IMG/VR virus record: IMGVR_UViG_3300025889_000073
Location: 32,001-96,000 of that record
Origin: a virus
Reading direction: 5' to 3' (one strand)
DNA length: 64,000 nt
Shown here: in pieces, positions 1-64,000 of the stretch
Position numbering within the stretch: the stretch's first letter is position 1
Layout of the letters: each line of letters begins with the position of its first letter
Position numbers and translations under genes: made by a program
Notes under the pieces: generated by a model
Told to the model about the DNA's origin: nothing
The model's input: the letters and a program-made list of their open reading frames with translations, nothing else
The model's database searches: none

Positions 1-38
1 AATACAGTCCACAATTGAATGATTTTTAAGGAAAGATT

Positions 39-296
39 ATGCGTACCAAAGTGATTATTGATGGGTTGAAAAACAGCCAGAAATTCCGTGCCATTATTAA
101 TGGGGTTTTTATTGGTGATTGTGAGGTGAAAGACCTGGTTGGTTCCAGATTCCTGCACCAAGCGCAAAGGGTTGCAGTATGGGATGCTCTGGCGCATATT
201 GCTATAACTAATCGTATCGGAAAGCGTAATGGCAAGACCATATCGGGTTTTGGTACGAACCGTGATGGAATTGATGTTCAGGTTGATTTGTTGTAA
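39..296 (+). CDS. hypothetical early protein
   Basis: 85-aa ORF with AAGGA SD. Confidence 0.65.
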   Translation: MRTKVIIDGLKNSQKFRAIINGVFIGDCEVKDLVGSRFLHQAQRVAVWDALAHIAITNRIGKRNGKTISGFGTNRDGIDVQVDLL

Positions 297-350
297 AAAA
301 ACAACAAGACCAAAATAAGGGCTTGACATTTGCCGAAAAACCTGTATAAT
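288..350 (+). promoter_or_regulatory. sigma70-type early promoter with upstream TTGTTGT-N6-ACAACAA palindrome
   Basis: TTGACA 323-328, 16-nt spacer, TATAAT 345-350; inverted repeat 288-307. Confidence 0.85.
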
Positions 351-384
351 TGTTTACATGATGATTGATAAAGAAGACCAAAAA

Positions 385-648
385 ATGCAATATACCGCTG
401 AGATTTATAAGATGGATGCTCGCTGCAAAAAAGGCGAGAAATTGGTCGCTAAGGTTGATTATGAGGATGTGACCAAAAAAGGTGTTGAAAGGTCCTGCAA
501 AAAGAATTGGCCTGCACCTAAGTTTCGTTTTGTGATTTTCGACACCTTTGTGACCAAAAAAAATCTTATGAGTGGTGAAGAATTCCAAGAGCGTTACGAC
601 ACACCGTATTATTGCTCGCCTTCCTCTGAATCTTTCTGGAGTATGTAA
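385..648 (+). CDS. hypothetical early protein
   Basis: ORF after promoter; alternative start at 358. Confidence 0.7.
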   Translation: MQYTAEIYKMDARCKKGEKLVAKVDYEDVTKKGVERSCKKNWPAPKFRFVIFDTFVTKKNLMSGEEFQERYDTPYYCSPSSESFWSM

Positions 649-650
649 TC

Positions 651-800
651 ATGTCCAAATCCGATATAATTCATGGTCTAATGGAAGACTTAATCGTGCT
701 CTGCGAAATCCGTGGAGAATTAGACCCCGAATCCAATGCAATAACCGAAAAGCGTATTTCCGCCCTCCAGCAACAAATTGAAACCCTCGAAAAGGAATAA
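651..800 (+). CDS. small hypothetical protein (49 aa)
   Basis: MSKSDIIHGLMEDL...LEKE; fills the gap exactly; below the ORF-track cutoff. Confidence 0.6.
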   Translation: MSKSDIIHGLMEDLIVLCEIRGELDPESNAITEKRISALQQQIETLEKE

Positions 801-803
801 ATC

Positions 804-1235
804 ATGGCTTACATTAACCAAGAAACCAAAAAGAAAATTGTCGCCGCTGTTAAACCCATATTAAAGAAATATGGTGTTAAAGGCACCTTTGCTGTTCGTA
901 ATAATTCAACCATTGTGCTGAATGTAAAATCCGGTAAGCTTGATTTTATTGAAAATTACTTGGCTACTGATGCTGCTTTGCCTCATGCTGGTAAAATGCC
1001 ACAAGATCAGATTGATTATATTCGTAAACAAAAAACACTGGATGTAAATCCTTACTGGTTTCAAAATCATTTTTCTGGTAAAGTAAGAACATTTTTACTG
1101 GAAGTTTTCTCTGCTATGAAAAAAGCGGGTAATTGGTATGATAATTCTGATGCTCAAATTGATTATTTTGATACCGCTTATTATGTGGATGTGAATATCG
1201 GTAAGTGGAATAAACCCTATGAAAAGACGGTTTAA
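804..1235 (+). CDS. hypothetical early protein (DNSDxxxDYF motif, LPD29-like)
   Basis: SD AAGGA; motif WYDNSDAQIDYFD. Confidence 0.7.
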   Translation: MAYINQETKKKIVAAVKPILKKYGVKGTFAVRNNSTIVLNVKSGKLDFIENYLATDAALPHAGKMPQDQIDYIRKQKTLDVNPYWFQNHFSGKVRTFLLEVFSAMKKAGNWYDNSDAQIDYFDTAYYVDVNIGKWNKPYEKTV

Positions 1236-1290
1236 ATAATGGATGGAATGGATGGTAGATATCGGAAGGATTAGGAATATGCGGTGGAGC

Positions 1291-1310
1291 TGTGGATAAA
1301 ATGTGGATAA
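1291..1310 (-). promoter_or_regulatory. two tandem perfect DnaA boxes
   Basis: TGTGGATAA (reverse complement of TTATCCACA) at 1291-1299 and 1302-1310, intergenic. Confidence 0.55.
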
Positions 1311-1400
1311 GTCTGCGTAGAAGTGAATACTAACTTATTACTGCGAGAATCCGCCGATTTGTCTCTTTTTCGCAACAATAAAAATATTTGCCGAAACCGC

Positions 1401-1429
1401 TTGCCAAAACCCTCAAACTGTGACATAAT
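1401..1429 (+). promoter_or_regulatory. sigma70-type early promoter
   Basis: TTGCCA-17-CATAAT; leader nearly identical to that at 20882-20920. Confidence 0.7.
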
Positions 1430-1466
1430 CCATTCCATGTTGAGTGAGATTGAAAAGGAAATTGAA

Positions 1467-1790
1467 ATGTCAAACTTTATTACTAACTACATTTTCCCCT
1501 GTGCCACCGTGAATGGCATGACCCTTAACCAAAAGCGTGAAGCCGTGAAAGCGCTCCGTGTCGCTATCAAGGAAGAGGCTATTATTCGCAAGCAAGTCCG
1601 TGAGGATGCAAAGGCTGCGAAAGAAGCCGCAAAGGCAGAAAAAGCCGCTGCCCGTGAGGCGAAGCGAGTTGAAGCGATTGCCCGCCTCGAAGCTCGTTTA
1701 GCGAAGCTTCAGCGGAATGCTTCGAAGAAAGCCGGTCCTGTGAAGGTTTTTTCTGCTTCTGAAATCGCTCAATTGAATGCTGGAGTTTAA
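1467..1790 (+). CDS. Ala/Lys-rich helical early protein
   Basis: start reassigned to the SD-led ATG at 1467. Confidence 0.7.
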   Translation: MSNFITNYIFPCATVNGMTLNQKREAVKALRVAIKEEAIIRKQVREDAKAAKEAAKAEKAAAREAKRVEAIARLEARLAKLQRNASKKAGPVKVFSASEIAQLNAGV

Positions 1791-2023
1791 TGATGCAAAT
1801 TGATTTTATTAGCGCTGTGGACGGGAAAGTCTGCCTTTATTCTGGTTCTGAGCTAATCGTGGCTAGCGCTGATACCGTTGAGCTTGCTGATGCGATTCGA
1901 AGCCAAGCTCTTGACCTTGGTGACGCTTATTGCAGCAGCTCGATGGATTTTGCTGATGAATACGGCTTTTTGTATCCCTCAGAAGCCGTTGTGGTTTTGA
2001 CTAATGCTTTGGAGATTGTTTAA
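1790..2023 (+). CDS. hypothetical protein
   Basis: TAATG coupling on both sides. Confidence 0.7.
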   Translation: MMQIDFISAVDGKVCLYSGSELIVASADTVELADAIRSQALDLGDAYCSSSMDFADEYGFLYPSEAVVVLTNALEIV

Positions 2024-2355
2024 TGGCTATGCTGGTAATTGCTACTCAGGTTCATGAAAACTACGGTGCCCACGATTGGGACGGTACCGGTGAGTGCCCC
2101 CAATATTGGAAGGCCAAGGGTGGCCATGAGTATAAAATTACCAATATTCCGCTTAATGTGGACCTAGCCGAGATTGTGGCTATGGCCAATGTGGAGACGG
2201 ATGACCATTATTTCCGTGAGACCATTATTGACTGGTCCGTAGAGGACGATAATTATATGAGCTGGTATGAGAAAACCCAGCTGGAATTTGATGGCGAGGT
2301 GGAGTACCCCGAGCCTGAAGTGGATTACAATGATTTAAACAGGAGCTTTGCATGA
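2023..2355 (+). CDS. hypothetical protein (ENYGAHDWDGxGECPQYWK motif)
   Basis: coupled ORF. Confidence 0.75.
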   Translation: MAMLVIATQVHENYGAHDWDGTGECPQYWKAKGGHEYKITNIPLNVDLAEIVAMANVETDDHYFRETIIDWSVEDDNYMSWYEKTQLEFDGEVEYPEPEVDYNDLNRSFA

Positions 2356-2606
2356 GCCGAATGAGTGAGTTGGCTATGGAGATTGAGCAGGCTATTGAGG
2401 ATGGTGAGCTGACCTTCCAACAAATAGCTGATAAATTTAATGTGCCCCTAGACTGGGTGCTGGATGTAGCTTATCAAAACCCAGAATACCTTTCCGAACC
2501 AGACCCTGGGGATATGGATGGGGATATGGCATCCGGACTGGCTTCTGCTGGATGGGGTACGGATGAGGACTACTGCTGGGAAAATGACTATTGCGATGAC
2601 TACTAA
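2352..2606 (+). CDS. acidic hypothetical protein (SAGWGTDEDY motif)
   Basis: ATGA overlap, AGGAG SD. Confidence 0.7.
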   Translation: MSRMSELAMEIEQAIEDGELTFQQIADKFNVPLDWVLDVAYQNPEYLSEPDPGDMDGDMASGLASAGWGTDEDYCWENDYCDDY

Positions 2607-2826
2607 GCGCTCACTATAGCGCTGCTGTCCCATAGGTCAAAAACAGCGTCCGGACAGTTGGAAGGAGTCCTCTAATAGCAGACTACTGGCGTTCTAAGGA
2701 TTCTTGTCTCGCTCTGGTCAATTTCATAATCCTCCACTAAAGCGCCTCAAAAATTTTTTCCGGTAAATTTTCGTCTGGACCTCTTGACAAGTTTCTATAT
2801 ACCTGATACAATCTTGGTGTTGCCTG

Positions 2827-2967
2827 ATGAAGATAATTACTACTTTATTACTATACCTGGTATTAGTTGCTATGGGGCTTGCTTTTTCCATGGTTTTTGT
2901 TATAATAGGTTCTATGGTATATGTGGTGTTCACTAACCCTTTAATGTTGTTTGGATTGACTGTATGA
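2827..2967 (+). CDS. small membrane protein (46 aa)
   Basis: hydrophobic ORF downstream of a TTGACA...TACAAT promoter near 2784-2812. Confidence 0.5.
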   Translation: MKIITTLLLYLVLVAMGLAFSMVFVIIGSMVYVVFTNPLMLFGLTV

Positions 2968-3092
2968 AAATGATTAAACCTAGAAATCACATTGTAAGGA
3001 ATTCTAAGTCTTGTGGTGCAGGCCGTCATAAGGTCCGTACCAAGTATTCTCGTAACGTTAAGCATCGGAGTAAGTATGAACGAACGAATTAA
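2964..3092 (+). CDS. small basic protein (42 aa)
   Basis: MKMIKPRNHIVRNSKSCGAGRHKVRTKYSRNVKHRSKYERTN; ATGA overlap. Confidence 0.55.
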   Translation: MKMIKPRNHIVRNSKSCGAGRHKVRTKYSRNVKHRSKYERTN

Positions 3093-3333
3093 AGAACTTG
3101 CCAAACAGGCAGAAGACCATGCTGATAATCAAGGCTTTTTCGTTACAATCGATTTCGCAAGTGATTACCAAGACTGTCTCATGGAAAAGTTCGCCGAGTT
3201 GATTGTTCGAGAATGTGTTAAAGAAATGTCTGAGCAAATGTATTTGCATCATATTCATACCGATCAGTCAAACAATCCTAACTTTTATAAAGCAGTCGAG
3301 AAAACCCTAAAACATTTCGGAGTTGAAGAATGA
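3076..3333 (+). CDS. MNERI-family hypothetical protein
   Basis: MNERIKELA...EKFAELIVREC...HFGVEE. Confidence 0.75.
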   Translation: MNERIKELAKQAEDHADNQGFFVTIDFASDYQDCLMEKFAELIVRECVKEMSEQMYLHHIHTDQSNNPNFYKAVEKTLKHFGVEE

Positions 3334-3536
3334 ACGAACGAATTAAAGAACTTGCTCATGAGGCTGGATTACCAACATATAATCCGGAAGGCATTCCAAC
3401 TAAATTAGAAAAGTTCGCCGAGTTGATCCTAGAGGATGTTATGTCTATCTGCGAGGATTTTGGCGATAAGGGTATGGATGGTCATTATTGTGTCGATGCA
3501 ATTGCAAAAAAGTATTCGATGCATCAATGGAGTTGA
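3330..3536 (+). CDS. MNERI-family hypothetical protein
   Basis: MNERIKELA...EKFAELI. Confidence 0.75.
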   Translation: MNERIKELAHEAGLPTYNPEGIPTKLEKFAELILEDVMSICEDFGDKGMDGHYCVDAIAKKYSMHQWS

Positions 3537-3539
3537 AGA

Positions 3540-3710
3540 ATGACTAAATGGATTGATCCGCCGAGTGGATGGAAATACGGATTCCCCAAGCCTATTCCCG
3601 ATGATATCGTTAATTTTGAAGATTGGCTCGTATCTGAGGGTTATCCCCGTGCTGAAATAGAAAAGATGGGTGATTACTTCTTTTGTAGTCATTGGGAAAC
3701 TGAAGAATGA
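3540..3710 (+). CDS. hypothetical protein (56 aa, DPPSGWKYGFPK)
   Basis: not in the track; GAAGAATGA junctions at both ends. Confidence 0.7.
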   Translation: MTKWIDPPSGWKYGFPKPIPDDIVNFEDWLVSEGYPRAEIEKMGDYFFCSHWETEE

Positions 3711-3934
3711 ACGAACGAATTCGAAAACTTGTAAAACAAGCCGGCGGTGAATTCTGGCAACGACTGGAAAATGATGTGGTCAATCCAGAAGCATACATTA
3801 CCTTTGACCCGCCCGAGAGTTTGGAAAATTTTGTGATGCTAGTGATCCAAGACTACGAAAACGACAAACGAGAAAGTCGCCGTGAAGTTAAAAGCAAGTT
3901 AGGTTACAGTCGTATAGGAAGGAACAATGTATGA
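3707..3934 (+). CDS. MNERI-family hypothetical protein
   Basis: MNERIRKL...LENF. Confidence 0.7.
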   Translation: MNERIRKLVKQAGGEFWQRLENDVVNPEAYITFDPPESLENFVMLVIQDYENDKRESRREVKSKLGYSRIGRNNV

Positions 3935-4173
3935 ACGAACGAATTAAACACCTTGCTGAACAAACATCATACATTTGGCATACCAGCGGCGACCCACAAA
4001 TTTACGAATTTACACCAGAGAAATTGGAAAAGTTCTCCGAGTTGATTGTTAAGGAGCGTGAATGGGTTTGGTTGACAAAAGAAGAAGTTGACTCATGGGA
4101 ACTACCTGATTGCCCTACGGTGTTTGAGTTTGTGCAGTTCATTGAAGCCAAGGTCAAGGAGAAAAACACATGA
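3931..4173 (+). CDS. chimeric MNERI / REWVxLT-EAKxKEKNT protein
   Basis: N-terminus shared with upstream paralogs, C-terminus with the downstream ORF. Confidence 0.7.
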   Translation: MNERIKHLAEQTSYIWHTSGDPQIYEFTPEKLEKFSELIVKEREWVWLTKEEVDSWELPDCPTVFEFVQFIEAKVKEKNT

Positions 4174-4412
4174 GCATCCCAGCAATGAGGCAAGCATCGG
4201 ATGCTATTCTTAATGTTTTGGCTGGTGGGGAGTTTGATAACCCAGTATGTGACTTGAAGCAAGCTGCATTAGCACTACAGCAAGCCATAGCAAAAGCTGA
4301 GAAGCGTGAATGGGTTGGTCTGACGGATGAGGAAAAAGGCTGGTGTGCTGCGTCTACATATACTGAAACAATTGAACGTGTAGAAGCCAAGCTCAAGGAA
4401 AAGAATACATGA
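4170..4412 (+). CDS. REWVGLT...EAKLKEKNT-family hypothetical protein
   Basis: ATGA overlaps. Confidence 0.7.
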   Translation: MSIPAMRQASDAILNVLAGGEFDNPVCDLKQAALALQQAIAKAEKREWVGLTDEEKGWCAASTYTETIERVEAKLKEKNT

Positions 4413-4606
4413 TACAAGGTTCCTGCGGACACGAAGTAGAGCATATATCAGATTTATGGAAGTGTACCATTGGGGATTATGATGAACACAATCAGCGGTG
4501 TATATATTATGGCACGGCGTGTAAGGAATGCTATGACAAATACGAAAAAGATGGTATAATCCTACATGACGAAGGCGAAGAAAATAAATGGATGGACGGT
4601 AAATGA
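4409..4606 (+). CDS. Cys-rich hypothetical protein
   Basis: CGH...CKEC; coupled. Confidence 0.6.
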   Translation: MIQGSCGHEVEHISDLWKCTIGDYDEHNQRCIYYGTACKECYDKYEKDGIILHDEGEENKWMDGK

Positions 4607-4998
4607 CGGTCACATACTCTACTAACTGGATGGGTCCGGTCGGGATGTGGTGGTATCGTGAGCGAAATCTTACCGTGACAAAGACTGTGGTTCAGAAAGA
4701 AGATTCTAAGTATACCAGACGTAAGAAGGGTGACATCTACCAGGTAGAGGAAGTAACTCAGCAATGGGGTGGTGGTCGTATTGATATCCGAGGTGAAGGC
4801 CTAGGTCCTTATGGCGACGAGATGGGCTTGCCAATCATGCGAGGTGATTGTTACAGACGATTCAGCGAGTGGTTAAATACATTTGAAACAGATGATGTTT
4901 GGACTCTTGCTCAGTTGGTTGAGATGTACGAAAAAGACAATCCTAAGATCATTTGGGCTGATGATGTTTTTGGGGATATGGAGAAAAACAATGGATGA
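4603..4998 (+). CDS. hypothetical protein
   Basis: 131-aa coupled ORF. Confidence 0.7.
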   Translation: MTVTYSTNWMGPVGMWWYRERNLTVTKTVVQKEDSKYTRRKKGDIYQVEEVTQQWGGGRIDIRGEGLGPYGDEMGLPIMRGDCYRRFSEWLNTFETDDVWTLAQLVEMYEKDNPKIIWADDVFGDMEKNNG

Positions 4999-5173
4999 AT
5001 TTAGTGATGGTAAAGCAATTTTTTCAAACAACATGACAAAAGAAGACGTAAATCGAGAAAATGCTCAACAACAGAAAGAAGATATTGAGCATCAGAAAAA
5101 ACAGATTGACGAGCAGGCAGAAGAAATTAAGCGTCAGCAAGAACTAATTGAAAAGAGATTACGAGGCGAATAA
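4991..5173 (+). CDS. coiled-coil hypothetical protein
   Basis: GGAG SD before ATG 4991. Confidence 0.55.
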   Translation: MDEFSDGKAIFSNNMTKEDVNRENAQQQKEDIEHQKKQIDEQAEEIKRQQELIEKRLRGE

Positions 5174-5328
5174 CACATGACAAAAGAAGAAAAGATTGTA
5201 AATGCAGCATTGCAAGTACAAGCTGGATGCTCTCTTAAAGATTTTCTTGATGATGATGAAATTGAAGAAGCAATATCCATGTTGGCTGATGTTTTGATAG
5301 CCACTGGTGTAAGATTGGATCCTGAAGA

Positions 5329-6003
5329 ATGAAAGTCTATATTGGCCCTTATAAAAATTGGTACGGTCCACATCAGCTGGCCAAGACGCTATGCTTTTGG
5401 GCTAAGAAGACCGTTGTCGATGAATACGGTATGAAGGACTATCCTGACTATGTCTTCAAGCTCGGTGAGTGGCTTGCATATGGCAAGTGGCGTGGGATTG
5501 ATAACATTCCTATTGATTCTAAGAATTTATTCATGTCAGTCGATGAGGAGAAGAAGACTTTTCTTTATCATCTGTTAGAATGGATTGAATCCAAGCGTAG
5601 TCGTAAGATTAAGATTCGTATTGACGAGTACGATACGTGGTCAATGGATCACACTTTGGCGTTGATTGCACTTCCTATGCTTAAGCAATTGAAAGAGACT
5701 CAACACGGTTCTGCTCGGGTTGACTTGGAAGATGTACCGCCTGAGATGCAACTGGTCAGTACTGAAGACTGGGACGATCAACTGGTGTTCGACTTCTACA
5801 ACAATCCTGAATCATCAAAGCAAAAAGTTCAATGCGATGTTCATGATCGTTGGAATTGGGTGCTGGATGAGATGATCTTTGCATTTGAGTTTATTGCAGA
5901 TGACAACAAGCGCTATTCAGATAAGTTCGATGAAGAGGCAAATGCCCGAGTAGCAAACGGGTTGAGGTTGTTTGGTAAGTACTATCAAGGATTATGGGAT
6001 TGA
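5329..6003 (+). CDS. phage hypothetical protein (DTWSMDHTLA...GLRLFGKYY motifs)
   Basis: 224-aa ORF. Confidence 0.75.
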   Translation: MKVYIGPYKNWYGPHQLAKTLCFWAKKTVVDEYGMKDYPDYVFKLGEWLAYGKWRGIDNIPIDSKNLFMSVDEEKKTFLYHLLEWIESKRSRKIKIRIDEYDTWSMDHTLALIALPMLKQLKETQHGSARVDLEDVPPEMQLVSTEDWDDQLVFDFYNNPESSKQKVQCDVHDRWNWVLDEMIFAFEFIADDNKRYSDKFDEEANARVANGLRLFGKYYQGLWD

Positions 6004-6031
6004 TTATGGAATACAATAGATTTGATTTAGA

Positions 6032-6271
6032 ATGGATGATGGAGTTTTATACGAAATGAACCAGAAAATGCGAGATATAGTTGCCGACTGTATGATTATG
6101 AACCCATCGAATATGACACTTCCGGCGGATAGGTTTGATTATGGTAAGTTCGCATCACAAATTATACAAGAATGTGCTAATATAGCATTTGAGTATTCTT
6201 TATCAGAACGTACTCGTATTGCCATATTGAACCTATTGAAAGATGAAAATGGAAACCAAAGAGATATTTAA
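6032..6271 (+). CDS. hypothetical protein
   Basis: contains KFASQIIQECA, resembling the MNERI-family core. Confidence 0.55.
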   Translation: MDDGVLYEMNQKMRDIVADCMIMNPSNMTLPADRFDYGKFASQIIQECANIAFEYSLSERTRIAILNLLKDENGNQRDI

Positions 6272-6564
6272 ATGGATTGGTATCGCAGTACTTGTATACC
6301 TGGTCTTTAACTTACTGATGGCGGCGATGACTTTCGGACAAGCAATGTTGTTTTTTGGATTGTTTAAAAGTCTAATCGCTACAATGTAATGTTCGAAGAA
6401 TTTTTGTGGACGCTCAAAATATTAGGATGGAAAAATATACTCTTAATGTTTGTTGCATTCCTGTGCGAAATGTCTTTTATAGCGCTAATTATAATTTCGG
6501 CCGTACAGCTCGGAAACGCTGGATAAGATAGAATAAATAGCAAACGAAACTTAAAGGGGTTTTT

Positions 6565-6936
6565 ATGACAGCAGAAGCAATACTACCAAGAGTAAAACCA
6601 GGAGACGAAGAATTACCAGGAGGTAGTAAATCGTCCCAAGGAAATACAATTATACCTAGACCAAGAACTCAAAAGGTTTGGTGCCGGCAATGTAATGAAT
6701 TTCATTCGACTATGGATGTACAGGCCACCGGAACAGAAGAAGAAGGTGACAACACCATACTCAAGTTTAGATGTTGGAATAACAACAATGATGGCCAGGT
6801 TAATTTGAAAGGCCTTTTGGTTGACGAACATGAAGAAAACACATACGATGAACTACCAATCGAACTAATCCACGAAGGACCAGTAGAGGGTGCCATACTG
6901 GACGGAGATGGTACACCAGCAACACCACAGGAGTAA
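6565..6936 (+). CDS. acidic protein with possible Zn ribbon
   Basis: WCRQC...FRC; ATAAATA late-type element and AAGGGG SD upstream. Confidence 0.65.
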   Translation: MTAEAILPRVKPGDEELPGGSKSSQGNTIIPRPRTQKVWCRQCNEFHSTMDVQATGTEEEGDNTILKFRCWNNNNDGQVNLKGLLVDEHEENTYDELPIELIHEGPVEGAILDGDGTPATPQE

Positions 6937-7036
6937 AATATGAATGAATATGAAATTGATTATGAAAAACTTAATGAAACTGAATTGTATGTTACAATTA
7001 ATCCAGAAGATGTAGAAACTCAATGGGAAATTTCAG

Positions 7037-7276
7037 ATGAGAATTACTGGACTGAATAAAAACCAAGTTGAAATGTTGGAGATGATGTGGTCGTTCGAAA
7101 CACAGGAAGAACTGGTGGAATGGATGGACACACTTACGGAAAAAGAAGTTCGGCAAGTACAATCTCTATTGGAACTTGTTAGATTTGAATTAATCGAAGA
7201 ACGAATTAATAGAGATGGTTGTTTTGATGCCATAGTTTACTTACAAAAATATAAATTGTATAATGACTTTCATTAA
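7037..7276 (+). CDS. hypothetical protein
   Basis: 79-aa ORF. Confidence 0.6.
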   Translation: MRITGLNKNQVEMLEMMWSFETQEELVEWMDTLTEKEVRQVQSLLELVRFELIEERINRDGCFDAIVYLQKYKLYNDFH

Positions 7277-7429
7277 AAATCCTCCTTCAGAAGAAATATT
7301 AGAAGCCTATAAAAAATGGTGGTTTGAAAGAATGAATAATGCGAAATATAGGAATGATAATACAAAAATTCCTCTGCTTCCAGATTTTTTCGAAACATTT
7401 ACAGCCGGCTGGGAAGCGAAAAAAAATAA

Positions 7430-7828
7430 ATGAAACAAGAATATGATGGAATCTTTTTTACACCTAACCCCGATTCCGATGATGAAAATGAACTTAAACT
7501 TTCCTTTTTTGATTTTAAGGACGAGTTCGCCAACAAAGAATCAATAGAGGGTACACAAATCGGCGATAAGTATTATGTTGCTTTTTTTCAACGTGATGAA
7601 GAAGGTGATGTTGAATTTGATGGTTCTTTTGAGGCTATCTTTGCCGACCCTAAAGTTTATATACAAAGATTGGCTGGAACAAAAGTTTATGGCTGCATTG
7701 TTCGGAAAACAGAAAATTCGGGCGAATGGTTTCAAAATTACCTCACAAATGCTCTGGAAAAAGTTAAAATACGAAAATTGATGACATACTGTAAAGCAAT
7801 TGTAGATGCCGAAGTGAAAAGGACATGA
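7430..7828 (+). CDS. hypothetical protein
   Basis: 132-aa ORF. Confidence 0.65.
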   Translation: MKQEYDGIFFTPNPDSDDENELKLSFFDFKDEFANKESIEGTQIGDKYYVAFFQRDEEGDVEFDGSFEAIFADPKVYIQRLAGTKVYGCIVRKTENSGEWFQNYLTNALEKVKIRKLMTYCKAIVDAEVKRT

Positions 7829-8100
7829 TTATGGAAAATTTTAACACGCCAAGAGGCAAAGAATGGATTCATAGCGTTCTAAAAATGCATGAAACCTCAA
7901 TAGTGTTCACAAAAAAAGACGGAACTGAGCGAAAAATGCTTTGTACACTCTTGGAAGACAAAATTCCGAGCGAAAAAATGCCAAAAAATTCAGGAAAAGC
8001 AAAAAATGAAGATTCTATTGCTGTTTTTGACTTGGAAAAGCAAGACTGGCGCTCATTCCGGTTTGATTCTGTGAAGGAAGTTAATTTTTCAATCGAATAA
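7825..8100 (+). CDS. WYL_2/SH3-like beta-barrel protein
   Basis: FTKKDGTERxMxCT and VFDLEKQDWRSFR motifs. Confidence 0.75.
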   Translation: MIMENFNTPRGKEWIHSVLKMHETSIVFTKKDGTERKMLCTLLEDKIPSEKMPKNSGKAKNEDSIAVFDLEKQDWRSFRFDSVKEVNFSIE

Positions 8101-8101
8101 A

Positions 8102-8776
8102 ATGAAAAAAGCAATATTCACATATCACAATAGACAAATTTCGCCTAAAATTGTGACCTTACAACAAGAAGTCATTGCTAAATTTAGTTCAAAACTAGAT
8201 ATTGACTTTAAAAAGGCGTTTTATTCTGAACCGGATGGTGTAGTTTATCCGGATAATGTGATTGATGTATATTTGAATGAATTATTTTATGAACATGAGT
8301 ATGATTCTGTTTTAATTTTAGACATTGATTGTATTCCATTGAATAATGATGCTCTAGAAACTACGTTTGAAATGATTTCACGCAATTGGTTGGTTGGAAA
8401 TGCTCAGAGGTCACACCATTTAGATAATAATCAACACATTTTTTGTGGAGCTTCTTGTGTTGGAATTTCCAAACAACTTTATGAAGAATTGGGTAAACCT
8501 TCAGCTGAACCTAGTTCTAGGTCCGATATTTGTGAGGAATATACTTGGTTAGCTGAAGAAACAGGAAAAACTGTTAAATTTTTCAAACCATTAGGATATC
8601 AAAAACTTCCATATAATGAAACAAAACCTTGGACACTAAATCATGAAATGAATTCTTATGGAATTGGCACAACTTTTTGTCACGATGATATTCCTTTCTA
8701 TTATCATCTTTTCCAATCAAGATTAGGTTTATATGATGATTTGTTTATTAGAAAGTGTGAATCAATATTGAGATAA
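8102..8776 (+). CDS. putative GT-A glycosyltransferase
   Basis: DxD motif (ILDIDCIP); next to sugar-nucleotide genes. Confidence 0.6.
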   Translation: MKKAIFTYHNRQISPKIVTLQQEVIAKFSSKLDIDFKKAFYSEPDGVVYPDNVIDVYLNELFYEHEYDSVLILDIDCIPLNNDALETTFEMISRNWLVGNAQRSHHLDNNQHIFCGASCVGISKQLYEELGKPSAEPSSRSDICEEYTWLAEETGKTVKFFKPLGYQKLPYNETKPWTLNHEMNSYGIGTTFCHDDIPFYYHLFQSRLGLYDDLFIRKCESILR

Positions 8777-8778
8777 AA

Positions 8779-8854
8779 GCCGGTTTAGCTCATTTGGTAG
8801 AGCAACGCACTTGTAATGCGTAGGTGGTCAGTTCGAATCCGACAACCGGCACCA
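8779..8854 (+). tRNA. tRNA-Thr(UGU)
   Basis: cloverleaf, ACGCA-CT-TGT-AA-TGCGT, GTTCGAATC, CCA end. Confidence 0.95.
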
Positions 8855-8873
8855 TATTAAAGGAGAAATAAAA

Positions 8874-8921
8874 ATGACAATTGAAGAATATTGGAAGTGG
8901 ATACACGAAAACGTACAATAA
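8874..8921 (+). CDS. micro-ORF MTIEEYWKWIHENVQ
   Basis: strong AAGGAG SD; lies between two tRNAs. Confidence 0.45.
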   Translation: MTIEEYWKWIHENVQ

Positions 8922-8932
8922 AAATTTGTTAT

Positions 8933-9017
8933 GCGACTGTGGCGGAATAGGTAGACGCAACAGACTTAAAATCTGTCGGCTTAGGCCGTGCCGGTTCGAT
9001 TCCGGCCAGTCGTACCA
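8933..9017 (+). tRNA. tRNA-Leu(UAA)
   Basis: ACAGA-CT-TAA-AA-TCTGT, long variable arm, CCA. Confidence 0.95.
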
Positions 9018-9020
9018 ATT

Positions 9021-9097
9021 CTGACCATAGTTCAGCTGGATAGAACAACAGCCTTCTAAGCTGTGGGTCGGGGGTTCGAATCCCTCTGGTCAGGCCA
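9021..9097 (+). tRNA. tRNA-Arg(UCU)
   Basis: ACAGC-CT-TCT-AA-GCTGT, CCA. Confidence 0.95.
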
Positions 9098-9099
9098 AT

Positions 9100-9127
9100 T
9101 CCTCGATAGCTCAGTTGGTAGAGCAGT
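9100..9127 (+). pseudogene. truncated tRNA 5' fragment (Asn-like)
   Basis: TCCTCGA-TA-GCTCAGTTGGTAGAGC-AGT: acceptor 5' strand and D arm only. Confidence 0.7.
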
Positions 9128-9204
<77 letters not shown>

Positions 9205-9208
9205 TTAT

Positions 9209-9283
9209 GTGAATGTGGTCGAATGGTTAGGCACCGGATTGCAAATCCGGACTATGCAGGTTCGAATCCTGTCATTCACTCCA
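9209..9283 (+). tRNA. tRNA-Cys(GCA)
   Basis: CCGGA-TT-GCA-AA-TCCGG, U discriminator, CCA. Confidence 0.95.
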
Positions 9284-9284
9284 G

Positions 9285-9360
<76 letters not shown>

Positions 9361-9371
9361 TATATATTATT

Positions 9372-9764
9372 ATGAAGAAAATACTTGTTAATGGAACTTT
9401 TGATATTTTACACATTGGTCACATATCATTATTGAATTATGCTAAAGGCCTTGGTGATACTTTAACTGTTGCGATTGATGCTGATAAACGGGTAAAAGAA
9501 AAAAAAGGTGATAGCCGTCCAATAAATAATCAGTATGATAGAATGGTGATGTTAAATAATTTGAAATCTGTTGACAATGTTATTCTTTTTCATACTGATG
9601 AAGATTTGATAGATATAATTAAGAAACACGATGTTTTGGTTAAAGGCTCTGATTATAAAGGTAAAAGTATAATTGGAGAGAAATATGCTAAGGAATTGAT
9701 TTACTATGACCGAATTGAACCCTACTCAACAACAAAAACGATTGAATATATTGTGTCTAGGTGA
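9372..9764 (+). CDS. heptose-1-phosphate nucleotidyltransferase (HldC / RfaE domain II-like)
   Basis: GTFDILHIGH, KGxxRPIN, KGSDY and STT motifs. Confidence 0.85.
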   Translation: MKKILVNGTFDILHIGHISLLNYAKGLGDTLTVAIDADKRVKEKKGDSRPINNQYDRMVMLNNLKSVDNVILFHTDEDLIDIIKKHDVLVKGSDYKGKSIIGEKYAKELIYYDRIEPYSTTKTIEYIVSR

Positions 9765-10512
9765 TTCTTGTATTGACTCCTACCAATTTGGTAATGTCAA
9801 ACGACTAAGTCCCGAAGCACCTGTTCCAATTTTTGAACCAACTGAAAAAATTGTTTCACAAGGAATGGTTACAAATGTTGTAAATAATTTTTTGAAGTTA
9901 GGAGTTACGACTTGTTGTTTATCTGGCCAAGATTATTCAGTTAAAAAAAGATTTATCGATTCTGCTACAAAAAAACATATAATGCGACTTGATGAAAATA
10001 AAATTAGTGACCCTATCAAATTTGAAACTGTAGTTAGAAATTTGCAATTGATGAAACAAGTTGATGCTATTGTAATTTCCGATTATGACAAAGGTTCTAT
10101 TTCAGATAAGTTATTAACGGATTTAAGATTTCATCTTCCTAATGAATTTCATTGTCCGGTTTTTATTGATACGAAGAAAAAAGATTTGGCACGGTTTGAT
10201 GATTGGTTTGTTAAAATAAACAAAAGAGAATTTGATTCTGCAACATCCACTTGTAAAAATTTAATTGTAACTTTAGGTGAAAAAGGTACTTTGGTTTGGA
10301 ATGACACAAAAACTGTACCAACCAAAAAAGTTGATGTTATTGATGTATGTGGTGCCGGCGATACTTATTTGGCTGCGTTTACTTACAAATACTTATTGAC
10401 TAAAGATGTTTATGAAGCTGTAAATTTTGCACATAAAGCAGCAGCTGTTACAGTACAAAAAATTGGAGTTTATGCGCCGACATTGGAGGAAATAAATGTA
10501 CATAACTGGTAA
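9706..10512 (+). CDS. PfkB-family heptose-7-phosphate kinase (HldA / RfaE domain I-like)
   Basis: RLSPEAPVP, ISDYDKG, VTLGEKG, DVCGAGD. Confidence 0.85.
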   Translation: MTELNPTQQQKRLNILCLGDSCIDSYQFGNVKRLSPEAPVPIFEPTEKIVSQGMVTNVVNNFLKLGVTTCCLSGQDYSVKKRFIDSATKKHIMRLDENKISDPIKFETVVRNLQLMKQVDAIVISDYDKGSISDKLLTDLRFHLPNEFHCPVFIDTKKKDLARFDDWFVKINKREFDSATSTCKNLIVTLGEKGTLVWNDTKTVPTKKVDVIDVCGAGDTYLAAFTYKYLLTKDVYEAVNFAHKAAAVTVQKIGVYAPTLEEINVHNW

Positions 10513-10852
10513 AATTGATAAAGGTTGGGGACACGAAGACATTTGGGTTTCTAATGAAAAGTATTGCAGCAAGTTTTTACATTTTAAAAAAGACGCAAAA
10601 TTTTCAATGCACTTTCATGCTGAAAAGGAAGAAACTTGGTATATAATGAGTGGTGAATTTTTATTGCGAGTAATTGATTTGGATGATGCTAGTCAATACG
10701 AATTTGTTTTGACTAAAGGTGAAGTGTGGCACAATAAAAAATTACAACCACATCAATTGGTTTGTGTTGAAGAAGGAACTATTTTAGAAGTTTCTACTCC
10801 AGATTCTACTGAAGACAACTATAGGATTTTACCCGGAGATTCTCAAACGTGA
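10496..10852 (+). CDS. cupin (sugar isomerase-like)
   Basis: KGWG, SMHFHxxKEETW, PH...EVST. Confidence 0.75.
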   Translation: MYITGKIDKGWGHEDIWVSNEKYCSKFLHFKKDAKFSMHFHAEKEETWYIMSGEFLLRVIDLDDASQYEFVLTKGEVWHNKKLQPHQLVCVEEGTILEVSTPDSTEDNYRILPGDSQT

Positions 10853-11619
10853 AGATACTCGTAACTGGTTATAAAGGCTTTATTGGTTCACATATGGCTA
10901 GTTCGTTGAGTGAGCATGATGTTGAAGTTTATGATTGGGAACAACCTTATCCTGGTGTTATGGATTATGATTGGGTTATTCACATAGGAGGAATTTCATC
11001 AACAACTGAACGTAATATTGAAAAGATATTGCGGCAAAATTATGATTTTTCTTGCCGACTGTTTGATGATTGCAAAACTTTCGGAGTCAATTTTCAATTC
11101 GCTTCATCTGCTTCTGTATATGGATTAGGATTAGATTTTAGAGAAAATTCACCACCAGACCCAAGAACGCCTTATGCTTGGTCTAAATATCTTTTTGAAC
11201 GATATGCTATGAAAAATTTAGGCGGCAACATTGTTCAAATATTTCGTTATTTTAATGTGTATGGTCCTGGTGAAGAACACAAAGGAGACCAAGCCAGTCC
11301 ATTTACACAATTTGAGAGACAGGTTAAGAAAACCGGTCAGGTTAAAGTTTTCCGTGGAAGTGACGAATTCCGTAGAGACTTTATTCATGTTGATAAAATA
11401 GTATCTTTACATAAAAGTTTTTTGAATATACCGGAAAGTGGCATATGGAACTTTGGTACAGGCCGAACCATGAGTTTTATGGAAATAGCCAAAAAATTTA
11501 CTGATAATATAGTTGAAGTGGATGTACCGGAAAAATTAAAAGATAGTTATCAAAGATACACCTGTGCTGACCCAGCAAAGTTAAAATTGACTTTGAGGAC
11601 ATATAGTTCGACTAAATAG
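10849..11619 (+). CDS. ADP-L-glycero-D-manno-heptose 6-epimerase-like extended SDR
   Basis: TGxxGFIG, GGISSTTE, ASSASVYG, YxxSK, RYFNVYGPGEEHKG. Confidence 0.8.
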   Translation: MKILVTGYKGFIGSHMASSLSEHDVEVYDWEQPYPGVMDYDWVIHIGGISSTTERNIEKILRQNYDFSCRLFDDCKTFGVNFQFASSASVYGLGLDFRENSPPDPRTPYAWSKYLFERYAMKNLGGNIVQIFRYFNVYGPGEEHKGDQASPFTQFERQVKKTGQVKVFRGSDEFRRDFIHVDKIVSLHKSFLNIPESGIWNFGTGRTMSFMEIAKKFTDNIVEVDVPEKLKDSYQRYTCADPAKLKLTLRTYSSTK

Positions 11620-11681
11620 ATAGTGCCTTTAAATTATTTCTCTTTGATTTTACTATTTTTTAAAAAAGGGGAAATAATCAA

Positions 11682-12476
11682 ATGAGAAAACTTTTAGTCG
11701 CAATCGCAATGGTTACGGCTTGGTCTGGTGTTTACGCTCAGACTTACGATAGCACTACACTTGTAGATACCAATAATAATTCTACATCCACAAGTACGGT
11801 CACGAGCACGAATACAAACACCAACACTAATACGAATGTCAATACAAATGACACAACGGTGAATAGCACCTCTACGGCTACGAATACTAACAATAATACA
11901 AACACGAACACCAGCACCTCTACGTCTACAAACACCAATAATAGTACCAATACAAATACTAATACATCTACCAGTACCAACACAAATACTAACACGAACC
12001 AAAACGTGAATACTGGTGACATGACGAATCGGAACATTAACGATACGAAGATGGAACAAACCATCAAATCTCCACCACCTACAGCTGTTGCACCTTCAAT
12101 GATGAGTGGCGGTGGAAATGATTTGTGTACGACTGGTGTAAGCGGTGCTGTACAAACACAAATACTAGGTATCTCTGGTGGTTCTACTGTAAGAGATTTG
12201 AATTGTGAAAGATTGAAGTTATCTAAAACTCTTTATGATATGGGAATGAAAGTGGCAGCTGTATCTGCATTGTGTCAAGACCGCCGTGTTTTTGATGCAA
12301 TGTGGAATGCAGGCACACCTTGTCCGTTTGAAGGCATGATTGGTAATGCTGCTAAATTGGCTTGGGAGGCACACCCAAATAAAATTCCTGAATACGAAAC
12401 GAAGAAAGAAGATGACACTTTCCAAAAGATTGGCATTGGGTTTGGCGTTGCTGCTGTGCTCGGTGTCTTATTCTAA
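11682..12476 (+). CDS. secreted/membrane-anchored protein with Thr/Asn repeat and Cys-rich domain
   Basis: signal peptide, (TN)n tract, 4 Cys, C-terminal TM; TAAATA upstream. Confidence 0.8.
   Translation: MRKLLVAIAMVTAWSGVYAQTYDSTTLVDTNNNSTSTSTVTSTNTNTNTNTNVNTNDTTVNSTSTATNTNNNTNTNTSTSTSTNTNNSTNTNTNTSTSTNTNTNTNQNVNTGDMTNRNINDTKMEQTIKSPPPTAVAPSMMSGGGNDLCTTGVSGAVQTQILGISGGSTVRDLNCERLKLSKTLYDMGMKVAAVSALCQDRRVFDAMWNAGTPCPFEGMIGNAAKLAWEAHPNKIPEYETKKEDDTFQKIGIGFGVAAVLGVLF
11772..12012 (+). repeat. coding (Thr-Asn/Thr-Ser)n low-complexity repeat
   Basis: codon-diversified TNTNTN / STST runs. Confidence 0.7.
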
Positions 12477-13806
12477 CGCACAAGTAAGCACTACTGGTAA
12501 CCTAATCCAAAACAATGCTTGGACAGGTTGTTGGACACCTACGGCCGATGGCTTTTGGGGTGGGACTTCTGGTGGACCATGTCCTGGTATTAGTAATGAT
12601 GGGTATGATGGTAGTAATCAAATCATCTTTAGTTATCAACAACAAACGATAAGTCAGACCACTGCTCTGGCAAATGCCTTGCCTAACTCTGGTACTGGTT
12701 TACAAGTGAATGGTTATAACTGGCATTGGCACGCAAAGAACTCAAACATCAATGATGGACAGCCTGGTGGTTATGATACTACTGCCTACATTACTGTTGA
12801 CTTGTTGAATGCTTCAGGCTCTATTCTTGAGTCTGACAAGTATGATTATGGTTATAGGATATCGGATTGGATCAATCCAAGTGGCACAAGGACATACACA
12901 AACCCATACAGTTTATCTACGGCCGATTCAATTCGTTTAAGTGTAACTGGTAAAGATGATGGGTTCTGGGCCGGTTACTGGGGTCCAGAGTTCATGCACG
13001 TTACTTTAAATGTTAATTATTCAGTAGATCCATGTTATGATAATCCTTTATACTCTCCAACCTGTTCAGGTTTTGCCGCTGCTCTTGCTTCTTTGACGGA
13101 AACATCTACAGCAGGAACAACCGATGCAGTCGATGGTGTATCGCAAACTGTTACACCTACTACTGTAGAAATAGTTGAAGAAACAAGTAATGCAGCGGCA
13201 CCCACTATTGATGCTGGTGGTATTGAAGTGTCCACTACAGGCGAATTATCTGTACCCGATGGCATTCCTGCCGTTGTGAAAGAAACTAAAAAAGAAGAAG
13301 AAAAAGAGAAAAAAGAAATCAATTATAGTTTGATTGCAATGGTTGTCAGACAGGCAACTGATTTAACAAATGTAATGAGTGTTGTAAATCAAAGTATCAT
13401 GCAGTCATCAAGTGTTGCCTCAAATCCAATAACAACAGAACAAGAAGAAGCGATTATTGAACAGGCAACAACAAGTCAAACAACAACGACAACTGCAACA
13501 ACACAACAACAAGAAAATACAAATCAAACTGTAACGACAGAAACGACAACAGAAAAACCAAAACAACAAACAACGGTTGCTGCTAAAAAACAAGATAATG
13601 AAGCAGCAAGCGGTGGTGTTAGTATGAATGACTTTGCTAAAGTACCTTCTGGTTTTGACGCATATCAAACTCAAATGAGAGATGTAGCATTTTATGCACC
13701 AAAAGAAATTTACAAAGGTCAAACTAATGTTGATAATCGTAGAGCTATGAGAGCACTTGGATCTGATAGGTTACACCAAGAAATGGTGAGGCAACAATAC
13801 AAATGA
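12412..13806 (+). CDS. large secreted protein
   Basis: signal peptide MTLSKRLALGLALLLCSVSYSNA; DPCYDNPLYSPTC; T/Q-rich linker. Confidence 0.75.
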   Translation: MTLSKRLALGLALLLCSVSYSNAQVSTTGNLIQNNAWTGCWTPTADGFWGGTSGGPCPGISNDGYDGSNQIIFSYQQQTISQTTALANALPNSGTGLQVNGYNWHWHAKNSNINDGQPGGYDTTAYITVDLLNASGSILESDKYDYGYRISDWINPSGTRTYTNPYSLSTADSIRLSVTGKDDGFWAGYWGPEFMHVTLNVNYSVDPCYDNPLYSPTCSGFAAALASLTETSTAGTTDAVDGVSQTVTPTTVEIVEETSNAAAPTIDAGGIEVSTTGELSVPDGIPAVVKETKKEEEKEKKEINYSLIAMVVRQATDLTNVMSVVNQSIMQSSSVASNPITTEQEEAIIEQATTSQTTTTTATTQQQENTNQTVTTETTTEKPKQQTTVAAKKQDNEAASGGVSMNDFAKVPSGFDAYQTQMRDVAFYAPKEIYKGQTNVDNRRAMRALGSDRLHQEMVRQQYK

Positions 13807-13816
13807 GAGGACCATT

Positions 13817-14269
13817 ATGTTAGCAGAATTAGCCGCTATCAATGCCGCATATGGTGTTATTAAAGAAGTCGTTGGTAATGGTCAAGAATTGTATGCTGCT
13901 GGCCAACATATAGCACAATTTTTTAATAGTAAACATGAGTTGCAGAAAAAATTAAATGAGAAACCACCTGACCAAAGAAATCAATTGGAAGAATTTTTTG
14001 CATTAGAGGAAATAAAAGCAAGAGAACAAGAATTAAAAGATTTGATGATTATATCTGGCCGACCAGGTATGTGGGATGATTGGTTAAAATTCCAAGCTGA
14101 CCAAGCTAAAGCTCGGCGTGAAGAAATTGCAAAATTGGAAAGACAAGCTTATTTGAGGAGACAAAAAATTAAAAAATATTTTGATTATTTTTTAATAGCA
14201 TTTGTTTCGACAGCTGTTGTTGCTGGTATAACATGGTTAATAATTTTTATTTCAACATATAATAATTAA
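13817..14269 (+). CDS. coiled-coil protein with C-terminal TM (lysis region)
   Basis: GAGG SD; hydrophobic C-terminus. Confidence 0.7.
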   Translation: MLAELAAINAAYGVIKEVVGNGQELYAAGQHIAQFFNSKHELQKKLNEKPPDQRNQLEEFFALEEIKAREQELKDLMIISGRPGMWDDWLKFQADQAKARREEIAKLERQAYLRRQKIKKYFDYFLIAFVSTAVVAGITWLIIFISTYNN

Positions 14270-14281
14270 AGGGAGAAAAAT

Positions 14282-14695
14282 ATGAGTAATGAACTTACAC
14301 AAGCGGGTTGGCATCCGGCAGACACAAACGGAGATGGCCAAGTTGATGATTATGAAAGACAGATGTATCTAGAATTCAAACGTAAAGAACTTGAAGACGC
14401 TGATGCACAACGTGATGCCATGCGTAAAATGACTTGGTTTGCATTATTTGGAATGTTGTTATATCCAACAACAATTTTTATCACATCAGCATTTGGACTT
14501 GATAAAGCTGCTGCTATTATTGGAGATATTGCACCAACATATTTTGTTGCAATTTCTGCTTTAGTTGCTGCTTTTTTTGGTGCCAATGCTTATTCTAACA
14601 ATAAAAAATCGACAGGTACACCGCCTCCTGCGGCACCATCAGCACCAAGTGTACCTAAACCTTCAGTACCTTCGGTTTCAGTACCAAAACTATAA
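14282..14695 (+). CDS. holin-like 2-TM protein with EF-hand-like motif
   Basis: DTNGDGQVDDYE; two TMs; upstream of endolysin. Confidence 0.6.
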   Translation: MSNELTQAGWHPADTNGDGQVDDYERQMYLEFKRKELEDADAQRDAMRKMTWFALFGMLLYPTTIFITSAFGLDKAAAIIGDIAPTYFVAISALVAAFFGANAYSNNKKSTGTPPPAAPSAPSVPKPSVPSVSVPKL

Positions 14696-14704
14696 GGATA
14701 AAAA

Positions 14705-15256
14705 ATGTCTAAAAATTTGGATGACCAAGTAGACAAATTGGAAAACGCAGTTGACCCCAATACTGTAATTAGTATTGGGGGATTTAACTTTACTCCAGCA
14801 AAAATTATGATTGCTGGAGGTATATTATCTACTGTATTAGGCGGCCTTTATGGTGCATTTGAAGTCTATAAAGACTATATGGATATGAAAGAGGCAATAC
14901 AATCATATGTTACTCCTGATTTGAGTGATATAAATAAAAATATGGCTGTGTTGAAAGAACAAATGGAAGCAACCTCAAAAGAGGTAACTGTCATTAAAGG
15001 TTCAGTTGCTGAGACTGCACAATATACACAAGAAATTAAGAATGATTTAAAAGGTGATATTCGTGGTATCGAGAAAGTAGTAGAAGGTATTGAAAGGTCA
15101 ACCAAAGAACAACAGAGACAAGTTGACGCCGATTTAAAAACGGCAAGAAATGAAATGAGGGATTTACAGAAAGAAACCGATAAAGGAATCAAAGAAGTAA
15201 AAGCCGAAATGGATAAAAAAATTAAAGAAGCGCTTGATAACCCGCTTGCAAATTAA
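14705..15256 (+). CDS. single-TM coiled-coil protein (i-spanin-like topology)
   Basis: TM followed by a long coiled coil. Confidence 0.6.
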   Translation: MSKNLDDQVDKLENAVDPNTVISIGGFNFTPAKIMIAGGILSTVLGGLYGAFEVYKDYMDMKEAIQSYVTPDLSDINKNMAVLKEQMEATSKEVTVIKGSVAETAQYTQEIKNDLKGDIRGIEKVVEGIERSTKEQQRQVDADLKTARNEMRDLQKETDKGIKEVKAEMDKKIKEALDNPLAN

Positions 15257-15270
15257 TATAGGAGCAAAAA

Positions 15271-15897
15271 ATGTCTTTTGATTTTGAATTTACGCAAGAT
15301 AAACTTGCACAAATTATTCCAAATGCTGCTTATGGAGTTGATGTTTGGTTTAATGAACTAAATGAACTTTTACCCGTATTTGAAATTAATACGGCACCAA
15401 GAGTTGCCGCTTTTATTGCACAGACAGCTCACGAATCCGGAGGATATCGTGCTCTTTCAGAAAATTTAAATTATTCTGGTGATGCTCTTTGCCGAGTTTG
15501 GCCAAGACATTTCAATGAAGAAAATAAAGAACAGTATCACCGTAATCCTGAAGCAATTGCAAATCGTGCCTATCGTAATCGTATGGGTAATGGTGATGAA
15601 GAATCCGGTGAAGGCTGGGCTTATCGTGGTCGTGGACTCATTCAATTGACAGGTAAAGATAATTATAGTAGATTTGCTGCATATGCTGAAATGGCTGTTG
15701 AACAGGCACCAGAATATATTGAAACTCCCCGTGGTGCGGTCCATTCAGCTTGCTGGTTCTGGTATTCTAATGACTTAAACACTTTTGCTGATGCTGGTGA
15801 TTTTACTGGCATGACTAAACGTATTAATGGTGGTACTATTGGTTTGGAAGACCGTATTAAACATTATGAAGAAGCATTACACCTTTTTGGAGCGTAA
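15271..15897 (+). CDS. GH19 endolysin
   Basis: AQTAHESGG, ENLNYS, YRGRGLIQLTG, INGG. Confidence 0.9.
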   Translation: MSFDFEFTQDKLAQIIPNAAYGVDVWFNELNELLPVFEINTAPRVAAFIAQTAHESGGYRALSENLNYSGDALCRVWPRHFNEENKEQYHRNPEAIANRAYRNRMGNGDEESGEGWAYRGRGLIQLTGKDNYSRFAAYAEMAVEQAPEYIETPRGAVHSACWFWYSNDLNTFADAGDFTGMTKRINGGTIGLEDRIKHYEEALHLFGA

Positions 15898-15898
15898 T

Positions 15899-16129
15899 AT
15901 GAAATATATTTTAGGACTATTCATTGCTCTTTCGTTGGCATTTCCAGGTTATGCTGCAACGAAAACTCCCGTTAAAGTTGATTGTTCGGTAAAGAAAAAC
16001 GCTAAAAAATTGGAATGTAAAGAAGCACCAAAAACCAATGTGAAGGTTGAAGTTAAAAAACCAAAAAAGGTTGATAGAAAAGCACCAAAAAAAGTACAAA
16101 AAAAAGCTGAAGAAAACAATAAAAAATAA
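15899..16129 (+). CDS. small secreted Lys-rich protein
   Basis: signal peptide MKYILGLFIALSLAFPGYA. Confidence 0.6.
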   Translation: MKYILGLFIALSLAFPGYAATKTPVKVDCSVKKNAKKLECKEAPKTNVKVEVKKPKKVDRKAPKKVQKKAEENNKK

Positions 16130-16277
16130 TTGCCGCAAAGGTATATGAATTGTGTTATACTACGAACAAATGTTTGATGTTTTTGTACACTTTTGGGTAG
16201 AGTTTTATTATTTGCCGTATAGAATTATGGGTAAATTTGGATAGATTGCCGCAATAAATATCATTTTGTGATATACT
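16129..16277 (+). promoter_or_regulatory. two atypical promoters, ATTGCCGCA box with TGTG-N-TATACT
   Basis: TTGCCG 16130/16246 and TATACT 16156/16272, 20-nt spacer in both. Confidence 0.6.
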
Positions 16278-16286
16278 GATGAAACT

Positions 16287-17135
16287 ATGATTATATTTGA
16301 CTTTAACCAGGTAGCAATATCAAATTTAATGGAACAAATAGGTTCTTCCAAAACTCAGGTCGAGGAGGGGCTTGTTCGTCACATGATATTAAATACCATT
16401 CGCACCTATGTGAAAAAATTTAAGCAATCACATGGACCTGAAGTTGTCATTGCTTGTGACAATAAAAATTATTGGCGCCGAGAAATATATCCACATTACA
16501 AAGCTTCACGAAAAAAAGCGAGGGAAGCTTCTGGACATGATTGGAATACTATTTTCGAATGCCTGAATAAAATTCGTGATGAACTAAAGGAATTTTCTCC
16601 CTATAAAGTTGTTGATGTTCATACCTGTGAAGCAGATGATATTATTGCTACGTTGGTGATGAAACATTCAGCAACACAAAAGGTTATGATTCTTTCCTCC
16701 GACAAAGACTTTGCTCAACTACAGAAATACCCTAATGTTGAACAATATTCTCCAATATTAAAGAAATTTATTAAAGAACCTCTGCCTTCAATGCAGTTGA
16801 AGCAGTTGATTATTCGTGGAGATAAAGGTGATGGAATTCCAAATATTCTTTCGGCCGATGATACGTTTGTTACTGGTACTAGGCAAAAACCTATTACTGA
16901 AACAAAAATTATCAAGTGGATGAATCAGGACGCTAAGGAGTTTTGTACTGAAGATATGTACCGTAATTTTATTCGGAACGAAACTTTAATTGACCTTTCA
17001 AAAATACCCGAAAATTTGACGCAAGAGATTCTAAATAAGTATGAAAATAGTGTAGTTCATTCTAAGTCTGAATTTATGAACTACATGATTAGTAACCGAC
17101 TAAAAAATTTAATTGAAGTGATTGATGAGTTTTAA
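16287..17135 (+). CDS. rnh: T4-type RNase H / 5'-3' exonuclease
   Basis: YWRR..YKASR, EADDII, SSDKDFAQL, GDKGDGIPN. Confidence 0.92.
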   Translation: MIIFDFNQVAISNLMEQIGSSKTQVEEGLVRHMILNTIRTYVKKFKQSHGPEVVIACDNKNYWRREIYPHYKASRKKAREASGHDWNTIFECLNKIRDELKEFSPYKVVDVHTCEADDIIATLVMKHSATQKVMILSSDKDFAQLQKYPNVEQYSPILKKFIKEPLPSMQLKQLIIRGDKGDGIPNILSADDTFVTGTRQKPITETKIIKWMNQDAKEFCTEDMYRNFIRNETLIDLSKIPENLTQEILNKYENSVVHSKSEFMNYMISNRLKNLIEVIDEF

Positions 17136-17552
17136 ATGATAAAAGGTAAATTATACACCGAAATTATTTCGGAATTTGAATCGTGTGAAACAAAAAAAGA
17201 TAGGATGTCTATATTGCAAAAATATGATACTCCTAGGTTTAGAAGTTTTTTAAACTATGTATTGGATGAATCTGTAGAATTCGATGTGCAAATTCCAAAC
17301 TATCGACCTGCATTAGAACCTGCTGGATTAAACTATACATATCTTGATAATGAAATTCCTAAACTTTACAGATTCATAAAAGGTCATCCTCAACGACCTA
17401 CTGGACTAACTCCCAAAAAACAAGAACAACTGCTGGTTGTTATTTTAGAATCTTTATATAAAGATGAAGCTGAAATGCTTTGTAAATTAATACAACGAAA
17501 ATTAAAAATCCCACATTTAACAAATAAATTTATTAAAGAAACTTATAATTAA
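17136..17552 (+). CDS. T4-like phage hypothetical protein
   Basis: 138-aa ORF abutting rnh. Confidence 0.7.
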   Translation: MIKGKLYTEIISEFESCETKKDRMSILQKYDTPRFRSFLNYVLDESVEFDVQIPNYRPALEPAGLNYTYLDNEIPKLYRFIKGHPQRPTGLTPKKQEQLLVVILESLYKDEAEMLCKLIQRKLKIPHLTNKFIKETYN

Positions 17553-17555
17553 TAT

Positions 17556-18326
17556 ATGAAAGTAGCTGTGATTACTCCAACTATTGGAGCAAACACATTA
17601 TCTCAATGTGTTGAATCTGTACAAAATCAAACCTATGAAAATTTAACCCATTACATTTATTTGGATGGCGAACAACATTATGACAAAATTCATCCTATAC
17701 TTGGCGAACATTCAGGCCGAAGAACTATCAAAACTACCTCTCTGGAAGAAAATGTTGGTAAAGGTTGGTATGGCCATCGTGTCTATGCTGCTTGTTCCTT
17801 TCTCGTTAATGCTGATGTTATATGTTACCTCGATGAAGATAATTTTTATGAGCCTAATCACGTTGAGGGGTTGGTTTCTAAAATTAAAGAAGGCGCTGAA
17901 TGGGCCTATTCATTAAGGAAAATTTATGATAAACAAGGAAACTATCTCTGTGAAGACAATTGTGAATCGATTGGTAAATGGCCTGTCTATTTTAATGATG
18001 AAGTATTTCACATTGATACATCTAGTTTTGCCATACGCCGTGATATTGCTGTTCGGATTGGCCATGCTTGGTACGGCAAATGGGGAGCAGATAGACAATT
18101 TTTTGGCACACTAAAACATCACTTTAAAGATTTTGAATGTTCTGGAGAATATACACTTTGTTATAGACTTGATGGTAATGAAGGTTCTGTGAATGAAGAA
18201 TTTTTCGAAAAGGGTAACAAAATTCAATCGGAAAAGTATGACAATAAATTTCCATGGAAAAAAGAATTTTATAAAAACAATGAAAGAGGACATACGATTG
18301 GACCAGGAATCAAAATTGTCCCCTGA
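17556..18326 (+). CDS. family 2 glycosyltransferase
   Basis: VAVITPT, SVQNQTY, CYLDEDN. Confidence 0.85.
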   Translation: MKVAVITPTIGANTLSQCVESVQNQTYENLTHYIYLDGEQHYDKIHPILGEHSGRRTIKTTSLEENVGKGWYGHRVYAACSFLVNADVICYLDEDNFYEPNHVEGLVSKIKEGAEWAYSLRKIYDKQGNYLCEDNCESIGKWPVYFNDEVFHIDTSSFAIRRDIAVRIGHAWYGKWGADRQFFGTLKHHFKDFECSGEYTLCYRLDGNEGSVNEEFFEKGNKIQSEKYDNKFPWKKEFYKNNERGHTIGPGIKIVP

Positions 18327-19260
18327 TAAAAAAACAGCTTTTGTCACCGGCGCCGCAGGATATCTAGGAAGTCATTTGTGTAAGGCCTTGAAAAATGATG
18401 GGTGGAATGTTGTAGGTTTTGGCCATAGAAGATATACAAAAAATCCATATATTGATATAATGCACTATGGAGATATTCGTGACCAAGAGTCTTTATATTA
18501 TATTTTTGATAAGGTAAAAATTGACACCGTTTTCCATTTGGCGGGCAGAATTGAATCAGGCATATCTTTTGCGGAGCCAACAGAGTTTTATTCTGTTAAT
18601 GCGGGTGGTACCACAATATTATTGAATGTTATGAAAAAATATGATATTGAGAATATTGTGTTTTCATCAACTGCTGCCGTATACAAAACAAAAAACACTC
18701 CTATCAAAGAAGATGATGAGAAAGATGATAATTCTCCTTACGGTTATTCAAAACTTTTTGCTGAAAAAGCTATTGAGGCTTCTGGTTTAAATTATGTAAT
18801 TTTTAGATATTTCAATTTAACAGGTGCCGACCCATCTGGAGAATTTGGTGAAGCTCATGAACCAGAAACACATTTGATACCTAGACTCATATTAAATTCT
18901 GAAAATTTTGAGATTAATGGTAACGACCATGAAACAATAGACGGAACTTGTGTCAGAGATTATGTCCATGTTTCAGACGTTTCGGATATACATTCTAAAG
19001 CAGGAAATTATTTAATGTCTGGAAATAAATCTGTAATTTTAAACATAGGTACAGGCAAAGGATACTCTATATTGGAAGTGGTCTCAGAACTTGAAAAAAT
19101 TATAGATAAGAATATACCAATAAAATTTTTACCTAAAAGACCGGGTGATGCTTCTAGTTTAATTGCCGATATTACTCTTGCCCAAAAGATATTGAATTAC
19201 CAGCCAAAACATGATATAATCTCAATGTTAAAAACAGCACACAGATGGTATAAAAAATGA
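18280..19260 (+). CDS. galE: UDP-glucose 4-epimerase-like
   Basis: TGAAGYLGSH, FSSTAAVY, PYGYSK, RYFN, ETHLIP, DGTCVRDYVHV; start uncertain. Confidence 0.85.
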   Translation: MKEDIRLDQESKLSPDKKTAFVTGAAGYLGSHLCKALKNDGWNVVGFGHRRYTKNPYIDIMHYGDIRDQESLYYIFDKVKIDTVFHLAGRIESGISFAEPTEFYSVNAGGTTILLNVMKKYDIENIVFSSTAAVYKTKNTPIKEDDEKDDNSPYGYSKLFAEKAIEASGLNYVIFRYFNLTGADPSGEFGEAHEPETHLIPRLILNSENFEINGNDHETIDGTCVRDYVHVSDVSDIHSKAGNYLMSGNKSVILNIGTGKGYSILEVVSELEKIIDKNIPIKFLPKRPGDASSLIADITLAQKILNYQPKHDIISMLKTAHRWYKK

Positions 19261-19826
19261 TAATGATGGAAAAAAATGATGATATTATAACTGCTGAAGA
19301 TAAAATATCTTTGGAGTTTTTGGAAAACCATGTACATTTCATAAACGGTGACATTAACGAAGATACTGTAGGGAAAGCTATTCGTTGGATTATCTATGAA
19401 AATCTAAAAGGTTCTGCTGCTTTGACTTTGTACATCAATTCTGATGGTGGTAATTTACCTGATGCTTTTGCTTTAATTGATGTTATGCGTATGTCTAAAT
19501 GCCCGGTTCGAACAATAGGAATTGGCTCTATTTGTTCCGCTGCATTTTTGATTTTTGCAGCTGGCACTACCGGACAAAGATTGATTGGAAAAAACACTCA
19601 AATAATGTGTCACCAATTTTATACCGATAGTGAAGGTAAATATCACGATTTGAAAACTAAAATTAAAGAAGATGATAGAATGAACAAGAGAATGGTTGAT
19701 TTACTTGTTTATTGTTCATCATTGACAGAAAAAGAAGTGAAAAATAAACTTTTACCCGCAAGCGATGTTTGGTTGTCAGCTGAAGACCTTTTATCATTTC
19801 ATTTAGCAGATAACATTATTTTTTAG
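19257..19826 (+). CDS. clpP: ClpP-family protease
   Basis: LYINSDGG, ICSAA (Ser), IMCHQ (His), SDVWLSA (Asp). Confidence 0.85.
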   Translation: MIMMEKNDDIITAEDKISLEFLENHVHFINGDINEDTVGKAIRWIIYENLKGSAALTLYINSDGGNLPDAFALIDVMRMSKCPVRTIGIGSICSAAFLIFAAGTTGQRLIGKNTQIMCHQFYTDSEGKYHDLKTKIKEDDRMNKRMVDLLVYCSSLTEKEVKNKLLPASDVWLSAEDLLSFHLADNIIF

Positions 19827-19995
19827 GAAGGAAGGAAAATAAATATGATTTCTGGTGGTAAAAAATACCAAAAAACTATTAAAACAAAGTACAAAAAAAA
19901 TGAAGCCGACCAATCGGTATTTGAAAAAGAAAAAAATAAAAAAAGACATCACGATAAATCATATTATAGATTAATGAGAGAGGAGAAAGAAGATT

Positions 19996-20181
19996 ATGCC
20001 CTCTGAAGAAATAAAACCAACAATTCAAGTTCCTAGTGAAAAAAAATCTGTAATTATGGAATCAATTAGAGAGAAACAAAGTAAATTATTTAAAGCAAGA
20101 TTGGAACATATGAATCCGGATTTGAATATCAAATCTAAATTAACAAGTTTAAATTTAAAAAAATATGTTAAGGACGAATAA
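19996..20181 (+). CDS. hypothetical protein
   Basis: GGAG SD. Confidence 0.5.
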   Translation: MPSEEIKPTIQVPSEKKSVIMESIREKQSKLFKARLEHMNPDLNIKSKLTSLNLKKYVKDE

Positions 20182-20353
20182 TATGAATTCTTACCGAAAA
20201 GAGTTGAAACTGAAAATTAGTGAGTTGGAAGAAAAAATTCTGAATGATGTTGGTGAAAAACAAAAATTGGAATTAGAATTAGCTAGACTCAAATTGGCAG
20301 AATTTGAAGAAGATTTGGTCGAAAGTAAAAACCAACAATTATTGAATGGTTAG
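20165..20353 (+). CDS. small coiled-coil protein
   Basis: ORF ending EFEEDL...QQLLNG. Confidence 0.55.
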   Translation: MLRTNNMNSYRKELKLKISELEEKILNDVGEKQKLELELARLKLAEFEEDLVESKNQQLLNG

Positions 20354-20421
20354 TAAGCACTAACCTACTGTTGTTTTTATACAACAAATACGCTTGACAT
20401 TTCCATTGGTTGTGTTATACT
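20348..20421 (+). promoter_or_regulatory. early promoter with two upstream palindromes
   Basis: GGTTAGT-N4-ACTAACC 20348-20365; TGTTGT-N6-ACAACA 20369-20386; TTGACA-16-TATACT. Confidence 0.8.
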
Positions 20422-20430
20422 CCAAGAACT

Positions 20431-20862
20431 ATGGAAATTTTAAAAGAAATTACTAATTGGCAAGTCGATTATCGGCAGCCAAATCATACTTATTTAATTA
20501 ATAATAAAAATCAAATAATTGCCTATGCAAAATGGCATTCAAATGATATTATGATATTTAAAACCAGAAGTGTTTTGAATAAACGATATCGCAAATTTGA
20601 AAAAGTTAATCATTCTGGATTATCTAAATTAATTAATCAATTTAAATCAGAAGATAATAAATCTGAAAACAAAAGTACTACTTTTACTAAAAGTATTAAT
20701 ACTCGTATATTTAAAGTTAAATCTAAAGATAAAGAATATAATGTAGAATATAATACTTTAGGTCACTATTTTGTCTGTTCTTGTGTAGGTTTTGGTTACA
20801 GACGAAAGTGCCGCCATGTTGATGCTGTTGCAAAAAAGATACAGCCCACAAAAAACGCTTGA
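20431..20862 (+). CDS. SWIM zinc-finger protein
   Basis: CSCVGFGYRRKCRH. Confidence 0.75.
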   Translation: MEILKEITNWQVDYRQPNHTYLINNKNQIIAYAKWHSNDIMIFKTRSVLNKRYRKFEKVNHSGLSKLINQFKSEDNKSENKSTTFTKSINTRIFKVKSKDKEYNVEYNTLGHYFVCSCVGFGYRRKCRHVDAVAKKIQPTKNA

Positions 20863-20886
20863 CAATTTTGCCTAAACCTGTATAAT
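20859..20886 (+). promoter_or_regulatory. sigma70-type early promoter
   Basis: TTGACA-16-TATAAT. Confidence 0.85.
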
Positions 20887-20917
20887 CCATTCCATGATGA
20901 TTGAAAAGGAAATTGAA

Positions 20918-21148
20918 ATGACCGAATTCGAAACCAAGTGCTACGGTATGTCAGAGCAAGATATCCGTGAGCAGTACATGAAATCCATCACTGCTAAGTG
21001 CTCCGGTCTGGAGATGGTTGTTGCTAGCATTCTGTCCGACTGCCAGGAAATGTTGGTCTGCGGTGATGATCGTGAAGATATTCGTAAGCAGTTAAATGTT
21101 GCAAAATTCATTTTGTTTGAGATGAGCGATGCAAAGGAGTCTGTATGA
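20918..21148 (+). CDS. hypothetical early protein
   Basis: SD-led ATG; same leader as 1467. Confidence 0.7.
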   Translation: MTEFETKCYGMSEQDIREQYMKSITAKCSGLEMVVASILSDCQEMLVCGDDREDIRKQLNVAKFILFEMSDAKESV

Positions 21149-21339
21149 AAAAAATTGACAATTTTGTAATTTCTTCTGTTGTAAAAAATATTGTTGAAAT
21201 GGATGATGAGCAGATTTACTGTTTAGCGGAACTATTAATTGATTATCCGCAAAAAGCTGAACGACTATCGAATTCAATTAATTTTGCATTTATGGACCGT
21301 CAGTTAACCGCTGTTGAAGTACAAGAACCTATTTGTTAA
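21145..21339 (+). CDS. hypothetical protein
   Basis: AAGGAG SD, ATGA overlap. Confidence 0.65.
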   Translation: MKKIDNFVISSVVKNIVEMDDEQIYCLAELLIDYPQKAERLSNSINFAFMDRQLTAVEVQEPIC

Positions 21340-21503
21340 GGATTTATTATGTTTTTGGTTTGCCTTGGTTTCATGTTGGTGTTTGGTGCTGTGGGCGGCA
21401 TGGAAACCGACCTTTCGGGTCAATACTTTGCCTCACAATTAGTTTTTGCTGTGTTAGGATTGGTATTGATGTATGTTGGTACCGTTCAAATCAATAACAA
21501 ACA

Positions 21504-21845
21504 ATGATTATTTACACCCGATTCAAAAAAAGCAAAAAGAAGAAGCCTACTGCTAAGCAGCGTGAGCTTCAAGCTTCTTGGGAAGAATTGATTAAAAAAA
21601 CTGCTTTGAAAACCGTGGCTAAGCCACCGGTAGGTTTGACGCCATATACAGAACCAAAAATTTATCGGCGTGAAACTCAAAATTACCCAAGTTTAGATAC
21701 CGGCGCTGGGTTATGCACCAAGCCAATTCATGGCAAAGTATACACTGGTACTGCTATGAAAGGTATTGGCACTTTGCATAAATCCAATGCCGTTCCAATT
21801 TTCTCCGATGAAGAAGCTCGAGACCAGGCTGCAATGCGGAGGTAA
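21504..21845 (+). CDS. basic hypothetical protein (YTG..GIGTLHKSNAVP)
   Basis: 113-aa ORF with this motif. Confidence 0.75.
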   Translation: MIIYTRFKKSKKKKPTAKQRELQASWEELIKKTALKTVAKPPVGLTPYTEPKIYRRETQNYPSLDTGAGLCTKPIHGKVYTGTAMKGIGTLHKSNAVPIFSDEEARDQAAMRR

Positions 21846-21927
21846 TACTAAAGTATTACTTTTTAATGGTTGTATTTTTACAACATTACCAAAAAATGCT
21901 TGCCTTTTTCTGTGGATTTGATATAAT
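21842..21927 (+). promoter_or_regulatory. early promoter with palindromes
   Basis: GTAATACT-AA-AGTATTAC; GTTGT-N6-ACAAC; TTGCCT-16-TATAAT. Confidence 0.75.
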
Positions 21928-21960
21928 CCTTCCATAGAGAGTTGAGAAGGAAACAAGATT

Positions 21961-22710
21961 ATGAAACTGCTGTCAACCGGTAACCCAAAAGTTTTAAAAG
22001 GACTAAAACAAGGTTTTAATACTTATATCTTACATTTGGCACCAGCTAGTGTATCTGGTTATGAGACTTGTCCAAAACGGACTGCTGGTTGCACCTCCGC
22101 TTGTTTGAATACTGCTGGTCGTGGTGGTATGTTCAAAAAAGGCGAAAACACCAATGCAATTCAAAAAGCTCGTATTCGTAAGACCAAAATGTTTTTCGAA
22201 AACCGTGTTGAGTTTTTCTCACAATTGGTAAAAGATATTGAATTGGCGATTAAACAATCTGCCAAAAAAGATTTGACTCCCGTTTTTCGTTTGAATGGTA
22301 CCAGTGACCTTGCTTTCGAAAAATATGAAGTGGTTCGAAATGGTAAAATGTTTCGCAATATTTTCGCTGCGTTCCCTGAAGTCCAATTTTATGATTACAC
22401 TAAGGTGCTAGGTCGCAAAGTGAATCAAATTGAAAATTATCAATTGACTTTTTCTGCCGCTGATGGCAATGATGCTGATGTGACAAAAGCAATTGCTCAA
22501 GGTTATAATGTTGCTGTCGTGTTTGGTCTGAAAAAGACTGAAGCGATGCCTGAAAATTATCTTGGTATGCCAGTTTTCAATGGTGATGAAAGTGACCTAC
22601 GTTTTCTGGATCCAAAAAATGTTGTAGTTGGTTTGTATGCCAAAGGTAAAGCGAAAAAAGATACCTCTGGTTTTGTGAAATATCCTACTTTTATGTTGAA
22701 AGCTGCTTAA
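21961..22710 (+). CDS. Gp88-like Cys-cluster protein
   Basis: CP-x5-C-x3-C, RLNGTSD, FYDYTK. Confidence 0.7.
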   Translation: MKLLSTGNPKVLKGLKQGFNTYILHLAPASVSGYETCPKRTAGCTSACLNTAGRGGMFKKGENTNAIQKARIRKTKMFFENRVEFFSQLVKDIELAIKQSAKKDLTPVFRLNGTSDLAFEKYEVVRNGKMFRNIFAAFPEVQFYDYTKVLGRKVNQIENYQLTFSAADGNDADVTKAIAQGYNVAVVFGLKKTEAMPENYLGMPVFNGDESDLRFLDPKNVVVGLYAKGKAKKDTSGFVKYPTFMLKAA

Positions 22711-22714
22711 TATA

Positions 22715-22939
22715 ATGACTGAATTTGAAGGTATTGAATATGATGATAGGCACGGCGGCCCGTTTGACCGTGGTGCTGCTGATAGTTGGTACAATCGTGG
22801 AATCAATCCGCACTTTTATGTAGGCGACACGGGTTCAAGCACTCGTATTGAAATTACAAACTATGATTCGGATGCATATGAATCCTACATTGCTGGTTAT
22901 AATTGGAATGAACAGTTTGGTGGAAAGAAGGAGTGGTAG
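22715..22939 (+). CDS. hypothetical protein (HGGPFDRGAADSWY)
   Basis: 74-aa ORF. Confidence 0.7.
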   Translation: MTEFEGIEYDDRHGGPFDRGAADSWYNRGINPHFYVGDTGSSTRIEITNYDSDAYESYIAGYNWNEQFGGKKEW

Positions 22940-23112
22940 GATGTACGAAGAAGTAAATTTTGAATTGCAACTTTTGGCTGATGAAGTTAAATTACAAAAT
23001 GAAGAAGAAATTTATAATGATATGATTGACCAAATGTGTGCTGAACACGATATGCAAATGTATGCTTGTTATTCATATGATTTAGACGCAGAATTTTATG
23101 GAGTGAATTAAC

Positions 23113-23349
23113 ATGAATTTAAAATATTATCGTTCACCTATTCAAGAAATGTCTTTCTATAAAAATATTCCAATGACTAAATGTAACAAACAGTCATTGG
23201 ATGTGATTAGACGGATTTTGGACTTTCCAATCCGAATCCGCTATCGTGGGCCTCGACCATTTGATGGGAGAAGTTCACTAAATCGGCAATCCACTTGTCT
23301 CAAAAAGTATGCTACAAGCTTTGCCGTTTATGCTGACTATTCTCGGTAA
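23113..23349 (+). CDS. hypothetical protein (RYRGPR motif)
   Basis: GGAG SD. Confidence 0.65.
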   Translation: MNLKYYRSPIQEMSFYKNIPMTKCNKQSLDVIRRILDFPIRIRYRGPRPFDGRSSLNRQSTCLKKYATSFAVYADYSR

Positions 23350-23364
23350 ACATAAAAAAAGTGC

Positions 23365-23393
23365 TTGCCAAATGGTCTTGTTTGTGTTAGAAT
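23365..23393 (+). promoter_or_regulatory. sigma70-type promoter
   Basis: TTGCCA-17-TAGAAT with extended -10 TGTG. Confidence 0.7.
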
Positions 23394-23425
23394 TATGTCC
23401 TCTAAATTAATTAAGGAGTTTTATT

Positions 23426-23851
23426 ATGGCTCGTGGTAAATCTACGAAACTGAAACCTTTCGAAAAGCTGTTGACCGTTATGGTCTCTGGCAAACCGGTG
23501 ACGCTTGAAGAAATTGAAGCAACACTCGGCAACGAAATTCATATGTATCGAATTTCAACCTATATTTGGCATATTAAAACATTTGCCAATGGCGTTGTAA
23601 AGGCTATCAAAGATGGCCGAAAAGTTACTGCTTATCAGGTCACAAATGTTGACAAGATTAAGGAGTATTTCCGTATTACTGGTATTGACCCTAGCAAATT
23701 TGTTCCTGGTCAAGCCGACAAGATTGTTCGTGCTAAGAAAAAAGTTGTTTCTAGCAAAGTGAATAAACTTGTAGATTTGAAGGCGAAGCCTCAACAAAAA
23801 AATGTTGTTGAAACCGAGGACATTGAAGTCGTTGAGGTTACTGAGCAATAG
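23426..23851 (+). CDS. putative winged-helix DNA-binding early protein
   Basis: TAAGGAG SD; helix-turn-helix-wing-like pattern. Confidence 0.55.
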   Translation: MARGKSTKLKPFEKLLTVMVSGKPVTLEEIEATLGNEIHMYRISTYIWHIKTFANGVVKAIKDGRKVTAYQVTNVDKIKEYFRITGIDPSKFVPGQADKIVRAKKKVVSSKVNKLVDLKAKPQQKNVVETEDIEVVEVTEQ

Positions 23852-24028
23852 ACGTTCCGCTTTGTTAGCGGATACTATGACCCGTAGGATGAGAAGTGGG
23901 GTGACTCCCAAGGGTGGTTCCAGTCTTACCAAACTGGCGCTGGCAATGCGAGAACGGTCCCTGTCGGGGAGCGGGTGGAAGGAGCGTATGCTCTATAATT
24001 ACCGCCGGGGGACGCAGAGCATTTTTTT
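23852..24028 (+). ncRNA. GC-rich structured ncRNA candidate
   Basis: intergenic; at least 6 stems and a possible pseudoknot; ends in a U-tract. Confidence 0.6.
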
Positions 24029-24039
24029 ATAGGGTTGTT

Positions 24040-24342
24040 ATGAACGAAAAACAAGAAGAAGTTTTACGAATAGCACAAGAGGAATGCGCTGAAGTGATAC
24101 AGGCTATTTCCAAAGTGTTTAGATTTGGATTGCACACAGAACATAATGGCAAAACAAACCAATCAAGCTTGACTGATGAAGTTGGCGATTTACTTTGTAT
24201 GATTGAATTATTTTCCGAATTTGGTGTTTTGGATAAAAACAGAATTAAATTTTGTGCTTTGAAGAAACGTGAGAAACTGGAAAAGTGGTCGAGTATTTTT
24301 AAAAATGAAATTGAAGAATATCGTGCCGCCGGCGTTATCTAA
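24040..24342 (+). CDS. MazG-like NTP pyrophosphatase
   Basis: EECAEVIQAISK...DEVGDL. Confidence 0.8.
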   Translation: MNEKQEEVLRIAQEECAEVIQAISKVFRFGLHTEHNGKTNQSSLTDEVGDLLCMIELFSEFGVLDKNRIKFCALKKREKLEKWSSIFKNEIEEYRAAGVI

Positions 24343-25054
24343 AATCACATTATCTCTGTTGTTTGTTTCTGGTGTTTCTATGGCATCAGAAACTTTTGGT
24401 TCTGGTGAATACCGATTTGGTCCGGATACATCGGAGAATTTTGCTTGTGAGATGGCCGAAATAAAAGCTAAAGAAAATGCCATATCAAACTTTTTAGGCG
24501 AGACTGTAGAGTTTTCCTCACAGAGAAGTTGTATAAATGCACATTGTGATTTTAATGACCAAATTGTTTTGGATTCAAAAGGTGTTATAAAGAGTGTTTC
24601 AAGCTTACACAAAACAGTTCTGGTAAGAGAAGGTTATAAAAATTGTGTCGTTAAAGTTAAGGCTGATGTTGTAGAAATAAAATCAAATATTAAATTTCGG
24701 GTTGATGGTAAACTGGATTATTTTTATGGTGATTTAGTTGATTTTTCTTTGATGTCGAATAAACCTGGCCACGTTTATATTTTTAATTATTTTTCCGGCG
24801 AATACACACATATAATCAATGCTCAAATTTTTAGACAAAATACCGCAATACCAATCAATCAATTGACAGCATATTTACCAAAATATTTGGATTATTCAAA
24901 AGAACTTATGGTTTTTGTTTTTACCGAAAAACCAATTAGGCAAATAAAATACAAGTATGCCGCAAATGAAATGAAAAATATGATACTATCCATACCTGTA
25001 GAAAGTAGGAAAGTTGTTTATCGTTATTTAACTATACGCAGGAAAGTAAAATGA
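24305..25054 (+). CDS. exported protein (FlgT/LPP20-like N-terminal region)
   Basis: signal-like segment; ACEMAEIKAKENAI; paired Cys. Confidence 0.55.
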   Translation: MKLKNIVPPALSKITLSLLFVSGVSMASETFGSGEYRFGPDTSENFACEMAEIKAKENAISNFLGETVEFSSQRSCINAHCDFNDQIVLDSKGVIKSVSSLHKTVLVREGYKNCVVKVKADVVEIKSNIKFRVDGKLDYFYGDLVDFSLMSNKPGHVYIFNYFSGEYTHIINAQIFRQNTAIPINQLTAYLPKYLDYSKELMVFVFTEKPIRQIKYKYAANEMKNMILSIPVESRKVVYRYLTIRRKVK

Positions 25055-25632
25055 AAAAAACTCTTATTGTATTACCCCTAGTCCTTGCCATGACAGCTTG
25101 TTCTAGTTTAAAATACTCACAAGATATTGCAATTGAAGCACCAAAAATCGGAACATCTCCCGGTGATGAAGTGAAATATCCTGATTGGTATGTTGCTAGT
25201 GTTGATGACAAGGCCTTGTATTCCGTTGCTACTGAATATTCTTCTGATATGCAATTTGCTGTTGATAAAGCAATGTTATCCGGCAAACGTGAATTGGCTT
25301 CTAATTTCTCGTCACATATTAATGGTATGTTGAAAGATTATGCAGCTGAAGTTGGCGATTCTAGTGATTCTGTGATTAGAGATATTGACCGAACGACAAA
25401 GATGGTCGTTTCTCAAGTGAATCTAATTGGCGTACAAAGAACCAATTTTAAAATTGTACATGAAAAAACTGGTTATCGTGCTTTCGTAAAACTCCGTTAT
25501 GCAACTGATGATTCTAACCGAGTTTTGCTGTCAGAAATTAAAAAGAACTCAAAATTGAAAGCCAAACTTCAAGGTTCAAAATCATTTAAAGAGATGGAAG
25601 AATCCATAGAAAAAATTGAAAGTACTAATTAA
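25051..25632 (+). CDS. LPP20-like lipoprotein
   Basis: lipobox AMTAC; PDWY; AVDKA..KRELA. Confidence 0.7.
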   Translation: MKKTLIVLPLVLAMTACSSLKYSQDIAIEAPKIGTSPGDEVKYPDWYVASVDDKALYSVATEYSSDMQFAVDKAMLSGKRELASNFSSHINGMLKDYAAEVGDSSDSVIRDIDRTTKMVVSQVNLIGVQRTNFKIVHEKTGYRAFVKLRYATDDSNRVLLSEIKKNSKLKAKLQGSKSFKEMEESIEKIESTN

Positions 25633-25797
25633 TTATCTCAAGTATTCCGGTATATGGGTTGGGTTTGTTCTTAACCCATATCATTGGGAATTTAAGTATC
25701 AAACAAAATCAAAAGAGTTTCCGGACAACTACAACTTATTCGATAATTGCATTTATTGTGGTCCAGTTTGGATTCGTTTAGTCATTGATGATGGGAG

Positions 25798-26070
25798 ATG
25801 GTAGTGAAAAAAAGTATAGATAAGATTTTTGATTTAGAACAATCAATCATGCAATGTTGGAATGTAATTGATGACATTAAATTGGTTACACAACAAGTTT
25901 ATGACCGGCCAAAACCACTTACAGAAGATGAATTAGGAAATCTTTTGATTGGTTTAGAATCAATGTATCAATTAAAATTCGAAAAACTTTGGAGCGAGTT
26001 TGAAGATATTTGTAAAGATTATCATAAATATCGAAAAATTGCTGAGTCCGTTCAGGATGATATGAAGTGA
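25798..26070 (+). CDS. hypothetical protein
   Basis: FDLEQSIMQCW motif. Confidence 0.65.
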   Translation: MVVKKSIDKIFDLEQSIMQCWNVIDDIKLVTQQVYDRPKPLTEDELGNLLIGLESMYQLKFEKLWSEFEDICKDYHKYRKIAESVQDDMK

Positions 26071-26660
26071 ATATTTTTTATCTTGACGCCAACCCTAAAA
26101 TCTGTGCTGAAATGCATTGTGATAAACATTGTGTAAAGATGATTATCGAATATGCACAACTTATGTCAACAGCACACCGCATACTCGATGGTCAAGAATA
26201 TATGGGTTTGACGGCCAATGGTCGTAAGATTCGGCGCTGGCGTATGGATGATGAAAAACTAGAAAATGGTTTGATGAAGGCATCACACATAAATCATCCG
26301 TCAAACATCTGGCTTCGTCAAAGTGGTGAAAACTATGATTGGCTTTTAAAGATGTGGTTGCATTTGATTTCTGAATACACACATCGTTATGGTAAACAAC
26401 ACGCTTGTGAAAAGTATATTGATTTTTTGTATTTCAAACCAAAAAATATTCCAAACGGAAAATTTACTGAGCCGACGCCAGCAATGCCAGATGACTGTAA
26501 GATTACCAATGATTCTATAGCGTCCTATCATAAATATTACATAGACAAGAAAATTTCTTTCGCAAAGTGGACTAAACGTGAAGTTCCACTTTGGTTTAAA
26601 AATGGAATTGGAATAAATATTAATAATGCCAACTTACAGTTTCTACAACAATCAAACTAA
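26067..26660 (+). CDS. pyrimidine-dimer glycosylase (DenV-superfamily)-like protein
   Basis: MNIFYLD, HCDKHCVKMIIEYAQL, HINHPSNIW, EYTHRYGKQH. Confidence 0.75.
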   Translation: MNIFYLDANPKICAEMHCDKHCVKMIIEYAQLMSTAHRILDGQEYMGLTANGRKIRRWRMDDEKLENGLMKASHINHPSNIWLRQSGENYDWLLKMWLHLISEYTHRYGKQHACEKYIDFLYFKPKNIPNGKFTEPTPAMPDDCKITNDSIASYHKYYIDKKISFAKWTKREVPLWFKNGIGININNANLQFLQQSN

Positions 26661-26919
26661 TGAATCGTTTGATGCCTTCATGAAAATAAGTGAGAGAGAA
26701 GATTACTTAAAAAATAATCCTCATATCACTTCAATAGTCTCTGCACCCGCCTTGGTCTCGGGTGTATCTACAACAAACAAAGTTCCCGATGGTTTTAAGG
26801 ATGTGCTTGCTAAAACAGCAGAAGCACATCCTTCTTCACCATTGGCACAGAAATATGGTAAAAAATCCTCCAAACAAATAAAGACGGAAAGTATCGTCAA
26901 AAAACATTTAGGAATTTGA
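26626..26919 (+). CDS. FmdB-like small protein
   Basis: MPTYSF N-terminus (Cys lost). Confidence 0.6.
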   Translation: MPTYSFYNNQTNESFDAFMKISEREDYLKNNPHITSIVSAPALVSGVSTTNKVPDGFKDVLAKTAEAHPSSPLAQKYGKKSSKQIKTESIVKKHLGI

Positions 26920-26960
26920 GTGTATTTGTTATGATATTTTTTAACAAAAAGGAGAAGCCT

Positions 26961-27185
26961 ATGGCCAAGCGTTCAATGCAAAAGAAAGTAGCATTACTTC
27001 AACAGAAATGGGATGGTGATTTAAAAGATAAGGAGGAAGAAGACCCAAGATGGAGTAATCAAGAAGTTGCAAAGAACCGACAAAAAGCCATATATGAACA
27101 GAACCCATGGTTAGAATATAACATGACTTGTTCAGAGTGGTATGAAAAAATAATTAAACCAACATTAATGAAGGAAGCTGCTTAG
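26961..27185 (+). CDS. hypothetical protein
   Basis: AAGGAG SD before MAKRS. Confidence 0.6.
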   Translation: MAKRSMQKKVALLQQKWDGDLKDKEEEDPRWSNQEVAKNRQKAIYEQNPWLEYNMTCSEWYEKIIKPTLMKEAA

Positions 27186-27192
27186 TAATATT

Positions 27193-27858
27193 ATGAATTT
27201 TTGTCATGTTAAATTGGATGAGTTGAATTTCGAAATGGAATCAGAAACCACGGAAAGGGGTAGAGTCTATAAAGTTCCAGGAGGAGGACTCTACCCTTCT
27301 ATCACAACAGTATTATCATCATACAATAAAAAAGCTCTGATGGAATGGCGCAAAAGAGTTGGTGAAGAAGAAGCTAATCGTGTAGCTAAAGCTGCATCTG
27401 GTCGTGGAACCAGATTACACAATACGGTTGAGAAATATCTCCTTAATGAGTTGACTGACGTTAAAATAAAAACTATGATGCCTGACATTAAGGAAATGTT
27501 TTTCGATATGCGTAAAATCATTGATGAGAATATTGGTGATATTTATGGTATTGAACAACCACTTTATTCCCACAAATTAAGACTCGCAGGCCGTTGTGAT
27601 TGTATTGCGGAATGGAATGGACAGTTATCAATCGTGGACTGGAAGACCGCAAGTAGAGCCAAAGACAAAGAACATATAAAGAACTATTTTATGCAGGCTA
27701 CGGCTTATGCAGAAATGTTTGAAGAACTGACCGGAAAGGCAATAGACACAATTGTTGTGGCGATAGCTGTGCAAAGTGAATCTCCGCAGGTGTTCATTGA
27801 GAGTAAGTATAAATACCTTCTCCCTTTAAATGAATATAACGAAAGGTACCAGAGATGA
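27193..27858 (+). CDS. PD-(D/E)XK exonuclease (Cas4/RecB-like)
   Basis: YPSITTVL, RGTRLH, AGRCD, VDWKT, QATAY. Confidence 0.85.
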   Translation: MNFCHVKLDELNFEMESETTERGRVYKVPGGGLYPSITTVLSSYNKKALMEWRKRVGEEEANRVAKAASGRGTRLHNTVEKYLLNELTDVKIKTMMPDIKEMFFDMRKIIDENIGDIYGIEQPLYSHKLRLAGRCDCIAEWNGQLSIVDWKTASRAKDKEHIKNYFMQATAYAEMFEELTGKAIDTIVVAIAVQSESPQVFIESKYKYLLPLNEYNERYQR

Positions 27859-28217
27859 AAAGTATACTGGCAGCGCTTTTGATTATGTTGCCGGTGATTG
27901 GTTTTGCTGAACCAAAAAAGAAAGAAGAATCTAAGCCGTTAATGATGAATGTGGAAACAATGTGCAATGATTCATCATTATTAGATTTGGTTATGTTTAA
28001 ATATGGTGAAATGCCTGTTATAAAAATGGAATCAATTCGTAGTTTAACTAAAGGAGATGATACTACGTCATTTGTTTCAGTTTTATTTGTTAATCAAAAA
28101 ACAAGAAGTTGGACTTTGATTGAAGAACGAGGACCCTTATATTGTGTTATTGGTGTTGGAGTGAACATTCGAATTTTTTCTGATAAACAATCTGAGGAAC
28201 AAACTAAATATTATTGA
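27855..28217 (+). CDS. exported hypothetical protein
   Basis: signal peptide, paired Cys. Confidence 0.65.
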   Translation: MKSILAALLIMLPVIGFAEPKKKEESKPLMMNVETMCNDSSLLDLVMFKYGEMPVIKMESIRSLTKGDDTTSFVSVLFVNQKTRSWTLIEERGPLYCVIGVGVNIRIFSDKQSEEQTKYY

Positions 28218-28220
28218 TAT

Positions 28221-28567
28221 ATTGCTGTATGAAGCAATGAGAAAGGTGTTCTGGACGGCGGTTCGATTCCGCCCACCTCCACCATAAGCACACTGGCCTT
28301 TGGGTGTAGTCCGTAAGGATCAAGAGATAATTTCAAAGACCCCATATAACCAAGTTAGTGTGCTTTTGATGGGGGTGTACAGGTTTCGACAGGGCAATGA
28401 GTAACAGAGTGGACAGCAGGGCAATGTGAAAGCCCTTAGGGTTGAGACTACTCGGCCGAAGAAGCAAAAAAAGTAAACGCAAACGATGAAGTTTACGCAC
28501 TAGCTGCCTAATAAAAGGTAAGCAGGAGTTTTTGGAGGTTTTGACTTGGCAACAGAACAAAACCTCC
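28221..28567 (+). ncRNA. ssrA: circularly permuted two-piece tmRNA, tag ANDEVYALAA
   Basis: acceptor piece with T-arm and CACCTCC-ACCA ends at 28284; coding piece starts GGGGGTG...TTCGAC at 28371 (G3:U70); tag 28479-28511. Confidence 0.92.
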
Positions 28568-28599
28568 TTTCGGAAAAGTATTGAAAAGAGTGAAAAGAT

Positions 28600-28929
28600 A
28601 TGATTGGTATAGATTTAACTAGAATTTCTAGGTTTGAAGGTATTGATTTAGAACGCCTTGGTATGAAATTAGGTCATAAATTAGATAGTCCAAAAACTGC
28701 TGCTAAAGTTTGGGCCTGTCTTGAGGCTTTAACAAAAGCTGAAGGAAAAAAGTTTAACCCCAAAAATATAAAGTTACTTTTTAACGTAGCCTGTGCGCCA
28801 ACGGTAAAAGGTGTTGACCCTAATCCTATGGTTTATTCTGACCGTGTATTATCTGGTGAATATATATTATCTTTAACCCATGAAGGCGACTATGTTGCCG
28901 TTGTTGCTTTGCGTAAGGAAATGAAATGA
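28600..28929 (+). CDS. acpS: holo-ACP synthase (4'-phosphopantetheinyl transferase)
   Basis: IGIDL..ISRF, WACLEALTKA, LSLTHEGDY. Confidence 0.8.
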   Translation: MIGIDLTRISRFEGIDLERLGMKLGHKLDSPKTAAKVWACLEALTKAEGKKFNPKNIKLLFNVACAPTVKGVDPNPMVYSDRVLSGEYILSLTHEGDYVAVVALRKEMK

Positions 28930-29189
28930 CAAGAGAAGAAGTGATTAATCAAATAAGTGAACTTTTTAATTCCAAATATGGCATTTTGTTGACAGATTAT
29001 CCTGAAGATACTGATGTTACACTATTCGCTGAAATCAATGATAAATTAGATTCTATTGAATTTATGAATTTTATTTTTGATGTTGAGGATATGTTTGAGA
29101 TTAGAGATGCTGGTGACAATGGTGCACCAACAAAATTAGGTGAATTATACGATATGTTCGAAAAAGCTATTTTGGAAAAACAAAAATGA
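28926..29189 (+). CDS. acyl carrier protein
   Basis: acidic, 87 aa, LDSIE (Ser43)...VEDMFEI. Confidence 0.85.
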   Translation: MTREEVINQISELFNSKYGILLTDYPEDTDVTLFAEINDKLDSIEFMNFIFDVEDMFEIRDAGDNGAPTKLGELYDMFEKAILEKQK

Positions 29190-29971
29190 AAAATCTTTTT
29201 AGGGGAACATCGAAAAATTCTCAAATAGTCATAGTGTCTCAAGTTATATTGGGAACATTATCGGGAATATATTTCTTGTTTACCGGTGCATATAGTTATA
29301 TTTGGTATGCATTTATAATGTTTTTCGTTTTCAATCATTTTTTCCACAACGTAGCACTACATAGATATTTTTCACATAAAGCTTTTAAGACAAACAAATT
29401 TTGGCATATTTTTATGGCCATGTTTTCACCATTAGCTTCTGCGGGTTCTCCTTATGGTTATGCCATGGCACATAGAACTCATCATATGTATTCTGATGGA
29501 GAAAAAGACCCAACGAATTTAAATCAAGGCCTTTTGAACGTGGCTTTTTTTCGATGGAACTTAAAACACGTTCCATTACCAATTATGAGAAGTTTGGGTA
29601 ATGATAAGTGGATTATGTTATCACATAATTACTATGTCGGTATAATTTTACTTTTCTGGTTGACATTGATGATTATTGATGTTAGACTGGCCTTGATGTA
29701 TAATTTGGCCGGCCTGTTTATGTTTTTTGAATATTGTGTTATTAATATTGTCAATCATTCTGGATTGCCTTTTTCTTATCGAAATCACGACACCAAAGAC
29801 AATACAACAAATGATTTATTTACAGGACTATTTTGTGGTGACTGGCACAATAATCATCACAATAAGGCCACCAATTGGAATCAAAGGGAGAACTGGTGGG
29901 AGTTTGATATACCCGCACAAATGATAAAGATGATTAAATATGATGATGCAGATGATAAAGCATATAATTAA
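29186..29971 (+). CDS. membrane fatty-acid desaturase (delta-9-like)
   Basis: His boxes HRYFSH, HRTHH, HNNHH; TM segments. Confidence 0.9.
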   Translation: MKNLFRGTSKNSQIVIVSQVILGTLSGIYFLFTGAYSYIWYAFIMFFVFNHFFHNVALHRYFSHKAFKTNKFWHIFMAMFSPLASAGSPYGYAMAHRTHHMYSDGEKDPTNLNQGLLNVAFFRWNLKHVPLPIMRSLGNDKWIMLSHNYYVGIILLFWLTLMIIDVRLALMYNLAGLFMFFEYCVINIVNHSGLPFSYRNHDTKDNTTNDLFTGLFCGDWHNNHHNKATNWNQRENWWEFDIPAQMIKMIKYDDADDKAYN

Positions 29972-30083
29972 TCGAATATATCGCCTTTTGGGTGGTGAAT
30001 ATGTTTGGTGGCAAACTTTAGGATATTTAATCATACACTCATTAATTTTTTATCAAGTTGTGTACTTGGAATATATTAAATGA
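29940..30083 (+). CDS. small membrane peptide (up to 47 aa)
   Basis: MMMQMIKH...LGYLIIHSLIFYQVVYLEYIK; ATGA overlap with fabF. Confidence 0.5.
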   Translation: MMMQMIKHIINRIYRLLGGEYVWWQTLGYLIIHSLIFYQVVYLEYIK

Positions 30084-31273
30084 ACAGACGAGTTGTTATT
30101 ACTGGTATTGGATGTGTCACACCAATTGGTGTTTCTTATACTGAAGTCAAAGATTCTTTGATGACCGGTAAATCTGGTATCAAATATTATGAAGACATAA
30201 AAGCAAATCTTGGTCGAGTTGAGTTTGATATTGATTCACAAATTGAACCGTTAGACCAAACTATCACAGATAGAATTTCCAGATTTGCATGGTATTCTTA
30301 TTTGAAATGTATAGAAGATGCCAAAGTTACAAGTGAAGATGTTGATGGAATTTTCTTTGGTGTTGGTTTTTGTGGCAGTTATACGATTGAGAACACTTTT
30401 CCAGAATATTTAAAAAATCGCCGGGCAAGACCAAACACTTTAGTTAATATTTGTCCTAATTCTCCTGCTTGTTTCATTGCACTCAAGGAAAAAATTACAG
30501 GCATAAATTTTACATATAATAACGCTTGTGCTTCATCAACTTTAGCTTTGGGTGAAGCATATGAAAAAATTTCAAATGGCCAATGTGATGGTATGATTGT
30601 CGGCGGCACAGAATCCTCCGTTAACGATTATGGCATCACAACGTGGCACGGAATGAGAGCTATATCACCAAAAGATGAAGGTCCAACAGCGTGTAGACCT
30701 TTTTCTAAAGATAGAACTGGTGTTGTTGTGGCTGAAGGTTGTGCTGTTTTTTATTTGGAAGAATATGAAAAAGCTAAAGCTCGTGGCGCTAAAATTTATG
30801 CTGAGATATTTGGATATGGAACATCATGGGGCACAGAGTCTATGACCAAACCTAGTGTCGAAGGTGAAAAGAGGGCTATATTAAAAGCTATAGATAAAAT
30901 ACCACAAGGCAGAAAGGTAACCTTTATATCAGCTCATGGTACAGCTACTCCTACTGGTGATATGGTTGAACTACAAGCTATTAGTGAATGTTTTGGAGAG
31001 GAAGTTGAGGAAATTGCAATCACCTCGACAAAATCTCTACACGGTCATACACTAGGTGCCGCAGGGGCAATTGAAACTTTAGGATGTATTGCCGTTTTAG
31101 AAGAAGATAGAATTATACCAAATTGGCATTTAGGTGAACACGACCCGAATACGCCAGAAAATGTATTCTTACCCACTAAACCTATTGACAAAAAGCAGGA
31201 TTTGTGTTTTAATAACTCATTTGCTTTTGGTGGCAGCAATGCCGTTTTAGTTCTTGGTAAATGTTTGGAGTGA
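30080..31273 (+). CDS. fabF: beta-ketoacyl-ACP synthase II-like
   Basis: RRVVITGIG, NACASS, AHGTAT, KSLHGHTLGAAG, NSFAFGG. Confidence 0.92.
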   Translation: MNRRVVITGIGCVTPIGVSYTEVKDSLMTGKSGIKYYEDIKANLGRVEFDIDSQIEPLDQTITDRISRFAWYSYLKCIEDAKVTSEDVDGIFFGVGFCGSYTIENTFPEYLKNRRARPNTLVNICPNSPACFIALKEKITGINFTYNNACASSTLALGEAYEKISNGQCDGMIVGGTESSVNDYGITTWHGMRAISPKDEGPTACRPFSKDRTGVVVAEGCAVFYLEEYEKAKARGAKIYAEIFGYGTSWGTESMTKPSVEGEKRAILKAIDKIPQGRKVTFISAHGTATPTGDMVELQAISECFGEEVEEIAITSTKSLHGHTLGAAGAIETLGCIAVLEEDRIIPNWHLGEHDPNTPENVFLPTKPIDKKQDLCFNNSFAFGGSNAVLVLGKCLE

Positions 31274-31276
31274 AAA

Positions 31277-31501
31277 ATGCCGTTTTCGGTAAAACCAATT
31301 GAAGAAACTATCACACAGGTAGAACAACAGGTATCAAATATTAACATCGAAAAGTTCACAAATTCGGAAAAATTTGATGTACTTTTTGTCATTATGATTG
31401 TTTTGTTGATGTTTGCTTTTAGTCGTTTTACAGCAGTTATATTTAAACTTATAGGTGCTGTAATTATAGGCCTTGGTGTATATACATTGTTTTTAACATG
31501 A
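31277..31501 (+). CDS. small 2-TM protein
   Basis: hydrophobic C-terminal half. Confidence 0.6.
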   Translation: MPFSVKPIEETITQVEQQVSNINIEKFTNSEKFDVLFVIMIVLLMFAFSRFTAVIFKLIGAVIIGLGVYTLFLT

Positions 31502-31557
31502 AAGTCTTAATCAGTAAATATCGTAATCATTGGTTGTCTCCTTATACAAACTACTAA
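31498..31557 (+). pseudogene. truncated gene remnant MKVLISKYRNHWLSPYTNY
   Basis: ATGA-coupled start; resembles the N-terminus of the 5329 ORF. Confidence 0.4.
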
Positions 31558-31608
31558 ATAACAGACCAGGTAAACTGGTACACACACAAAACACACAAGG
31601 ATAAAACT

Positions 31609-31872
31609 ATGTCAAATTTAACGCCTTTTGAAATTCGACTAGAGTTACTGAAAATGGCTCAAACGATGGTCGAACAAGATTATTATGCAAAACGTGAAGT
31701 CATCGCAAATCAATATGCAACAGATTGTGATGATGCAAAACTCCAGGGTAAACAACCACCTACACATCCTGGATTTCCTCCATACCCATCAGAAGCAGAA
31801 GTCATTGCGAAAGCACAGACTTTGAATACCTTTGTTTCTAATCTTCCTTTAGAATCTAAGAAGAAGCCTTGA
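31609..31872 (+). CDS. phage protein (TPFEIRLELLKMA family)
   Basis: TAAATA element, CA-rich leader, AAGGA SD, own terminator. Confidence 0.8.
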   Translation: MSNLTPFEIRLELLKMAQTMVEQDYYAKREVIANQYATDCDDAKLQGKQPPTHPGFPPYPSEAEVIAKAQTLNTFVSNLPLESKKKP

Positions 31873-31878
31873 TGAACC

Positions 31879-31902
31879 AGCCGGCCTTGTGCCGGCTTTT
31901 TT
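31879..31902 (+). terminator. intrinsic terminator
   Basis: AGCCGGC-CTTGT-GCCGGCT followed by a T-tract. Confidence 0.85.
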
Positions 31903-31914
31903 ATAGGAAAAACA

Positions 31915-32505
31915 ATGTTAAAATACCTTTCAATATCACTTATTATTGTGATGTCGATGATTATTTTAGAAGAACCAAAAAGTACACAAATAGGAAACTC
32001 ATTTGTTGAAATGGTACCGGAGGTTGAACCGCCTACACCTCTCTTTGTTTTTAATCCTAAATTACAGGATTTTGATAAGAATGAGATGAAAGTCATACAA
32101 TGTTTAGCTGGCAATATTTATTTCGAAGCAAGAAATGAACCTGTAGATGGCCAAATTGCTGTGGCTTTTGTTACATTAAACAGAGTCAATTCTAAAGATT
32201 TTCCAAACGATGTTTGTTCCGTTGTCAAAGAGAAAAATGGCAGAACTTGTCAATTTTCTTGGTATTGTGAGAGTAAACCAAAAAGGCAATATTATAGAAT
32301 GAAATTGACGGATGATAGAAATGAAGTTTATAATAGAATTGTTGAATTGTCTATGTTTATATTGGTAAATCATGAGAAATTGGATGACCCCACACATGGT
32401 TCTCTATATTACCATGCAAATTACGTTAGACCAAATTGGAGACATCTACAAAAGAAAATTGTTATAGGCAGACACATATTTTATACAGAAAAAAATAATA
32501 TTTGA
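31915..32505 (+). CDS. SleB/CwlJ-like cell wall hydrolase
   Basis: CLAGNIYFEARNE, NRV, CQFSW, YYHANYV, IGRHIFY. Confidence 0.9.
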   Translation: MLKYLSISLIIVMSMIILEEPKSTQIGNSFVEMVPEVEPPTPLFVFNPKLQDFDKNEMKVIQCLAGNIYFEARNEPVDGQIAVAFVTLNRVNSKDFPNDVCSVVKEKNGRTCQFSWYCESKPKRQYYRMKLTDDRNEVYNRIVELSMFILVNHEKLDDPTHGSLYYHANYVRPNWRHLQKKIVIGRHIFYTEKNNI

Positions 32506-32507
32506 TG

Positions 32508-32540
32508 ATTGCCACATTTTTATTTGAAATGTAGTATAAT
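32508..32540 (+). promoter_or_regulatory. atypical promoter with ATTGCCACA box
   Basis: TTGCCA 32509, 20-nt spacer, TATAAT 32535. Confidence 0.55.
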
Positions 32541-32573
32541 AAACTTACTTTGAAAATTTTAAAAGGAAACATT

Positions 32574-33029
32574 ATGTCTCGTTATACATTTATTTGTGAA
32601 CATTTCAACTATGGTAATGGTGAGGAAACTGTTCAGTCTAAACACACCACAGAATTTCGTGCAGATGATTTGACTTCAATGTTGGAAAATTTTGAACTCT
32701 TTCTCCGTGGCTCTGGTTTCACTCTCAATGGTTATTTGGATATCGAACCATTTCCAAAAAGCTTTCCAGATGATGAAGAAGATGGGTATATGGTCGATGA
32801 AGGTGAATCTCAAGAATTGGAAGAAAATTCTGCTTGGAGTTGGACAGTAAATGAATTACAACTTGCCCAACAACTTGAAGATGAAAAACAAATGCAGTTA
32901 AATTTGGAAGAAGAAAAGTTCTACCATGGAAAATGTGAAATTTGTAATTTGGACAAGCAGATGATGATGCGTTATGATTGTTTCGATTTGAATTGTCCAG
33001 TTCACGTTAAACAATTTGTTGCACAATAA
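32574..33029 (+). CDS. acidic hypothetical protein
   Basis: AAGGA SD; FELFLRGSGF; C-terminal Cys cluster. Confidence 0.7.
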   Translation: MSRYTFICEHFNYGNGEETVQSKHTTEFRADDLTSMLENFELFLRGSGFTLNGYLDIEPFPKSFPDDEEDGYMVDEGESQELEENSAWSWTVNELQLAQQLEDEKQMQLNLEEEKFYHGKCEICNLDKQMMMRYDCFDLNCPVHVKQFVAQ

Positions 33030-33033
33030 ATGT

Positions 33034-33258
33034 ATGCCGACTAAGGAAGAAATGTTAAATTTTGCTAAAGCTATTGAAGCTTTAGTTGCAAATAACGATT
33101 TCAATTATATTGAAGCTATAGTTGAATATTGTAATGAGACTGGTTTGGAAATTGAAGTTGCTGCATCTTTGGTTAATCAAAATTTAAAAGCTAAACTACA
33201 AAATGATGCAGTAGAAAATAAAATGATAAAAGAAAAAGGTAACAAATTACCTATATGA
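33034..33258 (+). CDS. 33: late transcription coactivator gp33
   Basis: F..AIE....YIEAIVEYC...EIE; immediately upstream of gp59. Confidence 0.8.
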   Translation: MPTKEEMLNFAKAIEALVANNDFNYIEAIVEYCNETGLEIEVAASLVNQNLKAKLQNDAVENKMIKEKGNKLPI

Positions 33259-33259
33259 T

Positions 33260-33856
33260 ATGACTGGTTATGAAGCGTTTGGAATTTATCAATCTTTAAA
33301 ATTACACTTTACTCAGGATTCTTACGATTATTTTAAATATAATGGTAAAACGAATGTGACTTTAAATTCTTTTGACAACAGAAAAGACAAATATTATTAT
33401 CACAAACTCTCCCGTAAATACCCAAACAAAGAAGATTTTTGTAACTTATTGGTTTCAAATTTATTGGAAAATGAGAACCTATGGGTTGCAGATTTATTAC
33501 AGGAAGAAGCTGAGATAATAAACAAAAAAAGGCAAAAGGTGATACAGTCTTTGTCTTATATTTTTGAAAATGACTGTAGGAGTCTTTTTGAAGGTGTTTC
33601 TACACCAAATGAGTTGATAAAAGTGAATGATGGAGATTATCCTATTTTATTACAAAAAACTTTGCGTAAAAATGTTGAGTTTGAAACTCTTTGCCTATTA
33701 GGCAATATTCTAGGTTTCTTGCCGATGTGGAAAAACAAAATTGCCGATACAATCAGATGGCCTGTTGTTTACCGAAAAATTGTTAAGTATGCCGCATTTT
33801 TACCTCAGGATACAGTAAAATATAGATTGATTTTAAGGAGAATTGTGAATGGCTAA
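33260..33856 (+). CDS. 59: helicase loader gp59
   Basis: YQSLKLHF...YDYFKYNGK...RKDKY. Confidence 0.88.
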   Translation: MTGYEAFGIYQSLKLHFTQDSYDYFKYNGKTNVTLNSFDNRKDKYYYHKLSRKYPNKEDFCNLLVSNLLENENLWVADLLQEEAEIINKKRQKVIQSLSYIFENDCRSLFEGVSTPNELIKVNDGDYPILLQKTLRKNVEFETLCLLGNILGFLPMWKNKIADTIRWPVVYRKIVKYAAFLPQDTVKYRLILRRIVNG

Positions 33857-34478
33857 TCATGTAACAACAAATGTAACTTTTCACGAAATCAATGATGCTG
33901 CTAAAGCTAAATTGGCAGAATTGTTTTCACGCCTGAGGCCTACCGAAAAAGATAGGCACTACCAATGGTTCGGTGACCTTTGGGTTGATGGTAAAGATGG
34001 TTCACCAACATACGAAGAAACTGAACAGTATGCTTGGACAGTCGATAACATTGGTCCTAAGTGGTGTTATGTTGAAGAAGTGGGAGATGATTATTTTAGA
34101 ACCGAATCGGCCTGGTCGTATCCTAGTGATGGTATCATGTGGTTATTGAATCAATTGGCAGAACTTGATCCGAATCTTATTGCTTCGGCAACATTTGAAG
34201 ACGAATGCCTAAACTTTTTTGGTTATGAAGTTTATGATGCCAATTCGGTTTATGAATACGAAGAATTACAATATGAAAATATTGTTGAATTGGTGAAACA
34301 AGAACATCCTGAATTGAATGAAATGTGGGATGAAGAAGAAGAAGATTTTACTGATGATGGCCGTGACCTTTTTTATGAAAGTGTTTACGAAATCGTTTAC
34401 AACAAATCTGATGAATTTATTACAAATGAAATTGAATACTTGAAAGAATATAGAAAAGAACTTGAAGATGAAAGTTAA
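33849..34478 (+). CDS. acidic protein, YubB/DUF1281 ferredoxin-like
   Basis: NIGPKW...ESAWSYP. Confidence 0.55.
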   Translation: MANHVTTNVTFHEINDAAKAKLAELFSRLRPTEKDRHYQWFGDLWVDGKDGSPTYEETEQYAWTVDNIGPKWCYVEEVGDDYFRTESAWSYPSDGIMWLLNQLAELDPNLIASATFEDECLNFFGYEVYDANSVYEYEELQYENIVELVKQEHPELNEMWDEEEEDFTDDGRDLFYESVYEIVYNKSDEFITNEIEYLKEYRKELEDES

Positions 34479-34977
34479 AAAGATTTACTTAGATATGGAT
34501 GGTGTTCTGTCTGATTTTCATAAAAGATATGCTGAACTCTTTGGTGAAAATGCAGCTGGCGAGGACCGTCCAAACAAAAAATCTTCAGAAAACTGGAAAG
34601 AGTTTGTAAAATCTGGCCAGTTTGAAACGCTCGATTGGTTTCCTGGAGGGCAAGAACTTTTAACATATGTTTTTAGTCTAGGTCTACCTATCGAAATTTT
34701 ATCATCAACTGGAGGACCGAAGTACCATTCTGAAGTAAGAAAACAGAAAATTTCTTGGTTACTAGATAAGGATATTTTATTACTTGAGCAGGAAAAAATA
34801 GCATTGAATATTGTTCCTGGTCGCAGAGTGAAAAGATTTTATTCTTTTTCTGGTAATGTTTTGATTGATGATACTGAAGATGTGGTAGAAGAATTCAATC
34901 AATATGGTGGCACGGCAATCTTACATAGGAACGTCAACACTACCATAACCACTCTTGAATCTCTACTAAATAAATGA
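34468..34977 (+). CDS. HAD-family 5'(3')-deoxyribonucleotidase
   Basis: YLDMDGVLSDF, ILSS, LIDD. Confidence 0.85.
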   Translation: MKVKKIYLDMDGVLSDFHKRYAELFGENAAGEDRPNKKSSENWKEFVKSGQFETLDWFPGGQELLTYVFSLGLPIEILSSTGGPKYHSEVRKQKISWLLDKDILLLEQEKIALNIVPGRRVKRFYSFSGNVLIDDTEDVVEEFNQYGGTAILHRNVNTTITTLESLLNK

Positions 34978-35004
34978 TATACTATGTTTTTGTGGACAAG
35001 AAAA

Positions 35005-35031
35005 TATACTCCGTTTATACTCCGTTTATAC
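35005..35031 (+). repeat. 2.5 x 11-bp tandem repeat in the gp32 leader
   Basis: TATACTCCGTT TATACTCCGTT TATAC. Confidence 0.75.
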
Positions 35032-35044
35032 GAAAGGAAATACT

Positions 35045-35923
35045 ATGAGCAGTTTTGCTAATCTCAAACGCAATCGTTCTTCTTTGGACAAATTGACAAA
35101 GGCGATTGAATCAACAAATCAAACCACAGAATCTGGTTCGAAAGACGACAATAGATTCTGGCAACCACAAGTAGATAAATCTGGTAATGGCATGGCCGTT
35201 ATCCGTTTTCTTCCTGCTCCCGCAGCTGATGGTGATGAATCTCTCCCTTGGGTTCGTGTATTCTCTCACGGCTTTCAAGGACCCGGCGGTTGGTTCATTG
35301 ATAACTGTTTGACAACCCTCAATGAGAAGTGTCCTGTCTGTGAACACAATAATACTTTGTGGAATTCTGGCATCGATGCTAATAAAGATATCGCTCGTAA
35401 GCAGAAACGCAAGTTATCTTATGTAGCGAATATTCTGGTTGTTTCTGACCCAAGTAATCCTGAAAATGAAGGTCAAGTCAAACTGTATAAGTTTGGTAAG
35501 AAAATCTTTGATAAGATTACTGAAGCGATGAATCCAGAATTTGCTGATGAAACACCTGTTAACCCATTTGATATGTGGGAAGGTGCTAACTTCAAGTTGA
35601 AGATTCGTAATGTTGAAGGTTATCGTAATTATGACAAATCAGAGTTTGCTGGTCAATCTGCACTCTTTGATGGTGATGATGAGAAACTGGAAGAGTTGTG
35701 GAAATCAGAATTCTCTCTAAAGGAATTTACTGAGAAGAAAAACTTTAAGGCTTATGACAAACTTAAAGAGCGTTTGGATAAAGTTTTGGGTTTTGAAGGT
35801 ACTGCAGCACCTAAAGCCAGGAATGTTGAAGAATCCTTTGATGATGACACTCCACCGTTTGACACTTCTAATAATGCTGAAGAAGATGATTTAGATTATT
35901 TTAAATCATTAGCTGAAGAATAA
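35045..35923 (+). CDS. 32: ssDNA-binding protein gp32
   Basis: AVIRFLP, HGFQGPGG, CLTT..CPVC, FGKKIFDKI, NYDKS, acidic tail. Confidence 0.95.
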   Translation: MSSFANLKRNRSSLDKLTKAIESTNQTTESGSKDDNRFWQPQVDKSGNGMAVIRFLPAPAADGDESLPWVRVFSHGFQGPGGWFIDNCLTTLNEKCPVCEHNNTLWNSGIDANKDIARKQKRKLSYVANILVVSDPSNPENEGQVKLYKFGKKIFDKITEAMNPEFADETPVNPFDMWEGANFKLKIRNVEGYRNYDKSEFAGQSALFDGDDEKLEELWKSEFSLKEFTEKKNFKAYDKLKERLDKVLGFEGTAAPKARNVEESFDDDTPPFDTSNNAEEDDLDYFKSLAEE

Positions 35924-35944
35924 AAATACCGTGTGAAGGTAGGC

Positions 35945-35978
35945 AAAGGAGGCAAAGTCAATAAGTCCTCCTTTTTTT
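35945..35978. terminator. terminator between convergent operons
   Basis: AAAGGAGG...CCTCCTTTTTTT. Confidence 0.6.
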
Positions 35979-37788
35979 ATGACAATCTTTTATAGTATGC
36001 CGAACCCAAATCTTTTTTACTATCCCTTTTAATTGTTTTGTTCATTGCAACAACAGTTGTTTGCGGTGCATTTACAATAATTGGTGTTTGTGGCTTCATT
36101 TGTTGGCGCTGGCCAGAAGCAATTGAAGATGAAGCTGAAGCTACTGTTGAACCGCTGGCAGCCGTGCTTGTTCCGGTTATTTGTGGGTCATTTAAATAGG
36201 CTTCAAAATGTTCTTGTCTATCTTTTAAACCGATATAACCGCCATTGACGAATTTTGTCAATTTTTTAATATTACCCCAATCACCTTTGTAACCAGCCAT
36301 ATATTTTAAAGCACTTTCGGCCGCACCGGCCGGTTTTGTTAATTGGTCTGGGTCATTAACATAACCAAATCTGGTATAATTATTTTTGCCTGTAAGCTGT
36401 ATAAAGCCTCGGCCACGAAAATTCCATCCATCGCCGCCGCCTTCTGGTGCATTACCCATTCGGCCACCGTATATCCTCTCTGCAATACTTTTTGGTCCGC
36501 CTGCAGCGACTTTCTTTACATCATCTTGGCCAGAAAACTTTTTACCAAATAGTTTCATCAAAGTTGTTGGCCGATAATTTAAATTTTCACTTAGTGTGGT
36601 AAAACCTCCGGATTCGTGGCCAACTTGAGCCATGATTGCTGCTCTTTGTGTTGGATCCGTAATTTTTGCATTATCCATGGCTGCAATCATAGCTTGTTTA
36701 CCAGTTGAAGCACTTATTCTAACAGTTTTGGTACTTGATGTCGATTCTGGTTTCTTTTTTGTCGTAGGTGCTGGTGTGGTAGGAGCAGTTGCAGGTGCTG
36801 CAGCGGCTGGTGCAGGTTCTGGTGAAGTTGATTTTAACCTTAGTCCCCTGGTGCGGTGTGCCTTTCTACTTGCGGCCGCAGCTTTTGCTCTACCGGGGTC
36901 GGCAGGTGGTGTTGGTGGCGGTGCAGGTTTTGGTGCTGGTGCAGGAGGTGCCGGTGGTTCATATTCATCCATACCATACCCAAACTCTGAAGTTGCTGCA
37001 GCTGCTTGTTCACGTTTTACTTTATCTTCCGGTTTCTCTTTGATGAATGTGTTTTTAAATTTATCCCATTTTTCTTTTACTGAGTTCACCACACCCATAA
37101 ATTTATCCCAAATACCTTTTACATAACCAATTGCAACATCCGCAGCACCTTTTATTTTTTCAACAAAACCTTCAAACCAACTACCTATTTGGCCAAAAGC
37201 ATTTTTTACGGGTTCAACAATCCAATCATTAATAAAAGTTGATACTTTTTCCTTTATTGATTTTCCCAAATCTGTAAACCATGTTTTGATTTCTTGTACC
37301 CACTCATCAAATTTTGTTTTTATTGTTTCCCATAAATTTGAAGCCCATTCTTTAAAAGATTCGACTAAATCATCCCACAATAGTTGAAAATCTTCAGTTA
37401 ACGCTGCAATTGAAAAAACAGAAGCTAGAGCAATTAAAATATTTTCTAGCGAAAACATTTTTTTAATTTTTTGCCAAATACTCTCTTTCTTTTTGGTCTG
37501 AACAATTGGTGTAGGCGAAACATCCCCTTCTATTTTTTCCCTTTGTGCTTCTAGTGCAGCTTCACGTTCAGAAGCTTTTAAAAAAAATCTGTCTGCGCCT
37601 TGCCTTGGTTTTCCACCTTCAAGTTTAACCAGTTTTTGAGCCGCTTGTCGTGCAACATTTAAATCTCTTGCTACGTTTGGTAATACCAAGAAATTCTTAG
37701 AAATGATATTTAAAAATACTGATGCTTTATCAGATTTTACTGGTGATGATAGAGATGAGGATTTTTTACCTAAAATTTTATCTAACAT
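35977..37788 (-). CDS. baseplate hub / tape-measure-like protein with GH19 muramidase domain
   Basis: amphipathic W-periodic repeats, Pro/Ala linker, AQVGHESGG...RGRGFIQLTG. Confidence 0.75.
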   Translation of the reverse strand: MLDKILGKKSSSLSSPVKSDKASVFLNIISKNFLVLPNVARDLNVARQAAQKLVKLEGGKPRQGADRFFLKASEREAALEAQREKIEGDVSPTPIVQTKKKESIWQKIKKMFSLENILIALASVFSIAALTEDFQLLWDDLVESFKEWASNLWETIKTKFDEWVQEIKTWFTDLGKSIKEKVSTFINDWIVEPVKNAFGQIGSWFEGFVEKIKGAADVAIGYVKGIWDKFMGVVNSVKEKWDKFKNTFIKEKPEDKVKREQAAAATSEFGYGMDEYEPPAPPAPAPKPAPPPTPPADPGRAKAAAASRKAHRTRGLRLKSTSPEPAPAAAAPATAPTTPAPTTKKKPESTSSTKTVRISASTGKQAMIAAMDNAKITDPTQRAAIMAQVGHESGGFTTLSENLNYRPTTLMKLFGKKFSGQDDVKKVAAGGPKSIAERIYGGRMGNAPEGGGDGWNFRGRGFIQLTGKNNYTRFGYVNDPDQLTKPAGAAESALKYMAGYKGDWGNIKKLTKFVNGGYIGLKDRQEHFEAYLNDPQITGTSTAASGSTVASASSSIASGQRQQMKPQTPIIVNAPQTTVVAMNKTIKRDSKKDLGSAYYKRLS

Positions 37789-37791
37789 TTT

Positions 37792-39702
37792 TTAATCCAT
37801 GTGTTGTAACAAATCTTCATCATGTGTGTCACCAATTTCATCATCATCATCTTGATTACTGGAACTCTTATTGGTTTTTTCAGCATTTATCATACTTCCT
37901 GAATCTGCTGCACTTTCCATTCTTTGTGATTCAGAAACACTTGATGATTCGGAAGAAATGCCAGCACCAGATGGAGAACCAGCTGATGAGCCAGAAGGTG
38001 TTATTGTTCCTCCTCCACTAGATGAGGTTTGTATAGATGTTCCTTCAGACACTCTTTTTGATAGACTCTTAACTTCTTCTGTTTGTTTGTCTTTCAACGC
38101 TTTTAGTTCTGGAATAGTTTCCCAATCATTCATTTTGACTCGGCCAATAATTTTACCTTCATCGTATAACTTATTAACTAAAGCTCTTCTTTCTTGGGCT
38201 TGTTTGTCTTCCATTTGTTGGAGCTGTTTTGAAGCTTCTTTTGCATCTGCTGATAAAACTCTTGTGGTGGTTTTAGAACCTCCACCAGTAGTTGTTGTGG
38301 ATGATGTGGATGATGTTTTGAAAGTCGAACCAGAAACTTTTGTTGGTTTCGTCATTACTTTTTCCAAATCATTATCGTCATCATCATCTTCTTTTTTCTG
38401 TCTCTTTAAAGCTGCTTCAACACCTGGTGCCATTTTTAATTTGGCCACAGTTGCTTTTTGATTTTTAATTAATGATTCCCATTTTTCATTTATAGCTCTC
38501 AATTCTGGAGGATATTCTGGGTCACTTGGGTCTTCTACAAAACCATCTTTATATTTCATAACTAAACTTTTGGCCATTTCGCCACGTTCTTTTTGCCAGT
38601 CAGAATACATTCCTTGCAATTCTGCTTGTGCCATTTCTAATTTTTGTAAGTTGTTATCACCTTCCATTTCAGCTTTGACGCTGTTAGTTTTGGTTGGTTT
38701 TTTAGTTTTGAGTTCAGCTTGTGTTGCTTTTGTTGGACTTTTACCTTTTGGTGGTTCTGGTTTCTTTTTAATTTCTGGTGCTTTAGGTCTTTCCATTTTA
38801 GGAGCTGGTATATCCGCATCTTTGACACCGGTATCAGAACCGAACAAACTAACGAACCAAGACTTTATACCATTAAATACTGAACCTATTTTTTCTAAAA
38901 TGGGATTTAAAAATCCTGATACCGAGTCCCAAACCGATTTTAAAGTATCTTCACCTAATAGTCCAAAGGTTAAGAAACTCATCATACCACCTAAACCAGA
39001 AAAAATAGCTTCACTTAAACTGCCGGTTTCTTGATATTTTTTCCAACCGGCTGTTATACCTGTAAATAATGTTGCAATGATTGTTAGAGGTAAAAAGACT
39101 TTACTGAATATTTTACCCAGCATTTTTGGTTTAAATAAATTTCTTATAAAACCAAAAACTGTTGTTTTAAAATTTTTAAATAAACCAGTTATACTGAATC
39201 CACCGCCACTATCTTCTTCTGTTTTAGTTATTACGGTTGGATTTGTTGGTTTACCTTCTATCTTTTCTTTTTGAGCTTCTAATGCGGCTTCTCTTTCTCC
39301 AGCTTTCAAAAAGAATCTATCAGCTGCACCTCTAGCTTGGCCACCTTTTAGTTTAACTAATTGTTGTAAGTTTTGACGTAGAACATTCATGTCTCTGGCA
39401 ATGTTTGGCATTACCATAGAGTTTTTTGCTACAACAGTTAATAGTGTTACAGACTCTTTGGATGTTATTGTATCGGATTCATCTTGTTTTTTATCCGAAC
39501 TTTTTATGTCGCCTAAAGAACCTTTACCTCTTATTTTACCTCTAATAAAAGCTGAAAGTATATCTTGACCTGGAAAAAATGATTCTGCTGCTAAATTTCT
39601 TGCATTTTTTACATTAAAGGTTTTACCTAAAGCTGAAGTTGCAGCTCCACCAAAACTTTTTCCAGATTGGAGTTCAGACAAGTATTTGTTTACTAGGGCC
39701 AT
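37792..39702 (-). CDS. tape-measure/hub-like protein, paralog of the downstream gene
   Basis: shared ~60-aa motif; TM-like segments; position after gp26/gp51. Confidence 0.65.
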   Translation of the reverse strand: MALVNKYLSELQSGKSFGGAATSALGKTFNVKNARNLAAESFFPGQDILSAFIRGKIRGKGSLGDIKSSDKKQDESDTITSKESVTLLTVVAKNSMVMPNIARDMNVLRQNLQQLVKLKGGQARGAADRFFLKAGEREAALEAQKEKIEGKPTNPTVITKTEEDSGGGFSITGLFKNFKTTVFGFIRNLFKPKMLGKIFSKVFLPLTIIATLFTGITAGWKKYQETGSLSEAIFSGLGGMMSFLTFGLLGEDTLKSVWDSVSGFLNPILEKIGSVFNGIKSWFVSLFGSDTGVKDADIPAPKMERPKAPEIKKKPEPPKGKSPTKATQAELKTKKPTKTNSVKAEMEGDNNLQKLEMAQAELQGMYSDWQKERGEMAKSLVMKYKDGFVEDPSDPEYPPELRAINEKWESLIKNQKATVAKLKMAPGVEAALKRQKKEDDDDDNDLEKVMTKPTKVSGSTFKTSSTSSTTTTGGGSKTTTRVLSADAKEASKQLQQMEDKQAQERRALVNKLYDEGKIIGRVKMNDWETIPELKALKDKQTEEVKSLSKRVSEGTSIQTSSSGGGTITPSGSSAGSPSGAGISSESSSVSESQRMESAADSGSMINAEKTNKSSSNQDDDDEIGDTHDEDLLQHMD

Positions 39703-39705
39703 TTT

Positions 39706-39900
39706 TTATCTTCTACTTTGTTTTTGTAATTCTAGTCGTTCTTTTTCTTCTTTTAGATAATTAACTAAAAGACCTACATATATTGTTCTTTCCCACGGCA
39801 ACATACTTTCCAATTCTGTGAGACTATATTTGTGGTGTTGTATCAATGCAAAATTAGTCTCATAATAATTTTTTAATGAATCATGACGAAAAATTAGACG
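39706..39900 (-). CDS. 51: gp51 baseplate hub assembly protein; no start codon ahead of the conserved region
   Basis: HDSLKNYYETNFALIQHHKYSLTELESMLPWERTIYV in the -1 frame of gp26. Confidence 0.8.
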   Translation of the reverse strand, partial: RLIFRHDSLKNYYETNFALIQHHKYSLTELESMLPWERTIYVGLLVNYLKEEKERLELQKQSRR

Positions 39901-40625
39901 AAAAAATTTTGTATACCCTTTATTTCCACACTTTCTTCATAAGAACACTTTGGACATTTGAAAGCAATATCCTTTTTAATTTCAGGCATTGATTGGAAGA
40001 AATCTTTAAATTTTTCAATATCTTTTTGTTGCAAGTTGTCAACAAATTCTTCAAGTTCTTTTGGGTCTGTATCTTTAGAACGATATATTTGTTCATCATC
40101 ATAAATGTAATCGATACAGTCAACCAAAATTTTCATAATAATTTCATTTTCTTCCATATTATCATATTTTTGCAACATATCGAATGTTGGATATTTAAAA
40201 CAAATTCCTAACTTTTCCGTCAGCTGAATTTTGTTCTTGTGATTTTCGTGTTTTGTTGGTTCTATTTCTAAAAGATTGACATCAAATTCAACAACACCGT
40301 TACAAGTTTTTTCTTCACCATCTTCATTGGGTACTTTATTGTTGCACTTGTATGATAGGTGTACAACTTCTTCGACAGACCTTGCTCTGAGATTTAAAAA
40401 TAAGTATTCTAAATCAAAAGTCGGTAAATTGTCTATATTGATATCATCAATCACACAATTTTTTAATACCTGTCTAACTATTGAAACCATTTCATTTGGG
40501 TCGTTTGATTCGGATGACATTAGAAATAATTTCTGTTCTTTAACCAAAAATGGCCGAAATCTAACAGGTTTTCCTGTTGAAATTAAATCGATTGAATAAA
40601 TTGGTATGTCTAATTTTGGTAACAT
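39894..40625 (-). CDS. 26: baseplate hub assembly protein gp26
   Basis: MLPK, RPFLVKEQK, FDLEYLFLNLRARSV, CPKC, GIQNFF. Confidence 0.9.
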   Translation of the reverse strand: MLPKLDIPIYSIDLISTGKPVRFRPFLVKEQKLFLMSSESNDPNEMVSIVRQVLKNCVIDDINIDNLPTFDLEYLFLNLRARSVEEVVHLSYKCNNKVPNEDGEEKTCNGVVEFDVNLLEIEPTKHENHKNKIQLTEKLGICFKYPTFDMLQKYDNMEENEIIMKILVDCIDYIYDDEQIYRSKDTDPKELEEFVDNLQQKDIEKFKDFFQSMPEIKKDIAFKCPKCSYEESVEIKGIQNFFV

Positions 40626-40644
40626 AATAACCTCGCTTTTTTAA

Positions 40645-41394
40645 TTAAAATGCACTTCCTAGTGGTAAAATTCTCGCAGCAGCAGAACCAAATAAAGATG
40701 TTGCAGCAGAAGCTAAATCAAAAGTGCCTTGATAAATTGTTTTATATCTCTGATAAGCAAACTGAACTGAAAGTCTATGAAAACTATCATCAGCCCAACT
40801 TAAAGATTGTGGTGCTATTCCAATGGGAAAAGCATCAATTAATTCTACAGCATGAATTTGCCTAACCAATTCATCATATTGAATAATTTTAATATTAGTT
40901 AGGTATCTTGTTGTGGAACCTTTTGCATATCTCAAATTGTTTGTGTCCGAAGGATGTATTGCTTCAATCCAACGGTCAAATAATTTTCTTTCAAAAAAAT
41001 CATTGGTACACAAAAAAGTTAAATTTGTGTCACCATAAGATGTCTGATATGGCACCTTAAATGTAGGACCATATATTTTAACATCAGATGTTTGTAATGT
41101 CTTTCCTGGAAATTCTGCACTCTCACATTGTAGAGCTAGATATCTAGACACGGAAGAATTTGATGTTCTTGATTGTTCGTCTTGAGCTCCCTGAGAACCA
41201 AAAGCTCCTCGTATAGCGTCTGTAACGTCATTAAAAACTGAATTGGGAAAATTCAATATCTTTTCTATAATTGAACTTCCAATAAAACTATTTACATATG
41301 GGGGTATTGGTAATAAAACTTCGAATCTATTTGGCCTTGCTAAACCATCTTTTGCTCGAATGTTTGATAAAAATAAGTTAGGTGAGAATGACAT
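40645..41394 (-). CDS. tail tube initiator (gp54/gp19-like)
   Basis: GLARPNRFEV, CESAEFPG, DAFPI...LSW. Confidence 0.75.
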   Translation of the reverse strand: MSFSPNLFLSNIRAKDGLARPNRFEVLLPIPPYVNSFIGSSIIEKILNFPNSVFNDVTDAIRGAFGSQGAQDEQSRTSNSSVSRYLALQCESAEFPGKTLQTSDVKIYGPTFKVPYQTSYGDTNLTFLCTNDFFERKLFDRWIEAIHPSDTNNLRYAKGSTTRYLTNIKIIQYDELVRQIHAVELIDAFPIGIAPQSLSWADDSFHRLSVQFAYQRYKTIYQGTFDLASAATSLFGSAAARILPLGSAF

Positions 41395-41973
41395 TTAAAA
41401 TTTCTTCCTTGAGTCTGACCATACCTTACTGTTGCTAGCACCAGAGAAATTTTCAGCTGGTAAGAATGAAGCAATGTCCCATTCGTTAGATTTTATTTCT
41501 AAAAATCTCGATTTGACATGAGTAAAGTAGTATCGTTTTATGCATGGTCCTTTTTCAAACATTTTGGACGATGCTTTTAGAAAGGGATAACTTAACATCA
41601 ATTTTGTATTTTCATCATAGTCTTTATCTGAAATTACTTCACTCAATTTGTCCAAAAAAATGATTCGTTGCTTTGGGTGTATGTAATGTAAATTTAACCC
41701 TAAAAAACCGTCTGAGTACTGTTCTATTGGTATGACCAATGGGAACCTGTCGTAATATGGCAACGAATCTTTTAACTTTGGATTATAAAAGAAAAAATAC
41801 ATTTTACCAATAATTGTGTTTGCCCTAAGTCTGGCCTTATCGTTAATCAAATTCCTTGGGTTCGCAGACAAATTCTTGACCTGCGTTTGAAGCCATCTCC
41901 TCGCTGCGTTGGACCGCTCCGAGAGACCTTCTTTTGCAAGAGATTGTTGAATTCTATCGATAAGTTTTGCCAT
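41395..41973 (-). CDS. 2: DNA end protector gp2
   Basis: LPYYDRFPLV, FLGLNLHY, CIKRY, VWSDS. Confidence 0.9.
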   Translation of the reverse strand: MAKLIDRIQQSLAKEGLSERSNAARRWLQTQVKNLSANPRNLINDKARLRANTIIGKMYFFFYNPKLKDSLPYYDRFPLVIPIEQYSDGFLGLNLHYIHPKQRIIFLDKLSEVISDKDYDENTKLMLSYPFLKASSKMFEKGPCIKRYYFTHVKSRFLEIKSNEWDIASFLPAENFSGASNSKVWSDSRKKF

Positions 41974-41986
41974 GTTACTATTTATC

Positions 41987-42418
41987 TCAAATGCCTAAGT
42001 CTTTTTCGGTTATGACTTTGAATTGCCAGCCGTGTTCTTTACAAAACAAATCTGCTGCTCTCCATTTTTCTTGATTTATGGCATATGTCACAGTTTCTTC
42101 AATATATTGTTTAGTTTTTCTTCTTTTTTCTGGTCTTTTAGTTTGTTTCTCAGGTTTGACTTCTAACATCATAGTTATTTCTTTTCCTTGTTTATTTACA
42201 ACCTTTGTTATAAAATCTGGAAAGTAACGATGAGGTTTATTATCTACAGGTGAAATATAAGTTACATACAATTCTTCTGAAGCCCACCATTTAACATTTG
42301 GGTTTTCGTCCAAATATTTCATTACACGAACTTCCCAAGTTGACCGAAATATGATATTATTTGGGTCACCGTTGTATTTGTGTGGGTTTTTAGGTAAAAA
42401 TCTTCCTTTGTATGACAT
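41987..42418 (-). CDS. 4: head completion nuclease gp4
   Basis: KYxGDP..IIFRSTWE, HRYFPDF, EVKP, NQEKW, TEKDL. Confidence 0.9.
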   Translation of the reverse strand: MSYKGRFLPKNPHKYNGDPNNIIFRSTWEVRVMKYLDENPNVKWWASEELYVTYISPVDNKPHRYFPDFITKVVNKQGKEITMMLEVKPEKQTKRPEKRRKTKQYIEETVTYAINQEKWRAADLFCKEHGWQFKVITEKDLGI

Positions 42419-42450
42419 AAATAATATATATTTCACCTTATAGGACTACT

Positions 42451-43743
42451 ATGGCTCTTTTCGGATTTTCAGACATATCTTTCAATAAAGGCACATCAGA
42501 TAGAAAAGGGCCTTTAGCTCCATTAACTTATAGTGCTTTTGAGAGAACGACACTACGTTATCCTTTAGATGTTGGTAATTATGATAAGGCACATTATATT
42601 ATGTTCTATATCAGAGAACAAAAAAACACTTCTTATAGTAGAGGCTCTGTTGATGAAAATTGGTTAAATTCTTCTGGTAGTGTAAATGCTGTCAATTCAC
42701 CAACAACCACAAATCAATTTGGTTCTTCTTTTGGTGGAGAAATTGTCAATAAAATTAATAGTGGTTTAGATTCGATTAATAATGCAACAGGCGGCCAATT
42801 AACAAAATTGACATCGGCTTTAGGTAAAGCTGCTTCTGGTATTGTGGGAGATATTAATAATGTTTTTGGCCAAGCAAATATAAAAATTGGTGGAAATTCC
42901 TCACAAACAACAACAGTTATTGATAATTCTATCAAAAAAATTACTGGAGGAGGGATAAAAGAACTTCGTACAACACAACTAACCAAAGACGCAATTGCTC
43001 TTTATATGCCAGACACCTTAGTTTTTAATTATTCCCAAAGTTATGACCAATTAAATCTTGGTGGAGAACTTGGCGGTCAAGTATTGGGTGCCGGCAAAGC
43101 TGCGGCGGATGCTTATGAGCAAGGCGGTGCTAAAAATGCTGCTGGGTCTATTGGTAAAAGTGCTTTAGAATCATTCAAACAAAAATTAGGAGCTGGAATA
43201 GCCAAAGCTTTAGGTTCAGATCAAACAGGCCAAGCTATTTTAGCTGCAACCGGCCGTGTTCAAAATCCAATGTTAGAAATGATTTATAAGTCTCCTAATT
43301 TTAGAAATTTTCAGTTTGATTTTCTTTTTTATCCTAGAGATGAAAAAGAAGCTTTAGAAGTTCAAAGAATTATTGAACGGTTAAGGTTTCATCAAGCACC
43401 AGAAATATTAAAAGGCACTGGAGGTTTCTTAGTTCCTCCTTCGGAGTTTGATATTCGTTTTTATTATGGCGGCAGAGAAAACCCCAACATTCCACAAATT
43501 GCAACTTGTGTTTTAACTACAATTGATGTTAACTATGCGCCAAATGGTCATGCAACATATGAAATTCCTGGTGAAAATTCTCCTGCATTAGGTAGAACTG
43601 GTATGCCTGTTGCAATACAACTGACACTACAATTTCAAGAAGTCACTTATCTCACAAAATCAGATTTTAGAGATGATTTGGCTCAAACAGATACTTTGTC
43701 ATCTTCAGCTTCGACAAACGATTCTGATATGTATTACGGATAA
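42451..43743 (+). CDS. 48: baseplate tail-tube cap gp48
   Basis: RYP, IALYMP, NPMLEMIY..PNFRNFQF, LQFQE. Confidence 0.85.
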   Translation: MALFGFSDISFNKGTSDRKGPLAPLTYSAFERTTLRYPLDVGNYDKAHYIMFYIREQKNTSYSRGSVDENWLNSSGSVNAVNSPTTTNQFGSSFGGEIVNKINSGLDSINNATGGQLTKLTSALGKAASGIVGDINNVFGQANIKIGGNSSQTTTVIDNSIKKITGGGIKELRTTQLTKDAIALYMPDTLVFNYSQSYDQLNLGGELGGQVLGAGKAAADAYEQGGAKNAAGSIGKSALESFKQKLGAGIAKALGSDQTGQAILAATGRVQNPMLEMIYKSPNFRNFQFDFLFYPRDEKEALEVQRIIERLRFHQAPEILKGTGGFLVPPSEFDIRFYYGGRENPNIPQIATCVLTTIDVNYAPNGHATYEIPGENSPALGRTGMPVAIQLTLQFQEVTYLTKSDFRDDLAQTDTLSSSASTNDSDMYYG

Positions 43744-43755
43744 AGGACTTAAAAT

Positions 43756-44403
43756 ATGGCAAAGTATTTTAATTATTTTCCAAAAACATTTTATTCAGCA
43801 AATACGGAAAATAATAATTTAGAAACAGTAACAAATATAATTTCTAGAATTAATTTTTTAGAAAATGTTAAAAAAGAATCTACTGTGTTTTATGAATATG
43901 AGGTGCGTGATGGCGACACCCCAGAAATTATTGCTGGAAAATATTATGATAATCCAGAGAGACATTGGATTGTTTTGATGTTTAATGATATCATTGACCC
44001 ACAATTTGATTGGCCTTTATCGTACAATACGTTTATTAATTTTGTTGATAAAAAATATACAGACAGGGGAGCTGCAAATACAACTCCTCAAACCGGATTG
44101 GCTTGGGCAATGAATAATAATAATGTACACTCTTATTATTACACAAAAGAAAGAACCAATTCTGACGGAAAAACAATAACTGAAATTCTTCAAGTTGACG
44201 CCAATACATATGCAAATGTAACTGTTTCATCAAATAATTATACACTAGGTGACGGAACAACAATTACGGAAACAACAACCAAAAATACAAAAACTTATTT
44301 TGAATATGAAAATGAATTGAATGAAAGTAAGAGAAAAATAAAATTAATTAAACGAGATTATATACAACAGATTGAAAAAGAAATGAAGAAGAACATCAAA
44401 TGA
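43756..44403 (+). CDS. 53: baseplate wedge gp53
   Basis: YFNYFP, DGDTPEIIA.KYY, NDIIDPQFDWP, NESKRKIKL. Confidence 0.9.
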   Translation: MAKYFNYFPKTFYSANTENNNLETVTNIISRINFLENVKKESTVFYEYEVRDGDTPEIIAGKYYDNPERHWIVLMFNDIIDPQFDWPLSYNTFINFVDKKYTDRGAANTTPQTGLAWAMNNNNVHSYYYTKERTNSDGKTITEILQVDANTYANVTVSSNNYTLGDGTTITETTTKNTKTYFEYENELNESKRKIKLIKRDYIQQIEKEMKKNIK

Positions 44404-45737
44404 CGTTTAACATTAAAAAATCGACTCAATTTAAGATTAATGAATTGGTAATTGTTTCTAAGGCTGGAAACATTGATATATCTGGAATATTTGAAGAAAT
44501 AAGTTTTTATGATTCTCTTTTTTCTCCTGTTAGAAGTGGTAAAATATTAATCAAAGATTCGATTGGTTTGTCTGGTAAATTGTTATTTGATGGTTCTGAA
44601 GCTTTATTGGTAGAAATTGTTAAATCGGAAAATTCTGATATTGCTTCATTTAGAAAATCATATAGAATTTATAAACAATCAAAAAGAAAAAATAGTGGTT
44701 TGAATAGTGAATCGTATTTGTTACATTTTGTTTCCGATGAATTTATATTTTCAAAACAACAAAAAATAAATCAGTCTTATGATAGTACATATTCAAAAGT
44801 TGTTGAAAAGCTATTAACAAATTATTTACAGGTGCCAAGGTCAGCTCTTACTGGTATTTTTGAGCCCACTTATGGAATTAGAAATATTGTTATACCAAAT
44901 TTATCACCTTTGAATGCTATCGAATGGTGTGCTAAACGAGCTGTTGACCAAAATCAAGCTCCAAATTTTTTGTTTTTTGAAAATTATTCTGGATATAATT
45001 TTGCTACACTTTCTACATTATTGACACAAACAGATATATTGGACATCAAATTTGAACCTAAAAATCAATCAAAAACAAATTCATTAAATGAAATGTCATC
45101 AGCTAGAGCTTTTCAAGTTGTTCAACAAAACGATACATTGAAAAAAATATCTGAAGGTGTTAATGCTGCTCAATTTGTTGGTTTTGATCCTATAACTGGT
45201 ATAACAGCTAAAAAACAAATAAGTTTTGGAGATGTATTCAATTCGATGAAACATGGAAACGATACACCCAATTTTTCTTCTCTAGTTAATAGAGCTGGTG
45301 TAGATTTTCAACAAGCATTTGGTTCTAAAAAAGTTGTTGGTTCTTTTGAAGCTGCACAACAATTAAGTGAATACATCAAACAAAAAACTCCAGAAATTAT
45401 TTCAAAATTAGACAATATGGAAAGTTATATCATTCAGAGAACTTCTATAATTAGTAATTTAATGTCAAAAAGATTGAAAATTGTTATGCCTGGAAATTTT
45501 CAACTTTCTTCAGGTTTTAATGTCAATGTTACCGCTCCATCATTTTCGAAAAAGGCTGTTGGTGAGGATAACGAAGACCCTTCTTTGAGTGGTAAATATA
45601 TAATTACATCATCTAGACAAATTATTGGTTACGACAAACACGAAACGATTATTGAAGTTGCTACAACATCTACAAATAATCCTTTTGTACCTTCAAGTAA
45701 CCCAACACAAACAAGAGAAATTTTAACATACGTTTAA
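44400..45737 (+). CDS. baseplate hub protein (gp27-like)
   Basis: between gp53 and gp5; FLFFEN, SGKYII. Confidence 0.7.
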   Translation: MTFNIKKSTQFKINELVIVSKAGNIDISGIFEEISFYDSLFSPVRSGKILIKDSIGLSGKLLFDGSEALLVEIVKSENSDIASFRKSYRIYKQSKRKNSGLNSESYLLHFVSDEFIFSKQQKINQSYDSTYSKVVEKLLTNYLQVPRSALTGIFEPTYGIRNIVIPNLSPLNAIEWCAKRAVDQNQAPNFLFFENYSGYNFATLSTLLTQTDILDIKFEPKNQSKTNSLNEMSSARAFQVVQQNDTLKKISEGVNAAQFVGFDPITGITAKKQISFGDVFNSMKHGNDTPNFSSLVNRAGVDFQQAFGSKKVVGSFEAAQQLSEYIKQKTPEIISKLDNMESYIIQRTSIISNLMSKRLKIVMPGNFQLSSGFNVNVTAPSFSKKAVGEDNEDPSLSGKYIITSSRQIIGYDKHETIIEVATTSTNNPFVPSSNPTQTREILTYV

Positions 45738-45738
45738 T

Positions 45739-46602
45739 ATGAGTACAGAAAACCCAGCATTTACTTGGTGGACAGGCTTTGTAGAAAATAGACAAGACCC
45801 TTTAAAAATGGGTCGTTGTCAGGTTAGGTGCGTTGGTTGGCATTCCGAAAACAAATCAGAATTACCAACAGTTAATTTGCCTTGGGCAACACCATTATTA
45901 CCAATAAACAATCCAACACCTTATTCACCAAAAGAGGGTGATATGGTTTTTGGTTTCTTTACTGATGGTGAAAATGCCCAACAACCAGTTATGATGGGAA
46001 TATTTCCTAGAATTCCTTTGAAAGAAGGCAATCCTAACGAAGCATTCCAGGACCCAAGAACATCTGGAGAATTGTCATCAGCCCCAGTCAAGCCAAACGA
46101 GTCTCCAACGAATTACCCAAGGCGTCTTGATGAACCGACTACATCACGCTTGGCAAGAAACGAGGAGATTACGGATTCGATTGTTTCCTTAAAGAAAGAA
46201 AAGAAACTTGGTAAAGTAGAACCGGACCCTTATTATTCGGCACAATACCCATATAACAATGTATATGAATCCGAATCTGGCCACGCTTTGGAGTTTGATG
46301 ATACTCCAAATGCCGAAAGAATTCATTTATATCACAGGTCGGGTTCATACATTGAAATGGCCGCAAACGGTGACAGAACGGAAAGAATACAAAGAGATAA
46401 ATTCGAAGTTGTTGTCGGTAACGAACAAGTATATGTTAAAGGTGATGTAACTGTTTATGTTGATGGAAATGTTAATATGGATATTGGAGGTAATGCTAGT
46501 ATGAAAGTTGGAGGAAATTTTAATGCAAATATTGGAGGAACTTGTGATATTACTTCTGGTGGAAATATGAAACTTAAAGCTCCTAGGATAGATTTGAATT
46601 GA
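45739..46602 (+). CDS. 5: baseplate central spike gp5 (no lysozyme domain)
   Basis: VENRQDPLKMGR..VR..G.H, GFFTDG, YPYNNV..SESGH, beta-helix repeats. Confidence 0.9.
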   Translation: MSTENPAFTWWTGFVENRQDPLKMGRCQVRCVGWHSENKSELPTVNLPWATPLLPINNPTPYSPKEGDMVFGFFTDGENAQQPVMMGIFPRIPLKEGNPNEAFQDPRTSGELSSAPVKPNESPTNYPRRLDEPTTSRLARNEEITDSIVSLKKEKKLGKVEPDPYYSAQYPYNNVYESESGHALEFDDTPNAERIHLYHRSGSYIEMAANGDRTERIQRDKFEVVVGNEQVYVKGDVTVYVDGNVNMDIGGNASMKVGGNFNANIGGTCDITSGGNMKLKAPRIDLN

Positions 46603-46603
46603 T

Positions 46604-46900
46604 ATGCCAGCAGTCGTTAGAGTTGGTAGTGATACGCACATAGGCCACGCATCACCGACACCAAATCCTTTTCACAAAACAGCCTATGCATCAGGTTCTT
46701 CTGATGTTTTCACAAATAGTAAATCAACAGTAAGAGTTGGAGATGTAACTGGTTGTGGTGACCCAGCAACATCAGGTTCACCTACTGTTTATGTAAATGG
46801 TATACCCGTTCATAGAAAAGGCGATTCTACTGGAGGACATGGCTCTTGGCCAGGCAATGCTGCATCATCTGGCTCAGGAAATGTATTTGCAAATGGCTAA
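46604..46900 (+). CDS. PAAR spike-tip protein (gp5.4-like)
   Basis: MPAVVRVG, GSxxVFxNG repeats, His/Cys ligands. Confidence 0.9.
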   Translation: MPAVVRVGSDTHIGHASPTPNPFHKTAYASGSSDVFTNSKSTVRVGDVTGCGDPATSGSPTVYVNGIPVHRKGDSTGGHGSWPGNAASSGSGNVFANG

Positions 46901-47828
46901 ACCAGATTATTTTCAAATATCGACCCACTTAGAAGGTTTAAAAAATATAGTTTTACCTTCTTATTATGCGGGAAATGTTAATAGTGTTAATGGATGGTCA
47001 AATGTTATTACTTGGTCAAATACTTATGGTGAAATTCCTTATAATTTTATATATGTCCAAACCACTTATGGAGGAGTTAGAAACCACGGTACCGGTAGTG
47101 GCAGCCAAACCGACGCCGTTGCCTCGGAGCCAGGTTCAACCAGATATTTTAAATTTGGAGATAGTGGTCTTGATAGATATATTACTTTTAATGCTTATGA
47201 TTATATTGATACAATCAAATATTATTTTATTGCTGGTGATAGTTCCAATGGCTTGGAAAAGCCTGACGCCGGTGAAAATATAGTTATTGAAGTGAGTGCT
47301 GATGGCGGTGTTAATTGGACTATAGCAAATACAATTTATGATACTACCTTGATGACATCCTGGACTGAAGTTACTGATGTTATATCTGTTAGTGTTACTC
47401 CAACAGTTGGAATGAATGTTAGGTTTAGACAAGTTAATTCAAGTGGCAACAACTTTGACTGTTATGGTTTAGATAATGTTAGGTTCTATTCTAATGGAAC
47501 TGAAATTATGATGCAGAATTTTGAACCAGAATTTGGTTGGACGAATGTTATTACTGGATCGACGGAAATTTCTATTTCTGTAAATAATGAAATAAAAATT
47601 CAAGAAACAAACGATTATATAAATTCAAATTTAATATTGCTTTACACTTTTACTGAAGAATTGACTGATGAAGAAAGAGGACTTTTTGATTATGTTTCTC
47701 CCGATTATGTTTCTGTTAATCCTGGCACAGGAACAGATATTTACATTTCCGATGAATACTATCCTTTTGACAATACGGTTAAAGCAAATAGCTATGTTGG
47801 AGTATATTATGATGAGAGGACATTCTAA
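46893..47828 (+). CDS. virion protein with Reelin-like / Asp-box module
   Basis: SADGGVNW, VRFRQ...YGLDNV. Confidence 0.6.
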   Translation: MAKPDYFQISTHLEGLKNIVLPSYYAGNVNSVNGWSNVITWSNTYGEIPYNFIYVQTTYGGVRNHGTGSGSQTDAVASEPGSTRYFKFGDSGLDRYITFNAYDYIDTIKYYFIAGDSSNGLEKPDAGENIVIEVSADGGVNWTIANTIYDTTLMTSWTEVTDVISVSVTPTVGMNVRFRQVNSSGNNFDCYGLDNVRFYSNGTEIMMQNFEPEFGWTNVITGSTEISISVNNEIKIQETNDYINSNLILLYTFTEELTDEERGLFDYVSPDYVSVNPGTGTDIYISDEYYPFDNTVKANSYVGVYYDERTF

Positions 47829-50165
47829 ATGACAATAACATTTAGAAAAGATAAAAAATATCCTTTAACTTATCCAGAAATGGATGAGAATTTTCGTGAT
47901 TTATTGGAAGATACAGACCTACAGAGAGTTACTGAAAATGGCGCCGAGGCTAATATTGGATTTTCAGCAAATAATGTTGTTGTAAGTAATACTGTTATTA
48001 GATATGGAGCAGATTATTATACAGACACATTTTCAATTTCGGAACTACGTTCTGATAATGATATAATAGAACTTGTTGATGATAAGATAAGAGGTACACA
48101 ACAAGGTCAAATTGCTGCAAACGGTTCTGTTATACAAACAGTTTACACCAATATTAATGATATAACACAACAATTGAATTCTTCTGAAATTTTAATAGAA
48201 TCTTTTAACACATCAATATCTCAAAAAAATTTTTTGAGCCGTTATAAAAGTAAAATAAAGGTTGAAATTGATTTAAAATATGAACCTTCTAATTTTGATT
48301 TAAGTTTTCCATATGTAATAATTGTTACCAGAAATGGAAAAGAGGTTTATCGTTCAACACAAAAAATTATTCATACGACAAACATCAATAATTCTCCACC
48401 TATAGTTCCTTCAGTATATAATGAAAAAATATTATTTGATGATTTTATTAATCAGAGAACTGAAAAATGTGATTATAAATTATATTTCAAATTTGAATTT
48501 GATGGCGCATCTGACACTATTTTTACTAACCAAGATTTGATTACGGACATTTCAGCATCCACTAGAATTTGGGATGATATAGAATATGGAGAAAATGTAC
48601 ATATTATAAGAGCTGGAAAACTTTATGGATGGGGTAATAATCATTATGGTCAATTGGGTACAGACGATACTATTTACAGGTCTCTACCAACACAGATAGG
48701 GACGGATACAAATTGGGAAAAAATTGATACAAATGGAATGGCTTCTTTTGGACTTAAAACTGATGGTACAATATGGGTTTGGGGAGCTACTGGTGTTGTT
48801 TCTGGAAATGTTTCTTCTCCTGTTCAAGTTGGAACAGAAACCGATTGGCACATTATAGAGATGACAAAAAGGCCTTACCAATTTGCAGATAATGAAAAAA
48901 ACAGTTTCTTCTGTATTCGTGAGTCTGATGGAAAGCTTTTTAGTTTTGGATCCAATTTAAACGGAATATTAGGAACTAATGATACTGTCGATAGGTCATT
49001 ACCCACACAAATTGGTCCCACTGGTTCATCGGATTGGTGTCGCCAGATTGAAGCTATAAACGGCACCAACATTTTGGCCTGGAAACCAGCAGCTGCCGCA
49101 ACAATTTGGAGTAGGAATATTAGTAATATTCCCAATGATTCAAATTCTGATCTATATTACTCTGCTTGGAACGGTTCTTTTAGTCTCTTTGCTTGGGGAA
49201 ATAATAAAAGTTCTAAATTTTATCCTTATGTTAGTTCAACTTGGCCAATCGATAGTTATAAAAGTTCTCCGGTAAATGTGGGAAGTGGTTTTGTCGATAC
49301 TTCTCTTTTTCAAATAGATTATGCTGTGAATGACCCAGACGGCAGCGGACCTCTTAGACTTAGTAGACACAATAAATCTTTTTCTATTAGTGATAATTAT
49401 TCTTTATTTTTAAGGAAAGCAAGAAGATTTGACCTTTATAATATACCTTATGGTTATTATATGGAGCCCCATTTTCAAGGAGATAACTCTTTAGAACAAG
49501 TTGTTGCATATTCATCTCGGGAAATAAGCTACTGGGACGCAGATTTATTAGAAAATAATGGCACGAATGGATATAGTTCTCCTGTAAATATTGGTTCACA
49601 TTGGTTTATAACTGATTTTGATGATTATTTTGGTTATGATGCTGACATCGGTGAAGCAGTTCATAAAATAGAAGATGCTACTGTTGGGTTTTTAAGTGTA
49701 CATTCTACACTTGCAAATTCTTTTGTACTTTCTGAAAACAATCATTTATATCCTTTAGGTACATCTGGTGGAATTCAATTTGGGTGTACCGGCCGAGGAC
49801 TATCCGAAGAAAATTACTCATTATTTCAAAACACAAAAAAAGTTTCATTTGATGATTTTTTTATGAACGAAAAAATAGAAAAAGTTGAATGTAATTCACA
49901 ACAAGTGGAAGTTTTGATACTAACAAATTTGGGAAATATATATGGTTTTGGTCACTTCAATAAACACTTATGGAAAGACGTTTATGAACTTTCTTCAGGA
50001 AAAACTTGGCCACAAACTCTTAATGGTGAAATATTGGAAGATGAGGAGTATCCTAAGTTTAATAAACCTGAATTAATACTTAGTAGATTTACTTCTGTTA
50101 ATGCTGATGAACCATCAATAACATTTAAACACAGTTCTATAACACTAATGGAAACAGTATATTAA
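47829..50165 (+). CDS. fibre-like protein with RCC1/BLIP-II repeats
   Basis: LTxxEMDENF anchor; GWGNNHYGQLGT, LKTDGTIWVWG. Confidence 0.75.
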   Translation: MTITFRKDKKYPLTYPEMDENFRDLLEDTDLQRVTENGAEANIGFSANNVVVSNTVIRYGADYYTDTFSISELRSDNDIIELVDDKIRGTQQGQIAANGSVIQTVYTNINDITQQLNSSEILIESFNTSISQKNFLSRYKSKIKVEIDLKYEPSNFDLSFPYVIIVTRNGKEVYRSTQKIIHTTNINNSPPIVPSVYNEKILFDDFINQRTEKCDYKLYFKFEFDGASDTIFTNQDLITDISASTRIWDDIEYGENVHIIRAGKLYGWGNNHYGQLGTDDTIYRSLPTQIGTDTNWEKIDTNGMASFGLKTDGTIWVWGATGVVSGNVSSPVQVGTETDWHIIEMTKRPYQFADNEKNSFFCIRESDGKLFSFGSNLNGILGTNDTVDRSLPTQIGPTGSSDWCRQIEAINGTNILAWKPAAAATIWSRNISNIPNDSNSDLYYSAWNGSFSLFAWGNNKSSKFYPYVSSTWPIDSYKSSPVNVGSGFVDTSLFQIDYAVNDPDGSGPLRLSRHNKSFSISDNYSLFLRKARRFDLYNIPYGYYMEPHFQGDNSLEQVVAYSSREISYWDADLLENNGTNGYSSPVNIGSHWFITDFDDYFGYDADIGEAVHKIEDATVGFLSVHSTLANSFVLSENNHLYPLGTSGGIQFGCTGRGLSEENYSLFQNTKKVSFDDFFMNEKIEKVECNSQQVEVLILTNLGNIYGFGHFNKHLWKDVYELSSGKTWPQTLNGEILEDEEYPKFNKPELILSRFTSVNADEPSITFKHSSITLMETVY

Positions 50166-50166
50166 T

Positions 50167-53100
50167 ATGTCTATTACATACAGAGGAAATAAATTTAAAG
50201 CTCTAACACATGAAGAGCTCGATGAAAATTTTCGAGATTTGAGATATGATACTGATTTGCATAGAGTTACAAATTCTGGAAACACAACAAATGTTTCTAT
50301 AACAGTAGAATCTATTACTGCAAACACAATTACAACAACAAACACTATAATACAAGAATTGTCTTTGTTGGCCACAGACGAATTGATTTTTGCTGACGTA
50401 GACCCAAATTATTTAAAAAAATCGATTGAGATTTCTGAAAATGTTAAAATAGTTGGCCAAGAAGGTTCAATCTATGCTCCGGGAAATATTATTCAAGTCA
50501 AACAGAAAATTTATGATAAACCTTCAAGATATTATTTTGACCCAACATCCACTTACTCCTCAGATTTTCTTGGTTGGGACAAATCTAAGAGCTATCCATA
50601 TTCAGAGGTTTTTAATGACGGTGTATTAAGTTTCACTCCACATTCCACAGACTCAAATAATACTGTACAAGTAAATCTTTGTTTAAGTTATTCATTGGAT
50701 AGTAAAAAAACGTCGTATTCTGGAGAAATTGATATTGAATTATGGGATTATCCCGACTATGTGTCTGGTACTTATAAATTTATTACACATTTAGCTACAA
50801 TAAAATCTGGAACAATTTCTACCGATCCAAACAATGTTTGTGGAAATACTTTACAATCTTTAAATTTAGTATATCTCGATGAAAATATATCAAACACTAG
50901 AAATTATGTAATTAGATTTAAACCGCCCACGAGTTTTTCTCCTAATACCACCTTTCTCAATATAAATCAAACCACTCAGATGTATTATGCTTCAAACACT
51001 TTTGTTGAAACATCAAATGTGGCGGTTACAACGAGAACATGGGAACCTTACGTTGAAAGTATAGTTGGTGATGAAGAACTTATTACCAATTTTAATGATG
51101 GTAATAACCAATTAGATGTTGCTAATACCGAATCAACCACTTGGGCTTTTGAACGTGGCACAGCAAATACGCAAAGATTTGGGCCTAATTATTACACACC
51201 AGATTTTGGTGAATATGTAATTAATGGACATCCAGGAACAAAATTTGATGTGATAATGTATGACGATTTCAACGAGCCTACAATTAACACCATAAAATGG
51301 AATAGTTCATCAACAATCAATTTGGTTTCCGCAAATACTGGTGTTAGTGCAACAGGAAATACCGAAGGCTTAAGAGTTCCTGATATTAAAGCCACAAATG
51401 AAATTGTTTTATCTGTGAACGATTATTCAGATGGCCAAAATTTAATTTCACAAAGTTCTACAGATTGGGATATAGCAAATTGTAATTCTGAAATTTTTGT
51501 TTGTGAATTGGATGACGTTAATTTAGCTTTTTCTAGAAAACTTTATCCTCCGATGCAGTTTTTACCTGGTTATACTGATACATCAATACCAGCTGGTTAT
51601 AATCAAGAAGAAGAATGTTTGGCTTATGTTAATAATCGTTGGACTTTTCCAAAAAATCCTAAATCTTCAAACAACGCAATTGTTTTCCCCGGCGGCTGGG
51701 ATAATAGACTTGATAGAAAAATAGAGTTATATTCTAAATTTTTAGATTTAACTAATTATACACATATTAGTTTTTATATGATAAGAGGAACTGCTGGAAA
51801 TGGTTATTATAGGACTCGTTATTCTGGCGGTGTCACTCCATATATGCAATTAGATTTTCGAACTGCAAACAAATCTTCGTTAGGCTCGCCAGAACCTTTT
51901 ACTGGAAGTACCGGCATTTATACAAGCCGTGACGAAAAATCATTGTCAATTTCCAGTAGCAATTATGGATTACAATACTTAAATCAAAATAATATGTTTG
52001 AATGGGAAAAATATCATTTGGAAATTCCAGCAGCAGCAAGAGTTAACAATATGAGAATACATTTTGCATTTTATTACAATGATTTTTGGTTTGCTATACA
52101 AGATTTAACAGTATACAATGAAGCAAATTTAGATTCAAGCTCTTGTTACTATCTAAAAACTGACGAAAATAATTATGGAACTTGTGTTTTGGAAAGTAAT
52201 AATATAGATTTGTCAAACACATATGGTTTAACTTATTATTTTGCTTATGGAACCGATACTAATGGTGGCCGAGAGTTGAATAATAGAGGTTGTAGTGTAA
52301 TAAACTCAGAAACAATATATGATGATTTTGAAACAGGTACATTAAATTCTTCTTTGTGGGACACAGCTAATAGTGAAGGTTTTTTTGTAGCTTCTTCTGG
52401 TACAGGAACTGGAACAGGAGGGTTTATAAGTCCTTATGGAAATTATTATTTAAATACAACTGTTTGTCCAACTGGCCGCAATTACAGACTTTTGATAAGT
52501 AAACCATTAGATTTAACAAGTTACACACATTTTGGTTACACATCTATTAAAGGAAACAACACCAACGGCGGCACCACAACAACCTTTACGCATTATGCGA
52601 CATTATTAGATGAGAGATTAGACGGCCATTATAGAGGTTCCGGCTATACATATTCAAACTTTACTCAAGCCGGTGTTTGTACTACCGGCGAATCATCTAG
52701 TATAGACACATCTTATACGATTGATGACCATTTGTTCAGACAGCCTATTGGAGACGAATCGGAATATGATGGTAACATATTAGAAGCCGACAAAACGGTC
52801 GTTTGGGGTAAATCTTTGTATTTGATTCCTGAAAGTTGGAGAAAAAGTAATGTTGTTTTAATTATAGAGGTATATGACGGTAATAACGACGACGGATATT
52901 ATGCATTTGATAATATATTTTTCACCAATGATGTAACTCCATCAGCCAACATTCAAATAGAAATAGTGAATGATAATGAAACATGGAATTCAAGTAATAT
53001 TAATTTATCAACTTGGTTGCCTTTTTATTCTCATTTTGAGAATGACCCTACATACGGAACAAATCCGAACTATGTAATACCTAGATTGAGACAAACAACT

Positions 53101-54132
53101 TATAATTGGACACAGGAAAGACTTTACATACCTCCAAATTATCGAAAAGAAAACTCAAAACTTAGAATAAAGGTCCATAACGCTACAGGCGACATAGGAT
53201 TAAAAGATTTAAGATTTTATCAATTTGAAAAAAGCAATTCAAATTATTATTTACCTTTCTATAATCAGAATATTTTTTACGACCCTCAGCCGCCAAGCAG
53301 TGAGGGTTATGCAGCTTATGTTGTAGAAATACCTAAAATACTAACCAAATCTTTTTTCTCTCCAAACTTATCAAAAATCAAATTTGATGTTTTCACAGGA
53401 GGTGTTGGCGGCCGCCAATCGAACCAGATGGACAATTATTCATATATTATAAGGGCCACGGACAACCAGCGTTCATCACGTTATATATATTCACAATGGA
53501 AAACAACACCCAATACTCCACCTATGGAAAATTGGTTTTCTTCTCGACATTCGAACTTTATGTATGACTCAAAAATTAATTATTACAACGGTCTTTCACC
53601 GTCCGACACCTATCTAACTGGCACTTCATTTTATTTAAATGTCAAAATACATTATTCGATGACTGGAAATGATGGGGATTGGTTTGTTCATGATATTGGT
53701 TCAAAAGAAATTGTAAGAGGTGACAACCCTCAATACGGGTATTATGCTAATTATAAAAGATTGGCTACTTCTTTAGGACAACAAATAGAAATTGAAATTC
53801 CTGGTGATGCAGCACAATCTAATTATAAAAAACTCGAAATGTGGATTACTGCTAGTTATGACTACTCATCATACGCCACATATGAAGGAAAACGAATAAC
53901 AACATTATCTTACGAAGGTGACCCAGAAAGTCAAACTGACCCAGATATAGCTCATAAATTTTTACCTAGAGCAACTGTTGCTATAACTAAAGTGGTTGGA
54001 TTTGATGGTAACATAATGAATCAGCCAATTGATATTACGGAATATGTTGTTGAAGGATATACAGTTTTTAATGATACGAATCAATCAAATCCACAATCAT
54101 CTTTGACTGCATTTGAAATCGTTAAGGACTGA
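50167..54132 (+). CDS. fibre-like protein with tandem Reelin-like beta-sandwich modules
   Basis: LTHEELDENF anchor; repeated LDLT..G..NGG...IP..R. Confidence 0.7.
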   Translation: MSITYRGNKFKALTHEELDENFRDLRYDTDLHRVTNSGNTTNVSITVESITANTITTTNTIIQELSLLATDELIFADVDPNYLKKSIEISENVKIVGQEGSIYAPGNIIQVKQKIYDKPSRYYFDPTSTYSSDFLGWDKSKSYPYSEVFNDGVLSFTPHSTDSNNTVQVNLCLSYSLDSKKTSYSGEIDIELWDYPDYVSGTYKFITHLATIKSGTISTDPNNVCGNTLQSLNLVYLDENISNTRNYVIRFKPPTSFSPNTTFLNINQTTQMYYASNTFVETSNVAVTTRTWEPYVESIVGDEELITNFNDGNNQLDVANTESTTWAFERGTANTQRFGPNYYTPDFGEYVINGHPGTKFDVIMYDDFNEPTINTIKWNSSSTINLVSANTGVSATGNTEGLRVPDIKATNEIVLSVNDYSDGQNLISQSSTDWDIANCNSEIFVCELDDVNLAFSRKLYPPMQFLPGYTDTSIPAGYNQEEECLAYVNNRWTFPKNPKSSNNAIVFPGGWDNRLDRKIELYSKFLDLTNYTHISFYMIRGTAGNGYYRTRYSGGVTPYMQLDFRTANKSSLGSPEPFTGSTGIYTSRDEKSLSISSSNYGLQYLNQNNMFEWEKYHLEIPAAARVNNMRIHFAFYYNDFWFAIQDLTVYNEANLDSSSCYYLKTDENNYGTCVLESNNIDLSNTYGLTYYFAYGTDTNGGRELNNRGCSVINSETIYDDFETGTLNSSLWDTANSEGFFVASSGTGTGTGGFISPYGNYYLNTTVCPTGRNYRLLISKPLDLTSYTHFGYTSIKGNNTNGGTTTTFTHYATLLDERLDGHYRGSGYTYSNFTQAGVCTTGESSSIDTSYTIDDHLFRQPIGDESEYDGNILEADKTVVWGKSLYLIPESWRKSNVVLIIEVYDGNNDDGYYAFDNIFFTNDVTPSANIQIEIVNDNETWNSSNINLSTWLPFYSHFENDPTYGTNPNYVIPRLRQTTYNWTQERLYIPPNYRKENSKLRIKVHNATGDIGLKDLRFYQFEKSNSNYYLPFYNQNIFYDPQPPSSEGYAAYVVEIPKILTKSFFSPNLSKIKFDVFTGGVGGRQSNQMDNYSYIIRATDNQRSSRYIYSQWKTTPNTPPMENWFSSRHSNFMYDSKINYYNGLSPSDTYLTGTSFYLNVKIHYSMTGNDGDWFVHDIGSKEIVRGDNPQYGYYANYKRLATSLGQQIEIEIPGDAAQSNYKKLEMWITASYDYSSYATYEGKRITTLSYEGDPESQTDPDIAHKFLPRATVAITKVVGFDGNIMNQPIDITEYVVEGYTVFNDTNQSNPQSSLTAFEIVKD

Positions 54133-54133
54133 C

Positions 54134-54141
54134 TATAAATA
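54134..54141 (+). promoter_or_regulatory. T4-type late promoter
   Basis: perfect TATAAATA 6 nt before the ATG. Confidence 0.75.
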
Positions 54142-54147
54142 AATTTT

Positions 54148-57100
54148 ATGGTAACCAGAAGAAATACTAAAAATTCTCCACTAACTCACGAAGAACTCGA
54201 TGAAAATTTTCGAGAGCTTAGGTATGACACATCTTTACAAAGAGTTTTAGAAAATGGAAATACAACAAGTAATTCTATAGAATTGGAGAATCTTTCTGGT
54301 ATAACAAATGCAGAATTATATACAACACAAACAAACACTTTTAACGCAATAATAATTTCCCAAAATACATACACTACTTTACCAACAGCAAATGTAGATG
54401 AAGTGTTTGCTGGAACCGACCACTCCTATTTAATTGATGAGGTAGGAACTGTATATCAATTTGGAGATTTTAGGAATCAAGCAATAACATATGAGGGATT
54501 TGTTAATCCACAAGAAATATATACTGAAACTATTACAACAGAAATTTCTGCTGGAACAAAAGATATTATTGAAACTATTACTGATGGAATCTTTTATTTT
54601 AGTAGTGGAACAGGAACAGGACCAAATGGAGGTTTTAAAACACAAGATAATTTGAAATACTTATCTTTTACAGGTTCTTCTGATTCATTTGCTCCAGGAA
54701 ATACTAGAGTTTTAACGTCAAAAACATTAGACTTAACAACTTCAACTTTTGTCACAATAAATGCTATAAAAGGAAGTTTAGATAACGGCGGCCATGGAAA
54801 TTATTGGAATACTGTGCTTCCAGTTCTTATTGATGAACTTACTGATTTTCGTAACGAATCTTTAGATAACTTTGAATTGTTTTTACAATTTAGTGATGAT
54901 GATGGTTCATCTTGGACATATTCCGAAAAAATTAATGTAAACTTTGATTGGGATGACCATACAGTTTTTATACCAGAAAGGTATAAAACATCTCAATCAA
55001 AAATTAGAATAATACAAGCTCATATACTAAATCAATATTATCAACATTCTTTTTATAGAGACGTTAGTTTTAATTCTTTATATTATTTTTCAGATGGTTA
55101 TTACAAATACTTTCCGGAAAATGTTGGTAATCAATGGACAGAAGTTCCTTCTTTTGGTGTAAAATCAATTAAAATTTATGAAAATATTTCTAAGGGATAT
55201 TTAACATTTAGTGATAATGTTTTTTCTTACAAAAAAACTAAGATTGGCAATGGCTTTACTGTAGCTTTGAGAAGTGATGGTTTGGTGTTTTATTGGGGAG
55301 ATTTGTATCCAGTAACTCTAAATTCAAACACCTTAGTTGAACCTACACAATTACCCATAAATGGTTCATATGATAAAAAATTCATAGACCTTGCTGTTGG
55401 CAACGAATCAATATATTTAATTGATGAAAATAAACATTTGTGGGTTTTAGGAAACAATGATTTTGGTCAATTAGGTATTAATAATACGACACATCAATCC
55501 AATGAATTTATTGAACTCGATGGTATATGGGATAGTATCTATGCTTCAAGAAATTTTGTTTTTGGTATTAGAGATAAAGAATACACACTTTGGTCTTGGG
55601 GTCAAAATGATTGGGGGCAATTAGGAACAGGAAATAGATTGAATGTTTCTTCACCCGTTTTGATTAATGGTCCGAGAGAATGGGATAAAGTTTTTTTGGG
55701 ATATGATTCTTCTTATGCTAAGGAAAAAAATGGAACATTGTGGTTCTTTGGAAATGACACAAAAACTAAAAGTGGTATAACAACAGAATCTTTAAACGCT
55801 CAATATAGAATAAATGATGATAGGAAAAAAAATGAGGGATTAAAAAAAGTTGTAAGTACAAATGATGAACACTCTTTTGGTATTTCAAATAATAATATTT
55901 TATATAGATTGACAACTAGAGATGCGAATACATCAGGTATAAGAAACAAATCAACAATATTCACCACTAATAATTATGAAGATTATGACCAATTCCCTTG
56001 GCAAGTCTATGACAACAAACAATACATAGAACTTTTTGATGGGCACCAGCCTACTAGAAGGGAATGGATAGTTGACTATTACTTGAGTACTTTAGGTAAT
56101 AGTGATTGTTATCCTGAGTATGTTAATTATGCGATTGATATTGATAAAAAACTTTATGCTATAGAATCACACTATTCAAATGCTAGAGCGGGAATAATAA
56201 CATCTCCAATTGGTCTTAACTGGAATGAATATTTTTCAACACCAGTTCAAGTTACCTCTCCAGGAAGTGATTTGTGGAAAACAGGTACTGTTGGTAATTG
56301 GACTAATTTTGGTATTAAAGATGACGGAACTCTTTGGACATGGGGAAAGTCAGCAGCTTATTATAACAATTTTGGTGACCCCGAACATATATGGAATGGT
56401 CCCGAACCAATAAGTTCCTTCAGTAATTATAGAGTTCGCTTTGCTTATATTTCTTCACCCGTTTTAATTGATTCGGGAAATTGGAAAAGTATTTTTACAG
56501 GACACCACAGATATAATAATGAAAATTTAGGATACAGTAGACATTTTTATGGAGCACAAACAACTTTAGCTATTAAAGAAGATGATAAAACACTTTGGGG
56601 TTGGGGAAGAAATAGAATAAATGCTTTATTTCAATCAAATGACCCGATTATAATTAAAGATATATCTCAGACCAACAAAATAATTGCCGTTGATTCTTGG
56701 GGTACGGCTGGGGCTGCAAACACCGGGATTAACGGGGGACCTTATAACAATACAGCTCCTTCACTTTGGTCTAGTTGGGACAGAGGAGGTTTTGTTATAG
56801 ATTCCAAGAAAAAGTTGTTTGGTTGGGGTGCTGGTCATAAAATTACTCCTTCTGAACCGATTGGAGCTCCAGGCGCATTATTTTTTGTTGTGGACCAACA
56901 GTACGCCAGACAAATTGAGGAATATGATTGGATTGATTTTATGGCTTCCGGTTCTGAACAAATCAATACTTCATTTCCACAACAACAAGCAATTGCTACG
57001 AGTACAGGCACTTATTTAGGATATAAAGGTCAAGGTCTAAGATTAGGAATCACAGCTGAAGGTGAAATGTATGGTTGGGGTTACAATTTATATGGCGGAG

Positions 57101-60100
57101 CTGCAGGGTTCGGGGTCGGTAATTATCTGTCTAGAGCTGTTCGAGTAAGAGAATATGCAAATACCAGTATTTACGACATAAAATGGGCCAAGGTTAGTAA
57201 TTCTAAAAGTAATTTTGAACATAATGCAGCAATTGACCAAAATGGTAGTTTGTATATTTGGGGCCGAGGAACAAATTATAAACTTGGAACAGGATCCACA
57301 GCTTCAATTAATTATGTAACAGCTAATAAACATGAAAGAGGAACAAATTGGTTCTGGGGACAAGTCTCTTGTGGTAGAGAATGTACAGCTGCAATAAGAA
57401 ATGATGGAACATTATGGTTCACTGGAGAAATTTCTGGTAGTTGGAAACCAAGCACTTTCACTCAAGTTGGTACAGATAGTGATTGGATTTATGTTGTTTG
57501 TGGTTATAAGACAATTTTGGCTCAAAAATCCAATGGCCAAGTATACTCATTTGGTTGGGGTAATCAAGTAGCATCTGGATTAGTAGATTATAATACACAT
57601 AGATTGAGGACATCTGAACCAAGTGGTGCTCAAGAAGGTGAATTGATAGGATACAAATTCTTAGAACCTTCTGGAACACAAACGACTTTAGACGATGTTG
57701 ATTCTGGAACAATCAATTCTTCAGTTTCGGACACAACAGGTTCAAACACCACACTAACACCAGTAACTTCAGGAACAGGAACAGGTTCAACTGGCGGTTT
57801 TGTTGCATCTTTTTCAGGAAATTACCATTACAAATTTACTGGAACTGGTGATAGAAAAATGCAGAGTGTTCCTTTAGATTTGACAGGAAAAAAATCAATT
57901 TCATTTGATTATATTGTTGGTTTAAACACCAATGGAGCAGGAGAAACTTCACTACCTTCTCCATACGAGTACAGTAGTATAACTTCCAGTAACGGTATAA
58001 ATGTATTATTCTCTACTGATTCTGGGGTTTCATGGCAAGATTCTACTGGTAGTTACCCAGGCCAATTAATAGGATATAAAATAAATTTATTTCACTCTTT
58101 CTCTAGTGCTTGGAGAACTATTGCTGTAGAAATTCCTGCTTCAGCTCAAACAAGTGGAGTTTTAGTTAAAATATATGATGGTAGAACTTATGGTGCAGGT
58201 GAAGAAGGCATAAACGAATATGGTATTGATAATTTTAAATTAAATACTGATTTTAATTACACAACAATACCGTTTGTATTTAAAGACTTTTCAATTGATA
58301 TAGGTTCAAATACAGCTTCAGGCATTTTAACTACTGATGATTTAGAATTTTATAATTCATCAATCACAACAGCAAATACTAATGTAGCCACAATATGGGG
58401 TAGAATACACGACGAATATCTTTACAACACCTATAGAGGTTCTAACGTATATGTTCCTTCTAGAATACAGTTAAATGATGTGGAAAATTTTTCTGTTGCT
58501 AAAATACAATCTTTGTTTAGATTTGCAAATAATAAAACATATACTTTAGTAACAAATACCGCAAGGCCATATGAAACCAATCCTTGGACAAATTACCACA
58601 TCAATACGGAATTTAAAAAAATTGATGTTGAGCAAATTGATTATATTTCACAAATTTCAGAAGATAGATGGCAAAAAGCTGAATTTGTTCGTAATATGGT
58701 TATTGGATTGAAAGAAGATGGGACTCTTTGGTCTTGGGGATGGAATGATAATGGTAAAGCGGGTAATGGTTCTGCACCAGGATTAGGTCCTAGTCCAACT
58801 CCAAATCAAATGGTTCAGGTCAACAGTTTAGAAACACAAAATTTAAAATGGACCGATTTCACAAGTTCAGCAAATACTGTACACGGAATAACAGAAGATA
58901 ACAGATTGTGGAATTGGGGAACAAATGGAAGTTTCGAAGAATTTGGAGATGGAAACACCAGTACAACTTTAACTCATCTTCAGCCAATACAAATTGGCGG
59001 TTATCAGTCAGAATATGATTGGTATAAAGTTTCTGGACACAATAATTCTAGAATAGCACTAAAAAAGGATGGAAGTGCTTGGCATTGGGGCCGTGAAGAT
59101 AATGTTGTTACTTCTGTTTCTTCTTCTCTTATAAGTGTCTACAACAATAATATAACCTCTTGGTCAAATACAGTTAATACTTATCCTTACTTTGGATTAT
59201 ATGACGAAGCTGTAACTTATACATATACTTCGGGCCCGCTTGGCTCAATATTAACTGTCGACAGTGTAGATGACCATTGGTACAATAATGCAAATGTTAA
59301 TTTTTATCAAATACCCAGTTCAAACATATATGCTGTTAGTGCAAATTATGGTATTGAGCCTCCAGGAGGTACAGCACACGTTACGGATTATAAATGGAGA
59401 ATTCATAGTTATGAACCTGGTCATACATTAAATTATTCTCCTGCTTCAAATAATACTGGCGCTTTAAATAATATGGGACCAATGAATCGTCCTGGTTCAA
59501 ATTATCATTTGGTTTGTACTGGTAAACCAGAATACAAATATGCATCGAGTTATCCACATACTGGTGAAAATTACATTTTATTTGAACCCAAAGATAAACT
59601 ATCGAGAATTTCTTTTAGTATGATTAAAGGAAATAATTATAATGGTTTGGGAGCTACCTTACAGCAAGGAGGAACTGGTACAAAATTTTTATCTTTAGAG
59701 GTTTTAGAAGGATATTCTCAATATAGTTCAAATGATTATGGCCAAGTTGGCAACGCATTTAGAATGGCAAATAATGACCCTTGGATTTGGCCTCGGGCAG
59801 CAAATAATATAAGCATACAAACAGTTCAATATGAATCATTAGAATTTCATAACTTGGATGACCCAGAATGGTGGGAATTTGCAAATATACAAATGGATAC
59901 TATCACCACTCCAGGCCAAAATGAAACTTGGCAAGATTATGGACCTTTTTTTGTTGGAAGTTATAATTCAGGCGGAATGCAAACTTGGATTAGAATGAGA
60001 TACATTTCAACGGAAGATGATAGTAGTCAAGAAGAATATTATAGTTATAATAATTTTGCTATAGACAATGTAAATTTTACTTGGCTTAATGATTCGGTTT

Positions 60101-63100
60101 ATCCTATCCAATTGGTAGACTATAACTTTGAACAATTTGAAGTTGTTACTTGGAACAATGTAGCTTCTTGGAGTAATACTACTACTTCTTTTTACGGCCA
60201 GTCATCATCTCAAACAGAATCACCAATATTATTAGATTTTGGTTGGGAGTCTTTTGAATTTCCTACTTTGGTGGATAATGCAGGCGTACCTTATTTTAAA
60301 TTCAATGAAATAACTCCTTCAGAAGGCAATATTTACACTAGAGATAGTTTTGGTGCAAACGTATCCGCTACTAATAATGGTCTTATGGTTTTTGAAGATG
60401 ATACTAATAGAATTTATCGTTATAGTTTGAGTCCATTTTATTATCACGGTTATGTGAGTTTAGGTAGTACAACCGCCGAATTTGGAAGAATTGATTCCGC
60501 AGGTTCTATTTCTGCTGTTAGAAGTTCATTAGGTAATGTGCAACTTTATAATAATGAAACCGGACAACTTTACACTACTTTAAATTATTTGGAGTTTGGC
60601 AATTCATCATATAATACTTTTGGAAAAGATGTTGCCGTTTATGATCAATATGTAGCTATTATTGATACTAGATATGTTTATGTTTATCATGTTGGTAGTT
60701 TACAAAAGGTTTGTCAATATTATTTTGCATCAACAGTTAATAAAGTTGATATTCATGGTGAACATTTAGTTGTCGGTGTAGGAAGTAATGTTTATGTTTT
60801 TAAATTTTTAAATTATTTAAATGAACAAGGTCAAATTAACCCTGGATTTCAGTACTCTTATAATTTATCAATACCATCTACTTCCCAAACAATAAGAATT
60901 AATGATAATTATATTGCAATTTCTTATAATACTTTTTATGGTCCAACAATAAGAGTTTATCCGATAATTACTAATTCTCCTTTTGTTATTGGTAATTATT
61001 TTGAATTTCCTTGGAATGATTATTATGAATCAGGTTATAGTCCTATTTCAAACCGTAGTTTCGGTCTTGCTATGGAATTATCGGACAAAAATATATTAGT
61101 AACTTCTGAACCTAGAGCTGTAAATTATTCAAATACTGCTGTAGGTGTTGTTTTAGTATATGATTTAGACATAAGAAAGTTTTCTTATGCTATAGAAAAT
61201 CCAAATCCTCCGGAAGGATTTAATGTCCCTCAATCGGACGTATTTGGTTCATCAGCAGATTTTTTTGGAAAATCTTTATCAATTAATCCAGAAGGAACAC
61301 AATTAATAATTGGCGCACCGGTCGATAATTATTATTCCGTTAATAAGGTTGGTAAAGTTTATGTTTATAGATTAGGCTCTCAATATAATGATAAAAACTG
61401 GATTGACATTTCTTCCGGTATGAGCAACGGATTAGCTGTTAAAAATGATGGAACATTATGGGGTTGGGGAGAAAATAAAGACGTAAGAATTCTTTTAGAC
61501 GAATTCGAATTAAATGATGCATCTACACCTGTTCAATTGTCTTCTTCTGGAGCTACTGATATAGCAATTGGAGATAAACATTTAGGTTATTTAAAGGGAT
61601 CATTATATGTCTGGGGTGAAAATGATTGGGGACAATTAGGAACAGGAACTACATATTCAACTTCCACTCCAACAAGCATAGGTGTCGGTTTTGAAAAAAT
61701 ATTTTTTGGCCAAGATAGGTCTTTTGGAGTTAAAACTGATGGAACACTATGGGCTTGGGGTAGAAATACATATAGAGAATTGGGAATAGGTTCCGGAACT
61801 TTACCAGTTTCTAGTCCTGTTCAAGCTGGTTCAACAATTGGATGGAAATACGTTGATGCTAAAGCTCCAAGATTAACTGTAGGTGTTGATTCGAACAATC
61901 AAGTCCGTAAATGGGGCCAGTATATAAGTGGGCCGCCTCCATATACGACACCAATTACTAGCGCTCCAACTTTAGATAGTGATTTTGGTACAAATATAGA
62001 AAAAGTTGCGGTTGTACCAAAACCTCAGGCTAATACAATAATATTTGCTTTAGACACTTCGGGAAATTTATTTGCTAAAGGAACAAATAGCGAAAGATAT
62101 TTTGGTTTTTGGGAAAAAAATTATGACATAGCTCAAATAAATTCTGGAAACCATCTTTTTTACGGACATTCTACTGATTTTTTTATTGATTCATCTGGAA
62201 ATTTATTTGCTTGGGGTAGTAATGATTCTCACGGATTAGCAATTGGTTCCAGTGATGAGACTTTATATTACAGTACACCCGTTCAAGTTGGTTCAGGTTT
62301 TAAAACCGTAGCTTCAGCTCCAAGCACAACTCATCTTTATTCGTCATATGACAATTCAACATTTTGTCCTTGGAATTCTGCAAATAGAAACAAAGACGGA
62401 AAAAATATAATAAATCCCACTACAGGAGTTAAATTTTTACCTGGTTCTCAAACATTTTACGGTATATCTGATGTCGGACATTTAATGGTCTGGGGTAGTT
62501 GTAAAGGATTTAATGCTCAGGGAACCAACATTTATAGTAACGTATATTCTTCTCCTACAATATTAGACAACACACATAATTGGACTCAAGCGAGTTTAGG
62601 AACAAATCTTTTTGCCGCTATTGATTCAAACGGTTATTTGTTTTTAAGAGGTGACAATTATTGGTATGATGTTCCTGGCTGGTGGGGTTATTACATGAGA
62701 GATACTATTGGTAGACCTTGGCCACCTTTAAAAGATTTGAAACAACATTACAGAGACCATTATGGATTAAGTTCTAGTACGGTTGTACATTTAAACGATT
62801 TATTATTCCACCATACACCTGAAGATACCCTTCCTGTAAATGTTTATTGGGGTTATAATTTTAACAAATCTTCTTTCACACAGATAGGGACAGATACGTG
62901 GCAAAAATGTTTTGTTTCTTATAACTACCCTAGAATTCCATTAAATTATAATCTTACAGGTAGTTTTTTTGGTATATTCGCCAACGGTGGAGATGATTAT
63001 GTTGACGAAAATACTTTTGTTCCTTCTGATGATATTTTTAATACATTTGGTGGAAAATTATATTTTAATAATCTTTTTGCAATAAAGAGTGACGGTACTC

Positions 63101-64000
63101 TATGGGTTGCAGGACCAAATTGTTATGGTGAATTGGGTGTGGGTGACATTCAACCCAGGTCAGTATTAACTCAAGTTGGAAGTTCAACATGGAGTCATAT
63201 AACTTCAGTACAAGGAACTACATTAGGAATTCGTTCTGATGGTACTTTATGGTCTTGGGGTAGAAATACTTTTGGATGTTTAGGTTTAGGCCAAGAAGAA
63301 ACTGTTTTACCTTTTGTTTCATCTCCAACCCAAGTCGGCACATCAAATGCTTGGAAAGACGTAAAAATCTTCACTCACTCGGAATCTTTGCCTGAAGCAC
63401 AAGCATCAGATGGTTATCTTATTGATTATGATGATGATTATTTTACTGATTATTGGTTACCATATCATCCTTGGCCAGTTGATATAGTAGTGTATGCTGT
63501 CAAAACCGAAGATGATGGTAATGATAAAATTTATGGTTGGGGATATAATAGATATGTGACTACTGATACAACTGATTTTTCATATACAGGCAGTACACTA
63601 TTTGGTAAAACGTATATTACTACAAATTCTTATAATTTAGATGGTTCTGGTGTTGCTAATGTGACTTCTCCAGATTCAATGGATGTAAGATATGGAGAAT
63701 GGCCCGAACAATGTGAAGTTATACAGTTAGGAGATAAAACAGCTTTACTTAGAGATAAATTTTCAAATCAAAATACTAGAATTTATTGGGGAACATCAAC
63801 GTGGGGTTTACAATCGGTAAACTCTACTCAAACTTCTGTTGGACAACCGGGGTCTTTTTTAGGAGATTTTGAGGATTATGTTACAACTCACGAATTTAAA
63901 GAATCTTGGCCAATTATTTTTAGAACGGATGAAGATTCAGTTATTCAAATTGCTCCACAAAAAACTTGGTTGGATATAGAATCTGGAAATAATGAAATTT
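54148..64000 (+). CDS. giant fibre/adhesin-like protein (over 3,284 aa, 3'-truncated) with RCC1 repeats, Reelin-like and FG-GAP-like inserts
   Basis: MVTRRNTKNSPLTHEELDENF...; in frame at every point checked up to the window end; many DGTLWxWG / GQLG repeats. Confidence 0.85.
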   Translation, partial: MVTRRNTKNSPLTHEELDENFRELRYDTSLQRVLENGNTTSNSIELENLSGITNAELYTTQTNTFNAIIISQNTYTTLPTANVDEVFAGTDHSYLIDEVGTVYQFGDFRNQAITYEGFVNPQEIYTETITTEISAGTKDIIETITDGIFYFSSGTGTGPNGGFKTQDNLKYLSFTGSSDSFAPGNTRVLTSKTLDLTTSTFVTINAIKGSLDNGGHGNYWNTVLPVLIDELTDFRNESLDNFELFLQFSDDDGSSWTYSEKINVNFDWDDHTVFIPERYKTSQSKIRIIQAHILNQYYQHSFYRDVSFNSLYYFSDGYYKYFPENVGNQWTEVPSFGVKSIKIYENISKGYLTFSDNVFSYKKTKIGNGFTVALRSDGLVFYWGDLYPVTLNSNTLVEPTQLPINGSYDKKFIDLAVGNESIYLIDENKHLWVLGNNDFGQLGINNTTHQSNEFIELDGIWDSIYASRNFVFGIRDKEYTLWSWGQNDWGQLGTGNRLNVSSPVLINGPREWDKVFLGYDSSYAKEKNGTLWFFGNDTKTKSGITTESLNAQYRINDDRKKNEGLKKVVSTNDEHSFGISNNNILYRLTTRDANTSGIRNKSTIFTTNNYEDYDQFPWQVYDNKQYIELFDGHQPTRREWIVDYYLSTLGNSDCYPEYVNYAIDIDKKLYAIESHYSNARAGIITSPIGLNWNEYFSTPVQVTSPGSDLWKTGTVGNWTNFGIKDDGTLWTWGKSAAYYNNFGDPEHIWNGPEPISSFSNYRVRFAYISSPVLIDSGNWKSIFTGHHRYNNENLGYSRHFYGAQTTLAIKEDDKTLWGWGRNRINALFQSNDPIIIKDISQTNKIIAVDSWGTAGAANTGINGGPYNNTAPSLWSSWDRGGFVIDSKKKLFGWGAGHKITPSEPIGAPGALFFVVDQQYARQIEEYDWIDFMASGSEQINTSFPQQQAIATSTGTYLGYKGQGLRLGITAEGEMYGWGYNLYGGAAGFGVGNYLSRAVRVREYANTSIYDIKWAKVSNSKSNFEHNAAIDQNGSLYIWGRGTNYKLGTGSTASINYVTANKHERGTNWFWGQVSCGRECTAAIRNDGTLWFTGEISGSWKPSTFTQVGTDSDWIYVVCGYKTILAQKSNGQVYSFGWGNQVASGLVDYNTHRLRTSEPSGAQEGELIGYKFLEPSGTQTTLDDVDSGTINSSVSDTTGSNTTLTPVTSGTGTGSTGGFVASFSGNYHYKFTGTGDRKMQSVPLDLTGKKSISFDYIVGLNTNGAGETSLPSPYEYSSITSSNGINVLFSTDSGVSWQDSTGSYPGQLIGYKINLFHSFSSAWRTIAVEIPASAQTSGVLVKIYDGRTYGAGEEGINEYGIDNFKLNTDFNYTTIPFVFKDFSIDIGSNTASGILTTDDLEFYNSSITTANTNVATIWGRIHDEYLYNTYRGSNVYVPSRIQLNDVENFSVAKIQSLFRFANNKTYTLVTNTARPYETNPWTNYHINTEFKKIDVEQIDYISQISEDRWQKAEFVRNMVIGLKEDGTLWSWGWNDNGKAGNGSAPGLGPSPTPNQMVQVNSLETQNLKWTDFTSSANTVHGITEDNRLWNWGTNGSFEEFGDGNTSTTLTHLQPIQIGGYQSEYDWYKVSGHNNSRIALKKDGSAWHWGREDNVVTSVSSSLISVYNNNITSWSNTVNTYPYFGLYDEAVTYTYTSGPLGSILTVDSVDDHWYNNANVNFYQIPSSNIYAVSANYGIEPPGGTAHVTDYKWRIHSYEPGHTLNYSPASNNTGALNNMGPMNRPGSNYHLVCTGKPEYKYASSYPHTGENYILFEPKDKLSRISFSMIKGNNYNGLGATLQQGGTGTKFLSLEVLEGYSQYSSNDYGQVGNAFRMANNDPWIWPRAANNISIQTVQYESLEFHNLDDPEWWEFANIQMDTITTPGQNETWQDYGPFFVGSYNSGGMQTWIRMRYISTEDDSSQEEYYSYNNFAIDNVNFTWLNDSVYPIQLVDYNFEQFEVVTWNNVASWSNTTTSFYGQSSSQTESPILLDFGWESFEFPTLVDNAGVPYFKFNEITPSEGNIYTRDSFGANVSATNNGLMVFEDDTNRIYRYSLSPFYYHGYVSLGSTTAEFGRIDSAGSISAVRSSLGNVQLYNNETGQLYTTLNYLEFGNSSYNTFGKDVAVYDQYVAIIDTRYVYVYHVGSLQKVCQYYFASTVNKVDIHGEHLVVGVGSNVYVFKFLNYLNEQGQINPGFQYSYNLSIPSTSQTIRINDNYIAISYNTFYGPTIRVYPIITNSPFVIGNYFEFPWNDYYESGYSPISNRSFGLAMELSDKNILVTSEPRAVNYSNTAVGVVLVYDLDIRKFSYAIENPNPPEGFNVPQSDVFGSSADFFGKSLSINPEGTQLIIGAPVDNYYSVNKVGKVYVYRLGSQYNDKNWIDISSGMSNGLAVKNDGTLWGWGENKDVRILLDEFELNDASTPVQLSSSGATDIAIGDKHLGYLKGSLYVWGENDWGQLGTGTTYSTSTPTSIGVGFEKIFFGQDRSFGVKTDGTLWAWGRNTYRELGIGSGTLPVSSPVQAGSTIGWKYVDAKAPRLTVGVDSNNQVRKWGQYISGPPPYTTPITSAPTLDSDFGTNIEKVAVVPKPQANTIIFALDTSGNLFAKGTNSERYFGFWEKNYDIAQINSGNHLFYGHSTDFFIDSSGNLFAWGSNDSHGLAIGSSDETLYYSTPVQVGSGFKTVASAPSTTHLYSSYDNSTFCPWNSANRNKDGKNIINPTTGVKFLPGSQTFYGISDVGHLMVWGSCKGFNAQGTNIYSNVYSSPTILDNTHNWTQASLGTNLFAAIDSNGYLFLRGDNYWYDVPGWWGYYMRDTIGRPWPPLKDLKQHYRDHYGLSSSTVVHLNDLLFHHTPEDTLPVNVYWGYNFNKSSFTQIGTDTWQKCFVSYNYPRIPLNYNLTGSFFGIFANGGDDYVDENTFVPSDDIFNTFGGKLYFNNLFAIKSDGTLWVAGPNCYGELGVGDIQPRSVLTQVGSSTWSHITSVQGTTLGIRSDGTLWSWGRNTFGCLGLGQEETVLPFVSSPTQVGTSNAWKDVKIFTHSESLPEAQASDGYLIDYDDDYFTDYWLPYHPWPVDIVVYAVKTEDDGNDKIYGWGYNRYVTTDTTDFSYTGSTLFGKTYITTNSYNLDGSGVANVTSPDSMDVRYGEWPEQCEVIQLGDKTALLRDKFSNQNTRIYWGTSTWGLQSVNSTQTSVGQPGSFLGDFEDYVTTHEFKESWPIIFRTDEDSVIQIAPQKTWLDIESGNNEI

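Follow-up and report, generated by a model that had tools for sequence, protein, structure and literature searches.

In phage T4, two small stable RNAs that are not tRNAs, RNA C and RNA D (species 1 and 2; genes rnaC and rnaD), are encoded in the tRNA operon directly after a tRNA, tRNA-Arg, and are presumably freed by the tRNA-processing enzymes. Of these RNAs, which measure 139 and 119 nt, RNA C has a tRNA-like GGUUCGAAUCC arm and RNA D terminates in CACCA. The roles of both are unknown (PMC3014915).

GOLLD (RF02032) and ROOL (RF03087) are much larger (about 600–800 nt or more), intricately pseudoknotted orphan RNAs of phages and prophages, which form 8- to 14-mer cages and for which no partner protein has been identified. 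In phages, both are often encoded close to tRNA islands and frequently follow tRNA-Met, as one GOLLD representative does (10.1101/2024.12.08.627333). HDV-like theta ribozymes, minimal structured RNAs with the nested double-pseudoknot HDV fold, are found flush against phage tRNA genes and are thought to help mature the tRNA ends (PMC10879173).

RNase P RNA likewise serves tRNA biology as a folded molecule. It contains a long-range pseudoknot and GNRA loops, and its archaeal versions have k-turns as well. Its hallmark is the P4 long-range pseudoknot flanked by CR-I (GAGGAAAGUCC) and CR-V (ACAGAA..CGGCUUA).

Here, we describe a family of pseudoknotted phage RNAs, most of which, like T4 rnaC and rnaD, lie inside tRNA arrays flush with same-strand tRNAs. 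The copy from which the analysis started is not so placed.

A structured element between ORF141 and a MazG-like gene

The window (the whole 64,000-nt stretch of DNA analysed) covers bases 32001–96000 of a 171.7-kb IMG/VR virus record rated complete by CheckV; contractile-tail-type tail and baseplate genes are present in the same phage. A first-pass annotation, made from the letters alone, had proposed a highly structured non-coding RNA in a GC-rich island of the window. The flagged stretch is the entire gap of 177 bases between a 141-codon ORF (ORF141) and a MazG-like ORF (Table 1), and its GC content is indeed distinct (54–58% at 23850–23999 versus 26–45% in the flanks). The MazG-like product (100 aa) aligns only to positions 84–167 of the 195 in phrog_4856, and in phrog_2245 only to the C-terminal part; as judged by these profiles, it is a short, single-domain form.

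No Rfam 15 family (4227 covariance models) was found on 23852–24028, either at the gathering score or at E ≤ 10 with permissive filters, and neither ARAGORN nor the Rfam tRNA and tmRNA models returned anything there. This agrees with the initial view that the RNA is not a tRNA, a tmRNA, an RNase P RNA or a known riboswitch. The same was observed for eight relatives, in which no Rfam 15 match at E ≤ 5 overlapped the element. Folded as a single sequence, the element is unremarkable (MFE −62.2 kcal/mol, z = −0.73). The case for an RNA must therefore come from comparison.

Comparison places the conserved boundaries of the family at ACGU (start, at 23852) and AGCA (end, at 24018–24021). The ends of the RNA would lie near these two motifs, as suggested by their conservation and by the neighbouring tRNAs. 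Two domain covariance models, R1 and R2, were used for family searches; both match 23852–24021 (120.8 and 74.3 bits, respectively), and the 171.7-kb genome, the window included, holds no second match. The T7 run that follows may act as a weak stop or as a processing spacer; the terminator scan made no call because no hairpin abuts it.

Table 1. Position of the RNA, its structural elements and its neighbours in the window
Feature	Coordinates	Strand	Remarks
Promoter-like site TTGCCA-17-TAGAAT, extended TG	23365–23393	+	10/12 consensus matches
ORF141, 141 codons	23426–23851		No Pfam or PHROG match
Structured non-coding RNA gene, 170 nt	23852–24021	+	5′ multi-hairpin pseudoknotted domain and 3′ rod-like arm
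H1, 5′ strand CGU	23853–23855	+	Pairs with ACG 23954–23956; weak closing helix, 63.9% paired
H2 hairpin UCCGCU/AGCGGA, loop UUGUU	23856–23861 / 23867–23872	+	All 5 pairs vary on both sides
H3 hairpin CUAU/GUAG, loop GACCC	23875–23878 / 23884–23887	+	97.9–99.5% paired; 3/4 pairs vary on both sides
Pseudoknot, 5′ strand ACCC	23880–23883	+	In the H3 loop
H4 hairpin UGGGG/UCCCA	23897–23901 / 23906–23910	+	All 5 pairs vary on both sides; 90.8–93.9% paired
Pseudoknot, 3′ strand GGGU	23912–23915	+	Pairs with ACCC 23880–23883; followed by near-invariant GGUUC
H6 hairpin CAGU/ACUG	23921–23924 / 23933–23936	+	93.4–93.8% paired
H7 hairpin CGC/GCG, 7-nt loop UGGCAAU	23938–23940 / 23948–23950	+	99.5–100% paired; third pair UA 53/CG 42
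H8, 5′ strand GUCCCU	23957–23962	+	Pairs with GGGGAC 24008–24013; closes the 3′ arm
H9, 5′ strand GCGG-G-UGG, bulged G	23971–23978	+	Pairs with UUACCGC 23999–24005; 97.8% paired
H10 hairpin GGAGC/GCUCU, loop GUAU	23981–23985 / 23990–23994	+	97.8% paired; 5/6 pairs vary on both sides
Single-stranded 3′ tail GCAGAGCA	24014–24021	+	Last four bases AGCA nearly universal in the family
T7 run after the RNA	24022–24028	+	Seen in the sequence; no call in terminator scan
MazG-like ORF, 100 codons	24040–24342	+	PF03819 5.5e-5; phrog_4856 2e-21

Comparative fold of the 5′ domain

The structure was drawn by hand and its pairs were counted on MAFFT alignments of non-redundant sequences (72 for the 5′ domain and 64 for the 3′ domain), with pairing partners slid by 1–3 columns as a control. 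In the 5′ domain, 91.3% of the cells were paired, versus 29–49% when the partners were slid; 20 of 28 pairs vary on both sides, and the covariation score was reached by no shuffle. On a model-fitted alignment of 97 loci, which leans towards the structure, pairing was 97.5%. Together with the 3′ domain described below, both-sided variation was seen for 35 of the 50 pairs.

All stems listed in the first-pass annotation are found in the sequence, accurate to the base, and nine out of ten were upheld by the comparative analysis. The exception is the proposed closing stem CGTTC/GAACG, which shrinks to 3 bp (CGT/ACG, our H1, with 64% of the cells paired) since its two last bases are part of H2, the hairpin that follows. 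Family members of the ‘GAACGG’ variant have H1, and those of the variant with a 9-bp H8 lack it. H2 itself was paired in 89.6% of the cells on the MAFFT alignment and in 99.1% on the model alignment.

The proposed pseudoknot between the ACCC loop and the downstream GGGT holds throughout the family. It is 99.3–99.7% paired and compensated at two of its four pairs (CG 82/UA 12; CG 90/AU 2/UA 1), the compensated variants being GAUCC with GGAU, ACAC with GUGU and ACUC with GAGU. A different pairing, of GGUU with the loop AACC, was rejected since GGUCC variants carried no compensating change.

Between the pseudoknot and H6, just after GGUUC, one to three additional hairpins with GNRA loops are inserted in relatives. 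H6 has two covarying pairs (CG 65/UA 19 and GC 50/AU 44) and a conserved loop of 8 nt, CUUACCAA (family consensus C.WACCNA). In H7, covariation links the final base of the loop, 23947, to A23954, the fourth base after the hairpin (UA 62, CG 26, UG 7, unpaired 0). The first and fifth bases of the H7 loop, U and A, are compatible with a T-loop.

The 3′ arm, the tail and structural sub-families

In the 3′ domain, 92.0% of the cells were paired among 64 homologues, versus 38–61% in the slid controls, and 15 of 22 pairs vary on both sides. In the closing helix H8 of the family, 8/9 pairs vary on both sides, as in UCCUGUGUG/CACACAGGA and UCCUAUCUA/UAGAUAGGA. A local hairpin UCCC/GGGA in its place was ruled out by covariation, AACC being paired with GGUU at the 3′ end. 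The H8–H9 junction contains two isolated covarying pairs. The second pair of H9 covaries without exception (CG 40/UA 24); an alternative returned by RNAalifold, GUGGU with ACCRC, was dropped in favour of this helix.

H10 is minimal in the window copy. Relatives lengthen it with the motif GUGAUG...CUGAUG, which would form a C/D-box-like k-turn. The window copy also lacks the GNRA hairpins and is close to the minimal core of the family. An alternative pairing of the tail with H10, apparent in the window copy, was not conserved and was discarded. Within the terminal AGCA, the first three bases are invariant in the 64 sequences and the final A nearly so.

Two forms of the RNA can be distinguished. 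The first, to which the window copy belongs, combines H1 and a 6-bp H8 with the tail GCAGAGCA; the second has no H1, a 9-bp H8 and a tail reduced to AGCA. This suggests that either the 5′ leader or the 3′ tail may alternately extend one helical stack. The distal part of the 3′ arm is replaced in some sub-families that keep the 5′ domain: it is a much larger branched domain in L160, L173, L182, L188, L196 and L220, and is cut down to a plain hairpin GCGGU...ACCGC in L163, L167, L177 and L191. The GGAAGG / CUAUAAUU internal loop is thus dispensable.

Strand and coding potential

Several G-U pairs are conserved (for example GU in 61/64, 58/64 and 63/63 sequences); read from the opposite strand, they would turn into C-A. 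The covariance models match the + strand only. Both observations indicate that the RNA is read from the + strand.

Stop codons interrupt all six frames in 67 of the 84 full-length copies, and the frames that remain open are in differing phases. Codon-level conservation of the overlapping ORFs was not found, and the RNA is non-coding. The first-pass claim of a highly structured non-coding phage RNA at this site is thus borne out by comparative pairing and by the stop census. The PHROG match of the MazG-like ORF begins at position 84, and we also considered a split or intron-interrupted MazG. This was rejected, as the upstream ORF shows no MazG similarity and the element also occurs between tRNAs.

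Family size and distribution

Eight copies of the element were present among loci collected via the two flanking proteins, ORF141 and MazG. IMG/VR was scanned with two patterns. Pattern 1, made of two invariant blocks (GACCCGYAGGA...GGGTGGTTC), was found in 50 contigs, one of which is a chance match; pattern 2, an independent block (ACCNAACYRGCGNTRGCNRYRCGA), was found in more than 118 contigs among the matches listed. Both patterns combined give at least 113 distinct elements. Their length is 160–290 nt, with differences that are not multiples of three, and each of 97 loci, like the complete 171.7-kb genome, has a single copy.

When pattern 2 was run on one genome each of 185,579 prokaryote species, 20 matches were obtained, about the number expected by chance according to our estimate. 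Only one is real as judged by the covariance model (117 bits): L242, on NZ_JBBAKG010000090.1, a 23-kb contig of a Haliscomenobacter sp. MAG which also carries five tRNAs and a two-piece tmRNA. We read this contig as that of a related phage, assigned to the MAG by binning, or as a prophage; it may point to the host. In blastn, none of 50,697 cultured-phage records matched the element even at E ≤ 1. Neither Rfam 15 nor the literature searched contains the family; it may be among the 8,495 unnamed IMG/VR candidates of a structured-RNA catalogue (PMC10690425). It is a phage-specific, uncatalogued family, present in more than 100 uncultured tailed phages and usually located among tRNA genes.

Association with tRNA and tmRNA genes

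A same-strand tRNA ends 0–9 nt upstream of the RNA in 57 of the 105 loci with enough upstream DNA, most commonly tRNA-Met (18/57). Downstream, a tRNA starts 3–12 nt after AGCA in 45/82 loci with enough DNA on that side, and a same-strand tRNA is present within 1 kb in 88 out of 110 loci. The six tRNAs of the window, identified by ARAGORN and Rfam (Thr-UGU, Leu-UAA, Arg-UCU, Pro-UGG, Cys-GCA and Met-CAU), are clustered at 8779–9360 on the + strand. Unlike most relatives, the window copy lies 14.5 kb from this cluster, and tRNA-linked processing cannot make its ends here.

A two-piece (circularly permuted) tmRNA gene is located 4.1 kb downstream of the RNA, at 28167–28602 (+), with Rfam scores of 133 bits (tmRNA_permuted) and 102 bits (beta_tmRNA) and the tag peptide ANDEVYALAA predicted by ARAGORN. 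In the closest relatives, a two-piece tmRNA gene is also found on the same strand 2–5 kb downstream of the RNA. Tags encoded by relatives include ANDERFALAA, ANDELYALAA and ANDSQFALAA.

Clustering of neighbours across loci did not reveal any constant partner protein, and neither a Ro60/TROVE nor an L7Ae homologue was found in the complete genome. In L173, an RNA polymerase omega-like gene (PF01192, 2.8e-14) lies at 7789–8016 (+), directly downstream of the RNA. The same arrangement occurs in L220 and L202, and an omega-like gene is found within a few kb in four more contigs; none was found in the window.

The promoter-like site upstream of ORF141 (Table 1) probably drives this ORF and, by read-through, the RNA. 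Co-transcription from this site, proposed at the outset, is plausible and fits the finding that, among 48 copies lacking an upstream tRNA, just 2 have a strong promoter-like site of their own. Since an own promoter is this rare, the RNA must be excised from longer transcripts.

Relation to known RNAs

The family resembles T4 rnaC and rnaD in its position and in its presumed release by tRNA-processing enzymes. It is larger (160–290 nt versus 139 and 119 nt) and has neither the terminal CACCA nor the tRNA-like arm. Homology was rejected: in the T4 tRNA region (L238), nothing was matched by R1 or R2 at E ≤ 1, and no likeness could be seen by eye.

With GOLLD and ROOL, the family shares an intricate pseudoknotted fold and the orphan status, but its members are far shorter. 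Membership was rejected, since the RF02032 and RF03087 models do not match even at E ≤ 10 and the size is below 500 nt. The theta ribozymes are comparable as structured RNAs adjoining phage tRNA genes, but the RNA described here is several-fold larger and has another helix order. HDV-family models did not match the element, and the order of its helices is unlike P1-P2-P3-P1.1-P4.

Some details loosely recall the CR-I/P4/CR-V arrangement of RNase P, namely a GGGAAG strand leading into the bulged H9 and CUAUAA before the 3′ strand of H9. However, H9 is nested and not a P4 pseudoknot, CR-I and CR-V are absent from the consensus, and no RNase P model matched at E ≤ 10; this assignment was discarded. 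Several motifs (GACCC, GAAGUGA, CCGAAC, GGUGGUYC and the bulged helix) had prompted a look at 5S rRNA, the SRP Alu domain, RNase P and group I introns. All four were rejected, as the motifs come in a different order or the helices are arranged otherwise, and none of the models scored. A Y RNA/YrlA–Ro60 system was likewise rejected: no TROVE match exists in the complete genome, and the lone YrlA match (23 bits, E 0.93), found in a relative, falls on a tRNA.

A proposed role and its alternatives

On balance, we consider it probable, with restrained confidence, that 23852–24021 is the gene of a stable, compact RNA which would act in trans in the takeover of tRNA functions and translation. The molecule consists of five hairpins in the 5′ domain, tied by the 4-bp loop pseudoknot, and of a 3′ irregular rod (H8-H9-H10) with a free AGCA tail. 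RNase P cleaves the 5′ ends of tRNAs, and endo- and exonucleases trim their 3′ ends. In tRNA arrays, 3′ maturation of the upstream tRNA would make the 5′ end of the RNA, and the RNase P cut at the downstream tRNA would leave a trailer of a few bases on its 3′ end. From the conserved ends, we infer such a release by tRNA-processing enzymes. In the phage studied here, a minimal copy has moved into a protein operon, ORF141-RNA-mazG, and is probably transcribed from the promoter-like site at 23365 through ORF141 and trimmed by host nucleases.

The folded RNA would then bind a specific partner of the tRNA and translation apparatus (a protein, the ribosome, a tRNA or tmRNA), and this binding would serve the phage in taking over translation. 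That this role would lie in translation or tRNA metabolism is suggested by guilt by association, as the neighbours are tRNA and tmRNA genes. Invariant unpaired bases, optional peripheral GNRA hairpins and an optional k-turn are features typical of RNAs that work folded. Together with the invariant junctions and loops and the pseudoknot, such modules for tertiary contacts indicate that the RNA acts as a folded object and not by long antisense pairing. A search of the window for antisense targets of the J3/4 strand gave 3 sites versus 3.1 expected, one of the three being the RNA itself.

More tentatively, and with a rather low probability, the family may represent a new functional class of RNA for phage tRNA/tmRNA biology, either a new ribozyme processing or modifying the RNAs of the arrays or a particle which, like ROOL and GOLLD, assembles itself, here from 170-nt units. 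Such a class would be built around the invariant pseudoknot, GGUUC and the two hairpin loops that are conserved.

Two further explanations, similar to each other in likelihood, appear doubtful. According to the first, the RNA would be self-cleaving or otherwise catalytic and would excise itself or its neighbours from polycistronic tRNA or mRNA transcripts. Its complex pseudoknotted fold with many invariant unpaired bases would suit a ribozyme, as would its position flush with tRNA ends and the need for excision even without flanking tRNAs, as in the window; small ribozymes adjoining phage tRNAs offer a precedent (PMC10879173). Against this, Rfam 15 ribozyme families do not match even at E ≤ 10, the architecture is unlike the nested double pseudoknot of HDV-like ribozymes, and where tRNAs flank the RNA their cellular enzymes already account for both ends.

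According to the second, equally doubtful one, the RNA would form an RNA-only assembly, a multimer like ROOL or GOLLD, or serve as a decoy soaking up a host factor, such as a tRNA-directed defence nuclease or a processing enzyme, and so protect the phage tRNAs. The habitat is common to both, in phages near tRNA islands and often after tRNA-Met (10.1101/2024.12.08.627333), tRNA-Met also being the commonest upstream neighbour in our loci, and no partner protein was found. However, the RNA is three to five times smaller than ROOL and GOLLD, with which it has no common sequence or structure; no covarying self-complementary loop was found, and the decoy idea is without direct support.

Far less probable than these is a cis-acting leader. 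The first-pass annotation had envisaged a cis-regulator of the downstream MazG-like gene, and a riboswitch or a protein-binding operator could have controlled this pyrophosphohydrolase gene through the T7 run. Indeed, the RNA is directly upstream of mazG in the window and precedes the T7, and the order ORF141-RNA-MazG is kept in L014, L016, L019, L020 and L024–L027. Yet the RNA was present in the flanks of only 5 of the 80 related MazG loci (and of 4/21 ORF141 loci), it lies downstream and not upstream of MazG in L033 (= L108), and the majority of copies are between tRNA genes, where there is no ORF to regulate. No terminator was called at the T run, which no hairpin abuts, and the alternative pairing of tail and H10 is not conserved. 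In some relatives, ORF141 directly adjoins the gene that follows mazG here, and in others MazG occurs without the RNA. The variable position relative to MazG and the small number of MazG loci with an RNA are those of an independent gene, not of a leader, and the leader reading is largely refuted by this distribution.

A protein-coding element, either the 76-codon ORF 23802–24032 or a GTG-started N-terminal extension of MazG (23914–24342), can practically be dismissed: both frames are open in the window and the MazG ORF covers only the second half of its PHROG profiles, but most copies are closed by stops in every frame, the remaining open frames and the lengths do not keep phase, substitutions track base-pairing instead of codons, and the element is also found between tRNA genes.

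Significance

RNAs with complex folds conserved to this degree are rare, and earlier examples have proved to be ribozymes or riboswitches, or to form the core of RNA-protein machines. The present family conserves ten helices, a pseudoknot and invariant junctions, with optional k-turn and GNRA modules. The window copy is among its smallest natural versions (170 nt, no optional modules), which makes it a convenient construct for structural and cleavage work. Since the family accompanies tRNA and tmRNA genes and is without relatives both in Rfam and among cultured phages, it marks an unexplored part of how large phages re-equip the translation system of their hosts.

Follow-up and report, generated by a model that had tools for sequence, protein, structure and literature searches.

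The window, by which we mean the whole stretch of 64,000 nucleotides that was analyzed, comes from an IMG/VR virus record of 171,728 bp, complete according to CheckV, whose G+C content is about 35%. On its plus strand, among neighbors devoted to DNA metabolism, lipids and lysis, lies a tmRNA gene, whose RNA product releases stalled ribosomes. Upstream of it, on the same strand, are a gene for a DNA-binding protein, two small open reading frames (ORFs), a PD-(D/E)XK exonuclease gene (27193-27858) and an ORF of 120 amino acids (27855-28217), which matched no Pfam or PHROG family and whose stop codon is located 5 nt upstream of the first helix of the RNA. This last ORF is not a conserved partner of the RNA gene, since a homologue was found in only four related contigs. 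Downstream, a lipid operon encoding AcpS, ACP, a desaturase and a ketosynthase occupies positions 28600-31273. ARAGORN also places six tRNA genes at 8779-9360, and the gp32 protein is 56-62% identical to gp32 of T4-like cyanomyoviruses. No tyrosine integrase was found in the genome, which is that of an uncultured, lytic-type T4-like phage. Searching the same 172-kb genome for SmpB returned no match at E ≤ 1, so the tmRNA must rely on the SmpB of the host.

The RNA gene was identified by two kinds of model. ARAGORN called a permuted tmRNA (tmRNA*) with the tag ANDEVYALAA at 28192-28602. For Rfam, a family assignment required a covariance-model score no lower than the curated gathering threshold. 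The tmRNA_permuted model (RF04321) aligned over its full length (model positions 1-213) with 133.4 bits against a cut-off of 47 (E = 6e-26), and the beta_tmRNA model (RF01850) scored 102.5 bits against a cut-off of 84 (E = 4.5e-30); the alpha, cyano and standard tmRNA models were out-competed by RF01850 within their Rfam clan. No other RNA family, including the glutamine riboswitch, was detected at E ≤ 1 in a permissive Rfam search of positions 27900-28900. The order of the gene is permuted, with the T-arm and the CCA end (at 28284) preceding the GGGGGUG strand that starts at 28371. Given the ARAGORN call, two Rfam models above their cut-offs, the covariation described below and a complete 172-kb T4-like virus record, there is full support for identifying the gene as a circularly permuted, two-piece phage tmRNA, and a match of this quality greatly exceeds what chance would give. 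A preliminary description of this DNA had proposed exactly such a gene and had named ARAGORN in permuted mode and the Rfam models as ways to check it; both bear the proposal out, and the structural details and coordinates it listed are all present in the sequence (Table 1).

Table 1. Features of the permuted tmRNA gene in window coordinates, with base pairing in an alignment of 36 viral copies.
Feature	Position	Strand	Basis or remark	Paired	Pairs changed on both sides
Candidate T4-type late promoter, CTAAATA	28204-28210	+	Within last codons of ORF 27855-28217		
Acceptor piece (3' half of tRNA-like domain)	28221-28284	+	Rfam alignment, ARAGORN, alignment, pair counts		
Outer joining helix	28223-28227 / 28414-28418	+		97%	5 of 5
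Middle joining helix	28235-28239 / 28405-28409	+			
Inner joining helix	28247-28253 / 28390-28396	+		99.6%	3 of 7
T-arm	28257-28273	+		100%	3 of 5
Acceptor stem, 3' strand CACCTCC / 5' strand GGGGGTG	28274-28280 / 28371-28377	+	G3 at 28373	100%	2 of 7 (positions 4 and 5)
Discriminator A	28281	+			
Encoded CCA	28282-28284	+			
Intervening segment (spacer), 86 nt	28285-28370	+	Predicted to be removed in maturation		
Spacer-closing stem, 12 bp	28286-28297 / 28354-28365	+	2 G-U pairs	88.6%	10 of 12
Conserved UGAU	28367-28370	+	U at -1 of predicted RNase P site		
Coding piece	28371-28568	+	Rfam; putative 3' end		
GGUUUCGAC	Within 28371-28568	+	Part of coding piece		
First hairpin replacing pseudoknot 1	28419-28435	+			
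Second hairpin replacing pseudoknot 1	28440-28457	+	Stem 28440-28446 / 28451-28457	100% in the 17 sequences having the hairpin	2 of 7
Tag reading frame, ANDEVYALAA	28479-28514	+	ARAGORN; resume codon GCA at 28479; TAA TAA at 28509-28514		
3' hairpin	28534-28567	+	10-bp stem 28534-28543 / 28558-28567; 14-nt loop ACUUGGCAACAGAA		

The tRNA-like domain is encoded on both sides of the spacer. As had been described, the acceptor stem comprises seven pairs and includes the alanine determinant G3:U70, here G28373:U28278, which is invariant in all 36 relatives. The 5' end of the acceptor piece is putatively placed at A28221, which does not vary in those relatives either. The 86-nt segment between the two halves is closed by the expected 12-bp stem; its interior contains no ORF, and both its sequence and its length are variable between relatives. 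Further downstream, the tag with its double stop and the hairpin that follows were confirmed as well. The loop of this 3' hairpin has a conserved AAC.GA core, and the hairpin has a homologue in the relatives and in the Rfam beta_tmRNA consensus. Upstream of the tag, at the site where one-piece tmRNAs have pseudoknot 1, the window carries two plain hairpins (28419-28457), the second of which is absent altogether in about half of the viral relatives. A minus-strand ORF of 75 amino acids (28333-28560) that overlaps this region was rejected as a gene: it has no family match, and the region shows compensatory changes of the RNA type.

To assess selection on the structure, we counted base pairs in an alignment of 36 viral copies against the structure written from the window. 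Over the whole structure, 79% of the cells were paired compared with 68.5% in shuffles, and 43 pairs had changed on both sides. None of 500 shuffles reached the observed pairing values, and slid controls were 38-49% paired. Table 1 gives the counts for individual helices. In the middle joining helix, the end pairs covary and flank conserved A-A and A-G mismatches. G3:U70, the T-loop, GGUUUCGAC and CCA are invariant across the alignment, and the equally invariant GAAG, GAAA and UGGA loops would fit a conserved tertiary or protein-binding core. The structure of this RNA is under purifying selection. The reading frame of the tag is retained too: among the matches listed, ARAGORN made a permuted call with a tag in 184 of 191 viral relatives, and most of these tags are of the form AND...ALAA.

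When the single sequence was folded by minimum free energy, the T-arm and acceptor stem were recovered, as were the spacer stem and two hairpins; 12 of 12 pairs were predicted in the spacer stem and 10 of 10 in the 3' hairpin. The joining helices were not recovered in this single-sequence fold; they are supported by covariation instead. In their place, the fold puts a local hairpin at 28222-28237 (28222-28226 / 28233-28237) that competes with the outer joining helix. This hairpin is 83% paired in the 36 viral relatives, with some double changes, and could represent an intermediate in the folding of the first-transcribed piece. We also considered a 3' pseudoknot that would pair the purine run after the tag with the loop of the 3' hairpin, for which the candidate is a helix of 4 bp (28523-28526 / 28545-28548). 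It is 44.5% paired in the 36-copy alignment, and the mean complementarity across 121 sequences is 4.5 bp compared with 4.1 bp after shuffling, with some relatives reaching 7 bp; the signal is not significant.

We then compared the gene with viral and cellular copies retrieved by DNA patterns. A strict pattern, which required a spacer of 60-90 nt within a permuted tRNA-like domain, matched 47 viral contigs, and relaxed patterns found 41 more with spacers of 15-45 nt and at least 120 with spacers of 46-76 nt. The best viral matches to the window gene share 79-80% identity with it across about 300 nt, a stretch that takes in the spacer flanks, and for bacterial copies BLAST-level similarity is limited to the T-arm and acceptor part of 37-53 nt. 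In an unrooted FastTree tree of 142 columns, the window belongs to a clade of 38 rows, all viral, with a support of 99; over 218 rows, the label virus or bacterium requires 6 changes compared with 64.8 when shuffled. This short, unrooted tree is no more than suggestive of a largely virus-only clade.

Within the sets compared, two further characters distinguish the viral copies. Their spacers are mostly 46-91 nt long, compared with 22-45 nt for the 120 bacterial copies that were retrieved, a range imposed by the search pattern. No match to the strict long-spacer pattern turned up when 185,579 species were searched with one genome per species, and the relaxed long-spacer pattern had none when 401 genomes from the order to which an Azonexus genome belongs were searched; the short-spacer pattern had nine matches in 61 genomes of the family of that same Azonexus genome. 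Because the bacterial spacers are also closed by a stem, the 12-bp closing stem is ancestral in this subtype, with only the interior having expanded in phages. The second character is the CCA end, which is encoded in 91 of 104 viral copies (88%) and 24 of 102 bacterial copies (24%), counted in the sets whose search pattern did not require CCA.

The position of the gene is also shared by many relatives. Of 117 loci whose flanks are long enough to judge, 43 have an exonuclease homologue upstream in the same orientation, and in a large subgroup of relatives the tmRNA gene occupies a fixed place after the exonuclease gene. Considering these observations together, we lean towards the view that the gene belongs to a virus-specific clade of the beta type that has been inherited among phages for a long time, as opposed to recently captured from a host, that in a large subgroup of uncultured T4-like phages its position is fixed downstream of the exonuclease gene, and that it is marked by an expanded spacer and an encoded CCA. 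If this is true, the spacer would be an expandable slot in which insertions are tolerated, and the extra permuted copies found in several bacteria would derive from mobile elements. Such copies were seen in Cupriavidus consociatus, Stenotrophomonas sp. PD6, a Gallionellaceae MAG and Herbaspirillum, each of which has a one-piece tmRNA (192-226 bits) and in addition one to three permuted tmRNA genes above the Rfam cut-off. In the Gallionellaceae MAG, the permuted copy begins about 310 nt past the standard gene, and in Herbaspirillum a tyrosine integrase is located 2.7 kb from the permuted copy. The extra bacterial copies are probably carried by mobile elements.

The sequence upstream of the gene offers one candidate promoter. 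The preliminary description had pointed to a late-type TAAATA element; the hexamer is present at 28205-28210 and its late reading is plausible, but on its own it is not significant at 35% G+C. It is part of the heptamer CTAAATA, which sits 12 nt upstream of the first RNA helix. Only 7 copies of this heptamer are present in the window where 16.7 would be expected, six of them on the plus strand. In the T4-like phage Aeh1, the late-promoter motif is CTAAATA, beginning at -12 (PMC1524935). By analogy with Aeh1, we regard CTAAATA as a candidate late-promoter motif of the present phage, and the copy at 28204-28210 as a possible but unproven promoter of the tmRNA. Plus-strand copies include those at 11612, 17031, 28204, 31554 and 34966, several of them 50-100 nt before the start of an ORF. 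The canonical T4 late promoter TATAAATA was rejected, having three occurrences in the window (7.8 expected) and none before the tmRNA gene.

No sigma-70 promoter was found directly upstream of the gene; the nearest consensus match (28116-28143) is inside the upstream ORF, and such matches are no more numerous than in shuffled sequence. In many relatives, a near-consensus TTGAC(A)-17-TATAAT promoter ends about 7 nt upstream of the first tmRNA helix, and others have ATAAATA, a tRNA gene or the stop codon of an ORF at this place. Judging from these upstream sequences, phages seem to differ in the expression class of this gene. At the other end of the gene, a terminator scan of the plus strand past the 3' hairpin found no intrinsic terminator, and the hairpin itself is not a canonical one, since only UUU follows its stem. 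Transcription therefore likely reads through into the lipid operon, or the 3' end is formed by processing.

All sequence determinants of a tmRNA are intact in the window gene, which predicts alanine charging, delivery by SmpB and EF-Tu, and tagging with ANDEVYALAA. From these determinants we infer each biochemical step of the following pathway as well as its benefit to the phage, assuming that the RNA fits the SmpB, alanyl-tRNA synthetase and RNase P of the host. The region would be transcribed as one precursor, starting from the CTAAATA motif (at about 28216) or by read-through from the upstream genes, in which the 3' half of the tRNA-like domain would pair with the 5' half. Host RNase P would then cleave after U28370. 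RNase P prefers a U just before its cleavage site, and the conserved UGAU, with its U at position -1, matches this preference; viral and bacterial copies alike have a U there in 91% of cases. Host 3' processing would free the CCA end at 28284, and the stem-closed spacer would be discarded. Processing is predicted to yield one piece of about 64 nt (from about 28221 to 28284) and one of about 198 nt (from 28371 to about 28568), which would be held together by the acceptor stem and the three joining helices. Transcripts of permuted cellular genes are cut by tRNA-processing enzymes into two base-paired pieces (PMC11915505), and by analogy we expect two-piece maturation of the phage RNA.

Once assembled, the RNA would be charged by host alanyl-tRNA synthetase through G3:U70 and delivered by host SmpB and EF-Tu to ribosomes stalled on broken mRNAs. 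Translation would resume at GCA28479 and add ANDEVYALAA, a degradation tag of the ClpXP type. The likely benefit to the phage is additional capacity for ribosome rescue while host and phage mRNAs are degraded during infection. Overall, we consider it highly probable that the gene is a functional ssrA, circularly permuted and of betaproteobacterial type, that serves a lytic T4-like phage through this processing, charging and tagging pathway and the rescue that it would provide.

The same RNA could serve other purposes. One, which the preliminary description had raised but which is speculative, not supported here and of low probability, is that it counters host defenses that cleave RNA, such as anticodon nucleases, HEPN RNases and toxin mRNases, by restoring translation or by replacing host tmRNA that these defenses have destroyed. 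The six tRNA genes of the phage, a common answer to defenses that target tRNA, would agree with such a role, as would the wide occurrence of the gene in lytic phages and the prediction of defense systems with SmpB-like domains that possibly sense tmRNA (PMC11090510). However, no link to defense or anti-defense genes was found in the window, where the neighbors of the gene are of the kinds named above, and published proposals concern general ribosome maintenance or tagging (PMC9004378). Similarly improbable as the main purpose is proteolysis, in which more tagging would lead to the degradation of incomplete host proteins and the recycling of their amino acids, a role that Buchholz et al. proposed for the tmRNA of phage Melnitz (PMC9004378). 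The tag ends in ALAA, a degron of the ClpXP type that is kept in most viral copies, but cellular tmRNAs have this ending by default, which makes it uninformative about purpose. These data do not separate general ribosome rescue during mRNA turnover from tag-driven proteolysis or from counter-defense.

It is very improbable that the RNA acts as an inhibitor or decoy that soaks up host SmpB or EF-Tu and thereby blocks trans-translation in the host. The phage lacks an SmpB of its own, and such a role has been suggested for the RNA of mycobacteriophage DS6A, which consists of the tRNA-like domain only (PMC4131195, PMC11915505). Nevertheless, the full tag frame, the resume codon and the stops are conserved across the viral clade, and a decoy would need none of them. 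Less credible still is a non-functional passenger, either a recently captured host gene or the remnant of an attachment site: ssrA is a frequent integration site of temperate elements, which often carry pieces of the gene (PMC9004378), and some bacteria have extra permuted copies, one of them beside an integrase, but here the gene is complete, it has only viral copies as its closest relatives (identity of about 70-80% across some 300 nt, with bacterial matches confined to the short segment described above), it lies within the 38-member all-viral clade, and compensatory changes, which by themselves largely refute this reading, show long-term selection that maintains the structure in a lytic phage devoid of an integrase.

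The gene can be placed among known systems. Among the closest are the betaproteobacterial two-piece tmRNAs of family RF01850, found in Rhodocyclaceae such as Dechloromonas, Azonexus and Thauera. Shared with these are the permuted order, the T-arm, the 7-bp acceptor stem and G3:U70; a U that precedes the 5' end; a spacer closed by a stem and starting with N-AAG after ACC; a tag of ANDxxFALAA type; and a 3' hairpin whose loop is similar. Unlike the 120 bacterial copies retrieved, with their spacers of 22-45 nt, the window has a spacer of 86 nt, and its CCA is encoded. The middle part of its joining helices also fits the bacterial RF01850 model poorly.

Among isolated phages, the Stenotrophomonas phages Bhz51, Moby and Mendera (Menderavirus; OR797040, MN095772 and MN098328) carry a permuted tmRNA of the same viral type. 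Common elements are UUGUAUGAAG...GAAAG in the 5' region, the CCA-N-stem arrangement and UGAU before GGGG; the Bhz51 gene is annotated as ssrA in GenBank with a layout that matches the window. The spacer of these genes is 56 nt long and stem-closed. In contrast to the window gene, with which they share only 76% identity over 76 nt, they are located inside a tRNA cluster, belong to a different phage genus and encode a longer tag of the AANDDSYTVRIAA type, and their host is a gammaproteobacterium with a standard tmRNA. Melnitz and the pelagimyophages HTVC008M and Mosig are, like the present phage, T4-like aquatic myophages with a complete permuted ssrA and no smpB; their tmRNA is reported as alphaproteobacterial (PMC9004378), whereas the best subtype for the window is beta. 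The Melnitz gene also has a glutamine riboswitch and an early promoter (PMC9004378), in contrast to the window, where no riboswitch was found at E ≤ 1. Finally, the ssrA genes of mycobacteriophages of the Bxz1 group and of Bacillus phage G depend on host SmpB as the window gene does (PMC4131195), but their tmRNAs are one-piece molecules in standard order.

The novelty implied by the preliminary description does not hold, since permuted tmRNAs of phages are already documented (PMC9004378; GenBank ssrA of phage Bhz51). Among 18,146 phage genomes, Buchholz et al. (2022) detected tmRNA genes in 402, with 133 unique structures (PMC9004378). Two-piece forms account for 53 of these structures, and 50 of the 53 come from phages of marine or aquatic samples; isolates with two-piece tmRNAs include Melnitz, HTVC008M, phiCbK, S-CRM01, Moby and Mendera, and a permuted tmRNA was present in 17 of 47 contigs related to Melnitz, a T4-like phage of OM43, so the gene is frequent in that group without being general (PMC9004378). 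A literature search under the phrase 'phage-encoded tmRNA' found no paper. Phage-borne permuted tmRNAs being established, the window gene is a sound annotation and not a discovery.

The viral clade, the longer spacer, the encoded CCA and the fixed position after the exonuclease gene are modestly new additions. The viral type occurs in well over 150 IMG/VR contigs, and the current tmRNA database holds 79 phage sequences (PMC11915505). Spacer length and encoded CCA could refine annotation models and help to separate phage-borne from chromosomal ssrA genes. Moreover, because the tmRNA clade tracks phages and not hosts, the use of tmRNA subtype to predict hosts or to infer host switches needs caution.

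The region downstream of the gene is conserved in part. A homologue of the lysozyme gene (31915) is found downstream of the tmRNA in 38 of 69 loci with enough flanking sequence, and in related phages homologues of ORF 31609 and of this lysozyme gene are located within about 1-2 kb 3' of the tmRNA. Viewed against this arrangement, the lipid operon of the window looks like an insertion into a conserved block of tmRNA, ORF 31609 and lysozyme gene.

What the first reader, a model, noticed from the sequence alone, without database searches (positions are those of the whole stretch)
28600..31273. Phage-encoded self-priming acyl-chain operon: AcpS + ACP + membrane desaturase + small TM peptide + FabF
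Seen: five consecutive overlapping ORFs (ATGA overlaps at 28926, 29186 and 30080). They encode a PPTase, an ACP with intact LDS serine, a three-His-box desaturase, an unannotated TM peptide, and a ketosynthase with an intact Cys-His-His triad. Known: lone desaturases occur in cyanophages. Dedicated ACP + KS (+ desaturase) sets in bacteria make specialised acyl chains, e.g. AcpXL/FabFXL for lipid A and JamB/JamC for ACP-bound desaturation. Inference: the phage activates its own divergent ACP and makes a dedicated unsaturated or elongated acyl chain for membrane/LPS remodelling, acylation of a phage protein, or a signalling/anti-defence lipid. The AcpS has WACLEA in place of the usual AxKEA, consistent with a private AcpS-ACP pair. 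No reductase, dehydratase or acyltransferase is visible in the window. I know of no description of such a complete operon in T4-like phages.
Basis: partly seen in the sequence, partly recalled or inferred. Interest (0 to 1): 0.88.

Follow-up and report, generated by a model that had tools for sequence, protein, structure and literature searches.

The report
Phage fatty-acid carrier, desaturase, ketosynthase cassette
A T4-like phage and about two dozen uncultured relatives carry a tightly packed, strongly conserved gene set (carrier-protein activator, private acyl carrier protein, membrane desaturase, chain-extending ketosynthase) that most likely builds unsaturated fatty chains on the phage's own carrier during infection; the single genes were known as viral helper genes, but I found no description of the linked module.

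Summary
Four of the five reported genes are real and intact: an AcpS-type phosphopantetheinyl transferase, a divergent acyl carrier protein (ACP), a short SCD/delta-9-type membrane desaturase and a FabF-like ketosynthase (KS), joined by the reported ATGA overlaps. The 47-aa "TM peptide" is doubtful. It lies in a ~110-nt insertion found only in the closest relatives, has no ribosome-binding site, and fails a hydropathy test.

The module recurs in about 24 IMG/VR viral contigs and in further metagenome contigs. Most are T4-like phages; some are 138-364-kb jumbo phages. The core is ACP, then one to three desaturases, then KS. AcpS is an accessory: a complete 364-kb phage has the core but no PPTase. 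Selection is purifying (dN/dS 0.04 for desaturase and KS). The phage KSs form their own clade, at most 40% identical to cellular FabF. The nearest cellular desaturases (Bdellovibrionales, ~30%) also sit beside a dedicated ACP, a reductase and a KS.

The complete phage genome has no other fatty-acid gene, so host enzymes must finish the pathway.

Best reading (~50%): carrier-tethered elongation and desaturation that feeds unsaturated acyl chains into host lipids.

The scan had already noted related cassettes on other phage genomes, including a published five-desaturase cryopeg phage.

Verdict: a new variant of known kinds.

The parts
28600..28929 (+). AcpS-type 4'-phosphopantetheinyl transferase, 109 aa. 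It is an accessory member of the module, present only in this lineage and its sister lineages.
   Evidence: Profile vs PDB finds holo-ACP synthase 5xuk, E=5.8e-5, full length. Model pLDDT 87; the top 50 Foldseek hits are all AcpS/PPT domains. D5, E42, K46 and H94 are invariant. dN/dS is 0.26 against L019.
28926..29189 (+). Divergent acyl carrier protein, 87 aa, pI 4.1, with the phosphopantetheine serine at Ser43 (motif KLDS).
   Evidence: Profile vs PDB finds ACPs, best 1.2e-8. Model pLDDT 88.5 with Ser43 at the N-terminus of helix II. Structural neighbours are carrier proteins. The motif is invariant in 7 lineages. The family is discrete: about 73 clusters, then a gap to generic ACPs. There is no BLAST match to E. 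coli AcpP.
29186..29971 (+). Short (261 aa) membrane di-iron fatty-acid desaturase of the SCD/delta-9 type.
   Evidence: PF00487 9.7e-11. The profile matches SCD1 4ymk at 1e-23. Nine His ligands are invariant. dN/dS is 0.04.
29940..30083 (+). 47-codon ORF in a lineage-specific ~110-nt spacer. Probably not a gene, and not part of the conserved module.
   Evidence: It is absent in L001-L007, L008, L014 and other loci, where the Des stop overlaps the KS start. It is open in the 92%-identical L019-L022 with 4 synonymous and 5 non-synonymous changes. It has no SD, its hydropathy is below the TM threshold, and it has no family hit.
30080..31273 (+). FabF/FabB-type elongating beta-ketoacyl-ACP synthase, 397 aa, belonging to a phage-specific clade.
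   Evidence: TIGR03150 fabF 2e-97, but 326 bits against a cut-off of 494. FabF 3o04 7e-72, with Cys/His/His/Lys/Phe aligned. The catalytic residues are invariant in an 11-sequence clade alignment. The phage clade is separate from cellular FabF/FabB. dN/dS is 0.04.
31277..31501 (+). 74-aa membrane protein (hydrophobic residues 29-74) directly after the KS. It is lineage-specific and its role is unknown.
   Evidence: It has a GGAG ribosome-binding site and a strong hydrophobic segment. dN/dS is 0.06 against L019-L021. It is not found in the 81% clade or beyond.
31879..31897 (+). GC-rich hairpin followed by a T-run: the likely terminator of the transcription unit that contains the cassette.
   Evidence: This is the best terminator-like site on the + strand in 27800-32000 (7 pairs, 6 GC).

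Best explanation
The cassette is a carrier-tethered (thiotemplated) fatty-acyl tailoring module that the phage runs in the infected cell with help from the host's type II fatty acid synthase.

Proposed steps:
1. The phage AcpS converts the phage apo-ACP to holo-ACP. In lineages without AcpS, a host PPTase is assumed to do this.
2. Host FabD loads malonate onto the phage ACP.
3. The phage KS takes an acyl chain from the host pool onto its active-site Cys and condenses it with malonyl-phage-ACP. This moves the chain onto the phage carrier and adds two carbons. Host FabG, FabZ and FabI reduce the product.
4. The SCD/delta-9-type membrane desaturase, using host electron donors and O2, puts a cis double bond into the pantetheine-thioester-bound chain. 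Relatives with three or five desaturases would add several.
5. Host acyltransferases use the unsaturated acyl-ACP, changing membrane or envelope lipid unsaturation and chain length during infection.

Shown here: gene identities, intact catalytic residues, purifying selection, the conserved ACP -> Des(n) -> KS order across distant phages, and the absence of all other pathway genes from a complete genome. Inferred: every biochemical step, the substrate form used by the desaturase, and the fate of the product.
For: 1. All four enzymes look competent.

2. In the phage KS clade (41% identity or more) an ACP gene lies immediately upstream of Des/KS in every locus whose upstream DNA is held. The architectures are AcpS-ACP-Des-KS, ACP-Des-KS, ACP-KS-Des, ACP-Des-Des-Des-KS and ACP-KS. 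They occur in T4-like and 138-364-kb jumbo phage contigs, usually with overlapping stop and start codons.

3. dN/dS is 0.04 for Des and KS, 0.15 for ACP and 0.26 for AcpS. The KS (81% identity to the sister clade) is better conserved than the flanking phage genes (64-69%).

4. The nearest cellular desaturases (Bdellovibrionales, ~30%) lie in a FabG-like reductase - ACP - Des - Des cluster with a KS alongside, or as Des-Des beside an ACP. The link between this desaturase subfamily and a dedicated carrier is therefore older than the phages.

5. The desaturase core matches stearoyl-CoA desaturase. That family acts on pantetheine thioesters, the same arm that ACP carries (established knowledge of SCD1).

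6. Precedents for ACP-bound membrane desaturation exist: the JamB and cay/pgn desaturase triads (bioRxiv 10.1101/291195; PMC9828172).

7. A dedicated ACP plus KS pair relying on housekeeping FAS enzymes is the logic of NodF/NodE (my own knowledge; NodF 1fh1 is only a weak profile hit, E=0.5).

8. The complete genome has no FabD/G/Z/A, acyl-AMP ligase, acyltransferase or ferredoxin. This fits a module that plugs into host FAS.
Against: - There is no direct evidence that the desaturase uses acyl-ACP. Characterised viral relatives of the same broad type (cyanophage vFADs) desaturate C16 chains when expressed alone in yeast (PMC5776448).
- Some lineages have ACP-KS without a desaturase (L010/L128). 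Distant family members occur without an ACP or KS (Mosig, L016-L018).
- No ACP was recognised beside the KS in the five-desaturase locus L015.
- No thioesterase or acyltransferase is encoded, so the exit route is conjecture.
- Whether host FabD, FabG, FabZ and FabI accept this very divergent ACP is unknown. It has no BLAST similarity to E. coli AcpP.
- The host is unknown.
Confidence: 0.5

Rival explanations
1. The genes are a loose set of independent membrane-fluidity and lipid-supply helpers. The desaturase acts directly on membrane phospholipids, like cyanophage or cryopeg vFADs. The KS, ACP and AcpS simply sustain or boost host fatty-acid synthesis after host shut-off, for example FabF-like elongation of 16:1 to 18:1. 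They are adjacent only because they serve the same general purpose.
For: - The His boxes and best structural match are those of delta-9 acyl-lipid/acyl-CoA desaturases.
- Published viral desaturases are interpreted, and in one case assayed, as lipid desaturases that work alone (PMC5776448, PMC7300359).
- ACP-KS occurs without Des, and Des occurs without ACP/KS.
- E. coli FabF is the enzyme that makes cis-vaccenate from palmitoleate (established knowledge).
Against: - The ACP is not a copy of a housekeeping ACP. It belongs to a discrete phage family far from generic ACPs, which is not needed merely to top up the pool.
- The fixed order ACP -> Des -> KS with overlapping codons holds across about ten divergent lineages.
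- The nearest cellular desaturases also sit beside a dedicated ACP.
- The KS falls below the NCBIfam FabF cut-off (326 vs 494 bits) and forms a separate clade.
Confidence: 0.3
2. The module makes a specialised secreted or bioactive lipid, such as a polyunsaturated, polyene or polyyne-like fatty acid or a signalling lipid, rather than bulk membrane lipid. This would be in the manner of the JamABC or cay/pgn clusters.
For: - The module has a dedicated ACP, and relatives carry three (L125) or five (L015) long-diverged desaturase paralogs, all with intact His ligands.
- Polyyne pathways are thiotemplated and use desaturase triads (PMC9828172).
Against: - No acyl-AMP ligase, thioesterase or rubredoxin is present in the complete genome, although all are core to polyyne clusters.
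- All phage desaturases have an HxxHH third box, not the QxxHH seen in the JamB-genus homologs.
- The window phage has only one desaturase.
Confidence: 0.12
3. The module is a host-takeover device that blocks host fatty-acid synthesis. Excess KS or a non-cognate ACP would sequester malonyl-ACP, FabD or other FAS enzymes, as FabF overproduction does in E. coli.
For: FabF overproduction is toxic in E. coli (my own knowledge, not checked here). The cassette lies in the early/middle gene region, next to replication genes.
Against: - An inhibitor would not need intact catalytic residues in four enzymes.
- It would not show dN/dS of 0.04 on a desaturase, or multi-desaturase expansions.
Confidence: 0.04

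Closest known systems
NodF/NodE of Rhizobium: a dedicated ACP plus a dedicated ketosynthase that make an unusual polyunsaturated acyl chain using housekeeping FAS enzymes (from my own knowledge).
   Same: Both have a small specialised ACP gene directly coupled to a FabF/FabB-like KS with a Cys-His-His triad. All reductive steps are borrowed from the cell's FAS II.
   Different: NodFE has no membrane desaturase and no PPTase, and its unsaturation comes from skipped reduction. It is cellular and symbiosis-linked. Sequence relation is only at family level (NodF 1fh1 E=0.5 against the phage ACP profile).
JamB/JamC and the bacterial polyyne cay/pgn cassettes: thiotemplated desaturation (bioRxiv 10.1101/291195; PMC9828172).
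   Same: In both, membrane di-iron desaturases act on a chain held by a designated ACP encoded next to them. Several desaturases can work on one chain.
   Different: Those systems load the ACP with an acyl-AMP/acyl-ACP ligase and release the product with a thioesterase, and they often encode rubredoxin. The phage has none of these and has a KS instead. The desaturases of the JamB genera have a QxxHH third box, while all phage enzymes have HxxHH.
Viral fatty-acid desaturase auxiliary genes: cyanophage vFADs (Roitman et al., PMC5776448) and cryopeg/sea-ice virus vFADs, including two viruses with five copies each (Zhong et al. 2020, PMC7300359).
   Same: These are phage-encoded SCD/DesC-like delta-9-type desaturases with three His boxes. 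The five-copy arrays resemble locus L015. The membrane-fluidity rationale is shared.
   Different: They are described as stand-alone genes acting on lipids. Neither paper mentions an ACP, ketoacyl synthase or PPTase (0 occurrences of 'acyl carrier' and 'ketoacyl' in both). The window's desaturase has no close match in GenBank phages; the best is Pelagibacter phage Mosig at 30% over 38% of the query.
Housekeeping FabF (KAS II) with AcpP and AcpS of bacterial FAS II.
   Same: The folds and catalytic residues are the same for KS, ACP and PPTase. FabF elongates palmitoleoyl-ACP in E. coli.
   Different: The KS is at most 40% identical to cellular FabF, scores below the NCBIfam equivalog cut-off and forms a separate clade. 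The ACP has no BLAST similarity to AcpP. The genes are not next to fabD, fabG or fabH.
Uncharacterised Bdellovibrionales clusters: a FabG-like reductase - ACP - Des - Des cluster with a KS alongside (locus L023), and Des-Des beside an ACP, radical-SAM enzymes and a PP-loop enzyme (L052).
   Same: They hold the closest cellular homologs of the phage desaturase (~30% identity, the same short ~250-270 aa form), in tandem copies beside a dedicated ACP and a KS.
   Different: They are cellular, include a reductase, and their KS is very divergent (long branch). Their function is unknown, so they do not explain the phage module.

Membership tests
AcpS-type (group I) phosphopantetheinyl transferase | Sequence match to the ACPS family above the curated threshold | tested here: not met
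   Pfam PF01648 gives E=1.2e-3 and 19.3 bits against a cut-off of 25. The NCBIfam AcpS models give only E of 0.03 or worse.
AcpS-type (group I) phosphopantetheinyl transferase | AcpS alpha/beta fold of about 110-130 residues | tested here: met
   The AlphaFold model has pLDDT 87 and pTM 0.83. The Foldseek top 50 PDB hits are all AcpS or FAS PPT domains, with TM 0.6-0.73 and a best E of 4e-5. The profile finds 5xuk over its full length at E=5.8e-5.
AcpS-type (group I) phosphopantetheinyl transferase | Mg/CoA-binding residues: an N-terminal Asp, Glu and Lys in the central helix, and a C-terminal His | tested here: met
   D5, E42, K46 and H94 are invariant in 5 sequences down to 44% identity. They align with the equivalent positions of 5xuk. 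Assigning their roles rests on my knowledge of B. subtilis and E. coli AcpS.
AcpS-type (group I) phosphopantetheinyl transferase | Transfers phosphopantetheine from CoA to the ACP serine; forms a trimer | not testable with these tools
   This needs an in vitro assay.
Acyl carrier protein (PP-binding) | Sequence match above curated thresholds | tested here: not met
   No Pfam PF00550 hit. NCBIfam ACP gives 4.5e-6 and 26.5 bits against a cut-off of 70. phrog_5934 ACP gives E=5e-3.
Acyl carrier protein (PP-binding) | Helical-bundle carrier fold with the conserved Asp-Ser at the N-terminus of helix II | tested here: met
   The model has pLDDT 88.5 and helices 3-18, 33-37, 43-56 and 71-86, with Ser43 starting helix II. 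Structural neighbours are ACP, DltC and PCP carriers, with TM 0.6-0.75 and a best E of 9.5e-3. The profile finds ACP 2n50 at 1.2e-8. D42-S43 is invariant.
Acyl carrier protein (PP-binding) | Is phosphopantetheinylated and carries acyl chains | not testable with these tools
   This needs mass spectrometry of the expressed protein.
Membrane di-iron fatty-acid desaturase, SCD/DesC (delta-9) type | Pfam FA_desaturase above the gathering score, and a match to SCD1 structures | tested here: met
   PF00487 gives 42.3 bits against a cut-off of 29.7. The profile matches SCD1 4ymk at 1e-23 over chain residues 51-299.
Membrane di-iron fatty-acid desaturase, SCD/DesC (delta-9) type | His boxes HxxxxH, HxxHH and HxxHH, plus the extra ligand His | tested here: met
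   H59, H64, H96, H99, H100, H191, H221, H224 and H225 are invariant in 20-37 family members.
Membrane di-iron fatty-acid desaturase, SCD/DesC (delta-9) type | Regiospecificity (delta-9) and substrate form (lipid, CoA or ACP) | not testable with these tools
   The NCBIfam DesA-family model gives only 42 bits against a cut-off of 400. The protein is about 60-100 residues shorter than SCD1 or DesC.
JamB / polyyne-type ACP-dependent desaturase-acetylenase | QxxHH third box, and a cluster containing an acyl-AMP/ACP ligase and a thioesterase | tested here: not met
   All phage enzymes have HxxHH, while the Moorena and Okeania homologs have QxxHH. The genome has no AMP-binding enzyme. Identity to the desaturases from those genera is only 24-27%.
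Elongating beta-ketoacyl-ACP synthase (KAS I/II, FabB/FabF) | Two ketoacyl-synthase domains with the Cys-His-His triad, the active-site Lys and the gating Phe | tested here: met
   PF00109 4.7e-34 and PF02801 3e-26. The residues align with FabF 3o04. C150, H286, H323, K318 and F381 are invariant in the clade.
Housekeeping FabF (equivalog TIGR03150) | Score above the equivalog cut-off and placement among cellular FabF | tested here: not met
   326 bits against a cut-off of 494. Identity to cellular FabF is at most 40%. The phage KSs form one clade (SH-aLRT 92) apart from the cellular FabF/FabB clade (SH-aLRT 97) in a quick ML tree.

The most novel reading that the evidence does not exclude
The ACP -> desaturase(n) -> KS module is a viral, carrier-tethered aerobic pathway for polyunsaturated or otherwise unusual fatty acyl chains. 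The KS moves host chains onto a phage-private ACP and elongates them, and a series of specialised SCD-type desaturases (one here, three in L125, five in L015 and the cryopeg phages) work on the ACP-bound chain. The desaturases would then define a new ACP-dependent branch of the SCD family, shared with Bdellovibrionales, and infected cells would make lipids that their uninfected hosts cannot make.
Probability: 0.2. Interest if true: 0.85.

Novelty: new variant of a known kind. Interest (0 to 1): 0.68.

Why it matters
Viral lipid genes have so far been treated as isolated 'membrane fluidity' helpers. This work shows that a whole group of T4-like and jumbo phages carries a selected, fixed-order module with its own carrier protein, chain-extending enzyme and, in some lineages, its own carrier activator.

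If the chain is really built and desaturated on the phage carrier, phages do not merely tune host lipids. They would run a private branch of fatty-acid synthesis. That would also reveal an ACP-dependent class of SCD-type desaturases, which has uncharacterised cellular relatives in Bdellovibrionales.

The idea is directly testable. The four genes are small and can be expressed together in a laboratory strain, with lipid and carrier-protein mass spectrometry as the read-out. The result would also bear on the published five-desaturase viruses of subzero brines.

Tried and rejected
- GenBank phage collection. There was no DNA match to the cassette. The KS protein hits at 39% or less were mostly unannotated or fragmentary records that look like host DNA. 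The only desaturase hit was Pelagibacter phage Mosig, which sits in a different context with no ACP or KS.
- A single-protein KS scan of IMG/VR found nothing. The desaturase query and a KS clade alignment were needed.
- Host inference. A BLAST of the adjacent permuted tmRNA against 401 Burkholderiales genomes gave only ~32-nt matches to the conserved T-arm, so no host could be assigned. There is no psbA, so this is probably not a typical cyanophage.
ACP-desaturase docking and expression were therefore not examined.
- Sigma-70-like promoter hits are not above chance (15 found against 17 expected).
- No ACP or AcpS was recognised among the unknown ORFs flanking the five-desaturase locus L015.
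- No PPTase was found in four other cassette-bearing phage records with either PF01648 or my AcpS profile. The window itself scored 1.4e-57 as a positive control.
- The careful ML search for the KS tree did not finish in the time limit, so only the quick tree with SH-aLRT support is reported. The desaturase tree is FastTree and was used only qualitatively.
- A 192-236-aa ORF that follows the KS in several relatives looked like a candidate missing step. It belongs to phrog_11543 (unknown function), has no Pfam or PDB match, and is absent from the window.
- I considered and rejected the idea that the cassette is recently captured host DNA or an assembly chimera. It lies between phage genes in the same place in many independent contigs, and its GC content matches the surroundings.


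Full report
**Setting.** The window is bases 32001-96000 of a single-contig 171,728-bp IMG/VR virus record that CheckV rates complete. It is a T4-like myovirus. It encodes gp32, gp59, gp33, baseplate and tail proteins, and its gp32 is 56-62% identical to that of Synechococcus myophages. It has no psbA. GC content is about 35% throughout, including the cassette. The host and environment could not be determined.

**The observation.** The five ORFs are present as described, and the ATGA overlaps at 28926, 29186 and 30080 are real.
- The KS and the desaturase are clear by family models. PF00109 and PF02801 give 5e-34 and 3e-26, and PF00487 gives 1e-10, above its threshold.
- The KS aligns over its full length with FabF crystal structures, and its Cys, two His, Lys and gating Phe are in place.
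- The two small proteins fall below all curated thresholds, so I tested them further.
- A profile of five AcpS-like sequences finds H. pylori holo-ACP synthase over its whole length (E=5.8e-5). An AlphaFold model (pLDDT 87) matches only AcpS/PPT domains in the PDB. The expected Asp, Glu, Lys and His are invariant.
- A profile of seven ACP-like sequences finds ACPs (best 1.2e-8). The model (pLDDT 88.5) is a carrier-protein helical bundle with the invariant Asp-Ser at the start of helix II.
- The desaturase has all nine histidine ligands, and its profile matches the core of stearoyl-CoA desaturase SCD1 (1e-23).

**The 47-aa ORF.** This part does not hold up.
- In the sister clade (KS 81% identical) and in all more distant relatives, the desaturase stop codon overlaps the KS start. 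The ~110 nt that hold most of this ORF are missing there.
- Only the ~92%-identical relatives L019-L022 have the spacer. There the ORF stays open with four synonymous and five non-synonymous changes. That pattern is not distinguishable from neutrality (P=0.064).
- It has no Shine-Dalgarno sequence, unlike ACP or orf74, and its hydropathy stays below a standard transmembrane threshold.
- I treat it as probably non-coding, and in any case as not part of the module.

**Conservation.** The cassette is not in cultured GenBank phages, but it is common in uncultured ones.
- Seven IMG/VR contigs carry AcpS (70% identical), ACP (73%), desaturase (74%) and KS (81%) between the same flanking phage genes as in the window.
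- Metagenome contigs supply a graded series of KS relatives from 97% down to 42% before ordinary cellular FabF begins at 40% or less.
- Their contexts are T4-like phages. The cassette usually lies between a PD-(D/E)XK nuclease and the gp33-gp59-gp32 block. In one lineage it lies downstream of UvsX and a helicase.
- A survey with a KS clade alignment found about 24 IMG/VR contigs with a phage-clade KS, including records of 138-364 kb.
- The architectures are AcpS-ACP-Des-KS, ACP-Des-KS, ACP-KS-Des, ACP-Des-Des-Des-KS and ACP-KS.
- In every phage-clade locus whose upstream DNA is held, the ACP gene lies immediately upstream of the desaturase or KS. Beyond these genes, only phage replication genes and a cell-wall hydrolase recur nearby.
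- AcpS is adjacent only in the window's lineage and its sister lineages. One phage has a canonical ACPS gene 5 kb away. A complete 364-kb phage with terminal repeats has no PPTase detectable by Pfam or by my profile, which scores the window at 1.4e-57. AcpS is therefore an accessory, and these ACPs can presumably be served by host PPTases.

**Selection and origin.**
- Against the 92%-identical relatives, dN/dS is 0.04 for the desaturase and KS, 0.15 for ACP and 0.26 for AcpS.
- In a quick maximum-likelihood tree, the 18 phage and metagenome KSs form one clade (SH-aLRT 92). It is separate from a clade holding E. coli FabF and FabB and the best cellular hits (SH-aLRT 97).
- The ACP family is discrete: about 73 sequence clusters score 71 bits or more, and then there is a gap to generic ACPs at about 41 bits. 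It has no BLAST similarity to E. coli AcpP.
- The desaturase belongs to a family of short (~250-265 aa) enzymes that is almost entirely metagenomic. Its nearest Atlas clusters are 72-94% viral.
- Its closest relatives in named bacterial genomes are only 24-34% identical.
- The best of these, in Bdellovibrionales, are again short and in tandem copies. One locus reads FabG-like reductase - ACP - Des - Des, with a divergent KS alongside. Another has Des-Des beside an ACP, radical-SAM enzymes and a PP-loop enzyme.
- In 62 of the 80 cellular loci the desaturase stands alone.

**What the phage lacks.** The complete genome has no match to FabD, FabG-type reductases, FabA/FabZ, acyl-AMP ligases, glycerolipid or lipid A acyltransferases, or 2Fe-2S ferredoxin. 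All other steps and the electron supply must come from the host.

**Mechanism.** The best-supported reading is a carrier-tethered tailoring module that plugs into host FAS II.
- Holo-ACP is formed by the phage AcpS, or by a host PPTase in lineages that lack one.
- The KS condenses a host-derived acyl chain with malonyl-phage-ACP. This both elongates the chain and places it on the phage carrier, and host enzymes reduce it.
- The SCD-type desaturase introduces a double bond into the thioester-bound chain.
- Host acyltransferases consume the product.

The arguments for tethering are:
- the invariant ACP-first gene order with overlapping codons across about ten divergent lineages;
- the same linkage in the nearest cellular homologs;
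- the fact that SCD-family enzymes already act on pantetheine thioesters (plus established knowledge);
- experimental precedents for ACP-dependent membrane desaturases.

A dedicated ACP plus KS that borrows the rest of FAS II is the logic of NodF/NodE (my own knowledge).

The arguments against tethering are:
- viral delta-9-type desaturases work alone in yeast (PMC5776448);
- some lineages lack the desaturase;
- no exit enzyme is encoded.

I put the tethered model at about 0.5. The looser model of independent fluidity and lipid-supply helpers gets 0.3, a specialised bioactive lipid about 0.12, and a FAS-blocking takeover device about 0.04.

**Relation to known systems.**
- The phage enzymes are not JamB-type. 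The homologs from the JamB-bearing genera Moorena and Okeania have a QxxHH third box, while every phage enzyme has HxxHH. The ligase, thioesterase and rubredoxin of polyyne clusters are also absent.
- The KS is FabF-like in fold and chemistry, but it fails the FabF equivalog cut-off and lies outside the cellular clade.
- Relatives with three (L125) or five (L015) desaturases have paralogs that fall into different old subclades shared with Bdellovibrionales, all with intact ligands. This suggests serial action on one chain.
- Five-copy desaturase viruses from Arctic cryopeg brine are published as membrane-fluidity helpers, without mention of a KS or ACP (PMC7300359).
- Viral 'fabF' appears only as an item in AMG lists.
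- My literature searches found no description of the linked module.

**Earlier notes of this scan.** The same stretch was noted in an overlapping window. On other genomes the scan has recorded a KS plus five desaturases in a published cryopeg phage, an ACP + KAS II + desaturase set 'directly after the tmRNA' with AcpS 5 kb away, and ACP-desaturase islands with GNAT and PP-loop enzymes. These agree with what I found independently in L015, L010 and L052. They are leads, not support.

**Verdict.** This is a new variant of known kinds: thiotemplated fatty-acid tailoring, and viral lipid auxiliary genes. It is widespread in uncultured T4-like and jumbo phages and is testable by simple co-expression.

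Noticed in passing
window 28223-28511 (Rfam span; the beta_tmRNA model covers 28167-28584): A circularly permuted (two-piece) tmRNA gene ends only a few bases before the AcpS start codon. It scores RF04321 133 bits and RF01850 102 bits, and ARAGORN reads the tag as ANDEVYALAA. Relatives keep a ~400-530-nt gap at the same place, and another scan note reports a similar cassette 'directly after the tmRNA' in a different genome. The tmRNA and the cassette may be co-transcribed.
   Followed up: partly
L015 1510-7107 (98-kb Logan contig) and L125 1435-5176 (146-kb IMG/VR contig): Relatives carry a KS followed by five desaturase paralogs (L015), or ACP-Des-Des-Des-KS (L125). All paralogs keep the nine His ligands and belong to different old subclades, so they are not recent duplicates.
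   Followed up: partly
L023 3996-8098 (Bdellovibrio MAG) and L052 1950-8657 (Bacteriovoracaceae MAG): These are uncharacterised cellular clusters. L023 has a FabG-like reductase - ACP - Des - Des cluster with a divergent 397-aa KS on the opposite strand. L052 has two radical-SAM enzymes - Des - Des, then an ACP and a PP-loop ATPase. They hold the nearest cellular homologs of the phage desaturase.
   Followed up: partly
L074, L077, L081, L083, L090 (Acidobacteriota/Terriglobia MAGs): Here, pairs of longer desaturases (in L074 one has HxxHH and one QxxHH) lie directly upstream of a 630-1190-aa PKS-type ketosynthase protein. This is a different, apparently undescribed desaturase-PKS linkage.
   Followed up: no
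L019 7419-8006; L113 5184-5762; L115 4014-4724; L116 7858-8505: A Trp-rich 192-236-aa protein (phrog_11543, unknown function, no Pfam or PDB match) follows the KS in several lineages and in the window's closest relatives. It is missing from the window and from L020.
   Followed up: partly
window 31277-31501: A 74-aa protein with a long hydrophobic C-terminal half sits directly after the KS. It is under strong purifying selection against the close relatives (dN/dS 0.06) but is absent from the 81% clade.
   Followed up: partly
L016 and L017 (marine, Tara), L018, and L105 (Pelagibacter phage Mosig 59678-60328): Distant members of the short desaturase family sit among radical-SAM enzymes, 2OG/Asp-Arg hydroxylases, TauD-like dioxygenases and aminotransferases, with no ACP or KS. 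This is a separate viral oxygenase-rich island.
   Followed up: no
L011 10344-11484; compare window 8102-11619: In the lineage where the cassette lies downstream of UvsX and a helicase, a cytidylyltransferase-like gene and a PfkB kinase gene lie about 2 kb downstream of it. These are the same kinds of genes that another scan note reads as an NDP-heptose pathway in this window. A functional link between lipid and sugar genes is not shown.
   Followed up: no
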